From an uncultured Spirochaetota bacterium (GTDB lineage: Bacteria > Spirochaetota > Spirochaetia > SZUA-6 > CAVTHK01), in the NCBI GenBank assembly GCA_963734495.1, contig CAVTHK010000015.1, positions 75,370 through 139,369 on the forward strand: a stretch of 64,000 nucleotides of DNA. The letters are read 5' to 3'. The notes beneath the pieces were generated by a model, which was not told the origin of the DNA, did no database searches, and was given only the letters and a program-made list of their open reading frames with translations. The translations under genes and the position numbers were made by a program. Of this stretch, positions 1-64,000 are shown piece by piece; the stretch's first letter is position 1, and each line of letters starts with the position of its first letter.

Positions 1-1344
1 GCTCGCGGTAGCGCTCGACGAGCCCTTCCAGGAAGCCGATGGCGGTCTTCGTGAGGGACTTGAGCTTGGCCTCGCACTCCTTGATCTTGCGGACGATGTC
101 GTCGATCTCGCCCTCGGTCCGCTCCAGGTCGTAGGCCGATATGCGACGGATGCGGAGCTCGAGGAGCTTCTTGATGTCGTCGTCCGTGAGCGCCCGCACG
201 AAGAGCTTCTTGAACGCCTCGAGCCCGGTGCGCACGGTCTTGGTGATGCCGGCCTCGGTCTTGACGGTCTCGATGCGTTTGTAGATCCGGTTCTCGATGA
301 AGATCTGCTCGAGCGTGAGCCAGTGGCGCCGGTCCTCCAGCAGTCCCAGCTCGTGCTCCAGCTCCATCTTGATCACCCGCTTGAGGTGGGCCGAGAACTC
401 CGAGAGGAACTGCGAGACGGTGAGCTCTACCGGGACGGTTGTCCTGGATCACGACGATATTGGATGCGACGCTCACCTCGCAGTCGGTGTAGGCGTAGAG
501 CTGCGGCAGCACGTCTTCGGCCGAGACTCCGCGCGAGGGCGTGAGCTCGATCTCCACCTTCTCCGTGGTGAAGTCGTCGATGCTCGAGACGGCGACCTTG
601 CCGCGCTGGACCGCGATTCGATCGAGGCGATGAGGCTCGCCGTGGTGGTCGAGAAGGGCACGTCGCGGATCACCAGCCGCTTGGGGCCGTCGATGTCGAT
701 GCGCGCGCGCACCCTCACCTTTCCAGCGCCGTCCTGGTATTCGGCGACGTCCATGATTCCGCCCTGCTGAAAGTCGGGGAAGAGGTGGACTTTCTGCCCG
801 CGGAGCATGGCCGCGACTCCTTCGAGCAGCTCGATAAAGTTGTGGGGAAGGATGCGGGTCGCGAGGCCGACGGCGATGCCTTCGGCTCCCATCATGAGGA
901 GCGCGGGCACCTTGGCCGGGAGGAGGAACGGCTCGTTCCTGCGGCCGTCGTAGCTGGGCACGAACTCGGTGATCGCCGGGTTGAAGAGCGTGTCGAGGGC
1001 GAGCTGCGTGAGGCGGCATTCGATGTAGCGGCGGCCGCGGCCGCATTGTGGCCAGTGAGCACGTTGCCGAAGTTGCCCTGCCGCTCGATAAAGTAGTCCT
1101 TGTTGGCGACGACCACGAGCGCGTCTCCGATCGAGACCTCGCCGTGGGGATGGAGCTTCATCGTCTCGCCGATGACGTTGGCGACCTTGTGGAAGCGTCC
1201 GTCGTGCATCTCGCGGAGGGTGTGAAGGATGCGCCGCTGGACGGGCTTGCATCCGTCGACCAGCTCGGGGATCGCCCGGTCGATGATGACGTAGCTCGCG
1301 TATTCGAGGAAATTGCTCTCCATCAGGGGCCGAAGCTGGCTCAC
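1..1344 (-). CDS. parC: DNA topoisomerase IV subunit A (5' part; runs off window; split by indels)
   Basis: FLEYASYVIIDRAIPELVDGCKPVQRRIL, HPHG, QGNFGN, AAA-RYIECRL (catalytic Tyr), GIAVGLATRILPHNFIEL across ORFs 892..1344 and 473..1348; follows parE. Confidence 0.9.
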
Positions 1345-1462
1345 TCACTCACCTCGCTTGCCTTGGCGCGCCTGCCGTGCCGGCGTCCGGCCGGGCGCGG
1401 GCGCCGGGGGCGATGCGCCGGGCGTAACGCCCCGTCAGGGCACACGGCGGACCGCGCCGGGC

Positions 1463-3275
1463 CTAGATCACGTCCACCTTCAGGTTGTTGACGATGAATT
1501 TCCTGCGCGCCGGGGTGTTCTTGCCCATCACGAACTCCAGTGTCTTGCGGACCGCGCTCAGTGACTGGACATCGACCGGGACGAGCCTCGCGCCGTCCGA
1601 GATGAACTGCTTGAACTCCTGCGGGCTGATCTCGCCGAGCCCCTTGAAGCGGGTGATCTCCGCGCCGGCGATCTCCTTGGTCGCCCGGTCGCGCTCGGCT
1701 TCGCTGTAGCAGTAGACCGTGCGCTTACGGTCGCGGACGCGGAACAGGGGCGTCTCGAGGATGTATACGTGCCCCGTGAGGACCAGCTCCTCGAAGTACC
1801 TCAGGAAGAAGGTGAGCAGGAGGTTGCGGATGTGCATGCCGTCGACGTCGGCATCGGTTGCGATGATGACCTTGTTGTAGCGCAGGCCGTCCGATGTCGT
1901 TCTCGATGCCCAGCGCCCTCATGACGTTGTACAGCTCCTCGTTCTTGTACACCGCGTCCTGGCCGAGCCCGAAGGTGTTCGGCGGCTTGCCCCGCAGCGA
2001 GAAGACCGCCTGAGTGTTGACGTCGCGCGCCTGGATGAGGTTCCCGCCCGCGGAGTCGCCCTCGGCGAGAAAGATGCTCGACTGCTCCCGCCGGCGCTCC
2101 TTGGTGTCGTAGTGGATCTTGCAGTCGGTGAGCTTGGGGATGCGGATGGCGACCTTGCGCGCCCGCTCGCGGGCCTCCTTTTTGAGGGTGGCGAGCTCCT
2201 TGCGGACGCGCTCGTTCGTGCGCACCTTCTCGACGAGCGCCTTGGCCTCGACCGGGTACTTGTGCAGCCACAGCATGAGCTGGTTGCGCACCTCGTTGAC
2301 GATCCAGGTCCGCACCTCGGTCGAGCCGAGCTTGTTCTTGGTCTGGCTCTCGAAGACGGGGTCCTTGAGCTTGACCGCGATGGCGCCGACGAGCCCCTCG
2401 CGCACGTCCTCGCCGCTGAAGGAGTTGCCCGCGAACTCGTTGACGCCCCGCAGGACGCCCTCGCGGAAGGCGCTCTGGTGCGTGCCGCCGTCGATGGTGT
2501 ACTGGCCGTTGACGAAGCTGTAGTAGGCCTCGCCGTAGTTCGTCGTGTGGGTAAAGGCGAACTCGAGGTGCTTGTCCTTGAAGTAGATGGTCCGGTAGAT
2601 CGTGGGCTCGCTTGCCGATCTCCTCGGCGAGCAGGTCCTGGAGCCCGTCCTTGCTGGCAAAGGTCTTGCCGTTGTAGACGATCGAGAGGCCGCTGTTGAG
2701 GTACGCGTAGTACCGCAGCCGGCGCTCGACGTACTCGTCGTTCCAGGCGTAGTCCTTGAAGATGGTGGCGTCGGGAACGAAGCGGACCAGCGTTCCGTCC
2801 CTGCTCTTGCCCTTGCCCGCCTTCTGCTGCTTGAGCTGCCCCGTTCGAAGCGGGCAAAGACGTACTTGCCCTCCCGGAAGCTGGTCACCTCGAACTCGGA
2901 GCTCAGGGCGTTGACCGCCTTGGTGCCGACGCCGTTCAGGCCCACCGAGAACTGGAAGACGTCGTCGGAGAACTTGCCGCCGGTGTTGATCTTGCTGACG
3001 CAGTCGATGACCTTGCCCAGCGGGATGCCGCGGCCGTAGTCGCGGACCGTGACCGCGGGCCCCTCGCGGCGAATCTCGATCTTGCGGCCGGCGCCGACTA
3101 TGAACTCGTCGACGCTGTTGTCGACGACCTCCTTGAGGAGGACGTAGATGCCGTCCTGCGGGTGGCTGCCGTCGCCGAGCCTGCCGACGTACATGCCCGT
3201 GCGCAGCCGGATGTGCGCGAGGGCGTCGAGGGTCTTGATCGCCTTCTCGTCGTAGACGACTTTCGTATCCGCCAT
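1463..3275 (-). CDS. parE: DNA topoisomerase IV subunit B (split by indels)
   Basis: [34 protein letters not shown] (GHKL ATPase), FESQTK, EGDSAGG and LRGK (Toprim), [13 protein letters not shown] at 3275. Confidence 0.92.
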
Positions 3276-3287
3276 AGCGTGTATCGC

Positions 3288-3316
3288 ATTATCTGGAAAT
3301 GACCTGCGAGGGTCAA
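3288..3316 (-). promoter_or_regulatory. Sigma-70-type promoter of parE-parC
   Basis: Minus strand TTGACC-N17-GATAAT, 12 nt upstream of parE ATG, no SD visible. Confidence 0.55.
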
Positions 3317-3319
3317 GAA

Positions 3320-4075
3320 CGAAGGGGGTCCCGCGGCTGCGGGTGCGCCGCGGCCAGAGAACAGGAGGCGTTGGGACGTGCGCATCATGTCCTGCCAGTG
3401 CGACCCCCGCCAGTAGGTGCGCAGGCATCCGGGACACCGGCGGAAGACAGCGTGGGAGGATCGGACCGCCGGCGCCACGGTGTTCGGGGGCTCGGCCAGC
3501 GGCTCGAGCGGCGCGTTGCAGCGCAGGCAGCGCGAGAGCGGGTGCGCAGCGGCCGCGAGATCGAAGCGGCGCAGCACCTCGACCGCCTGCTCCTCAGGCC
3601 GCAGCGACCGCACGCAGTAGCCGCGGGTGACGAGCCGGCGCTTGAGCAGCCCGCGATCGCGCGTCAGCAGGACGCGGCCCTCACGCGGCGCGCGGGCCGC
3701 GAGCTCGGCGTCGTCGGCGCGGCGGCCGTATTCGCTGTCGAACCCGAGCATGCGCAGGAGCCGCGCCAGGGCGCCGAGATGCGCGTCGAGCAGGAATCCG
3801 AAGCGGCGCAGCGGCTCGGGCCGCACCTGCGTGACCGTGGAGATGTCGAGGCTCTCGAAGACGGGGTAGACGCTGACACGGTCGCCGGCGGCGATCTCGT
3901 GATCGAGCCCCACGGATGTGCCGTTGACGAGAACGAGGTCCACTTCCGTGTGGGGGACGCCGAGGTCCTGGATCAGCGCGAAGACGGTGCACGGAGCGCG
4001 GCGGATCTCGATCGTCCTGGACCGCACGGCGGCCGGTAGGAAGTCGTTGAGCTCCTGGTAGAAGCGGACGGTCAC
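3320..4075 (-). CDS. Mut7-C ubiquitin-like plus PIN-type RNase domain protein (3' end uncertain)
   Basis: RFYQELNDFLP, LGVPHTEVDLVLVNG, VSVYPVFE, LLDAHLGALARLLRMLGFD, LLTRDRGL, RCLRCN, CPGC..YWRGSH; ORF 3098..4189 lacks the expected stop. Confidence 0.85.
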
Positions 4076-4099
4076 CGTGGATTTCGCCGGATCTTCCGG

Positions 4100-4130
4100 A
4101 AAAGCAGAGGCCCCCGGATCGGGGGCCTCT
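4100..4130 (-). terminator. Intrinsic terminator after tRNA-fMet
   Basis: Minus strand AGAGGCCCCC-gatcc-GGGGGCCTCT followed by GCTTTT. Confidence 0.75.
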
Positions 4131-4131
4131 C

Positions 4132-4204
4132 TAGCAGGGGCAGGATTTGAACCTGCGACCTCCGGGTTATGAGCCCGACGAGCTGCCAACTGCTCTACCC
4201 TGCG
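4132..4204 (-). tRNA. tRNA-fMet (CAT), CCA not encoded
   Basis: CGCAGGGTAGAGCAGTTGGCAGCTCGTCGGGCT-CAT-AACCCGGAGGTCGCAGGTTCAAATCCTGCCCCTGCTA; C1:U72 mismatch and three G-C anticodon-stem pairs mark an initiator tRNA. Confidence 0.96.
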
Positions 4205-4216
4205 TCGACGCCTGTA

Positions 4217-4245
4217 AATGTAGTGGATGTCGCCGCCGCTGTCAA
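4217..4245 (-). promoter_or_regulatory. Sigma-70 promoter of tRNA-fMet
   Basis: Minus strand TTGACA-N17-TACATT. Confidence 0.7.
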
Positions 4246-4264
4246 GGTCACCGTCCGGCCGTAA

Positions 4265-5125
4265 TCAATGCGCGTTCTGGCCGCCAGCTTCGCCCGACGC
4301 TGCCGGCGCCGCGGGCGCGGCAGCCACGCCGAACACCCAGTCGCTTGCCTGCTTTATGATGCGGGACAGGACCAGCACCTCCATGTTCTCCCTGGCCCCT
4401 TCGACCCGCCGGTTCCACGCCTTCTGGGAATGGCGCTTGCGGAACTCGCGGGCCTTGACCTCGACCGCCTGGCGCTCGCGCTCCTCGCCTCGCGCGAGAG
4501 AGTCGAGCATGTAGAGCGAGAGCAGGAAGAGCACGGGGTCGCGGCCGTCTGCAAGCAAGGCCTCGAACTCCTTGCGGGCCGCCTCGACTTCGCGCAGCTG
4601 CACGAGGCTGAAGGCGTGATTCCAGCTCACCCAGCCCCGGTCCCGTGGCCGCGCGGCCGCGAGCACCCGCCCGAAGTATCGCTCGGAATCGGCGGGCCGG
4701 TTGAGCAGCAGATACGGGATGCCGAACGGGATCGCAAAGGTGTTCGTCAGCGCCGGCCTGCGCTCGGAAAGATGCCCGTGCAGCCGGACGATCTCTTCCA
4801 TGCGCGAGGCCACGAGGTACGCATTGATGAGGATCTTGACGTGACGGCGGGTGATCCGGCCCTTGCCGTAGACCTCCTGCTCCAGGTGGGCGATCAGGCC
4901 GGTCCAGTCCTCGCGCTCCAGCAGCTCGAACAGCTTCCAGCTGCGGACGAAATAGACGTTGAAGCCTGTCAGCGCGACGACGAAAAGCGCCCCGGAAGCC
5001 CAGTTCCGCACCAGGAACTCGCCGAAGTGCTCGCGGCCCAGCAGGAGCAGGGGCATGAAGAAGATGAAGAGAAACGAGACGATGATGACGATGTTGAATA
5101 TGAGGTAGATCGTTTTAAAGCGCAT
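4265..5125 (-). CDS. Hypothetical membrane protein (two N-terminal TM helices, helical C-terminus)
   Basis: Intact 286-aa ORF MRFKTIYLIFNIVIIVSFLFIFFMPLLLLG with protein-like composition. Confidence 0.75.
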   Translation of the reverse strand: MRFKTIYLIFNIVIIVSFLFIFFMPLLLLGREHFGEFLVRNWASGALFVVALTGFNVYFVRSWKLFELLEREDWTGLIAHLEQEVYGKGRITRRHVKILINAYLVASRMEEIVRLHGHLSERRPALTNTFAIPFGIPYLLLNRPADSERYFGRVLAAARPRDRGWVSWNHAFSLVQLREVEAARKEFEALLADGRDPVLFLLSLYMLDSLARGEERERQAVEVKAREFRKRHSQKAWNRRVEGARENMEVLVLSRIIKQASDWVFGVAAAPAAPAASGEAGGQNAH

Positions 5126-5195
5126 CGATTTGCTCTATAATGAATCGAAACGAACGGCGGCGGCAGTGTAAGCCGTGAGAAGGTCCGAGGTCAAC

Positions 5196-6349
5196 ATGAA
5201 GAGAGTGGCGGTCAACGATCTCAAGGTGAACACCTACTTCGACGCGCCGCTGTATCTCGAAGACGAAGAATACCTCATCCTTTCGCCCGACATCCCGGTG
5301 ACGCTCGAGCTGATCAACCGCCTCAAGGCCTGGAACTACCGTGAAGTCCTCACCGAAGGGTCCGCCGCCGGAGGGCCTCAGAACCCGGCGTCGGAGCTCC
5401 CGGCCGTGGCCGCCACGGGCGGGGAGGAGTCGCTCGAGGAGAGGGAAGGCCGCGGCCGCGCCGCCGCCTTTTTCACCCAGCTCGTCAAGCAGACCGAGGC
5501 GATCTACAGCCGGCTCATCGAAGGCAACACGCTCGACGGCAAGGCGGCCGCCGACCGCGTCAAGGAGATCGCGGACATGGGCCGGGACAACCACGACCAG
5601 CTCCTGGCCTGTCTCGCCGCGCCGCCGGCGCCGGCGGGCGGCAGCTACCTGGCGGGCCAGTGCGCCGGGACCGCGGTTCTCGCGCTGGCGCTCGGCGTCT
5701 ATCTCAAGCTGCCTTCACACCGCCTGATCGAGCTCGGGACCGCGGCGCTCCTGCACAAAGTCGGCATGGCGAAGCTGCCCATCGTCGTTCTACCTGAGCG
5801 CAAAGGTCTTCGGCGACAAGGAGCGAAAGGCGCTGTCCGCTCACCCTATCGCGGCCTACCGGCTGCTCAAAGGGCTCTCCGTCAACGAGAACATCGCGCG
5901 GGCGGTGGTGGAGCACCAGGAACGGTACGACGGCAGCGGTTATCCCCGCGGGCTCAAAGGCGACGCGATTTCCGCCTACTCCAGGATCATGTCGGTGGCG
6001 AATTCGTACGTCGCCATGACGTCAGTCGCGCCCCTATCGCCAGGCGATCGACGGGCACAACGCCATCACCGAGCTGCTGCGGACGAGCCGCGCCGCTTAC
6101 GATGAGCAGGTCCTCAAGGCCCTGGTTTACACGCTTTCGGTCTACCCCATCGGGATGCACGTGCTGCTCAACAACGGCGTCCGGGGTATCGTGTACCGCG
6201 TCAACCCGGACGACGCGCGGTGCCCGATCGTCAAGCCCCTGACGGACCCCGAAGGGAAAGTCGATCGCCGACGCGCCGCTCATCAAGACCTCGACCGAGA
6301 AGCAGATCCTGATCACCCGCGCGCTGCAGCCCGCGGAGATGGCGCCTGA
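5196..6349 (+). CDS. HD-GYP domain protein with degenerate metal ligands (split by indels; 3' end uncertain)
   Basis: AALLHKVGM, EHQERYDGSGYPRGLKGDAISAYSRIMSVANSY, RPYR, VYPIG; TATAAT at 5136-5141 upstream. Confidence 0.85.
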
Positions 6350-8018
6350 GGATATCCCGATGGTGACCGTTCTCTTCCCCTCCGGCGCCAGCCGCACCTA
6401 CCCCAGCGGCATCTTCACCGCCGACGTGCTCGCCGATTCCGAGCTCGCTTCCGAGATAGACCGCATCATCGCGGTCAGGGTGAACAACGAGGTCGTCAGC
6501 CTGACCTACAGGGTGTCCGTCAACTGCCGGATGGAGCCGGTCACGCTCACCTCGCCCGACGGCACGGAGATCTACCGCAGGACCCTGACGTTCGTCTTCC
6601 AGATGGCCGCCCGGGAGATCCTGCCAGGCTGCCGCCTCGCGATCGGCCTCTCCATCGGGCACGGATACTTTCCACTACCGCGACGACGGCGTGCGGTTGA
6701 GCGCCGACGACTGCCGGCGGCTGGACGCGAAGATGCGGACGTTCGTCCGCGAGCGCCTCGAGATCAGGCAGGGAGGCGCTTTCGTACGAGGATGCGATCG
6801 CGACCTTCGACGCAGCGGACGTGCCCCGGACCGCGCTGCTGCTGCGGTACGACAATCGCTCGCGAATCCCCGTGGACCGGTGCGGGGCCTTTGTCGCGCT
6901 GTCCCACGGGCCGCTGACGCCGCACACAGGGTTCCTGGAGGCGTTCGAGGTGCGCCCCTACTCCGACGGGCCTGCTCCTGCGCTTCCCCTCGAGCGGACA
7001 GCCCCGCTCGATCCCGCAGTTCCGGGACGATCCCATGCTCTTCGAGATCTACAGCGAGCACAAGACCTGGGAGCGCGTGCTCACGATGAACTGCGTCGGC
7101 CGGCTCAACGAGGTGATCGACCGCGGCAGGATTCGCGACGTGATCCACGTCGCCGAGGCGCTGCAGAACAAGAAGATCGCGCGGATCGCGGACGCCGTCT
7201 GCGAGAACGCGGCCATCAGGCTCGTGCTGATCGCCGGCCCGTCGTCGTCGGGCAAGACGACGCTCGCCAAGAAGCTCTCGATCGAGCTGCAGGCCATGGG
7301 CCGGGACCCGGTTCCGCTGTCGGTCGACGACTACTTCCTCCCGCGGGACCGCACGCCCGTCGGACTCGCAGGGCAAGCCGGACTTCGAGGCTCTGGAGGC
7401 CGTCGACGTCGAGCTGCTCAACGCGCACCTGGAGCGGCTGCTCAAGGGGGAACCGGTCGACGCTGCCCCGCTACGACTTCGTGTCGGGGACCCGCGCCGA
7501 AACCGGCGCGGAGCTGCGCCTTGAGCGAGCAGGCCGTGCTCATCGTCGAAGGCATCCACGCGCTGAACGACCGGCTCACCCCCGTGGTCCCGCGCGCCGG
7601 CAAGTTCAAGATCTACGTTTCGGCGATCACGCAGCTCGCGCTCGACAACTACACGAGGATCCCGACGACCGACAACCGGCTGGTCCGCAGGCTGGTGCGC
7701 GACTCCAACTACCGCGGCCACTCCGCCTTGCAGACGCTGCGGATGTGGCCGTCGGTCAGGAGAGGCGAGGACCGCAACATCTTCCCCTACCAGAACACCG
7801 CCGATGCGGTGTTCAATTCGGCGCTGGTGTACGAGCTGGCGGTCCTCAAGGTGAACGCGGAGCCGCTCCTGCGCACCGTAAAGCCTGATGTCCGCGAGTA
7901 CTCCGACGCGCGAAGGATCCTGTACCTGCTGAGCCACTTCTCGTCGATCACGCCGACGTGGGTCCCTTCGCAGTCGATCCTGCGCGAGTTCGTCGGCGGC
8001 AGCGAGTTCCACTATTAG
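6339..8018 (+). CDS. Uridine/nucleoside kinase family protein with ThrRS-like N-terminal domain (split by indels)
   Basis: AVRVNNEVVSL, IYRRTLTF, P-loop IAGPSSSGKTT, SVDDYF, EGIHALN, DNRLVRRLVRD, MWPSVRRGEDRNIFPYQ, SILREFVGGS. Confidence 0.88.
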
Positions 8019-8037
8019 GCCGGGCGCGGTCCGCCCC

Positions 8038-8376
8038 TCAGCGGGTGTCGCCGCCCGCGCGCTGGGCGAGGCCCCGCGCGCGGGGCGCGCGAAACCACTG
8101 CACGTAGCCGCACGAGTCGGGGAGCCACCGCGAGAAACGCGCGTGAACGTAGCGCAGCTTCCGGCATTCGCGGCAGACCTGGAAGCGCTTGTCGTAGACG
8201 CGGCATAGCCGGGTGCGCAGATCGAGGTAGCGGCAGGGGGAGTCCATGCGGACGTACACGCGCCCGCGACGGATCTCTTTCTCGTAGCAGCAGAGTCCGC
8301 ACCTGTGGCAGAGGCTCTCCCACCATTTCCGGTGGCCGGCTATGGCATCCCTGAGCCTGCGGAACAACGTAACCAT
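8038..8376 (-). CDS. YcgN/YkgJ-like cysteine-cluster (CxxCxxCC) protein
   Basis: WESLCHRCGLCCYEK, PCRYLD..RLCRVYDKRF..C..C, WLPDSCGY; start could be 8388. Confidence 0.8.
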   Translation of the reverse strand: MVTLFRRLRDAIAGHRKWWESLCHRCGLCCYEKEIRRGRVYVRMDSPCRYLDLRTRLCRVYDKRFQVCRECRKLRYVHARFSRWLPDSCGYVQWFRAPRARGLAQRAGGDTR

Positions 8377-8481
8377 AGACGGCTGCATCGTAGGACGAGC
8401 GCCGCCTCCGCTGCAAGCGGCCTCAGTCGGACGGCCCTTGACGCCTTTGACCGTCGACTGCGCGCTCTGCTATCATCAGCC

Positions 8482-9099
8482 GTGCGGCTCGATGCGGCCA
8501 TGGCGCTGTTGCTCGTGCTCGTCGCCGGCGTGACCTCGTGCCGGGCGTCCAGGACGCGTGCCGCGGCCGAGGCGGAGACGCAGCCCGCGAAGAGGGCGCC
8601 CGTGCAGCGGCCCGCGCCGCCGCCGACGCCCGCCGTCGCGCCGCCTGAATCGCCGTGGTTCCCTCCGCAGGACTGGTCCGAGCGCCGCGCGCCCGAGGAT
8701 TTCCGCATCGGCCCTCTCGAGACGGGGGGAAGCGAGGACGCTGCCTACCGGAAGCTGGAAACCGTCTGCGAAGGGCTGGTGAAGGGCCAGGTGGAGACCG
8801 GGTCGCTCGATCCATCGCGCGCCGCCGGCCTCAAGGACAGGCTTGCCGACCAGATCCAGCGCGGCGGCAGGCCGTCGGACTTCCGCATCGGGCGGCTGGC
8901 GGTGCTGCCTGACGGGTCGGCCCGGGCCCCGGTGAGGTTCTTCAGCCCTTCCGGGTCGGCGGAGGGGGAGGCGTACCTGACGCGGCGCGCCGACGGATGG
9001 TTCGTGACGGATATGCAGATCGATCTCTCCACGGCGAAGGCGGGCCCGCAGAGCCAGGAGCCTTTCCTGCCGTCGCCGTACAGGGAGACAACCGACTAA
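8482..9099 (+). CDS. Hypothetical lipoprotein with Pro-rich linker
   Basis: Hydrophobic stretch LLLVLVAGVTS-C (lipobox-like) then PAPPPTPAVAPP; promoter TTGACC-N18-TATCAT at 8447-8476; alternative ATG at 8500. Confidence 0.6.
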   Translation: MRLDAAMALLLVLVAGVTSCRASRTRAAAEAETQPAKRAPVQRPAPPPTPAVAPPESPWFPPQDWSERRAPEDFRIGPLETGGSEDAAYRKLETVCEGLVKGQVETGSLDPSRAAGLKDRLADQIQRGGRPSDFRIGRLAVLPDGSARAPVRFFSPSGSAEGEAYLTRRADGWFVTDMQIDLSTAKAGPQSQEPFLPSPYRETTD

Positions 9100-9108
9100 G
9101 GGCGCGGG

Positions 9109-10351
9109 ATGGGCGAACAGGTCAGCCGGATCGAGAAGGAGTTCGTGCTCAAGTCCCTCGCCGAGAAGAAGCTGCCGCTCTCGGTCCGCTGCGGCAAGGA
9201 CAGGGTCGAGGCCCGCGTCGACGAGGTCGGCGAAAAGTCGCTGGTCCTCGCGGCCCGTCCGGCCGCCGCCTGGCAGCCCGGCCAGACCGTGGAGGTCTTC
9301 TTCACTTTCCAGAACAACAATCACACATTCTCCGCCCCGATCACTCTGGTTGAGCCGGAGCGGATCAGCGTCGCCATGCCGGAGACCGTCTACAAGAGCC
9401 TCCAGCGGCAGTTCGACCGCGTCAGGAAGCCTCCGGGCTTCGACGTTTCGTTCCGGCTCGCGGGGGTGGGCTCGGTCGACCTGACGTTCCCGCTGAGCGG
9501 CGTGCAGGTCGAGGAGGCGCGGCCGGACGCGGCCTTCGACCCGGCCGCCATCAAGGACCTCGTGGACGAGTTCACGGCGCGGGCCCGCGCGGAGGCATCG
9601 GAGGGCCGCATCGTGATGATGCGGAACAGGGTGCCGGAAACCTACGAAGAGAAGATCATGCAGGCCACGGGCAAGGCCTTCTGGATACCGTCGACCGACG
9701 ACGATTTTCCCAGCCGCAATCCGCTCGCGGAGCCCAGGGTCCTGACGAAGCCGGATATCGTCAAGTACGAGAGGGAGTCGGGATCGGACGCCTCGATCAT
9801 CGTGAGCCGCATCGGGGACATCCTCTACCGCAAGAGGCGCGAGGGCATCGAGTCCGAGCTCTCGCTGGCCGCTGCTGCACGGCCGCTTCTTCGTCGGCTA
9901 TCTCCACCTCGTCACTCACGGGGGGAAGAAGACGATCGCCAGGCCGCTCCTCGAGTGGGTCGGGCAGTACGCGCGGATACTCAGCCACTCGCTCGAGCGC
10001 ACCGGCTACTTCAAGGGCGAGGGCCCGCAGGTGCGCCCCTACCAGGCCGAAGCCGTCGACCTGAGCGCCTCGGGCCTGCTGTTCGCGCACCCCGAGAAGA
10101 GCCTGTACAAGAAGCTGCTCGTCCACTCGGACATCCAGGTGTCCCTCAACGCGCGCAACCGCAGGATGACGGTGGGCGGACGCGTCGTGAGGAAGTTCAT
10201 CGACCGCGACCGGGTCTACATCGCGCTCAGGTTCCTCGAGATCGCTCCCGAGGACTTCAGATACCTGTACGAGACGCTGTACGGCCGGCCGTTCGACCCC
10301 GACACGGTGATCTCGGAAACCGCGTCGCTTCCCGGCTCGACCGCGGGATAG
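9109..10351 (+). CDS. YcgR/PilZ-family c-di-GMP-binding protein with an inserted domain (one indel near 9865)
   Basis: N-terminal beta domain, RQFDR (RxxxR), GAF-like PLLHGRFFVGYLHL, C-terminal VDLSASGLLF (DxSxxG), IALRFLEIAPEDFRYLYETLYG. Confidence 0.8.
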
Positions 10352-10357
10352 TCCTCC

Positions 10358-11770
10358 GTGATCACGATCCTGTTGCTGATGCTCGCTCCCTGTCTCGCGG
10401 CGCACGCCCAGCCCGTGACGCTCGCGGACGCGCTCACGGGCGCCCTCGAGCGCGACCTCTCCTGGGTCATCCAGCGCGCGGAGGCCGACCGGGGGCTCGC
10501 GGAAGCCGAGCAGGCCGAACGCGCCACCCTGGGGCGCGTCTCGATCAAGTCGACCGGGGCGAGGTACTCGACTTCGGTGTTCGAGGACCGGTACACCGCG
10601 ACGGCCGCGGCGAGCCTCACCCTGGCGGCCGCGGGCGGCAGCACCGTGTCCCTGGACGCGCGGGACTCCTCGTTCTACCTCAACAGCCGCGCCGACGAGC
10701 TCGAGATGTACTACCACGACCCGCAGATCGGGGTCACGCTGAAGCAGCCGCTCCTCGCGGGCAGGCTGCCCGCGGGCGAGCTCTCCCGCGCGACGCGGGC
10801 GAAGCCGGCGGCCCTGCGGGCGGGGGCGCTCGTGTCTCTCGCCGACGCGCGGAACGACGCCGTCCTCAGGGCCGCGACGCTCTACTTCAGCTTTGCCGAG
10901 CAGCGCAAGCGGGTCGCCCTCGCCGAGGCGCGCCTCGCCGGCCGAAGAAAGGACCTGGAGAACCTCGAGCGCGGCTCCTCCCTGCGGCTCGGCGGGCGGC
11001 GCGAGGTCGAGAGGGAACGGCTTTCGATACGGGAGGACGAGATCGGCCTCGCGGATCTGAAGAGCGCGCTCGCCCGCCTCGAGCCGGAGCTCGCCCGGCT
11101 GCTCGGCCGCCCCGCGGGCGAGCCGGACTACGAGGTCCCCTGCCCTGCCGTCCGCGCCGCGGGGCGACGATCTGCGGAGCAGGGCGCTGGCGTCCAGCGG
11201 CAGGATCCGGCGCGCGGACGCGGACCTCGCGACGAAGCGGGCCCAGGCCGCCCTCGCGGCAGTGACCGACTCGCCCGCGCTCAACCTGGGAATGACGTTG
11301 AGCGGCGTCTACGAAGACGGCACCGACACGGTCCCGCGCCCGGCCGATGAGGCCCTGTACGGGCTGCGCCCCAGGGTGACCCTCTCGCTGCTGCTCGATC
11401 TGCCGCTGGGCCAGCGGCGGGACCGCGAGCTGGAAACGAGCAGGGCCGGCGCGCTCGTGCTCGAGGCCGCCACGAGGCGGGCGCGCGCCGAGGCGGACGT
11501 CGCGGCGGACGCGGAGGATCTCGTCGCGGAGCGCGGCCGGCTGGCGGATCTCGTCGAGGTCCGCCGGCAGCAGGCGGCCCTGGCCCGCGAGGAGCTGCGG
11601 ACGCAGACCGACCTGCTCCCCTCGGGCCAGGCGACGGCCGCCGATGTCGCCCTCGCCCGCCTCGACGTGGACGAGCGGGAGCTCTCGGCCTGGCGCGCCC
11701 GGGCCGACCTGTTCCTGGCCGACCTGCGGGCGGCCGCTCTGGCGGGGGACGACCTGGCCCCTCCTGCTCA
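10358..11770 (+). CDS. TolC-family outer-membrane efflux protein (indel near 11140; 3' end approximate)
   Basis: Signal peptide, VTLADAL..AL, GVTLKQPLLAG, LYF, LSLLLDLPL, GQATAADV, helical repeats. Confidence 0.7.
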
Positions 11771-12956
11771 CTGGTTCCCGTCAGGCCGCAGCAGGCGCGC
11801 CATGATGATGCCCTCGATGCCCAGGATCTTCTGCATGGTCTGCGCGCTCGGGACCCCGTCGATGCCGATGATGTTGTAGGCCAGATCGCCCCGGTGGCGG
11901 TTCAGCAGGTCCGAGATGTTGATGCCGTCCGAGGCCAGCAGGGTCGTTACCTGCCCCACCATGTTGGGGATGTTCCTGTTGGCGATCAGCAGGCGGCTCT
12001 CCGATCCGATCGAGCCCATCTCGCACTCGGGAAAGTTGATCGAGTTCCTGACGTTCCCGTTCTCGAGGAACTCGATCGTCTGCCGCACGGCCATCGCGGC
12101 GCAGTTCTCCTCGGCCTCGGGGGTCGACGCGCCCAGGTGCGGGATGGCGATCACGCGATCCATGCCCAGCAGCTCGGTGTCGGGAAAGTCCGTCACGTAG
12201 CAGGAAACGATGCCCGCCTTGATGGCGTCGCGCAGGTCGGCGTTGTTCACCAGCCCCCCGCGGGCCATGTTCAGGAGGCGGGCCCCCTTGCGCATGAGCG
12301 CGAAGCGCGCCCTGTTGATCATCCCGCGGGTCCCCTCGAGCAGCGGGACGTGCAGCGTGATGTAGTCGCTTTCGGCGATGAGGGCGTCGAGGACCTTGGC
12401 CCGCCGGACGTCGCGCGAGAGGCCCCACGCCGACTCGACGGAGATGAACGGGTCGTAGCCGACGACGTTCATCCCGAGCGCGACGGCGTCGTTGGCCACG
12501 AGGACTCCGACGGCTCCCAGCCCGATGACCCCGAGGGTCTTGCCTCTGAGCTCCGGCCCCTCGAACACTCCCTTGCCGCTCTCGACGAGCTTGGGGACGT
12601 CTTCGCCCTTGTCCTTGAGCGATCTCGGCCCATCGGATGCCCTCGACGATGCGGCGCGAGGCGACCAGGAGCAGCCCGCGATGACCAGCTCCTTGACGCT
12701 GTTGGCGTTGGCGCCGGGGGTGTTGAACACGACGATCCCGCGGGCCGTGCAGCGGTCGACGGGGATGTTGTTGACGCCGATGCCCGCGCGCGCGATCGCC
12801 TTGAGCGAGGGCGGCGAGCTCGAGCCCGTGCATGTCGCCGCTGCGCACGAGGATCGCGTCGGGGGTCGGGATTTCCGAGGCGATCTCGTAGCCTTCTCTC
12901 GGAAAGATCTCCAGGCCCTTGGGCGAGATCTTGTTCAGGGTCAGGATGCGGAACAT
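11768..12956 (-). CDS. serA: D-3-phosphoglycerate dehydrogenase with C-terminal ACT domain (split by indels)
   Basis: VFNTPGANANSVKELV, GKTLGVIGLGAVG, DYITLHVPL, NMARGGLV, PHLGASTPEAEENCA, NIPNMVGQ. Confidence 0.92.
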
Positions 12957-14043
12957 CAGCGGTTCTCCTTTTCGAATCCGGCCATGAAGGCGACGAGGGC
13001 GTCGACGCCCTCCTGCGGCATGGCGTTGTAGAGGCTCGCGCGCATCCCTCCCACGCTCCTGTGGCCCGCGAGCGAGAGCAGTCCGGCCTTCTCCGCTTCG
13101 GCGACGAACTTCTTTTCCAGATCAGGCGTGGGCAGCCCGAACGTGACGTTCATCCACGACCGGTCCGGCCCCTTGACCTTGGCGGAGAAGAGGCGGGAGG
13201 CGTCGAGGAACGCGTAGAGCGTCTCGGCCTTGCGGCGGTTGCGCTGCGCCATCGCGGCCACGCCTCCGTTCGCGGCCACCCAGTCGAGCACGAGGCCGGC
13301 GACGTACACCGCGTGGCAGGGAGGGGTGTTGTAGAGCGACTTGCCCTTGACGTGGGTGCGGTAGGAGAGCATCGTCGGCAGCTTGTCCGCGGAGCGCTCG
13401 ACCAGGTCCTTGCGGATGACGACGACGGTCAGGCCCGCGGGCCCCACGTTCTTCTGCGCGGCGGCGTAGATGAGCCCGAAGCGCGCGACCTCGACGGGCT
13501 CGGAGAGCAGGCTCGAGGACATGTCGGCGACCAGCGGGCACGCCGGCCGTCTCGGGGTAGGAGCACGAACCGCGTCCCGTAGATCGTGTTGTTCGAGGTG
13601 ACGTGAAAGTAGTCGGCCCCGGGATCGAACGCCGCGGGGTCGATCGCGGGTATGCGTGTAAAGCGCTCCCCCTCGGACGACGCGACGACGCGCACGCTGC
13701 CGAGCTTGCGCGGCCTCCTCGATCGCCCGCTGCGACCAGTGACCGGAGCAGACGTAGTCCGCGCTGCGGTGCTCGGTGAACAGGTTCATCGGGACCATCG
13801 TGAACTGCAGAGAGGCCCCGCCCTGAAGGAACAGGACGTGGTAGCCCGACAGGGATTCCCATGAGCTCCCGGAGGCGCTCCTCCGCGTGCTCGCATGACG
13901 CGCTCGAACTCCGGCGAGCGGTGGCTCATCTCCATGATCGACATGCCCGTGCCCGCGTAGCTCAGCGTGTCGCGCTGCACCTGCCGCAGGACGGGCTCCG
14001 GCAGGACCGCCGGCCCGGGAGCGAAGTTGTACGGACGTTTCAC
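12956..14043 (-). CDS. serC: Phosphoserine aminotransferase (split by indels)
   Basis: YNFAPGPAVLP, MSIMEMSHRS, FLQGGASLQF, NNTIYGT, ADMSS, AQKNVGPAG (PLP Lys), SLYNTPP, GHRSVGGMRASLYNAM. Confidence 0.95.
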
Positions 14044-14694
14044 CTCTGACCCTCCTCGCTGCGAAGCATCACGGACAGGTAGCGGAGCTCGTCCAGCACA
14101 GCGACGCTGTTGCAGACGAGCCCCGAGGGGCTCGGCCCGAGTGATCTGCCGGTCATGTTGAGCACGCCCCTCACGCCGCCGCGCGAGAGCCGTCCGAGGA
14201 TCTCGCCGGCCGGTTGCGAGAGCGCCGTGATGAGGGCGATCTCCACGCGCCTCGCGGCGGACGACCTCCTCCATGTCGTAGGTCGGAAACAGCGGCACGG
14301 CCGAACGGGTCGTTTCGAGGCGGTTGGTGCTGGAATCGAAGCCGGCGACGATCCGAAAGCCGCCCAGCCCGGCCCCGCTTCCGGAGACGAGCGCATGACC
14401 GAGCCAGTTGAGACCCACGACGCACACGCGTACGGCGCGGCCCAGGCCCATCGCCTCCTCGAGCAGGCCCTTGAGCCCCTCCACGTCGTAGCCGACGGGC
14501 GACGGGCCGAGCTCCCCGACCGTGCTGATGTCGCGCCGTACGGATGCCGCGCTGGTCCCGAGGTCGGCGGCGAGCTCGAACGAGGTGACGCGCCGCCGGC
14601 CCTCGCTCGAAACGTCCTCGAGGCGGCCGTAGAGCGCGCAGAGTCGTCTCAGTGTCGCAGCCGCCGGCTTCTCACCGCGCCTTTGTCTGATCAC
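14040..14694 (-). CDS. rex: Rex-family redox-sensing transcriptional regulator, divergent (indel near 14250)
   Basis: wHTH TLRRL..Y, VTSFELA..LG..AASVRRDISTVGELG..VGYDV; Rossmann-like VCVVGLNWLGHAL, FRIVAGFD; GVRGVLNMT. Confidence 0.8.
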
Positions 14695-14702
14695 GACATC
14701 AC

Positions 14703-14731
14703 AAGCTAAGGGGGTTTGAGAGGATTGTCAA
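14703..14731 (-). promoter_or_regulatory. Sigma-70 promoter of rex-serC-serA
   Basis: Minus strand TTGACA-N17-TAGCTT, 8 nt from GTG start. Confidence 0.6.
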
Positions 14732-14761
14732 TAGCAGAAAGGTTGTCCGATGTCTACCTTC

Positions 14762-14779
14762 CTGTGAAATTATGAACAG
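14762..14779. promoter_or_regulatory. Candidate Rex operator
   Basis: CTGTGAAATTATGAACAG versus consensus TTGTGAA-N4-TTCACAA; AT-rich island upstream of rex. Confidence 0.5.
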
Positions 14780-14847
14780 AAGAGTATATTGAAGGTAATC
14801 AGGCGGCGGCTGCGTCAGCAACCGACAGCGCAGAGTCCGGCGGGTGC

Positions 14848-16590
14848 CTAAACGATGTTGTCGGGGTCGAGGTAGGCTGCGAGCTGGATCACCCGCTCCA
14901 GGTAACCGGACTTCCGCTTCTTCACGAAGATCTGGAGAAGCGCGTAACGGGCTTCTTCGTCGACGCGCCACATCTGGATGCTCAGGGTGTCGCCTTCGGA
15001 CAGCCCGGTATTGTCCGCCACCGAGCCCGGGATCACCTGGCGGATGGAGTACTCGGCCTCCCACAGAAAGCCGCCCGCAGGCTCGATCCGGAAACCGAAG
15101 AGGGCCGGGAACAGGTTGATGCGGGCATCGTTGTCGAGCGCGACCTCCATGGGGCTCTTGGGCCGCTTGTCGAGCTGCAGCAGGCCGGACTGTACGGCCG
15201 CTCCCCTCTGCCACGTGCACTGGATGAGCGTGTCGGCGCCCAGGTCGAGGATATAGTCCTGAAGGTCGCGGATCCGGCTGAACTTGCGGCCGTCCACCGA
15301 GGTCAGGAGGTCGCCCGCCTCGCAGCCCCGCCCTGTCGGCGGGTTGTCCGGGAACGGTGTAGATCACCTCGAGGCCTCGGTCACTCTCCATGAGCGCCGC
15401 GCCGATCCACGGATGCACCACTTCGCCGCCGCGCATCAGGTCCGGCAGGACCTTCCGGATCCAGTGCTGAGGGATGGCGAAATTGAGCCCTTCGTACGGC
15501 CTGATGCCGGCGAACACGACACCGAGGATGTCGCCCCGATCGTCGAGGAGAGGGCCGCCGCTGTTGCCGGGGTTCACCGCGGCGTCGACCTGCACGACGT
15601 CCCCCATCTGCAGCAGGCGCCTGCGACCCGTCGCGGATACGATCCCCGACGTCAGCGTGTTCTGCAGGAACGGGTCGACCGGTGAACCGATGGCGAGCAC
15701 CTTCTGCCCCACGGTCACCGGGGGGTCGGCGAACATCGGGAACGCGTAGTCCGGCTGCGACCTCCACCTTGAGCAGCGCCAGGTCGAAGACGGGGTCCCA
15801 CGCGATGACCTTGGCCGGGATTCGCTCCTCCGCCCGGCGGGGCAGCCGGACGTACAGGCGGGAGTAGCCTTCGTACTTGGGGTCGACTTCGCTCTGTATG
15901 ACGTGGTAGTTCGTGAGCAGGTGCCCCTGGAGTCTATGAAGAAACCGCTGCCCATGGCGCGGTCCGGCAGCCCCACACCGCCCTCGAACCGGATGCCCTT
16001 GTCGACCCAGATGGTCGCCGTGCCCTTGAGCATCGTCGTCGTGCTCTGCGCCGCCGGGAGTCCCTGAACGCACCTGCTCCCACAGGCCGCCGAGACCCTT
16101 GTCGTCGAACGCCTTTTCCAGCGCCTGCGTCTCGGCCGCGTCGAAGAGCCCGGCTTCGATGCCCCTCGCGAGGTAGACCGAAGCGGAGATCGAGTCGTCG
16201 GCCTTGAGCCTCTCCTCGATGAACCTCGCCAGGATGCGCGGCGTCGACCAGTCGGGGAACCTCGATTCCTCGTTGAGCGCCTGGAGCGACAGATACAGCC
16301 GGTAGGCCTTTGCGAAATCGCCCGACCCGACCGCGCCTCTTGAACGCCGAGGCGACGCCTTCGATGGCCTCGGCGCGGAAGCCGGAAAGATCGCCGCTTT
16401 CGCTGTCCGATGTACCCTTGCGCTGGAGGTACTCGATGTCCTGGAGCGCCCGGAGGTAGTTGCCCGATTCGAGCGTCTGGCGGATGTCGCGGGCCTGGAC
16501 CTCCGCGACGTTCCCGGGCGCGGTTGCCATGCGCGCCGAGAGGCACGCGGAAAGGAGGATGAGCGGAGCCGGCAGAAACCAACTCTTCAT
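14848..16590 (-). CDS. HtrA/S1C trypsin-like serine protease with PDZ domains, probable lipoprotein (split by indels)
   Basis: LILLSA-C lipobox; GSGFFID, LTNYHVI, DLALLKV, DAAVNPGNSGGPLLD, GLNFAIP, PGQPADRAGL. Confidence 0.88.
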
Positions 16591-16592
16591 GG

Positions 16593-18174
16593 CTACCCCT
16601 TTCGCGGAACGATCGCGGGCCACAGAAAGGACGGCGGAGGGCCACGGTCGGGGGCCGCTGCGGAACGGTCGGGCACGCCGTCCTGGTCGTAGTCCCAGAG
16701 CCAGACCCGCCGGTCGAAGTCCACCGTGTACTCAGCCACTCCGTTGTGGTCGAGGTCCACCTCGAGCCTCGAGATGCCCTGCGCCGACCACCTCTCCGTC
16801 ACGTCGAAGATCCCGTCATGGTCCACGTCGCGCTGGCCCGTGGCGGGGCGCCCGGCGCGGTAGGTGAGCACGTAGTCCGGCTTGCCGTCGCCGTCGGTGT
16901 CCTCCCGATAGCCGGCCGGGACCCCGGCCTCGAGCACCCATGTCCGGCGCGGTCCGCCGGGCGCCTGAGCGCTGACCGCGGTTGCGGACATCGCGAGCGT
17001 CCCTTCGCGGGGGAGGTTCCCGAGCAGCCTCAGCCGCGCAGGGCCGGCCGCCCCCAGGCCGTCCACGAAGGGGCCCTGGACGCCGCGGGGCGGCAGGTCG
17101 AACGTCCACGTGGTCCCGTCGCGCACGAAGCTCGCGTGGGCAAGATACGGGTACGGATCGTACTCGTAGCGCACTCCGTCCGCTGTGAGCGTGCCCCGCT
17201 CGTAGCGGATCTCCGGGACGAGGTCCTGGTTCGCGTCCCGGATCCAGGAGACGAGGACGCCGTTCTCGTACTGGTAGATTTCCTCGGCGATCGAGTCGTT
17301 GTTCTCGTCCACCCAGCGCCTGCCCGAGAACGCCGCCACCTGCTCGTCGTAGCTCTTCTGCAGGGCGGGATCGCGGGCCGCGGCCGCAGCGACCCGCGCG
17401 AGCAGGTCTACGCGCTGGTTGCCCCCCTGCCGAGAAAAAGCGCGCCAGCCGGGTCTGGTCCGGCGAAGCGGCGAACGCCTCGGCGAAGACCCGCGGGTCT
17501 TCCTGCCCCGACGGCACCGAGTAGTCTTCGAGGCGGAAGCCGCCTTCGGCCAGCGCGGCCAGCGCCCGCTCCGCCGCGATCCGGGGTCGCCGGGCACGAC
17601 CATCGCGGCGAGGTCGAGAATTTCTTTGACGGGCATGCCTTCCGACTTGAGGGCGCGCGCCCGCAGGACGTGGAGATCCGCGTCGGTCGGATAGCGCCGC
17701 AGGCCCGCCTCGATGGCCGACAGGGAGGCCTCCCGGTTCCCCGATCCGAGGTGAGCGGCAGCAGCCAGCCGGAAGGGCTCCACGCGGCCCGCATCCGCGG
17801 GCGAGAGCGCGTCGAGCGCTCGCAGGGCGTCCTGGGTAGCGGCCCACGCGGACCAGGAGCGACGCCAGGTCGATGCGCGCGGCCGCACGCGGTCACCCGC
17901 GCGAAGCGCGCGCCGGCGACGGCGCGGCTCAGGAGCGAGATCGATCGTTCGACGTCAGTGTCGACGCTGACCCGTGCGAGGTAGTAGAGCGCGTCGCCGC
18001 TCGCCGGGTCGAGCTCGAGAGCCGCCGCGAGAAAGCGGTCGGCCGCGGTGCCTCTTTCGACAGCAGCGCGTCGATGCCCAGCATCAAGTAAGAATCGGCG
18101 GCCTCCACCGGTTCGGCGGCGAGGGTCAGGACGAGGATCGGGATCGCAAGGAGCGCAGGGACAAGGCCCCTCAT
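16593..18174 (-). CDS. Exported hypothetical protein, TPR-like N-terminus and repeated Dx[DN]xDG loops (split by indels)
   Basis: Signal peptide [72 protein letters not shown]. Confidence 0.65.
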
Positions 18175-20044
18175 GGCTCTGCTTCGTCGTTCCGTTTGGC
18201 CGGCGGAAGACCCAGCAGCTCGCGGACTTCCGCGTCGTCGAGCGTCTCCCGGGACATCAGCGAGCTGGTGAGCTTGTCCATCTGCGCGCGGTGCTCCTGC
18301 AGGAGCTTCAAGGCCTTCTCGAGGCAGCCCTGGACGATCGACGTGGATCTCCGTGTCGATCTTCTGCGGCGGTCTCTTCGGAGTAGTCCTTGTGGCGCGC
18401 GATCTCCTTGCCTATGAAGATCGGCTCTTCCTTCTGGCCGTAGGCGATGGGGCCCAGCGTCTCGCTCATGCCCCACTCGCAGACCATCTTGCGGGCGATG
18501 TCCGTCGCCTGCTCGATGTCCGCCTGCGCGCCCGTGGAGGTCTGCCCGTAGACGATGCTCTCGGCGGCGTAGCCGCCCATCGCGATGGTCACGCGGTCGA
18601 GGAGCCAGGCCCGGTTGCGCGAGTAGGCGTCCGATTCCGGCAGCGAGATGGCCATGCCGAGCGCCCGGCCGTGCGGGATGATCGTGACCTTGTGCAGCGG
18701 GTCGGCGTTCTCCAGATAGTAGTGCAGCAGGGCGTGCCCGGCCTCGTGGTAGGCGGTCATCTTCTTCTCCTTGGGCGGGATGACGCGCGACTTGCGGGCG
18801 ACCCCCATCAGCACCTTGTCGCGGGCCTCCTCGAAGTCCGGCCATGTCCGACGCGTTCCTTGTTCTTGCGGCCCGCGTACAGGGCGGCCTCGTTGACCAG
18901 GTTCGCGAGGTCCGCGCCCGAGGTGCCGGCCGTGGCCCTGGCGATGCGGCTCAGGTCGACGTCGGGCCCGACGGGGATCTTGGCGGCGTGGATGCTGCAG
19001 GATCGCCTCGCGCTCCTTGACGTCCGGCATGTCGACGACGACCTGCCGGTCGAAGCGGCCCGGGCCGCAGCAGGGCCGGATCGAGGACGTCCGGGCGGTT
19101 GGTGGCGGCCAGGATGATGACGCCGTCCTTGGTGTCGAAGCCGTCCATCTCGACCAGCATCTGGTTGAGGGTCTGCTCGCGCTCGTCGTGGCCGCCGCCG
19201 TAGCCGGCGCCGCGGGTCCTGCCGACCGCGTCGAGCTCGTCGATGAACAGGATGCACGGGGCGTTCTTGCGGCCCTGCTCGAAGAGGTCGCGCACGCGGC
19301 TGGCGCCGACGCCCACGAACATCTCGACGAAGTCGGAGCCGGACATGTGGAAGAAGGGCACGTTGGCCTCGCCGGCGATCGCCTTGGCCAGGAGGGTCTT
19401 GCCGGTGCCGGGCATCCCGACGAGCAGCACTCCCTTGGGGATCTTCGCGCCGATCTTCGTGAACCTGCCGGGGTTCTTGAGGAACTCCACGACCTCCTGC
19501 AGCTCGTACTTCGCCTCTTCCTGGCCGGCCACGTCGGCAAAGGTGGATTTTCTGCCGCGGTCGAGGTACCGCTTGGCGCGGCTCTTGCCGAAGCGAGAAC
19601 GCCTTGTTGCCGCTGCCCTGGATCTGGCGGAACATGAACCAGATAAAGAAGAACCCGATCAACCACGGGAGGAACTCGAAGAACACCTTGAGCGGCGAGA
19701 CGCTTCGCGACCCGCCCTGGATGACGACTTTGTTGGTCGATCATCCGATCGATCAGGTTGCCGTCGAAGTACGGAATGACCGTGCGGAAGGAGGTCACGG
19801 TGCTCGAGCCGTCCTTGAGCTCGCCCCTGATGAGCTGGCCGTCGAGGATCTTGACCGACTGCACCTTGCCCGACTCCAGGTAGTTCAGGAAGTTGGAGTA
19901 CGGGATCTCGCGCGAGAGGTCCGTGTCCTGCAGAAAGAAGAAGAAGACGAAGAAGCCGATGAGCACCAGCAGGGACACCAGGGCGGCCCTGTTGTTGAAG
20001 TTGAACCGCGGGTTCTTCGGATCGTTACCGTCGTTGTTTGGCAC
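18171..20044 (-). CDS. ftsH: ATP-dependent zinc metalloprotease FtsH (split by indels)
   Basis: Two TM helices, [78 protein letters not shown]. Confidence 0.96.
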
Positions 20045-20046
20045 CT

Positions 20047-21438
20047 TCAGCTCCGTCTCTCCACTGCGGCCGTCGACGGTCACGAAGCCCCGTCCGGCGG
20101 CACGGCCCCTATCGGCGACATATGCACCCCATGGCAGGGCGAACACCGCGATCACCCCGTTCGCGTCCGCGACGACGCCGGCATCGTCGCGCGCCTCGAG
20201 AGGCACTCCCCACTGGCTCAGGAGCTTCTTGAGGCTCGTTGTCCCGGCTGCCGTGGGCACCCGGTCGCCTCGACGGCGGGAGCGGACAACGACCGGCGGC
20301 TGAATGCCGGCCCGGCCGATACTGATCGCTTGCGGCCGGCCGTCCTGCGCCTCCGCCCGTGCTTCCCCCGGCGGATGGGACCCCAACCGGTACGGGCCAG
20401 CCCGCTCGGCTCTTTCGACCGGCTCCGCTACCAGAGTAAAATAGCCTGTTTTGCCGGGGCAGACAATATGCCGGGTCACGAGAAACCGGTTTTTGCCCAG
20501 TTTAATGCGCACCCCGGCGCCCTGCAGGAGCCGGTCGACCGCGCGCGGGCGCTCGTGCACCAGCCGCTCGATGGAGCGATAGGACAGCCGTGCCCGCGCG
20601 GGGGCCGCGCGGTCGACGACCCGGTACAGCGACTCGGCGCGCAGCGCGGCCGGCAGCGCGTAGAAGGCATCCGCGTCGGCGGAAAAGCCTGCTGGCTCGA
20701 CCTTCCAGACGTCGCGGCGGGCAAGCTCGGCGTCGACGAGGCCCGCCAGGTCCGACATCTTCCGCGCGAGGCTGTCGAGCGCCCGCGCGTACCCGGGAAA
20801 GACCTCGCGCAGGACCGGGACGAGGCGCGCCCTGATCCCGTTGCGGAGGAAGCGCTGGTCGGCGTTGGAAGAATCCGAATGGAAGCTCTGCGCCCTCTCT
20901 GAGAGGAAGGCGACACGTCCTGCCGCGTGCAGCGCAGGAGCGGCCGGATGACCTGCCCGGCCCGTGGCGCGATGCCTGCGAGACCCTGCGGCCCCGGAAC
21001 CCTGGAAGAAGCGCATCAGCAGCGTCTCGACCTGGTCGTCGTGCGTGTGGCCGAGGGCGATGAACCCGCACCCGGCCTCGCCGGGCCGCCCGGCGAAGGC
21101 TCTCCATCCGGCGGCCGCGGGCCGCCTCCTCGAGGCTCCTGTGCGACCGCCGCGCCTCGCGCTCCAGGAGCCCGGGCTCGATCGGGAGCACGGTCAGCTT
21201 CAGGCCGCACTCTTCGGCACGCCTGTTCGGCTGCCGAGCGCTCGGCGGCGCGCTCCCCGGCGTCGCGAATGCCGTGATCGACGTATGCCGGCACGATGCT
21301 GAGTCCGTGCTCGGCCGCGAGCTCCGAGAGCGCCACCAGAAGGGCGGTCGAATCGGGGCCGCCCGAGCAGCCGACGAGGACGCGGCTGCCGCGCTGCGAC
21401 GCCCAGACCGGCCAGGGAACCTTCAACCTTGTCAGCAA
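20047..21438 (-). CDS. tilS: tRNA(Ile)-lysidine synthetase (split by indels)
   Basis: [65 protein letters not shown]. Confidence 0.9.
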
Positions 21439-22001
21439 CCCTGGTTGACTTCATTCATGACCCGTTCGAGGCCCTCGCGCGGCAGGCGCGGACAGGGCGT
21501 CGGCGGCCCGTTCGACGGCGGCCTGCGATCGCCGCCGCTTCGTCCGGGCCGGGCCGCCCGAGCACGTAAGACACGACGTCCTTCCTCGATGACGGCCGCC
21601 CGATGCCGACGACGAGTCGCATGATCTCGTCCGTGCCGGCGTGGCGTATGATCGACTCGAGCCCCTTCTGGCCGCCGGACGATCCCCGCGTGCGCAAGCG
21701 GCAGACTCCGGCCGGCAGGTCGAGGCTGTCGCAGACGACGAGCACGTCCGCCGGCGCCGCCTTTGCCGCGCGCAGCATCGAAGCCAGCACTTCGCCCGAC
21801 GCGTTCATGAAGGTCAGGGGCTTGAACAGGTGCCAGAGCTCGCCTCCGACTGCTGCGCCTGGCCAGCGCGAACCGCCGGAAGAGCGGCCGCCTCCAGCGC
21901 AGGCCGAGCCGGGAGGCCAGACGGTCGACGACCGCGAACCCGACGTTGTGCCGGGTGCCTTCGTAGCGAGGTCCGGGATTGCCCAGACCGATGACGACCA
22001 G
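21432..22001 (-). CDS. pth: Peptidyl-tRNA hydrolase (split by indels; start codon uncertain)
   Basis: [67 protein letters not shown]. Confidence 0.9.
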
Positions 22002-22004
22002 GCG

Positions 22005-22678
22005 CTACTTCTCCGCCTTCTCGGCGCTTCTCCGCGCTCCTCGCCCTCGGCGCTTCCTCGCCCTCTGCAGCGGCAGCGTCTTCGCCCTCGGCAGCCGCCT
22101 CGACGGGCGCAGCCACCACTTCGGCCTTCTTGACGAGGATCGTGCAGACGACCTGGTCGGCGAAGTGACGATGCGGACGCCCTGCATCGGGGGCAGGCTC
22201 GCGCACGTGGATCGACTGGCCGATCGTCGAGTGGGTGCATGTCGACGCTCGATGTCCTCGGGCAGGTCCTTGGGGAGACACTCGATCTCGAGGTCGTGGA
22301 CCAGGGTCTCGAGAAGGCCGCCCTCGCGCACTCCCATGGCGCTCGCCGCGCACGCGCACGGCCACGCGGGCGCGCAGCAGCGCGGCTCTGGTCGATCTCG
22401 TAGAAGTCGATGTGGGTGATCCGTCCGCTGACGATGTCTTCCTGGTAGTCCTTGACGAGGACCTCGATGGCCGACGTCGTCGGACTCGAGCTTGATGATC
22501 GTGCTCTCGGACACGGCCCTGAACTTCGATCCGAACTCGTGCTCATCGATCACGATCGGAATCGGGTCTCCGTGCGGCCGTACACGATCGAAGGGATCTT
22601 TCCGGACCGGCGGAACCGCCCCGCCGGCCCCTTGCCGCTTTCCTTGCGCACCGAGAACGCGAGAGTCTTCTGCTCCAT
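22005..22678 (-). CDS. rplY: 50S ribosomal protein L25 (Ctc-type; split by indels)
   Basis: R..SGKGPAGRFRRSGKIPSIVYG, VLVKDYQED..HIDFYE, GVREGGLLE, IECLPKDLPE. Confidence 0.9.
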
Positions 22679-22722
22679 CTCCTGCTCCTCTTGATCAGTC
22701 CCGCCGTCGTTCACGAGTAAGG

Positions 22723-22796
22723 CTGGGACGGCAGGATTCGAACCTGCGTAATGCCGGTTCCAAAGACCGGTGGCTTAACCGCTTGCCTACGTCCCA
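22723..22796 (-). tRNA. tRNA-Gln (TTG)
   Basis: TGGGACGTAGGCAAGCGGTTAAGCCACCGGTCT-TTG-GAACCGGCATTACGCAGGTTCGAATCCTGCCGTCCCAG cloverleaf. Confidence 0.95.
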
Positions 22797-22829
22797 GTGA
22801 TCTGCTGAGCGTAAGACCGAAACGGGTCA

Positions 22830-23142
22830 AGCCCCTTCGCGATCTTGCTTCTTCCACCTCTGCGAGCGGCTCCTCCGCACCCGGGGTCGCCGCCAGCTTG
22901 TCGTAGGCGGCCAGGATCTGCCGCTGTATCTGGTTGCGAAACTCCGAGTTGATCGGGTGCGCTATGTCCTTGTACTCCCCCGTCTGGGTCTTCCGACTCG
23001 GCATCGCAACGAACGTACCCGACTGCCCCTTGATGATCTTGAGGTTGTGCACGGCGAAGCAGTCATCGAACGTCAGCGTAACATAAGCCTTGAGCTTGCC
23101 CTCGCTCTCGACTCTGCGGATGCGGATGTCGGTGATGTCCAC
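22830..23142 (-). CDS. spoVG: SpoVG nucleic-acid-binding protein (stop apparently lost; 3' end approximate)
   Basis: ITDIRIRRV..GKLKAYVTLTFDDCFAVHNLKII.G..GTFVAMPSRK..GEYKDIAHPINSEFR; SD-like GAGGGGGTG before GTG. Confidence 0.93.
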
Positions 23143-23169
23143 AGCGGCACCCCCTCGTGCGTGCATCAG

Positions 23170-23198
23170 ATTCTACAATGGGTCCATACCCAATGCAA
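23170..23198 (-). promoter_or_regulatory. spoVG operon proximal promoter
   Basis: Minus strand TTGCAT-N17-TAGAAT. Confidence 0.65.
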
Positions 23199-23229
23199 GC
23201 AAGAGTCGAGCCGCTTTGTCAGGTTGCGC

Positions 23230-23257
23230 ATTATAACGGTTCACCCGCGAGTGTCAA
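23230..23257 (-). promoter_or_regulatory. spoVG operon distal promoter
   Basis: Minus strand TTGACA-N16-TATAAT with GC-rich discriminator GCGCAACC. Confidence 0.75.
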
Positions 23258-23647
23258 GGCTCGCCGCAGCGGAACGGCGGGAGGCGACGCCCCGCCAGGC
23301 GCCCGACGTCCGGCGGGGCTGCCGGAACGCCATGGCGACGCCGGCACTTCGCCGCGGCCGGCGCGGTTCCCCGGGGCGGCCGGCGCGGCTCGCCCGGGCG
23401 CCGCCCGGCGCCGCGCCGGGCTGGGAGCGTGCAGCGTGGCAAGCGGTCGGAAGCTCGCGTGGCGGCGCGACGGCGCCGCCGGGAGGCCGCTGCCGCGATC
23501 CCGGCCGGCCGTCGTTTCGAGCGGCGGCGAGGCCGCTGCAGGCGCGTTCGGGCTCCCCTCGAATCGAGCACCCGGCGGCCCTGGCGCTCCGGCCGGACGC
23601 CACGCCAGGCGCCCCGGGTTGCCGCCAACTCCCTCTGCGAAAGCCTG

Positions 23648-23699
23648 TTGACATTTCGAAGAGGAAGCACATAGATTGGTCGATAGAAAAGCAAGGAGG
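23648..23699 (+). promoter_or_regulatory. Promoter and SD of the acidic protein gene
   Basis: TTGACA-N18-TAGATT (23648-23677); AAGGAGG at 23693-23699. Confidence 0.55.
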
Positions 23700-23713
23700 C
23701 CAGGAAAGCGATC

Positions 23714-24124
23714 ATGAGCTCACTGAACGCGGGCGACGACTGCTATCTTCTGATGGGCTCCGACGACGACGCGGGTGACCTCGAGGACGACGAGCTCTTC
23801 GACGACGACTTCGACGACTACGAAGAGGACTTAGACGACGACGACTACGACGAGGACGACCTCGAAGACGAGGAGTCCGAGGACTACGACAGCAGCGGCG
23901 AAGAAGCTCTCGAAGACGGGGACTACGAAGAGGACGAGGACGACGACGAGGAGGAGGAAGAAGAAGAGGAGGAGGACGAAGAGGAAGAAGACGAGGATCA
24001 TGACGAAGACGAAGAGGATGAAGACGACGACGAAGAAGAGGACGCCGAGGAGGACGAGGACTTCTTCGACGAGGACTACGACTCCGACGACGACGATACC
24101 GACGAGGCTGACGACGAAGAGTAG
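23714..24124 (+). CDS. Extremely acidic low-complexity protein, 136 aa, function unknown
   Basis: 95 of 136 residues D/E by hand count, no K or R; mixed synonymous GAC/GAG/GAA/GAT codons; upstream promoter and SD. Confidence 0.75.
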
Positions 24125-24472
24125 ACCTCTTCGGCCATGAACCAGAGCTTCTCCAGCTCGTAGAAGTCGCGCTTCTCGCGCTCCATGAGGTGGACGACAA
24201 AGCTGCCGCAGTCGACCAGCACCCAGCCCGATTCCGCGGCGTTGCGTGCCTCGGTTGAGCGACTTACCGATTTTTCCTTCAGACAGGTCCAGGACGTAGT
24301 CGAGAAGGCTGCGCAGGTGGGTCTCGCTGTGCGCCGTGGCGATCACGAAGTAATCGGTCCAGCTGCAGACCCCGCCCACGTGGAGGACCACCGTGTCCTC
24401 GGCCTGTGCTCTTCGAGCACTGTTGCCGCTGTCGAGGGCCGTGGCGCGGCTACTGTTTGACGTATCGTCCAT
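24076..24472 (-). CDS. rsfS: Ribosome silencing factor (Iojap) (split by indels)
   Basis: [42 protein letters not shown]. Confidence 0.92.
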
Positions 24473-25648
24473 CGAAATCCCTTCCCAGGATCACGGTCAC
24501 GTCCGCGTCGCTGGAGGCGCTCGGCTGGGCGTGCATCCGCTCGCAGTGGATGATCTCGGCCACGCGCTTCGCCGCATCGGGGTTGCCGCGGCGGTCGAGC
24601 ACGACGGTGTTCACGTACTTGTCGTTGTCGGCGTTGCCGAACGAGACGACCTCGAAACCGAAGCTCTCGTAGAGCGCCTTGGTGCGGCGCGCGAGACCGT
24701 CCAGGGCGGTCCCGTTGAGGATCTCGATGCGGACCGTGACCGACTCGGTCGCTCGCTTCGCTCTGGTTCCTGATGGCCTGGCTCATCTGGCTCACCGTCT
24801 CGCGGATCAGGGCGCCCTCGTAATGGGGCAGCAGCACTTCGCCGTTGACGCCTTCGACCTGCCGCAGGCTGCCCATCACTCTCTGGAACACCAGGTGGTC
24901 GGGGTCGAGGCGGCCGAGCTCGCGGACCAGGGAGTCCACGCCGCGTGAGCTGATGTTCGTCTGGAGAATAGCTCTTGAACACGGCGTTCGCCGCGGGGTT
25001 GCCGAGGAGATCCTGGGTCGCCGGCTGGCCGATCCGTTCTGAGAAGCGACTGCAGGAACTTCTGCTGGCGCCCGACCCTCTCCATTTCCTCCTCGATCGG
25101 GTCCTCGTAGCTCGAGGTACTGGAGCGCCTTGTCGCCGTCCAGGGTCACGCTGCCGGAAGGCAGGAGCGTCGCGGTTGCCCCCCGACTCGCTGTCGATGG
25201 GGTTGGAGATGAACAGGTCTCGATGCCGCCGAGCAGGTCGACGATGTTCGCGATCGTGGTCGTACGAGCAGCACGACATGGAACGGGATCGGCGCCTTGA
25301 CGAGCTGCTCCGTCTTCCTGCGCAGCGGCGTCGAGGTTGCCGGCGGCGTAGAGCACCGAGATGCGGTCGAAGCGGCCGAGCTCGGCGATCTGCAGGCCCA
25401 GGTTGGCCGGGATGAAGAAGAGCCCGCCGCGCTTGGTGTGTGGGCTCGTACAGCAGCAGCTCCATGTGATCGAGCGCGTCCGCCGCGGGCGATGATGAAC
25501 AGGACGTTGACGGGAGAGCCCGTGGGCCACCATCTCCGTCAGGGCGTCGGTGCGGAACTGGAGAAAACCGTAGACACCGGCCGCGACGACGACCAGAACG
25601 ATCAGGACGAGCATCAGAGATGCTCTTGTCCGGCTTGCGCGTCCTCAC
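24450..25648 (-). CDS. LCP-family protein with C-terminal LytR_C domain (split by indels)
   Basis: N-terminal TM, IVDLLGGI, SVTLDGDKALQYL, RQQKF, IEILNGT..GLA, GFEV..GNA, DVTVILGRDF. Confidence 0.8.
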
Positions 25649-26242
25649 CCGAGCTCCCTCCCGAGCCCCCTCCTGAGCTCCTCGATCATCAGCCGGGTCT
25701 CCGCGAGCGGCTCGAACCCTTTCAGCCGATAGTACGCGGCGAGCTCCTCGGCCACCAGCAGGACGATCTCGTCCAGACTCCCCGCGGGCGAGCGCCCGGC
25801 GCCGCAGCTTCCGCGCGAAGCGGCGCCCGGCTCCAGCAGATCGGCAGCATAGACCGCCTTGGCCACGTCGTCGAGCGCCGGGCCTCCCGCGATGTGCCAG
25901 CGGACGGCCCGCAGGACGACCGGATCGTCGACGCCGTTTTCGCGCAGCAGGGCTTCGGCCGCCGCGCCGTGCATGAGGACGGGACGCGCGAGCGCGGCGG
26001 GGTCGGGCTCGCCGCCGCAGCGGGCGGCGAGGGCCGCGAGCCGCTCCGCGCGGCAGCTCCCGCGCCACGTCGTGGCCGAGCCCTGCGACGAAGGACCGCT
26101 GCGGATCGAAGCCGAAGCGCTCGGCCAGCTCCCGCGCGCAGCGGGCCACCCGGAGGGAGTGACGCCGGCGCTTCGGAGAGAGGCGCCCCAGCAGGAGGCG
26201 GATCGCGCGGACTTCAGCCGACGTACAGCCCGTGACGCGCAA
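25645..26242 (-). CDS. yqeK: YqeK-like HD hydrolase (Ap4A hydrolase family; split by indels)
   Basis: LSPKRRRHSLRVA, AGLGHDVARE, LMHGAAA, AVRWH, VYAADLLEPG; follows nadD; GGAGG SD before TTG. Confidence 0.85.
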
Positions 26243-26789
26243 TGTACCTCCACACCCGCTCCGGAAGGAGGAAACGAACGGTCTCGCGCCTCGCCAGCCG
26301 TTCGCGGATGACGGTCGAGGAAACCGGCAGGATCGTCGTTGCCAAGGTACCGGTGGGGATACGCGAAGTCCAGGGCCTCGGCGCTCGCTCCTCCGGCACA
26401 CCAGGAGGTCGACGCGTTCGACGAGCTCCTCCACCCTCTTCCAGCGGGAGAAGCCCGCGAGCAGGTCGTCGCCGATGATGAGCCCGAGCCGGCCCTGCGG
26501 GCGGTACCTGCGCTCTATGTCCGCGACCGTCTCGATCATGTAGGACACGCCGCCCCTGCGGATCTCGCAGGGGTCGCACACGAACGCCGGGAGGCCCGCG
26601 AGCGCCATCCTCACCATGCGCAGGCGCTCTTCGGGGCCGACGGTGCCCGGCACGTCCTTGTGCGCGGGTACGTTCGACGGCACGAAGACGATGCGATCGT
26701 AGCCGCACGTCGTCCGCGCGACCTCCGCCGCGAAGAGATGTCCGTAGTGGATCGGGTTGAACGTGCCGCCCGAGGATCGCAGCCTTCAT
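26214..26789 (-). CDS. nadD: Nicotinate-nucleotide adenylyltransferase (split by indels)
   Basis: [51 protein letters not shown]. Confidence 0.93.
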
Positions 26790-27778
26790 GCGGCGGTCTA
26801 TCACCTCCACGAGCGCGCGCACCAGGTCCTCGAGCCCACGTGCCGGTGAGCGCCGAGATCCCCACGACGCGCTCGCCCGGGAGCGAGCGCGCGAGCTCCT
26901 CGAGACGCGCCGGCGCCGCCGGCGTGTCCAGCTTGTTGCCGACGATGATGCCGCCGCCGCCCCGCCATCTCCGGCGAAAAGGCCCGGACCTCGGCCTCGA
27001 GGGTCGGCACGGCCCGCAGGGCGCCTTCATCCTCGAGGTCCACGATGTAGGCGAGCACCGCCGTCCGCGCCACGTGCCTGAGGAACTGGTTCCCCATGCC
27101 GGCGCCGCTTCGAGGCGCCCTCGATCAGGCCCGGGAATGTCGGCGAGCACGATGTCCAGGTCGCCGATGCGGAGGACGCCCAGGTGAGGGATCAACGTGG
27201 TGAAGGGGTACGCGGCCACCTTGGGCCTCGCCCGCGTGAGCCGCGAGATCAGCGTCGACTTGCCGGCGTTCGGCAGCCCCACCAGCCCGACGTCCGCGAT
27301 GAGGCTCAGCTCGACCCGCAGCTTGCGCGCGGCGCCCGGCGTCCCCGGCTGCGCGAAGCGCGGCGTCCTGTGCGTCGCAGTGGCGAAGTGCGTGTTGCCC
27401 TTGCCTCCCCGTCCGCCCTGGAGGAACAGCCAGCGCTCTCCGCTCTGCGACAGATCCCGCAGCAGCTCGCCGCTCCGGCCGTCCCTGATCGAGCGTGCCC
27501 GGCGGCACCGGGACTTCGACGTCCGCGCCGCGATGTCCCGTGCGATTCTGCGAGCCCCCGCGCGCGCCGTTTTCGGCGTGGAACGACCTGCGGTTGCGGA
27601 GGTGAGCGAGTGTCTTGAGATTGGACCTTACGACAAAGAAGAGGTCGCCGCCGTCGCCGCCGTCGCCGCCGTCGGGGCCGCCGCGCGGAACGTACTTCTC
27701 GCGACGGAACGACACGGCCCCGGCGCCGCCGTTGCCCGAAGCGACCTCGATCAGCGCCTCGTCGACGAACCCGTGCAC
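26786..27778 (-). CDS. obgE: GTPase Obg/CgtA (split by indels)
   Basis: [70 protein letters not shown]. Confidence 0.95.
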
Positions 27779-27781
27779 GCC

Positions 27782-28039
27782 TCAGCGCGACTCGGGCATG
27801 ACGCTCGCGAGCTTGCGGCCTCTGCGCTCGTGGTACTTCACGACGCCGTCGATGCGCGCGTACAGCGTGTCGTCGCTGCCGATGCCCACGTTGTCGCCCG
27901 GATGAAACTTGGTGCCGCGCTGGCGCAGGAGGATCGTCCCGGCCGTGACCAGCTCGCCGCCGAAGCGCTTGATGCCGATGCGCTGGGAATTCGAATCCCT
28001 GCCGTTCCGCGAGCTTCCCTGTCCCTTCTTATGAGCCAT
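27782..28039 (-). CDS. rpmA: 50S ribosomal protein L27
   Basis: [38 protein letters not shown]. Confidence 0.98.
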
Positions 28040-28049
28040 GGCTTAGCCC

Positions 28050-28365
28050 TCAAACGAGCGTGATGTCTTCGACGCGAAGGACCGAGAACGACTGGCGGTG
28101 GCCCCGCTTCTTGTGGAAGCCCTTGCGCTTGCGGTACCGGTAGACCACGATCTTGCGGTCGCGGCCTTCGTCCTCGACCACTGTCCGCACCTTCGCGCCG
28201 GCCACGTACGGGGTCCCGATCTTGACGGCGGCGCCGTCGGAGGTGAGCAGAACCGAGTCGAACTCCACCACGTCGCCCTTGGCGACGGCTCAGGAGATCG
28301 ACCTTGAGCCGGGCGCCTTTTTCAGCCTTGTACTGCCTGCCGTTGATGCTTACGAGCGCGTACAT
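28050..28365 (-). CDS. rplU: 50S ribosomal protein L21 (one indel)
   Basis: MYALVSINGRQYKA, IGTPYVAGAKV, KKRGHRQ. Confidence 0.96.
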
Positions 28366-28430
28366 CGTTTCCTCGGGGGTCTTCAGATTGAGATAGAGCG
28401 CCCTAAATTAGCACGCCGCGGGCGAGCCGG

Positions 28431-29897
28431 TCAAGGCAGAACGGTCTCTCCCATGAGGTAGCGGTCGGTCTCGCGGGCCGCCCCGCGGCCCTCGTTGATC
28501 GCCCACACCACGAGCGACTGTCCCCGCCGCATGTCGCCGGCGGCGAACACGCCCGGAACGCTGGAGGCGAAGCGTCCATGCTCCGCCTTTACGTTCGAGC
28601 GGCCGTCGACTTCCAGCCCCAGCTGCCTGATCACGGTGTCTTCGGGACCGACGAAACCCATCGCGAGCAGCACGAGGTCCGCGGGGAACTCCTCCTCGGT
28701 GCCCGCGACCTCCTTGATCCGCTGCCGCCCGCTTGCGTCCTTTTCCCAGTCGACACGGACCGTGCGCACGAAGCGGACGCCGGTGCTCGGGCTGCCGACG
28801 AACTCCTTGACCAGGATGGCGAACTCCCTCGGGTCGCGGCCCAGGACCGCGCGGGCCTCCTCGTGGCCGTAGTCGACCCGGTAGATCCGCGGCCAGAAGG
28901 GCCACGGGTTGTCGGGCGCCCGCTCGAGCGGAGGCTGCGGCAGGATCTCGAAGTTCAGCAGGCTGCGGCAGCCGTGACGCATCGCCGTGCCCGACGCAGT
29001 CGTTGCCCGTGTCGCCGCCGCCGATGACGATGACGTCCCGCCCGCGCGCGGACGTGTAGCGCTCGTCGGCGAACCCGGAGTCGAGCAGGCTGCGGGTGTT
29101 GGGGCGCAGAAAGTCCATGGCGAAGAGGATGCCGGGGAGCTGGCGGCCCGGCGCGGGCAGGTCGCGCGGCACGGTCGCCCCGCAGGCGAGCACGACGCGC
29201 GTCGTTTTCCTCGCGAAGGGCGCGGGCGTCGACGTCGACCCCCACGTGCGCCCGGGGGACGAAGGTGACCCCCTCGCGCGCCATGAGCTCGACGCGGCGG
29301 TCGACCTTCCATTTTTCGATCTTCATGTTGGGGATGCCGTACATGAGGAGGCCGCCGATCCGGTCGTCCCGCTCGTAGACGGTCACCTGGTGCCCGGCCT
29401 TGTTGAGCTGGTCCGCGGCCGCGAGGCCCGACGGGCCGCTGCCCACGATCGGCCACGCGCTTGCCGGTGCGCCTCGCCGGCGGCGAAGGCCGGATCCAGC
29501 CTTCCTCCCAGGCCTTCTCGACGATGAAGTACTCGTTCTGCTTGATCGTCACGGGCGGGTCGGTGATCCCCAGGACGCACGCCGCCTCGCAGGGGGCCGG
29601 GCACACCAGGCCGGTGAATTCGGGGAAGTTGTTGGTCTTGTGCAACCGCTCGATCGCCTCGCGATAGCGGCCCCGGTAGACGAGGTCGTTCCACTCCGGG
29701 ATCAGGTTGTCGACCGGGCAGCCGTTGGCGGTCTGGCAGAACGGAACGCCGCAGTCCATGCACCGGGCGCCCTGGTTGCGCCGCTCCTCCTCCTGGAGCT
29801 CGCCGTGGAACTCGCGGAAGTCGGCGACACGCTCGCGGGGACCGCGCTCGGGGCCGCCGACCCTGGCGAACTCGAGGAAGCCTGTCGGTTTTCCCAT
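28431..29897 (-). CDS. gltD: Glutamate synthase small subunit (split by indels)
   Basis: [79 protein letters not shown]. Confidence 0.95.
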
Positions 29898-29898
29898 G

Positions 29899-34526
<4,628 letters not shown>

Positions 34527-34603
34527 CGTTCCCCCCGGCGCCGACGGCAAAAGCCGGGTCGCCCCGGCTCGCGCTTCGCCTCTGTCGGCGTTGGCTAAGG
34601 AAC

Positions 34604-34620
34604 TGCAAGAATCGTGCCCT
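34604..34620 (-). promoter_or_regulatory. Sigma-54 (-24/-12) promoter of gltBD
   Basis: Minus strand AGGGCACGATTCTTGCA matches TGGCACG-N4-TTGC with invariant GG and GC correctly spaced, 77 nt upstream of gltB ATG. Confidence 0.7.
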
Positions 34621-34705
34621 GGTTCCCGACTCTCCCGAAGACGCGCAGAAAGGCCCAAATAACGCCGGGAAACCGTGCGGCGGCCCTCTCCGGGTCCGTC
34701 CGCCG

Positions 34706-34750
34706 TACAAGAATGTAGGACCCGGAACACCCTGAAGCCACATTCTCGTA
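34706..34750. promoter_or_regulatory. Paired inverted sites (candidate enhancer/UAS)
   Basis: TACAAGAATGTAG-N19-CCACATTCTCGTA (11 of 13 inverted match). Confidence 0.45.
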
Positions 34751-34830
34751 GGTATTGGTCACGGCATGGGGTTCCCGACGGCCTGGGACGGCCAGGTGGG
34801 GCCAGCGACGCCCCCAGCGGCCTTTCCCCG

Positions 34831-34859
34831 TTGCAAAGAAATTCCGTTCCCGGTAGTAT
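34831..34859 (+). promoter_or_regulatory. Sigma-70-type promoter of nifJ
   Basis: TTGCAA-N17-TAGTAT; GGAGAG SD before ATG 34902. Confidence 0.5.
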
Positions 34860-34901
34860 GGAGAAAACAATCTCGATAATCCACGCGCGGGAGAGACGAA
34901 G

Positions 34902-38483
<3,582 letters not shown>

Positions 38484-38505
38484 CGCCTGCCCTCGTCTGC
38501 GCGCG

Positions 38506-38546
38506 AGGCCCGGGTGCCCTCTTCGGGGGCCCGGGCCTTTCTGTTT
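38506..38546 (+). terminator. Intrinsic terminator after nifJ
   Basis: AGGCCCGGG...CCCGGGCCT followed by TTCTGTTT. Confidence 0.75.
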
Positions 38547-38594
38547 CCCGGCCGCCCTTGCCCGCCGGTCTCATCCCGCATAGAATCCCGGTCC

Positions 38595-39767
38595 ATGGAA
38601 CGAGCCTTCTCCCGCAGGACCGAGCACCTGAAGCCCGAGGGCGCTTACCACGTGCTGGCCAAGGCGAACGCCCTGGAGGCGCAAGGGCGCGAGGTGATCC
38701 ACCTCGAGATCGGGCAGCCGGACTTCGACACGCTCGCCAACGTGAGCGACGCGGGGATCGCGGCGATCCGCAACGGGATGACGCGCTACACGGCGCCCTC
38801 CGGCATGCCGGCGCTGCGCGAGGCGATCGCGGCGGACGCGGGGCGGCGTCGCGGCATGAAAATCGGCCCGGAGCAGGTCGTCGTCGGCCCGGGGGCGAAG
38901 CCCCTGCTGTTCCTTCCGACGCTGGCGCTCGTGGAGCCGGGCGACGAGGTGATCTACCCGGACCCGGGCTTCCCCACCTACCGCGACATGATCGGCGTGG
39001 CGGGAGGCAAGCCGGTCCCGGTTCCGCTCCTCGAGGAAAAGGGCTTTTCTTTCGACCTCGAAGCGTTCGACAGGCTCGTGAGCAGCCGCACGAAGATGGT
39101 GGTGCTCAACTCGCCTGGCAACCCGACCGGCGGCGTCATGCCGAAGGCGGACCTCGAGCACGTCGCAGCCGCTGCCCGCAAGCACGGCTTCTGGGTGATG
39201 TCCGACGAGATCTACAGCCGGACCCACTACCTCGCCGGCGATGTCCCGAGCATCGCGGCGCTCCCGGGGATGGCGGAGCGCACGATCATCGTCGACGGCT
39301 TCTCGAAGACCTACGCGATGACGGGCTGGCGGCTCGGGCACGGGATCATGCCCGCGGCGCTCGCCGAGCGCCTCTCGCTGCTGATGGTCCACGCCGTCGG
39401 CTGCACCGCGCACTTCACGCAGGCCGCCGGCATCGAGGCGCTCACCGGCCCGCAGGCCGAGGTCGACCGCATCGTGGGCATCTACCGCCAGCGCAGGGAC
39501 CGGCTGGTCGCCGGGCTCAACGACCTGCCCGGAGTCGCGTGCAGGCTGCCGGAGGGCGCCTTCTACGCCTTCCCCAATGTCAAAGGGACGGGCATCCCCT
39601 GCCGCGAGCTCGCTTCGCGCCTCCTCGACGAGGCCGGGGTGGCCGTGCTGCCCGGAAGCGACTTCGGAAGCTGCGGCGAAGGGTACCTTCGCCTCACCTA
39701 CGCGAACAGCCTCGAGAACCTCGAGAAGGCGCTGCAGAAGATGCGCGCCTTTCTCCGGAAGCTGTAG
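38595..39767 (+). CDS. Class I PLP-dependent (aspartate-type) aminotransferase
   Basis: HLEIGQPDF, YT..SGM..LREAIA, NSPGNPTG, SDEIY, DGFSKTYAMTGWRLG, GAFYAFP; promoter TTGCCC-N17-TAGAAT at 38558-38586. Confidence 0.93.
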   Translation: MERAFSRRTEHLKPEGAYHVLAKANALEAQGREVIHLEIGQPDFDTLANVSDAGIAAIRNGMTRYTAPSGMPALREAIAADAGRRRGMKIGPEQVVVGPGAKPLLFLPTLALVEPGDEVIYPDPGFPTYRDMIGVAGGKPVPVPLLEEKGFSFDLEAFDRLVSSRTKMVVLNSPGNPTGGVMPKADLEHVAAAARKHGFWVMSDEIYSRTHYLAGDVPSIAALPGMAERTIIVDGFSKTYAMTGWRLGHGIMPAALAERLSLLMVHAVGCTAHFTQAAGIEALTGPQAEVDRIVGIYRQRRDRLVAGLNDLPGVACRLPEGAFYAFPNVKGTGIPCRELASRLLDEAGVAVLPGSDFGSCGEGYLRLTYANSLENLEKALQKMRAFLRKL

Positions 39768-39777
39768 GCGCGAGCGG

Positions 39778-40566
39778 TCAGTAAACCCGCTTCCGGACCA
39801 CCTGCACGGCCGATCCCAGCGTCAGCAGGCAGATGCCCGCGACTGCGGAGCCGACCACCCACGGCGCCGGGCCGGCGCCGCCGGCCGTCCGCTTGATCAG
39901 GATCCCGAGCACGGCCCAGTCCACGACCAGCGCGTAGAACACGTCCTTGCGGTGGAACAGTGCGACCAGCGCGAGCGCGATGCCCGCCGCCACCATCACG
40001 ACGGTCCAGAGCTCTTCGCTCAGGCCGAAGCGGCCCCAGCGAAAGGCCACGAGGACCGCGGTCACGTTGGCGATGCTCGCGATCGATATCCAGCCGAGAT
40101 AGACGCTCACCGGGAGGTGCACCAGGTACTTCTCGAGCGGCGGCGCCGACGAGCGACCGATGTCGAGCCGGAGGTAGATCGCGATCAGGGCGGCGAGCAG
40201 GGCGGCCATGCACACGAGGGAGAGCACGAGGTGCCGGTAGTGCCAGGCGAAGATCCACCCCGCGTTGACCGCGCACGTGACGAGAAACAGGGCGTCGATC
40301 TTTTCGATGAACCCGCCCGCGTCGCCCGGCTTGCCCGCGGCGACGAGCCCGTAGACGACCCACGCCCCCAACAAGAGGTAGATCACCCCCCAGACGGAAA
40401 AGGTGAGCCCCGCCGGAACGAACAGATTGGGGTACAGATCGGAGATCTGGCCGGTCGTGCTCCCCCCGAGCGGGACCGCGTTGGCCAGGACGTTGACCGC
40501 GAGGACAAAGGCGAATCCCGCGAAGTTCAGCACCGACAGTGACACCCGTTTCTGCGACTCGCCCAA
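39778..40566 (-). CDS. TspO/MBR-like multi-pass membrane protein
   Basis: [69 protein letters not shown] before TTG. Confidence 0.75.
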
Positions 40567-40644
40567 GTGGTCTCCTTTTGTTGGGGGCGCGGCGCGCGGC
40601 GCTCGCGGCGCCCCGGTTCGGCCGGGTTCGCGCATCCCGCGGAT

Positions 40645-42716
<2,072 letters not shown>

Positions 42717-42747
42717 GGCGCGATGCTATCCACGGCCGCGGGCGGCG

Positions 42748-44164
42748 TCAACGCCCGGCGAGGCGGCTGTCGGGGCGTCCGCCTCGGGCGGCGACGGGCA
42801 GCCCGCGCCGGGCCACGAAGCGGCCGCTCTCCTCGCGGCCGCAAACCTCGCCCCCCTCTACCACGACGCGGCCGCGGAGGAGCACCGTCTCGGCGCGGCC
42901 CCGGACGCGGAACCCCTCGTAGACGCTCGTGTCGCACCGCGACACTCTGCGTCGCGGCCCGGATCTCCCACTCGCGGTCGGGGTCCCAGATCACGAGGTC
43001 CGCGTCCGCGCCTGCCTCGATCGCGCCCTTGGCGGGGGCGAGCCCGAAAATCCTCGCAGGCCCCGTGGAGACGAGCTGGACGAAGCGGTTTTCGCTGATC
43101 CGGCCGGCGAGGACCCCGTGCGTCCAGAGAAGCGCGAGCCTGTGCTCCACCCCCGCGACCCCGTTGGGGATGCGCGAGAAGTCGTCGAGCCCGCCGAGGC
43201 GATCCTTCCGCATAAAGGGGCAGTGATCCGTCGAAACCGCGTCGAGGGTGCCATCCGCCAGCGCGCGCCACAGCTCGGGAGGATGCGACGGCGGCCGCAG
43301 CGGAGGGCTCATCACAAAGTCGGCCGCGTCCTCGCCGCTCGTAGCAGCCGTCGTCGAGCAGCAGGTGATGCGGGCAGGCTTCGGCGAACGCCGCGCGCCC
43401 CGAGAGGCGTGCCCGGCGGATCGCCTCCGCCGCCTCGGCCGTCGAGACGTGCACCACGTACAGGGCGCAGCCGCGAGTCGGCCGCGAGGATCAGGGCGCG
43501 CTCGACGGCCTCGGCCTCGACCTCCGGCGGCCTGGAGAGGGGGTGGAAGCGCGCGGCGCGCCGGCCGCCGGCCAGGAGCCGCTGCGTCAGGAACGAGACG
43601 GCGTCGCCGTTCTCGCAGTGCGCGAGCACGAGGGCGCCCGCGGCAGCGGCGGCGGAAAGGACGCGAAGCAGGTCGCGGTCGCGGAGGCCCAGGCCGCGCT
43701 CCTGGTAGGCCAGATAGACTTTGAACGAAGGAAGGCCCCGCTCCACGCACCAGGCCATGTCGCCTGCCGTGTCGTCGCGCCACGACGTCACGCTGGGGTG
43801 CAGCGACCAGTCGCAGAGAGCCGGCGCGGCCGCGGCCATGCGCGCCTCGACCGCGGCCCGCAGGCTCTCGCCGGGCGCCGGCGTGGCGAAGTCGATCAGC
43901 GTGGTCGTTCCGCCGGCGAGCGCGGCGCGGCTGCCGGAAACGAAGTCGTCGCTCGAGGCGAGGCCCTCCCCCGGCCGGCAGCGCCATGTGCACGTGCGGG
44001 TCGATCGCGCCCGGCAGGACGAGCCGGCCGGCGGCGTCGAGCGTGAGCGCGCCCGGCGCGGCGAGCCGCGGCCCCACGGCCGCGACGCGCTCGCCGTCGA
44101 GGAGCACGTCGGCCCGCAGGGAGCCTTCAGCGTTGACGACCCTGCCGCCCCGGATGAGCAGCAT
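42748..44164 (-). CDS. hydA: Dihydropyrimidinase/hydantoinase (HydA/HyuA-like; split by indels)
   Basis: LPGAIDPHVHM, ALAGGTTTLIDF, SFKVYLAY, AHCENG, HVST, VMSPPLR, STDHCPF, IPNGVAGVEHR, KGAI..GADADLVIWDP. Confidence 0.9.
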
Positions 44165-45644
44165 CAGGCTTCCGCGGCGAGGCCGACGCGGTCGTTGAAG
44201 CTCCTGATCAGCTCGTCCCACGTCGCCGGCAATGTGTCGAAGATGCGGTCCCAGAGGTCCTCGTCGTACCAGAGGCTGTCGAGGTCCTCCGCGCTCCTGC
44301 CCTGCTGCTCCACCCACGTGAAGTACTTGAGGTTGTGGATCCTTTTGCGGCCGAGGTACGAGAGCTCCTCCACGTGGTCGTCGCGCTGCCCGTGCAGGCA
44401 CCGGTCCAGGTCCCGCTCCGCCTGACCCCTGCTGTAGGCGCCGCGCGCCTCGGTCATCTCCGAAAGCCGCGACTGGTACAGGTCCGCCGAGTCCGTGGCG
44501 ACGGTGAAGACGACGTCGCGCTCCGATGAGCTCGAAGTGCCGCGCCACCTTGACGGCGGCGAGCAGGTTCGCGATCCCGGAGATGCCGAGGAGGCCCAGG
44601 TCGGGCATCGGCCCGGCGCACAGGCTCTCGAGGATCCGGCGGCCCTCGGGCTCGTTGAAGAGGCGGAACACGCGCAGGCAGTCCTCGTCGTCGATCGCCG
44701 CCACGACGTCGGTGCCGCGGACGTTGTGGATCCACGGCACGTGCTTGTCGCCGATGCCCTCGATGCGGTGCTCCCCGTGGCCCGCCGCGAGCAGCGTCGG
44801 GCACTGCAGCGCCTCCACGGCGACCACGCGCGTCCGCGGGAAGACGCGCTTGAGGTAGTCGCCGGCGGCGATCGTGCCCGCGGAACCGGTGGCGGAGACC
44901 CACGCTGCGAGCCGCGCCCCGGGCCTCGCAGCAGCCACGCCTCGAACGCCTCCTCCACGGCACGGCCCGTCACCGTGTAGTGCCAGGCCGCGTTGCCGAG
45001 CTCCTCGAACTGGTTGAAGATCACGGCGTCCGGCTCGGTCTCCCGGATCTCGCCGGCACTTGTCGTAGATCTCCTTGACGTTGGATTCGCCGCCCGGCGT
45101 CGTGATCACTTCGGACCCGATCCGGCGCAGCCACTCGAAGCGCTCCCGGCTCATCTCTTCCGGCAGGATGGCCACGGCCGTGCAGCCCATGAGGTGGGAA
45201 TCGAAGGCGCCGCCGCGGCAGAAATTGCCCGTCGACGGCCAGACCGCCTTCTGGCGCGAGGGATCGAAGGTGCCCGTCACGATGCGCGGGACGAGGCAGC
45301 CGTAGGCGGCCCCGACTTTGTGCGCGCCCGTGGGGAAGAACTTGCCGACGAGAGCCACGATCGGAGGCTTGCACCCCGGTGAGCTCCCGCGGCACCTCGA
45401 TCGTGTTGACGGGTCCGAAGCCGCCCCCGCGCTCGACGGGGTCGTTGTGCCAGTTGATGCGGAAGAGGTTCAGAGGGTGAAGGTCCCACAGGCCGATGCC
45501 CGCGAGCCGACGGCGGATGGACGCCGCGATCAGCCCGGGATCGCGCTGCTCCGCAAACGTAGGGAGCAGAATGCCGCGCTCGCGAAAGCGGCGGGCGACC
45601 TTCTTGACCACCTCTTCGTCCACGATTCTGTCGACCAGGTCCAT
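44164..45644 (-). CDS. Fold-type-II PLP-dependent enzyme of unknown substrate (split by indels)
   Basis: LNLFRINWHN, FPTGAHKVGAAYGCL (PLP Lys), WPSTGNFCRGG, TGSAGTIAAGDYLK, HRIEGIGDKHVPWIHN, IHNLKYFTWVEQQG. Confidence 0.85.
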
Positions 45645-46924
45645 CACGTGCCCCGCTTCAAGGCTTCCCAGAGCCTCCGCGCCTCGGCGCGCGCCACCGC
45701 GTGGATCTCGCTCTCGTCCACGGTCACGATCCTGCGATCCCGCAGGACGACACGGCCTCGGGCGATCACCGAAACGACGTGACTCGATCTCAGCCCGTAT
45801 ATGAAATGAGACAATACGTTCTCCTCGGTGATCTCCGTGCGAGTCGGGTAGTCGAGCACGACGAGGTTGTCCTCCCCGTCGCCCTTCGAATCCGTTGGCT
45901 TCGAGAGTACAGGTGAACGGCGCGCAGGCGGCGGTAGACCACGGCGGGAGCCGGACGATCGGAAAGCTGCGCGGCGAGCCAGGTGAACTGCGCGGCGCGC
46001 AGCATGTCGCTGTGCAGCCCGTCGGTGCCGAGGAAGATGCGCTCCCCGAGCCCGGCGGCCCTCGGCATGCCCACGGCGTTGTTGAGATTGCTCTCCGCAT
46101 TCTGGGCCACCCATGCGGGAGAGCGGGCGATGAGCGCCCGTCTCGAACTCGTGCAGGTGAAGGCAGTGGGCGAGTATGGTCTTGCCGCTCGCGAGAACCC
46201 CCGCCTGGTTCAGGCGCTCGACCACGCCGCAGCCGTAGCGCACCTGCGTATCGGCCCAGTCGACGGGGTCCTCGGCCACGTGCATGTGCACGCCGGTGGA
46301 GAAGGTCTCCGCCAGGTCCACGGCGCGCTTCAGCAGCTCGTCGCCCACCGTGAAGGAGGCGTGCAGCCCGACGAGGCCCTGCCGTCCCGACTCCAGGTAG
46401 CGGCGCGTCTCCTCCACGCCCTCCTCGCTCGCGCGCGGACCGTCGCGGTCCGACATCTCGTAGCAGGGCAGGCACGTGATGCCGACGCGGTCGAAGGCCG
46501 CGCGCAGGGTCTCGAGCGAGCCTTCGATCGCGGACGGCGACGAGTGATGGTCTATGATGAAGGTGACACCGCACCTCACCGCGTCGACGGCCGTCGCCAG
46601 GGCGCTCGCCTCGATCATCGGCCGGTCGAGCCAGCGGTCGAGTCGCCACCAGACGCGCTCGAGGATCTCGCCGAAGTTCGCGGGCGCGGCCGCCGGCGGC
46701 GGCATGCCGAGGGCCAGCGCGGAGTAGGCGTGATGATGGCCGCAGGCAAAGCTGCGCGTGACGAGCCTGCCGCCGCACTCGATGACCTCGTCGCCCGCCG
46801 CGGGCTCGCGCGGCAGGCTCTCGACCGGCTCGGGAGGCTCGCCCGGCACGACCCGCAGGTGGCAGGAGCGCAGCCCGAGGGTCAGCCAGTCGAGAAGAAG
46901 CGCGTTGCGCAGATAGACAGCCAT
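45644..46924 (-). CDS. ssnA: SsnA-like amidohydrolase (split by indels)
   Basis: GHHHAYSALALGM, EILERVWWRLD, GVTFIIDHHSSP, GLHASFT, HMHVAE, NAESNLNNAVG, LGTDG. Confidence 0.85.
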   Translation of the reverse strand: MAVYLRNALLLDWLTLGLRSCHLRVVPGEPPEPVESLPREPAAGDEVIECGGRLVTRSFACGHHHAYSALALGMPPPAAAPANFGEILERVWWRLDRWLDRPMIEASALATAVDAVRCGVTFIIDHHSSPSAIEGSLETLRAAFDRVGITCLPCYEMSDRDGPRASEEGVEETRRYLESGRQGLVGLHASFTVGDELLKRAVDLAETFSTGVHMHVAEDPVDWADTQVRYGCGVVERLNQAGVLASGKTILAHCLHLHEFETGAHRPLSRMGGPECGEQSQQRRGHAEGRRARGAHLPRHRRAAQRHAARRAVHLARRAAFRSSGSRRGLPPPARRSPVLSKPTDSKGDGEDNLVVLDYPTRTEITEENVLSHFIYGLRSSHVVSVIARGRVVLRDRRIVTVDESEIHAVARAEARRLWEALKRGT

Positions 46925-46936
46925 AGCTCTCTCCGA

Positions 46937-49515
<2,579 letters not shown>

Positions 49516-49519
<4 letters not shown>

Positions 49520-50674
49520 CGGGACCCTCCTGACTGCGAGACTTCGAGAGAGCCCCGGCCGACGATGCGGCGGTAACCCTGCGGGTCCGTGTCGCCCTCG
49601 GTATTGAGCGCCAGGACTCGTGTCCGGCTGCCGAGCCGCAGCGCGCGGGTCGCGTCGCGGAGGCCGGGGCTGCGCGCCAGCGCGAGCAGCGCCGCCAGTC
49701 CGGCGGCCCCCGATTCCCCCGAGACGATCCCCTCGCGCGCGTACAGGCGCATGGCCTCTTCCGCGTATGCGTCGCTCACGGCCACGAACAGGTCGACGGC
49801 GTCGCGCAGGATCGGCCACGCCACGGGCGAGACCTCGCCGCAGCTCAGGCCCGCCATGATCGTGCGCTGGCTCCCGCTCGCCGGCCTCCGCTCGCCCGCC
49901 TCCGCCGACTCGAGGCAGCAGGCGGCCTCCAGCGGCTCCACGCACACGAGGCGCGGCCGCGAGCCGCCGTAGCGGCGCGCGTAGTAGGCAGCTCCGGCGG
50001 CCGCGAGACCGCCCACGCCGGCCTGCAGGACGACCACGTCGACGCGCGGCCCGGAGGGGGCAGGCTGGTGGAGCGAGCCCTCCATCTCGCGGAACAGCGT
50101 CTGGTAGCCCAGCAGGATCCAGCGCGGGATGTCGACGTAGCCGGGATAGGCAGTGTCCGAGACGGCCTGCATGCCGAGCGCCTGTGCGTCGCCGGCGCAG
50201 CGGCGGACGCAGTCGTCGAACGTGCCTTCGACGAGCACGACGCGTGCGCCCTCGGCCCGGATGTCCGCGACGCGCGCCGGCGCCGAATCCGCCGGGCATG
50301 TAGATCACCGCCGCGTGGCCGAGGCGACGCGCGGTCCAGGCCACGGCGCGGCCGTGGTTGCCGTCGGTGGCCGCGCAGAACGTGAGGCGGCCGGCCGCGG
50401 CGCCGGCGTTCTGCTCGAGCCAGCGGTGCACCGCGTAGCTGGCTCCGAGCGCTTTGAACGCCTTGAGCCCGAAGCGGCGGGACTCGTCCTTCACGAAGAG
50501 CGCGCCGACGCCGAGCTCCCCGGCGGCCTCGGGGAGCTCGACGAGGGGCGTCGGCGCGTAGCCCCCGAGCGTCCTGTGGAATTCGAGCGCGCCGCTCTCA
50601 TTGCGAAATTCGCAATCGCCGCCCTCCCGGCGCGGCTCGGCGACACGGAAACGGTTCAGTACGAAGCGGCACAC
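49516..50674 (-). CDS. dpaL: Diaminopropionate ammonia-lyase (YgeX/DpaL; one indel)
   Basis: YAPTPL, VKDESRRFGLKAFKALGASYA, ATDGNHGRAVAW, SDTAYPGY..IPRWI..GY, QAGVGG, TIMAGLSCGE, SGESGAAG, NTEGDTDP. Confidence 0.92.
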
Positions 50675-50678
50675 CGCG

Positions 50679-53600
50679 CTATCCCCCCGCCATCCAGCGG
50701 CCAAGGGGCGTGGAGCCCAGGCCGGACGCAAGGACAGCCATCGCGGCTGCCTGCCGGTTGCTCCAGGCTTCCCCCGCGAGGCTGACGGTGCGGATCGCGA
50801 GCGTGTCCGGGTCGAGGCGCGCCGAGAGCCTGCCTTCTTCATAAACCCATTCCCCATCGACGGGCATGAGGCGTGACTCGACGCCGCCAAGGCGGCTCCT
50901 GATCCCGATCCCGCCGCTGGTTTCCACGAGCCGGTAGACGCCCTCTTCGCCGGCGAAGCTCTCATCCGAGAGACAGAGGCGGGGCTTGTCCCTGTACGGC
51001 GATCCGCTCGTCGGGCAGAAGGCCGTGCAGTTGCCGCACTCGTTGCACCAGTCGACGATGTTGGCCACCTGAACGCGCTGGCTCACCCGCCACAGCCCCT
51101 CGTCGCGGATGACCGGCGACCCGTCGCTTCCCGGAGACGCGCTCTGGATCCGCATCGTGCGCGGTCCGCTCTCCACGGTCCGCTCTTCCAGAAGACGTTC
51201 GCCCGGTTCGGGCACACGGAGACGCAGAGGTTGCAGATCTCGTCGCACGCGAGGCAGCGCGAGGCTTCGGCCGCCGCCTCGTCCGCGTCGTACGACCCGT
51301 CGGGGGCCGCGGGGACGACCGCAGGCGCGCGGCGGGCCGCGCGGCGCTGATGCTCCGCGATGGACGGCAGCTCGGCGGCCCTGTTGCGCGCGCGCCCCTG
51401 GTCCGAATCGGGGCCGGGCGGGACGCCGATGGCCCGCAGGATCTCGCGGGCGGCGCGCCGGCCGTCGGCGATGGCGCGGATGACGCTGGCCGGCCCCCGA
51501 AGCGCGTCGCCGCCCACCAGGATGCGCGGATCGCGGGTCGAGCCGGCGGCGCGATCGATGCGCAGGTCTTCGGCGTCGAGGAAATCGAGGACAGGCTCCT
51601 GCCCGACCGCGGCGATCACGGTGTCGAACACGGCGGTGGTTTCGCTTCCCGGCACCGGGACGGGCACTGGTCTGCCATCGCTGCCGGGCGCGCCCGGCCT
51701 CGTCCGCTGCAGGGTCACGAGCACGCCCCCGCCGTGCGCGTGGAGCGCGGTCGGCGCCACGTGCTCGCGGATAGACGCGCCCTCGGCCAGCACCGCCGCC
51801 AGCTCCTCGTGGTCGGCCGGCATCTCGCGCCTGCTCCTGCGGTAGAGGAGGACCACGCTGCCGGACGGCCCGGCGAGCCGGAGCGCCACGCGGGCCGCGT
51901 CCACGGCGCTGTTGCCGCCGCCGATCACTGCGACGCGCGCTCCGACCCGTACGGGCTCGCCGCTGCGGCAGCGGCCGAGGAAATCGAGGGCCCCCCAGAC
52001 GCCGGGCGCGTCCTCGCCCGCGACGCCGAGCCGCCTGTCCCGTCGCGCGCCGACCGCGACGTACACCGCGTCGTAGCCCGCCCGCACCTTCTCGAAGAGC
52101 TCGCGGTCGACGGTCACGGACGAGCGGATCGGCACACCGAGGGAGACGATCGCGGCGATGTCTTCGCCGATTTCAGCGTCAGGGAGCCGGAACAGGGGGA
52201 TCACCCGGCGCAGCAGGCCACCCGGCCGGTCCGCGGTGTCGAAGACCTCGACGCCGACTCCAGACTGCGCAAGGAGCGCGGCGCAGGCGAGCCCCGACGG
52301 CCCGGCGCCGATGACGGCGACCCGAGGCGCGGCCAAGGGCGACTGCGGCAGCCCGCCCGCGGGCAGCCCCTGCGGTCCCGGGACGGCGGTCCTCCCGTGC
52401 TCCACGGCGAAGCGCTTGACTGCGCGGATCCGCAGCGGATCGTCGTAGGCGAGACGCGTGCAGCGGAACTGGCAGAGGTGGTCGCAGATCCTGCCGGTGA
52501 CCCGCGGGAAGGGGTTGGTCCGGAGGATCGTGGCAAGAGCGCGCCCGGGGTCGTGCCGGGCGGTGTGGTGCATGTACTCGCTCACGTCCTGGCCCGCGGG
52601 ACAGGTCTCTTCGCAGGGCGCACGAACGCAGTCGAACGCCGCGAGCGGGCGCCCGGTCTTGAGCGTCTGGCCGAACTCGCGCGCGCCTTTGTGCCACGCG
52701 CGGTCCGCCAGCACCTGCTCGGCGTAGCGCTCGAGGTTGCGGCAGCGCGGCGTCTTTCGGCCTGCGCCCCCTGGCCCGGGCGGGATAGCGCTGGACCCAC
52801 TGCTCGAGGCTCGACGCGCCGGCCGCGGCCATGCGGCTACGCAGCTCCTCGAGGTACTGCGGCAGCCTGGCGCAGCCGCCGGGCTTGAGCAGGTCCGTGC
52901 AGACGGTCACCGGGGCGAAGCCGCACGCGATCAGGTCGGGGGCGCTCCAGCAGTCGGCGCCCGCGGAGAACGATATGTCGAGCGCACCGCCGAAGTCCCG
53001 CTGCAGCCGCAGCGCCAGGTGCACGGCGAGGGGATGGAGAGCGCGGCCGCTCATGTACACCGTGCGCTCGCCGGCGGGGAGCTGCCCGAGAGTGTTCTCG
53101 GTCTCGAGCGTGTTCGTGAGCTTGAGCCCGAAGCGCACTCCCCGGCGCGCCGCCCGAGCGCGCAGGGCTTCGATCAGGCCCAGGGCGGGGCCGTACTCCA
53201 GGTCGTGAGCGAAGGCCTCCCCGGGCACGCGAGCCTCGTAGCCGAGCACGTCGTTGAGGATCCGGCGCACCTCCGCCGGGCCGAGCAAGGTGGGGTTGAG
53301 CTTGATGGAGGTGTCGAGCCCCCGCTCCTCGATCAGGTACGCCGCGATGCGCTCGATCTCCTGCGGCGGGCAGCCGTGCATCGTGGAGAGCGTCACCGAA
53401 CGGGAGATGCGGGAGGAGACGTCGAGGCCCCGGGCCTCAGGGAAGACGCCCGCCGCCGAGGCCGCCGCGGCCTCGAGGTGCCGCGAGGAATCCGCCATGC
53501 CGTCGAGAAAGCGCTGCATGCCCGGCGAGAGGATGCCGCGGAGATCGTAGCCGACGCTCATGGTGAAGGCAGCGCCGGGCCCCGGCCCGGCGTGGCCGAG

Positions 53601-54018
53601 CGCCGCGCGCAGGACGTGGACGAGCAGCCAGGCGTCCGCGTACTGCCGCAGCGACTCCTCGAGCGGCAGCTCCTGCGACCACTCGCAGTTGTAGCCCTCG
53701 TCCTCGGCAGCGATGCAGGGCCGGGTCACGCGGATGTCGTCCCGGGCCTGCACCGTCTTGAGCTCGATCGTGCGGGCGCCCATGAGCCAGGCCGCGACGA
53801 TGTTCTGCGCCATCTGCGTGTGCGGGCCCGCGGCGACGCCGATCGGCGTCTCGAGGGACCCGCCGGGCGCGGAGAGACTGAAGGGGTCGCCCGGGTCGGG
53901 GGCAAAGAAGAGCGCCCGGCTCAGACCCAGAGGGGCGGCGTCCGGCTGCCCCCGGAGCTCGGCCTCGAGCAGCCGTGCGAGGCGCTCGAGGCCCGTCGGG
54001 TCGGAGGCGCTCACCCAT
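50679..54018 (-). CDS. ygfK: YgfK-like flavin/Fe-S oxidoreductase (split by indels)
   Basis: TPIGVAAGPHTQMAQNIVAAWL.GAR.IELKTVQ, YNCEWS, TLSTMHGCPP.EIERIA.YL, IKLNPTLLG, GLKLTNT, YMSGRAL, GAGPSG, GGGNSAVD, CNECGNC..FCP. Confidence 0.92.
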
Positions 54019-54025
54019 GCCGGCC

Positions 54026-55046
54026 TTATCTCCCCGCCATCGTCAGCGCCATGACCGCCTTGGCGGTGTGGAGCCGGTTCTCGGCCTCGTCGTAGACGAT
54101 CGAGACGGTCTCGTCGTCGATCACGTCGTCGGTCACCTCCCGGCCCCGGTCCGCCGGCAGGGCGTGCATCAGCTTGACGCCCTTCGCCGCCAGGCCGACC
54201 CGCCGCCTGTCGAAGATCCAGTCGCGGTGCTTCTCGAGCGCGGCGCTCATCGAGCGCTTCGCCTGTTCTTCGTTCGCGAGGTACTCCGAAGGCTGCCACG
54301 CTCCGAAGCCGCCCCAGTTCTTGGGGATCACGACCTGCGCGCCGGCGACCGCCTCGTCCATGTCGTCGACGAAGCGAAGGCCCGCCCCGCTCCCGGCAGC
54401 GTTCGCGCGGGCGGTCTCCACGATCGGCGCCGCTCAGCGGGAACTCGCGGGGGTTCGCCACGGTCACGTCGATCCCGTACCTGGGGAACAGCAGGATCTG
54501 CTCCTGCGGGACCGAGAGCGGCTTGGCGTGGCTCTTCGCGTAGGCCCACGCGATGGTGACCTTGAGCCCCCGCAGATCGCGGCCGAAGTGCTCGAAGAGC
54601 GTCATCAGGTCGGCCAGCCCCTGGAACGGGTGGTAGATGTCGTCCTGCAGCGACATCACCGGCGCCCTGGAATGGAGAGCCAGCTCGCGAAGGTAGGCGT
54701 TGCCGGTCCCGTAGAAGCAGTTGCGGCAGGCGATGCCGTGGCCCATGCGGGAGAGGATGATGGCCGTGTCCTTCGCCGACTCGCCGTGGGAGAGCTGCAT
54801 CTTGTCGGGCGTGAGGTCGTGCGCGTGCCCGCCGAGCTGGGTCATGCCCGCTTCCATCGAGTTGCGGGTGCGCGTGCTCTGCTCGAAGAAGATCATGAAC
54901 AGCGTCTTGTCGGCGAGCAGGCGATGGGGCTCCCCGAGGGCGAACCGGCGCTTGAGGTCGAAAGCGGTGTCGAACGTCGCGTCGAGCTCGCGCCGGTCCC
55001 AGTCCTGGGTGGAGATGAAGTGCCTGCCGTTCAGCCCCCTGCTCAT
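54026..55046 (-). CDS. YgeW-like carbamoyltransferase (one indel)
   Basis: EQSTRTRNS, HGESAKDT, HPFQGLAD, WAYAKSHAKPLSVPQ, MHALPADRGREVT, EAENRLH. Confidence 0.85.
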
Positions 55047-55069
55047 GCTGCCTCCCATGACTTGGCGTC

Positions 55070-55206
55070 TTCGCCGGATCCCAAGCCCCGAGCCCTCGAG
55101 GGGCCCTCCTGGCGTCTCGTAGACCCCGAGTCCTCGAGGGGTTCGCCAGGTCCCAAGCCCCGAGCCCTCGAGGGGCTCCCCAGGTCCCAAGCCCCCTCTA
55201 GGGGGC
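55070..55206. repeat. Intergenic array of four REP-like hairpin units
   Basis: GCCCCGAGCCCTCGAGGGGC at 55085 and 55157, variant ACCCCGAGTCCTCGAGGGGT at 55123, GCCCCCTCTAGGGGGC at 55191. Confidence 0.75.
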
Positions 55207-55246
55207 CCGGTCCTGGCCCCTGTCCCCGGGGGCTCCTTCGCCCGCC

Positions 55247-56472
55247 CTAACCGCTCTCCGCAAACGCCCAGGCCATCGTCGCGTAGAAGGCCGACGCCTT
55301 GACCAGCTCGTCGAGCGCGACGCGCTCGTCCGGCGCGTGGGCCAGTGCTTCGTCGCCGGGACCGAGCCCGATGGTCGGGATGCCGTGCATCCCCTGAATG
55401 GTCACGCAGTTTGTGGAGAAGGTCCACCGGCCGATGCGCGGCTCCCTCCCGGAAGAGCGCGCGCCACGCGCGCGAGCGCCGTGACGACGGCGGGATGATC
55501 GGCCGGGAGTTGCCACGTCGGGTAGTACTTCTCCATGCCGTAGGTCATGCCCGTGTGCGAGCGCGCCTCGTAGCGCAGGACCTCCGTGCTGCCGCCCAGG
55601 GGGCCCGCGATCGCCTCCACCTCGCGGACCGCGCTCTCGCGCGTCTCGCCGCCCGTCAGCCTGCGGTCGAGATGGATGCGCGCGGAATCGGCGACCGCGC
55701 ACAGCGATGGGCTGCCGGAGGCGAACTGCGAGATCGTCACCGACCCCTTGCCGAGGAACGGGTCGCTGCCGAGCCGCTCGTTGAGCTGCTCGACCGCGAG
55801 GCAGGCCCGGGCCGCGGGGTAGATGGCATTGCGTCCGCGCTCGGGCGCTGAGCCGTGGGCCGAGAGGCCGCGAAAGGACACCTCGATCTCCATGCGGCCC
55901 CTGTGGCCGCGGTAGAGGCCGAGGCCGGTCGGTTCGGTGCAGACGACGAGATCGGGCCGCAGGCCTCGCTCCTCGATCAGGTACTTCCAGCAGAGCCCGT
56001 CGCAGTCCTCTTCCATCACCGTAGCGGTCGCGAGCAGCGTGAGCGCTTCGGGGACGCCGATCTCGCGCAGGATTCTGCCCGCGGCGATCAGGGCGGCGAC
56101 GCCGCCCTTCTGGTCCACGGCGCCCCGGCCGAGCACCCAGCCGTCGCGGATCTCGCCGCAGAACGGATCGAAGCTCCAGTTCGCCCGCTCGCCGACGTCG
56201 ACCGTGTCGATGTGGCCGTCGACCGCCAGCGCGCGCGGACCGTTCCCGATGCGTCCCACGAGGTTGCCGAGCGGGTCGACGGCGACCGTCTCGAAGCCCG
56301 CGCGCTCCATCTGTCGCCGGGCCGCCTCGATCGCGTCTCCCTCGTCGCAGCTCAACGAGCGAGCGCGGACGAGCTCCGACAACGAAGCCGCGGTGTCGTC
56401 CCGGTACCTTTCGGCGGCGGAGAGAGCGCGGCGTGCGTGCTGCTCCAGCCGCGAGGCGTCGGTTCCCGTCAA
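55247..56472 (-). CDS. ygeY: YgeY-family M20 metallo-amidohydrolase (indel near 55450)
   Basis: DGHIDTV, GRGAVDQKGG, EEDCDGLCWKY, TEPT..GHRGRME, SAHGSAPERG.NAIY, DPFLGKG, WTFSTN, AHAPDE. Confidence 0.9.
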
Positions 56473-58779
56473 TGCCCCTCCCTCGCGGCTTCCGTGCAGA
56501 AACTGGAGCACTTTCTCCGGCGTGAGGGGCGCGTCGAAAAACGCGGGCCGATCCGGGCGGTAGCTCCTCATAGCCTCCAGGAGCGCGAAGTAGACGGCGA
56601 TGCCGTACATCAGCGGCGGTTCGCCCACGGCCTTGGAGCCGCGCACGGCGTGGGGGTTGTCGGCTCCCTCGAGGAGCCTGATGTCGATGACGCCCGGCGC
56701 CGACTTGAGGTCAGGGACCTTGTACGTGCTGGTCGTTTCCGTGATGTTGCGCCCCTGACCGTCGAACAGCAGCTCCTCGAGGGTCATCCACCCGAGGCCC
56801 TGGACGATCCCGCCCTCGATCTGGGCGCGGTCGACCTCGGGCGCCAGGGACGAGCCCACGTCGTGCACGCAGCGCACGGCGTCGACGGCGTAGGTGCCGC
56901 GCAGGCAGTCCAGGGTGACCTCGACGATGGCCGTGCCGTAGGCATGGTAGGCGAACGGCCTGCCCCTGCCGGCCGACTTGTCGAACCAGATGTCCGGCGT
57001 GGCGTAGTGCGCGTGCTCTGAGAGGCTCACTCGTTCGCCGTACGCGATCGAGACGAGCCGCTCCCAGCGGAGGCCGGTCGCGCGGCCGCAGACCGTCACG
57101 CTTCCCCCTTCGAAGCCGATGGAGGCCGCCGACGGGTCTTGCCCCGCCCGCGCCTCGCGGCGCAGCGCGCCCTCCACCTGGAAGCGGTGAGCCGCCACCT
57201 GCGCGAGGCGGCCGCGGATGGCGTCGCACGCCATCTCCAGCGCCTTGCCGTTCAGGTCCGCGCCGCAGCTCGCGGCCGTGGCGGAGGTGTCGGCCACCCT
57301 GGTCGTGTTGGTGGCCTCCAGACGCACGAGCGCCGGCTCGACGCCGAACGAGCGCGCCGCGATGCGCCGCATCTTCTCGTTGACGCCCTGTCCCATCTCC
57401 ACCGCGCCCGTGCTCACCCCGATGCTCCCATCGGTGTACACGTGGACCAGCGCGCTCCCCTGGTTGAGCGTCGTGCTGGTAAACGAGATCCCGAAGCAGA
57501 CCGGCATGACCGCCGCGCCTTTCTTGACCAGGGGGTGCGCCGCGTTGTGCTCGGTCTGTCGCGCGGCCGTGGCCGCGAACCCGTAGGCCCGATCCGCCTC
57601 GGACCAGCACCGCCGCGCGCGGCAGCCATCCGCGGCCATCCCGTAGGGGAAGAGGTCTCCCTCCGAGAGCAGGTTCAGCTGCTGGATCTCGCGCCGCTCA
57701 CGCCCCGTCGCGACAGCGGCAGCGGCGATCGCCGCTTCGACCGCGAACATGGCCTGCGGCCCGCCGAAGCCGCGGAACGCCGTGAACGGCACGAGATTGG
57801 TGCGGCAGCTCGCAGCCTTGATCCGGACGTTCGGCACGTAATAGGAGCCCGTCGCGTGAAAGAGCGTGCGCTCGAGGATGGCGGTGCTCAGGTCCGCGCA
57901 CGCTCCGGCGTTCTGGTAGAAGGTGACCTCGTACGCGAGGATGCGGCCGTCCGCGGTCACGCCCATCCGGTAGTCCGTGGAATACGGGTGGCGCTTCCCG
58001 GTCATGCGCATGTCCTCGTGCCTGCGGAGCACGAGCTTGACCGGCCGTCCCGTGCGGACCGCGGCGAGCGCGGCCATCGCGGCCCACGCCGTCGCCTGGT
58101 CCTCCTTGCCCCCGAAGCCGCCGCCGAGGCGCGCCGTCTCGACCTCGACGTGGTTCATCGGGACGTCCAGGAGACGGGCGACGGCGCGCTGAACCGTCGT
58201 GGGCGCCTGGGTCGCCGACCAGATGCGCAGGTGTCTCCCCTCGCCGGGGATCGCCAGCGCCGCCTGCGTCTCCAGGTAGAAGTGCTCCTGGCCGCCGCTG
58301 TCGACGCGCCCCGACACGACCGCGGCGCACGACGCCCACGCCGCGTCGACGTCGCCGAGGACGAGCGTGCGCTCCGGCCCGATCAGCAGCCCGCGGGCGT
58401 GCGCCTCCCTCGGGTCGAGGACGGCGGGCAGCGGATCGATGCCGAGGTCGATGCGCGCCACGGCCGCGCGCGCCTCGCGGGCGCTTTCCGCCGCGACCAG
58501 GGCGACCGGCTCGCCGGCGTAGCAGACCTCGCCGGAGGCGAGCAGTGGCTCGTCGTCGAAAAGGGAGCCGACCTGGTTCTCGCCGGGGATCTCGGCCGCC
58601 GTGATCACGTCGACGACACCGGGCGCGGAGCGCGCCTCGGTCGTGTCCAGCCGCGCGATGCGGCCGTGGGCGGCCGGAGACGGGAGCACGGCTGCGTGCA
58701 GGAGACCCTCGGGATCGGGCAGATCGTCCACGAACAGCGAGGCCCCCCTGACATGGGCGTCATGGTCGGCGACGCTCAC
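56469..58779 (-). CDS. xdhB: Xanthine dehydrogenase molybdopterin-binding subunit
   Basis: QEHFYLETQ, RLGGGFGGKED, TGKRHP, ILERTLFH, TAFRGFGGPQ, FGISFT..LNQ, EMGQG, TAASCGADLNG, SKAVGEPPLM; read in frame into ygeY in this assembly. Confidence 0.92.
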
Positions 58780-60296
58780 GAGCAGGCCTCCAGCAGCGCC
58801 GCAGCGTCGACGGTGTCGGGAAAGAGAGCCGCGAGGTGCGCGACGATCAGGTTGCGCAGCGCGAGGCGCTTGTAGGCGGCGCTGCCGCGTACGTCGCTGA
58901 TGGGCGCGATGCCGGCCAGGGCCTCGGCGATCGCCCCGGCTGCGACGACGGTGTCGACCCTGCTGCCGGAAAGGCGACGGCCGAAGGCCTGCAGGAGCAG
59001 CGGCACAGGGGCGACGCCGCCGGCCGACAGGGCGACAGACGCCGGCGGGTTGCCTTCACCTTCGACACAGAGAGCGCTGTTCACGCTGGCTATGTCGAGG
59101 ATGCGGCGGCGCGAGACCTTCTCGAAGTGGAAGCGCAGGGGGCGGATCGGAAGAAGAATAGCCTCGACGGCTTCACCCGGCGACAGGTCGACTTCGCGAT
59201 AGCCCTTGAAGAACTCGCGCAGCGGAACTTCCCTGCGTCTGCGGCCGGAAGACAGGGCGAGTCGCGCGTCGAGGGCGAGCAGCATGATCGACAGGTCGCC
59301 GATCGGCGACGCGTTGACGAGGTTCCCCGCGACCGTGGCCTGGTTGCGGAGCGGGGTCGAGGCGACGAGCTTGAGGTCCTCGCTCAGCGATTGCGCGAGC
59401 GCGGGGAGGGCGCGGCGCGAGCTCGGGCGAGACGCGCAGCTCCTCGATCGTAGTCGCGGCGCCGATCACGAGGCGCCCCGTCGAGCGCGGATGCCGCGGG
59501 CACCGGGCAGATCGCGGGCAAGACGGAGGGTTGTCGCGGCCTCCAGGGCCGGCGCGTCCTGGACGAGGAGGTCGGTCGCCCCGCCCACGAGGGGTGCGTC
59601 GTGAACGCGGCCGGCTGACGGGCGACGCACGGAGCCGCGCGTCGAGCTGCGAGCCGGGCCGCGGGCCCCGACAGCAAAACGAGGCGACGCGAGCGTCGAT
59701 GCCGCGCGGCCGGTCGACGCCGGCAGGATGCCCCACTCGACGAGCTGCTCGCAGCGGCCGCGGCGCGGATCGAGCCGCCCGCGGTACCGCTCGGAGAGAA
59801 GGCGCGCGGCGCGCCGGATCGACACGTAGCCGGTGCAGCGGCAGATGTTGCCGTCGAGCGCGTCCACGGCGTCCTGCTCGGAGAGCGCGGCGCTGGAGCT
59901 GAAGAAGCCGGTGAGGGACATGACCACGCCCGGCGTGCAGAAGCCGCACTGGATCGCGTTCTGCGCGCACAGCTCCTTCTGGACGGGAGAGAGGCGTGTG
60001 CCGAGGCCCTCGACGGTGAGCACGTGCGCGCCGTGAAGCTGAGCGAGCGGGAGGAGGCACGACGCGGCGGCCCGGTAGACCACGCCGCCCGCCTCGAGGC
60101 GGCCGACCAGCACCGTGCAGGCGCCGCACTCGCCCTCGCGGCAGCCCTCTTTCGTGCCCCGCAGGCGCCGGTGATTGCGGACGAAGTCCAGGGCCGTGGT
60201 CCCCGGCGGCAGCTCGGTCTCGACCTCGGAATCGTTGAGGAGGAACCGGATCGCTCCGCCGGCACCGGCAGCCCCGCCAGGCGACTCCTTTTTCAC
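58776..60296 (-). CDS. xdhA: Xanthine dehydrogenase 2Fe-2S/FAD subunit (split by indels)
   Basis: GTKEGCREGECGACTV, QCGFCTPG, GNICRCTGY, GGATDL, RNQATVAGNLVNASPIGD, KVSRR..LDI, PISDVRGSAAYK; promoter TTGTCA-N17-GAGAAT at 60349-60377. Confidence 0.9.
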
Positions 60297-60426
60297 CGTT
60301 CCGCCTCCGGCGGCTTTTCTTGCGGGGTCCTGTCCGACCCGCGGGTTCATTCTCTCACCGCCGGTCGCGGCTGACAAGCGCGGGCGCGCGTATGGCGCGC
60401 CGCCGCACGCTGTCGCACGCCGTCGC

Positions 60427-62511
60427 CTATTCGGCGTCCATGGACCGGATCGCGTCCTCGAGGGCCTTGCGCTGCTCGAGCTCCTTCTGCCTGAGGGAGT
60501 CGATGCGGTCGCGCATCTGCGCAAGGTCGTTCTCCTGGCTGTCGAGCTGCGCGACATATCGCTTGTACAGTGCGGAATCCCGGTCGAGCCGGGCCATGTT
60601 CTCGCGCACGCGGGCCTGGTCCGCGGTGATCTGCTGCTGTTTCCGCTCTTCGTCCTGCCGCTGTGCGACGGTGTCCGCGAGCGCGGCCCTGCGCGCAGCG
60701 AGCGTCCGGAGCGCGTCCTTGACCTTGCCGCTGACTTCGCGCGCCTGGAGGTAGAAGGCGATCGTGTCGTCGGCTACCGAGCTCAGCAGCACGGTCTGGC
60801 TTACCGTGCGTTTCTGGGCCACCGTGAGCGATGCGCTGGCCGCGCCGCCGGCCGCCGCGGGCAGATGGACGGCGAAGCGGTAGGAGTCGCGGGTCCGTTC
60901 CTGCGCCTCCGGCGACACGAGGTCCCAGTTCGGATCGAGGGGGTGCTCGATCAGGAGGTCGCGCGGCTCGGCCGAGGTGCTCTTTACGGTGTACGCGCGC
61001 TCCTTGCGCTGCAGCCTCGTCGCGATGAGGGTGCCCCTCTGGATGCGGACGCTGAGCAGGTCCTCGGGCACGCTGCGCTCGGCGGCCGCGACCTCTGTCG
61101 CAAGGTCGACGGCGAAGCTGATCAGGCGCTCCGCGCCCGCGGGGAGGTCGTCGATCTGCGCGTCGCCGGCGTAGACGCCGCCGTCGAACACCGTGATGGG
61201 CCCGGCCATGAGGTCGACGCCGGCCGTGTTGCGCAGCTTTGCCCCGAGCAGAGGATGCTTCGCGAGGACCGACTGGTTGTAGATCGTGACGCGCGACGCC
61301 TCGATCTGCTTGTTGACGATCGGAAGCATCGCCGACTCGTGACGCGCAAGGGTGACGGGCCGGTCGATCGCGTACTGGAAGAAGCTCCCGACGTCCCCCG
61401 CCTGTGCAACGGCCTGGACACCCTGAGAGAGATCGAACCGCTCCTCGGGGGCGGGGGCGGCCATGGCCTCCGCGGCGGCGGATGAGCGTGCGGCGCCGGC
61501 TGCGGGAGGCAGCGCCGCACGCGGCGCGGCAAGCGCCTTGGGGGGCACCAGGTTCTGCTCGTAGCTCTGCGGCTCGACGGACGCATAGCCTTGCGCCTTG
61601 ACTTCGGGCCGCGGGACGTACAGCGGCTGATACAGGTCCATGATGAAGGAGATCGGGCGCCCCGCGATCAGGCTGATGCGGACGTCCTTCCAGTCTTCGT
61701 CAGTGGTGTTCTCGATTATGCCCCAACCCTGGAGCAGCGGCTGCTGCGCCGCGCCGCCGCCCTGGCCGGCCCGGTCCCCGAGCACCAGGCGGTAGCTGGT
61801 CTTCCAGACGGGGCTGGCGAGCAGGTAGCCCATGCGGACCCTGCGCCTGCCCTGCCCCGTGAACGCCACGCTCACGCGTCTCTTGTCGCGGTCGTGGCTC
61901 TGCGCGAGAAGCGAAAGCGCATCCCGCAGGTCGCGCTCGAGCCGTTCGTCGATGAACCTCAGGTACCTGACCGAAGAGAGCCGCAGGCTCGTGAGCCCCG
62001 TCTCCGTGAGGAGGTTCAGGTACGCCGCGGTGCGCCCCTCGGCTTCCGGCCGCTCTTCGACCCCCACGATCGTGCCGCTGTGCCGGTCGGGGGCGTGGAC
62101 CTCGACACCCTCGCCGCGCGCCTGAGTCAGGATCGCCGCGAGCCCGGGATCCTCCGTGAGGTCGATCGGGAAGCCTTTGAGCGACTTTTCCAGCGGGTCC
62201 TTCGAGGCGTACCGGACGCCCGCGATGGCACCGCCGTCGAGGTCCCGCACCACCATGCTCTTGAGCAGGTCGTTCACGTCCGATGCGGCAAAGAGGAAAT
62301 CGGCGTCCTGGTTGCCGTGGACTTCGCCGTCGCGCTCGTAGTACGTGACGCCGCTGGAGAAGAGAACCGCGCGGGAGAGCGGGAGATCCGCGCTCGGGGG
62401 CTCCTGGCCGGATTGGGGCGGCTGCGCCTCCGCGCGCCCGCCGGCAGTCGCGGGCAACGCGGCGGTGAGCGCCGCGAGCAGAGCCGGGAGAAAGCGTGAC
62501 CGTTGCATCAT
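60427..62511 (-). CDS. DUF4139-family exported protein
   Basis: Intact ORF; signal peptide ending AGGRAE; LFSSGV.YYER, NDLLKSM, PVWKTSYRL, LQGW.IIENT.DEDW, GRPISFIMDLY.PLY; C-terminal coiled coil. Confidence 0.8.
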   Translation of the reverse strand: MMQRSRFLPALLAALTAALPATAGGRAEAQPPQSGQEPPSADLPLSRAVLFSSGVTYYERDGEVHGNQDADFLFAASDVNDLLKSMVVRDLDGGAIAGVRYASKDPLEKSLKGFPIDLTEDPGLAAILTQARGEGVEVHAPDRHSGTIVGVEERPEAEGRTAAYLNLLTETGLTSLRLSSVRYLRFIDERLERDLRDALSLLAQSHDRDKRRVSVAFTGQGRRRVRMGYLLASPVWKTSYRLVLGDRAGQGGGAAQQPLLQGWGIIENTTDEDWKDVRISLIAGRPISFIMDLYQPLYVPRPEVKAQGYASVEPQSYEQNLVPPKALAAPRAALPPAAGAARSSAAAEAMAAPAPEERFDLSQGVQAVAQAGDVGSFFQYAIDRPVTLARHESAMLPIVNKQIEASRVTIYNQSVLAKHPLLGAKLRNTAGVDLMAGPITVFDGGVYAGDAQIDDLPAGAERLISFAVDLATEVAAAERSVPEDLLSVRIQRGTLIATRLQRKERAYTVKSTSAEPRDLLIEHPLDPNWDLVSPEAQERTRDSYRFAVHLPAAAGGAASASLTVAQKRTVSQTVLLSSVADDTIAFYLQAREVSGKVKDALRTLAARRAALADTVAQRQDEERKQQQITADQARVRENMARLDRDSALYKRYVAQLDSQENDLAQMRDRIDSLRQKELEQRKALEDAIRSMDAE

Positions 62512-62586
62512 GAGGGCAAGGCTATCCCGCTCGGGGCGCGCGCGCAAGGGCGCGGCTGCCGCCGCGGGTCGCGGCCCCCGCTGCCG

Positions 62587-63771
62587 TCAGCCCTGCGCGG
62601 AAGCAGCCAGCTTCCGGGCGGACGCGGCGATCGCCGCGGCATTCAGCAGCAGGACGCCCGAGACCGCAAGCACGAAGAAGAAGCCGTTGCGGAGGCCCCA
62701 CCTGTCCCCGATCCAGGCGAGCGCGAACGGGAATGAGAACGATCCGATGCCCCCCGCCGTCGTCACGATGCCGACCGCGGCGGGCGAGGCGAACATCTTT
62801 CCGACCATGGTCATGACGAGCGGGTAGATGCCGGAGAGGCCGAGGCCGAGCAGCAGGACGGCGGCCAGCGCCGTCGGCACGGACGGGGCGGCCAGCAGCG
62901 CGGCGAGGAAGACGACGGTGGCCGCGGCGAGGAGGAGCAGCGGTCTCTGCTGCCTGCTCCCGCGGTAGAGGAACGAGACCCCGAGCCTCCCGGCCAGCAG
63001 CCCGGTCCACAGCACGGCCAGCACCGACGCCCCCTGCTCCGCCGACGCGCCGAGCGTCCGCACGAACAGCAGGGGCGACCAGTTCGACACGCTGAGCTCG
63101 ATGCCGACGTACACGAGGATCGCGGATGCGTACAGAAAAAGCAGCCCGGGCCGACCGGCCGCCGCCCTCTCGCGGCGTTCGCCCCGGGCGGAGCTCGCTT
63201 CGGGGCGAACCGAGTCGAAGCGCATCAGGGCAAAGGCGACCGCCAGCAGGGCGAGCAGCACGCCCATCGCGACGAAGACGACGCGCCAGCCGACGCGCGA
63301 CTGCAGGAGGCCGGCGACGCCGAGCGGGCCGATGATGCCGCCGACGCAGAAGAACGCGTGCATCAGGTTCATGAGCCGGCTGCGCCCGTCCCGCTCGAGG
63401 CGGATCACGGAGTAGTTGGACACGACCTCGGTGCCGCCCTGGCCGAGGCCGATCGCGAGGTTGAGCGCCGTGTTCAGCACGATCGAGGGCGAGCGGGCGA
63501 AGAAGAAGAAGCTCGCGCTCTGCAGCAGGAGCGTCGCCGCGAGGACTCCCTTGGGGCCGAGCCGATGCAGCAGCAGGCCGGACGCGAAGGTCGAGAGGAA
63601 GTAGCCGATCGCGGCTGCCGCGAAGACGACGCCGGCCTCCGTGATGCTCCAGCCGTACTCCTCGATGACCCGGGGCCCCGCGGCCGCGAACAGGAACATC
63701 GACGCCCCGAAGGCGACGAAGTTGACCGACAGTCCGGCAAAAAGCGTCTTCTCGGCTTTGGTGAGCGCCAT
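62587..63771 (-). CDS. MFS transporter (FucP/TsgA-like)
   Basis: Intact 394 aa, about 12 TM segments; RLMNLMHAFFCVGGIIGP, YVGIE, GLLAGRL, GLGLSGIYP. Confidence 0.88.
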   Translation of the reverse strand: MALTKAEKTLFAGLSVNFVAFGASMFLFAAAGPRVIEEYGWSITEAGVVFAAAAIGYFLSTFASGLLLHRLGPKGVLAATLLLQSASFFFFARSPSIVLNTALNLAIGLGQGGTEVVSNYSVIRLERDGRSRLMNLMHAFFCVGGIIGPLGVAGLLQSRVGWRVVFVAMGVLLALLAVAFALMRFDSVRPEASSARGERRERAAAGRPGLLFLYASAILVYVGIELSVSNWSPLLFVRTLGASAEQGASVLAVLWTGLLAGRLGVSFLYRGSRQQRPLLLLAAATVVFLAALLAAPSVPTALAAVLLLGLGLSGIYPLVMTMVGKMFASPAAVGIVTTAGGIGSFSFPFALAWIGDRWGLRNGFFFVLAVSGVLLLNAAAIAASARKLAASAQG

Positions 63772-63800
63772 CTGATCTCCGGGTGTCGAGATAAAAAAAA

Positions 63801-63917
<117 letters not shown>

Positions 63918-64000
63918 ATTGAGTGTCTGTCTTGCCCCTGCCCCGCGGGCGGGCAGGCTTGTGCGGCGAGGCGCGAGCATGGTCCACGGGCCCCGCGTCG

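Follow-up and report, generated by a model that had tools for sequence, protein, structure and literature searches.

A probable conserved gene for a stand-alone polyanionic protein between spoVG and rsfS in Spirochaetota

The window (the whole stretch of DNA that was analysed, 64,000 nucleotides from an uncultured Spirochaetota bacterium) contains an open reading frame for an extremely acidic protein (Table 1). In a gene map based on Pfam and ARAGORN, this is the sole plus-strand gene between two minus-strand blocks, ftsH-tilS-pth-rplY-tRNA-Gln-spoVG on one side and rsfS-lytR-nadD/HD-obg on the other, just as the first-pass annotation had described it. No plus-strand gene was found between the acidic ORF and the convergent rsfS. 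The open frame of spoVG extends into the tRNA gene. In the assembly of the window's genome (G000), frameshifts are abundant; the C-terminal frame of rsfS (24222..24076, minus strand) matches positions 72-98 of the Pfam RsfS profile. In a genome from the same genus (G001), rsfS is a single intact stop-to-stop frame of 135 amino acids, and its overlap with the acidic coding sequence is 37 nt.

Table 1. Coordinates of the acidic gene and of the features around it (positions in the window)
Feature	Position	Strand	Basis or remark
Polyanionic protein CDS	23714..24124	+	136 aa plus TAG stop; open-frame list and translation
Non-acidic leader, 16 aa, with bulky patch CYLLM at its end	23714..23761	+	Translation
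Acidic tract, 120 codons, with F, Y and L interspersed	23762..24121	+	Translation, residue spacing
Bulky-free D/E run with degenerate 21-nt periodicity	23921..24061	+	TRF period 21, 6.7 copies, 75% matches
Sigma-70-type promoter TTGACA-18-TAGATT (TTGACA 23648-23653; TAGATT 23672-23677)	23648..23677	+	Promoter scan
Shine-Dalgarno-like AAGGAGG, 14 nt 5' of ATG	23693..23699	+	Direct reading
Consensus promoter TTGACA-16-TATAAT (perfect), directed at spoVG	23230..23257	-	Promoter scan
82% GC spacer, 390 nt, separating the divergent promoters	23258..23647	.	Unique in genome; unexplained
spoVG ORF, divergent from the acidic gene	22711..23166	-	Pfam SpoVG 3.7e-37, residues 10-90
rsfS, two reading frames in the G000 assembly	24076..24472	-	Pfam RsfS 7-59 in one frame, 72-98 in the other
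3'-end overlap of acidic CDS and convergent rsfS, 49 nt	24076..24124	.	Pfam-placed rsfS frame

A promoter scan found 2 sites in 2.1 kb, versus 0.2 expected from shuffled sequences. Beside the Shine-Dalgarno-like sequence, every base of which is kept in G001, lies a second AGGA (23702-23705). The GC-rich spacer between the divergent promoters is not conserved in G001.

The protein contains 52 aspartates and 43 glutamates (95 D+E of 136 residues) and no lysine or arginine, so our recount agrees with the extreme acidity first claimed. The other residues include 8 leucines, 6 tyrosines, and 4 phenylalanines (18 F+Y+L in total). Among 51,131 stop-to-stop ORFs of at least 50 amino acids in the six frames of G000, just one reaches 24 or more D/E in 40 residues: it is the window ORF, which peaks at 38 of 40. 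Its acidity is far above chance expectation in this genome, and the six-frame scan indicates one copy per genome. The acidic codons are mixed (GAC 49, GAG 25, GAA 18, GAT 3), and TRF detects only degenerate periodicity in the ORF (period 3, with 64% matches); thus the ORF is no clean microsatellite, as had been argued from the varied codons. The central run of 45 residues without a bulky residue is longer than in 98.5% of shuffles. This run has the appearance of a decayed expansion. The indels between G000 and G001 are located within it, and it is probably a lineage-specific expansion.

If the ORF is a gene, then a syntenic acidic ORF might be expected in the rsfS-spoVG interval of relatives, which is where the first-pass annotation suggested looking. 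We found one, with the same promoter. In 16 of 29 relatives' loci it is no more than 1.5 kb away from spoVG, and it turned up in 7 of 12 loci that were extended to about 5 kb, so it is divergent from (ispE-)spoVG-rplY in 23 of the 29 relatives with spoVG (these genomes are related to each other, so the counts are not independent observations). Searching up to 1.5 kb from spoVG did not reveal it in families f12 and f13 (5 genomes), and searching up to 1.5 kb from rsfS did not reveal it in family f24 (4 genomes) or family f29 (1 genome). Many Treponema and Spirochaetales genomes likewise contain an acidic ORF; across spoVG loci more broadly, it is present in 18 of 51 that are labelled as spirochaetes and in 0 of 29 that are labelled as other phyla. 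Of 8 annotated loci, 6 have a convergent rsfS, and 6 have ispE, a GHMP kinase gene, placed between the acidic ORF and spoVG; unlike these relatives, the window has no ispE in the interval. There are further cases, Treponema pallidum among them. In low-GC genomes of family f29, a related-looking acidic ORF lies at another locus, between pgk and argJ, and this most distant set may reflect low-complexity convergence instead of kinship.

The promoter is conserved as well. Ahead of the acidic ORF, all 35 related loci have TTGACA with a -10-like hexamer 17-19 nt downstream (TAGATT in 24 of them), and the same arrangement recurs in 71 of 74 further loci among the matches listed. In most relatives, an A-rich tract precedes it. 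Together with the scan of the window, this upholds the earlier description of a stand-alone gene with its own promoter.

The family that we define here, the spirochaetal TP_0370-like acidic proteins, has no Pfam or NCBIfam model, and membership is decided by composition, motifs, promoter, and synteny instead of alignment statistics. A genome-wide DNA scan for the pattern DYDDFDE-stop identified at least 120 loci; in at least 112 of these the pattern is the end of an ORF of 60% D/E or more, and hence they are family members. Among the matches listed, 74 of 80 titled loci are family members (72 with spirochaete names and 2 named "bacterium"), and every family member with a taxon in its title is a spirochaete. 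One carrier is Gracilinema caldarium, which is non-pathogenic and can be cultivated. A degenerate pattern for the N-proximal motif matched 137 of 401 genomes from the phylum, but its reversed control also matches many low-GC genomes, so this pattern served to fetch loci and was kept out of the counts.

Members are stand-alone ORFs of 72-160 amino acids (a range taken from 54 of them) with a short non-acidic leader and a tract of at least 70% D/E that is punctuated by F, Y, and L, and the window protein has this form. Leaders range from 1 to 70 amino acids (median, 21). The tracts are 54% D, 20% E, 9% F, 7% Y, and 3% L, so about 74% of side chains are carboxylates and about 16% are aromatic; 33 of 54 tracts have no lysine or arginine at all. 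Residues 30-40 of the window protein match the N-proximal motif (D/E)DFDDY(E/G)(D/E)D, which includes D34, the sole invariant column in an alignment of 14 members (A1); F/Y positions, as in DDFDDYEDD, are conserved across the family. The promoter (TTGACA, 17-19 nt, TAnnnT) and the position (divergent from (ispE-)spoVG-rplY and convergent with rsfS) are also those of the family. However, the window protein lacks the canonical C terminus, (L/I/V)(D/E)Y(D/E/N)DFD(E/Q) right before the stop. It ends instead in a related FDEDY and then an extra acidic tail that overlaps rsfS, and the G001 protein, which ends in FFDEDYEDDETEDDEDEE, lacks the canonical motif as well. The spacing of bulky residues in the family peaks at 4, and 26 of 54 members have a longest bulky-free run that falls among the shortest 5% of shuffles; the window protein is one of 4 of 54 whose run is longer than 95% of shuffles. 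Of the family members, the window protein fits the family anatomy least well. Given alignment A1, AlphaFold2 predicts a single 3-residue helical turn and nothing else (mean pLDDT 57.7, pTM 0.12), and we read the product as a probably disordered polyanion.

Standard homology searches were nearly blank. Pfam had no family for the window protein at E up to 1, and for 13 other members it gave chance-level matches only, to one member, with E above 1 (and up to 10). The Prothymosin and DSS1/Sem1 models of Pfam did not match any of these 14 proteins, a test that the composition filter of HMMER weakens. There were no NCBIfam families for the 14 members of A1, no hits at E up to 0.001 among 8,000 word-sharing candidates scored in a homologous-protein search, and no phmmer matches among 1.84 billion representatives. 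A profile of A1 had no matches in 301 genomes of the phylum, not even in G000 itself, so that search is uninformative. When the single protein was compared to 41 relatives, only G001 scored (E = 3.3e-16), even though 23 carry the syntenic gene; the 39 remaining relatives' genomes had no score, yet 22 of them carry it, and composition correction erases the signal. These blanks stem from composition filters, not from absence of the gene. The ESM Atlas had no entry for the window protein; with TP_0370, the best clusters, at 0.88, were "hypothetical protein" (Gemmatimonadota and Spirochaetota), which is a lead at most.

We also considered whether the D/E frame might not be a protein gene, but rather arise from a GA-rich repeat, from an antisense gene (such as the tail of rsfS), or from an assembly error, or else be a functional RNA. 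The abundant frameshifts in G000 would fit with an assembly error. However, an independent metagenome DNA contig spans 23623..23918 with 5 differences and no gaps, and G001 matches the ORF, its start, its stop, and its promoter, with neighbouring frames unbroken. The G001 orthologue has 123 amino acids, and its alignment to the window CDS has in-frame gaps of 15, 18, and 6 nt. Substitutions pile up at the third codon position; between these two genes, for instance, there are 12, 7, and 45 at positions 1, 2, and 3. Openness of the D/E frame by itself proves nothing, because most tracts leave two antisense frames open as well (one in 24 and the other in 27 of 33); the third, the antisense Ser frame, is shut in 32 of 33. 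Composition speaks against a by-product: GC at codon position 3 follows the flanking GC (r = 0.82, n = 35), GC at positions 1 and 2 is constant (0.81 and 0.06, n = 35), and the composition of the D/E frame is invariant across genome GC from 0.26 to 0.69, over which antisense frames would change residue class. In addition, the stop comes directly after the conserved DFDE motif among the matches listed. The antisense poly-Ser, V/L/F/I, and R/P/L/H frames were each ruled out as the coding frame by frame closure and composition analysis combined. As for a functional RNA, GGA occurs 22 times in the 411 nt of the window ORF, which would suit a CsrA sponge, but its density in the orthologues goes from 8.0 per 100 nt to as little as 0.5; given this 16-fold variation, a CsrA-sponge RNA was rejected as the function of the family. 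We are highly confident that the acidic ORF is a genuine conserved protein-coding gene. That there is no protein gene here is extremely unlikely, and so is its RNA version, the GGA-rich sponge.

The only annotated family member that we found is TP_0370 from T. pallidum (TPANIC_0370; for instance, AEZ57493.1), a hypothetical protein. The first-pass annotation called the protein unannotated: this fails for T. pallidum, but it stands for the 17 other orthologue sequences with chosen starts (18 including the window's), none of which is present in a collection of 15 billion proteins. Like the window ORF, TP_0370 is a small ORF with an acidic-aromatic end (...SDDYEDDFEDSDF...EDNDLDFDE) and with TTGACA and a -10-like box upstream, and it is divergent from ispE-tRNA-rplY-tilS. 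It differs in that its tract has 52 residues, versus 120 in the window protein, and that its convergent neighbour is a bamD-like gene instead of rsfS. It is annotated at 93-153 amino acids, with starts upstream of or within the predicted promoter. SpoVG had been raised as a possible partner, but no SpoVG match was found in the TP_0370 locus and the f29 copies lie between pgk and argJ, so an obligate partnership is unlikely.

A transcript, which had been proposed as a test of the gene, is on record for the T. pallidum orthologue. In the accessible tables of a strand-specific RNA-seq study (PMC12223175), TPANIC_0370 has "evidence of transcription: Yes" (S4 Table), with a mean coverage of 70.7 on its own strand versus 9.05 on the other and, in its 3' flank, of 315 versus 9.5 (S6 Table). 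For the window, metatranscriptome contigs X18 and X20 cover the spoVG region (22951..23180) and match the acidic ORF with 33-nt low-complexity pieces only. In a supplementary table of the T. pallidum proteome, TPANIC_0370 is ND in all four columns (PMC11077495). This non-detection counts against a protein, though weakly, because the tract has no tryptic sites. No entry for TP0370 was found in the accessible part of the supplementary spreadsheet of PMC8525777, and we found no functional study of the family in the literature that we searched.

Our best explanation overall, to which we give a probability of roughly 0.45, is a genuine spirochaete gene for a disordered polyanion that has a translatable anatomy and acts by its charge. 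The gene would be kept, under its own conserved sigma-70 promoter, divergent from (ispE-)spoVG-rplY and usually convergent with rsfS. According to the accessible text of Chadani et al. (bioRxiv 10.1101/2021.02.02.429294), translation aborts on nascent chains rich in D/E, and this is countered by about 30 preceding residues or by bulky residues just before the tract. The leader, the bulky patch before the tract, and the bulky residues at about every 4 positions may let ribosomes traverse a tract that would otherwise trigger intrinsic ribosome destabilisation. The least certain step is what the finished protein does. Most likely it would act electrostatically on basic partners. For cationic proteins that bind nucleic acid (for example, HU-like or ribosomal proteins), it may be a nucleic-acid-like decoy or chaperone, with the acidic-aromatic C-terminal motif (L/I/V)(D/E)Y(D/N)DFDE as a putative docking peptide. 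Acidic DNA mimics that target HU (DMP12, DMP19, and MsyB) and small acidic disordered proteins (DSS1 and CSNAP; PMC8442969) are on record in the sources available to us in part. We hold the decoy or chaperone mechanism only tentatively.

Alternatively, the polyanion might be a cytoplasmic buffer or store whose binding of Mg2+, Ca2+, or polyamines is reversible, without a specific protein partner. The high share of carboxylates, the lack of lysine and arginine in most tracts, and the lack of a fold predicted by AlphaFold2 are consistent with this, and the conserved promoter, with its consensus -35 box, would allow for an abundant product. Translation of acidic tracts also depends on Mg2+, as is known from the IRD literature. 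But a pure chelator needs neither a conserved C-terminal motif nor conserved F/Y positions, and with one copy per genome, very high expression would be needed to matter next to ribosomes and nucleotides. Coverage of the T. pallidum gene is just moderate in the accessible RNA-seq tables (the neighbouring ispE is at 853; PMC12223175). We consider the cation buffer unlikely.

Another alternative is that translating about 100 destabilising codons matters and the product does not: completion or abortion would report the status of ribosomes or Mg2+, and the transcript that reads on would be antisense to the convergent neighbour (rsfS here). Because pth recycles dropped peptidyl-tRNA, its location in the divergent operon would suit such a sensor, as would the 3' overlap with rsfS in both G000 and G001. 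The parts of the literature available to us describe how D/E tracts make E. coli ribosomes abort translation and how ABCF factors counter this; and, in the accessible tables for T. pallidum, minus-strand coverage runs past the stop of the acidic ORF (315) into antisense bamD (mean 64; PMC12223175). On the other hand, the convergent neighbour varies: it is mostly rsfS, but it is bamD-like in T. pallidum, a TPR or other gene in G055, and replaced by co-directional genes in f29. Also, the leader and the bulky residues look selected for finishing translation, not for aborting it, and a pure sensor would have no use for the amino acid motifs that are conserved at the extreme C terminus. A translation-coupled sensor is improbable. 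A more specific version is a gauge of ribosome robustness, in which Mg2+ and ribosome-stabilising factors would set completion and the outcome (full-length polyanion, or else aborted peptidyl-tRNA and an untranslated transcript that reads into rsfS in antisense) would act back on the silencing of ribosomes. This is a long shot, but if true it would explain why, throughout the phylum, the gene has kept its place with rsfS on one side and the spoVG-rplY-pth operon on the other.

Returning to the charge-based polyanion, the gene is widely conserved in Spirochaetota, including in the agent of syphilis, and yet has been largely overlooked. This is because homology tools drop low-complexity sequences, because the protein has almost no tryptic sites, and because the three genome papers in which TP0370 turned up mention it, in their accessible parts, only in lists of pseudogenes or strain-variable genes. 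If the protein is made, it is a rare example of a stand-alone polyanionic disordered protein from bacteria: the best-known members of this class are eukaryotic (prothymosin and DSS1) or are tails of larger proteins. The gene also lends itself to a test of how ribosomes handle long acidic tracts, as the leader and the evenly spaced bulky residues match both of the ways in which E. coli is described to counter the abortion. The partner or ligand of the protein could expose a layer of homeostasis (of the nucleoid, ribosomes, or ions) that is specific to spirochaetes.

Among known systems, RNA polymerase delta (RpoE) of Firmicutes has a long disordered D/E-rich C-terminal tail, which is thought to be a nucleic-acid mimic, after a folded N-terminal domain of the delta/HARE-HTH type. 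The acidic protein shares a long disordered D/E-rich sequence with this tail, but the window protein has just a 16-residue leader in place of the folded domain, and its tract, at about 16% aromatic in the family, differs from delta. DSS1 and prothymosin are small, highly acidic, disordered proteins of eukaryotes. Like DSS1/Sem1, CSNAP, and prothymosin-alpha, the acidic protein stands alone (these have about 60-110 amino acids) and is highly acidic and disordered; but it is far more acidic, it is bacterial, and it has no detectable sequence relationship to them. DSS1 also combines acidic patches with aromatic residues. DMP12, DMP19, and MsyB are, as far as the partial sources go, small acidic cytoplasmic proteins of bacteria that compete with DNA for a basic DNA-binding protein, but they are folded, with DNA-like surface charges, whereas AlphaFold2 predicts no fold for the acidic protein. 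Finally, IRD leader peptides of the MgtL type, again as partial sources describe them, have acidic codons that destabilise the translating ribosome, as those of the acidic ORF would. MgtL, however, is a very short leader that precedes the gene it controls and runs in the same direction, while the acidic ORF has 136 codons, its next gene is the convergent rsfS, and, unlike MgtL, it carries features that are expected to suppress abortion.

The acidic ORF encodes a stand-alone protein of extreme acidity, as the first-pass annotation described, with 52 D and 43 E among its residues (95/136), 8 L, 6 Y, and 4 F, and no K or R; the first 16 amino acids form a non-acidic leader. Across the whole genome (5.38 Mb in 18 contigs, GC 0.68), it is the only one of 51,131 stop-to-stop ORFs of at least 50 amino acids to reach 24 D/E in any 40 residues, and it reaches 38. 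It also has its own promoter and Shine-Dalgarno sequence, as that annotation had claimed (see the table): the promoter scan found two sites, against 0.2 expected from shuffles. The reported synonymous variation was borne out too, since the codons are mixed (GAC 49, GAG 25, GAA 18, GAT 3) and TRF finds only degenerate periodicity (period 3, 64% matches; period 21, 75% matches over 23921..24061). The mRNA is 68% purine and contains 22 GGA motifs in 411 nt. We considered a conserved RNA role for these motifs, but their density among orthologues ranges from 8.0 down to 0.5 per 100 nt, so they are a by-product of codon choice.

Features of the acidic gene and the adjacent interval (window coordinates)
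Feature	Position	Strand	Detail
tRNA-Gln(ttg)	22721..22796	-	
Perfect promoter TTGACA-16-TATAAT	23257..23230	-	faces spoVG; promoter scan
Spacer	23258..23647		390 nt, 82% GC; between divergent promoters
Promoter TTGACA-18-TAGATT	23648..23677	+	promoter scan
Shine-Dalgarno AAGGAGG	23693..23699	+	read in sequence
Acidic CDS	23714..24124	+	ATG to TAG, 136 aa

The genes on both sides are all on the minus strand: ftsH, tilS, pth, rplY (bL25/Ctc), tRNA-Gln, and spoVG (Pfam SpoVG, 3.7e-37) on the left, and rsfS, a LytR_cpsA_psr/LytR_C gene, a nadD-HD gene, and an Obg-type GTPase on the right. Most of them match Pfam models piecewise only, and rsfS occupies two frames. Frameshifts occur throughout the minus-strand genes of 18308..27282 (pth, rplY, lytR, and nadD are among the piecewise matches), and ftsH and tilS form a single 902-aa ORF with out-of-frame stretches. 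Because these genes are in pieces while the frames of G001, a genome from the same genus, are unbroken across rsfS, spoVG, rplY, and pth, the window's assembly is rich in indels, and the frameshift load probably explains its completeness of 83%. The acidic ORF is unbroken in each genome, with a conserved start, Shine-Dalgarno sequence, and promoter, and the gaps between the two versions are all in frame (15, 18, and 6 nt). An independent metagenome DNA contig spans 23623..23918 with five differences and no gaps, and a second spans 24058..24236.

The acidic coding sequence and the 3' end of rsfS share 49 nt in the window's genome and 37 nt in G001, so RsfS has a Ser-rich C-terminal tail in this genus (24076..24140 on the minus strand; L002:2536-2600), which is the last codons of the acidic gene read antisense. 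The same 37-49 nt encode parts of two proteins on opposite strands, the RsfS tail and the acidic C terminus. On the other side, the 151-aa spoVG ORF runs without an earlier stop through the tRNA-Gln (region 22711..22796), whereas SpoVG of G001 terminates ahead of the tRNA. Unlike in most relatives, ispE is absent from this interval in the window's genus. In its place is the 390-nt spacer. This sequence occurs once in the genome, lacks a conserved counterpart in G001, and matches nothing in Rfam.

Sequence searches with the acidic protein detected nothing outside the window's genus, and no Pfam or NCBIfam model matched the family. The first-pass annotation had proposed inspecting the rsfS-spoVG interval of other spirochaete genomes, and there the acidic ORF is widespread. 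SpoVG was found in 30 of 41 genomes from the same order, including the window's. Among the other 29, 16 loci have a D/E-rich ORF divergent from spoVG within 1.5 kb, as do 7 of 12 more loci viewed out to about 5 kb, for a total of 23 of 29 relatives (one locus, in G022, was viewed to 1.5 kb only). In named public genomes, 18 of 51 spirochaete-labelled spoVG loci, many of them on short contigs, have the acidic ORF (Treponema, Spirochaetaceae, and Treponematales are among them), compared with 0 of 29 whose label names another phylum. The gene order, from Pfam annotation, is LytR - rsfS, the convergent acidic ORF, and then divergent ispE (GHMP kinase) - spoVG - rplY ... tilS; of 8 annotated loci, 6 have a convergent rsfS and 6 contain ispE.

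Further lineages were fetched by motif pattern across the phylum. There is an acidic copy in a 2.76-Mb genome (G055), and the ORF of a 1.14-Mb genome (G142) is identical letter for letter to the Treponema pallidum hypothetical protein TP_0370. In T. pallidum the gene diverges from ispE-tRNA-rplY-tilS and converges on a bamD-like gene. The window ORF shares four of five non-statistical features with TP_0370 (architecture, N-terminal motif, promoter, and position); the canonical C-terminal motif is absent from the window protein. In a low-GC family (f29; GC 0.26-0.29; L117-L137), the protein is nearly poly-Asp with Y or F every few residues (for example, ...LNGYFAKFDDDFDDDDYDDYDD...DDYDDDFDE; successive bulky residues are no more than 6-9 apart). 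Its gene is flanked by pgk (or an Fe-ADH gene) on one side and by a 172-176-aa ORF plus argJ on the other, all on the same strand, and the pattern we used did not find a TTGACA promoter at these loci. When we scanned the genomes of 185,579 species for DNA encoding DYDDFDE-stop, at least 120 loci matched, of which at least 112 are the end of an ORF that is 60% D/E or more. Among the matches listed with titles (80), 74 are family members (72 named as spirochaetes and 2 as "bacterium"), and the other 6 are chance matches in other phyla. Separately, bL25/Ctc of low-GC relatives has Glu-rich C-terminal tails of its own (L011:754-1377, L166:5975-6592, L168, L169).

The 54 distinct members have 72-160 amino acids (median 116), with a leader of 1-70 (median 21). 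Their tracts average D 0.536, E 0.199, F 0.094, Y 0.068, and L 0.028, and 33 of the 54 lack K and R. Motifs recur near the tract start, (D/E)DFDDY(E/G)(D/E)D, and at the C terminus, (L/I/V)(D/E)Y(D/E/N)DFD(E/Q). An AlphaFold2 model from a 14-row alignment (mean pLDDT 57.7, pTM 0.12, a single 3-residue helical turn) is consistent with a disordered protein.

An open frame alone does not settle the coding strand or frame, because GAN codons read antisense seldom give stops: of 33 tracts, 24, 1, and 27 are open in the three antisense frames, respectively. Other evidence decides for the D/E frame. First, all 35 loci considered have, upstream on the D/E strand, TTGACA, 17-19 nt, and a -10-like hexamer (TAGATT in 24), and an A-rich tract usually lies ahead of this promoter; 71 of 74 further loci are arranged in the same way, the spacer being 18 nt in 63. 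Second, as flanking GC varies from 0.41 to 0.69, GC at the first and second codon positions is fixed at 0.81 and 0.06 while position 3 tracks the genome (r 0.82, n = 35), and only in the D/E frame is the residue class constant. Third, conserved D-Y codon pairs close the antisense Ser frame in 32 of 33 tracts. Fourth, a stop codon directly follows the conserved C-terminal motif, and differences between close pairs concentrate at position 3 (12/7/45 and 7/6/49 at positions 1/2/3). A non-coding artefact is now unlikely.

The T. pallidum orthologue is transcribed. In S6 Table of PMC12223175, mean coverage of TP_0370 is 70.7 on its own strand (Q1 0, mid 28, Q3 112) and 9.05 on the other, with 315 versus 9.5 for the 67-nt 3' flank; S4 Table gives "Evidence of transcription: Yes". 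As annotated, the 417-nt CDS contains the TTGACA box, and a 72-aa product would start at an ATG that has a GAGG-like site. Annotated starts (93 aa, 138 aa, and others; L143:2951-3583, G142) are upstream of or inside the predicted promoter. We infer that the annotated CDS begins upstream of the real promoter, which fits the Q1 coverage of 0, and the 72-aa product (beginning MNERNK) fits better than the annotated starts. The label "pseudogene" in other subspecies may apply to nothing more than non-coding sequence upstream. In a supplementary table of a proteome paper (PMC11077495), TPANIC_0370 is ND in all four columns, which is expected since the acidic part has no tryptic site, but it is a negative result nonetheless. 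Overall, this is a conserved, transcribed, stand-alone gene that encodes a polyanion.

D/E-rich nascent chains destabilise the ribosome in E. coli, and counter-measures described there include about 30 preceding tunnel-filling residues and bulky residues immediately ahead of the acidic run (Chadani et al., bioRxiv 10.1101/2021.02.02.429294). The family has a bulky patch directly before the tract (CYLLM in the window protein; LxLxPV-like in Treponema), and the modal spacing of bulky residues within tracts is 4. In 26 of 54 members (related genomes, hence not independent), the longest bulky-free run is within the shortest 5% of shuffles. These short runs point to selection for completing translation, in which case the whole protein would be what counts. 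The leader, the patch, and the regular bulky residues would counter destabilisation by the tract. The window protein fits this picture poorly: it has a central bulky-free run of 45 residues and is one of four members above the upper 95% of shuffles. The degenerate 21-nt repeat occupies the same place, and the run seems to have expanded recently. An unlikely alternative is that the gene is a translation-coupled sensor, with antisense read-through into its convergent neighbour.

Our best guess, by analogy with HU-targeting DNA mimics and DSS1-type acidic disordered proteins, is that the polyanion would act through its charge, as a decoy or chaperone for basic proteins that bind nucleic acids, and that its acidic-aromatic C-terminal peptide would be a putative docking motif. 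A less likely role for the polyanion is that of a cation or polyamine buffer. In the literature searched, we found no functional study of the family, just genome papers, with TP0370 among the pseudogenes. The gene is real, widespread, and present in a major pathogen, and it has been missed so far for technical reasons. We class the window protein as a candidate acidic disordered mimic or chaperone, stand-alone and widely conserved in one bacterial phylum. Judged by Pfam searches and the predicted structure, it does not appear to belong to the delta (RNA polymerase subunit), prothymosin, DSS1, or folded DNA-mimic families, although it may work in a similar way to them.
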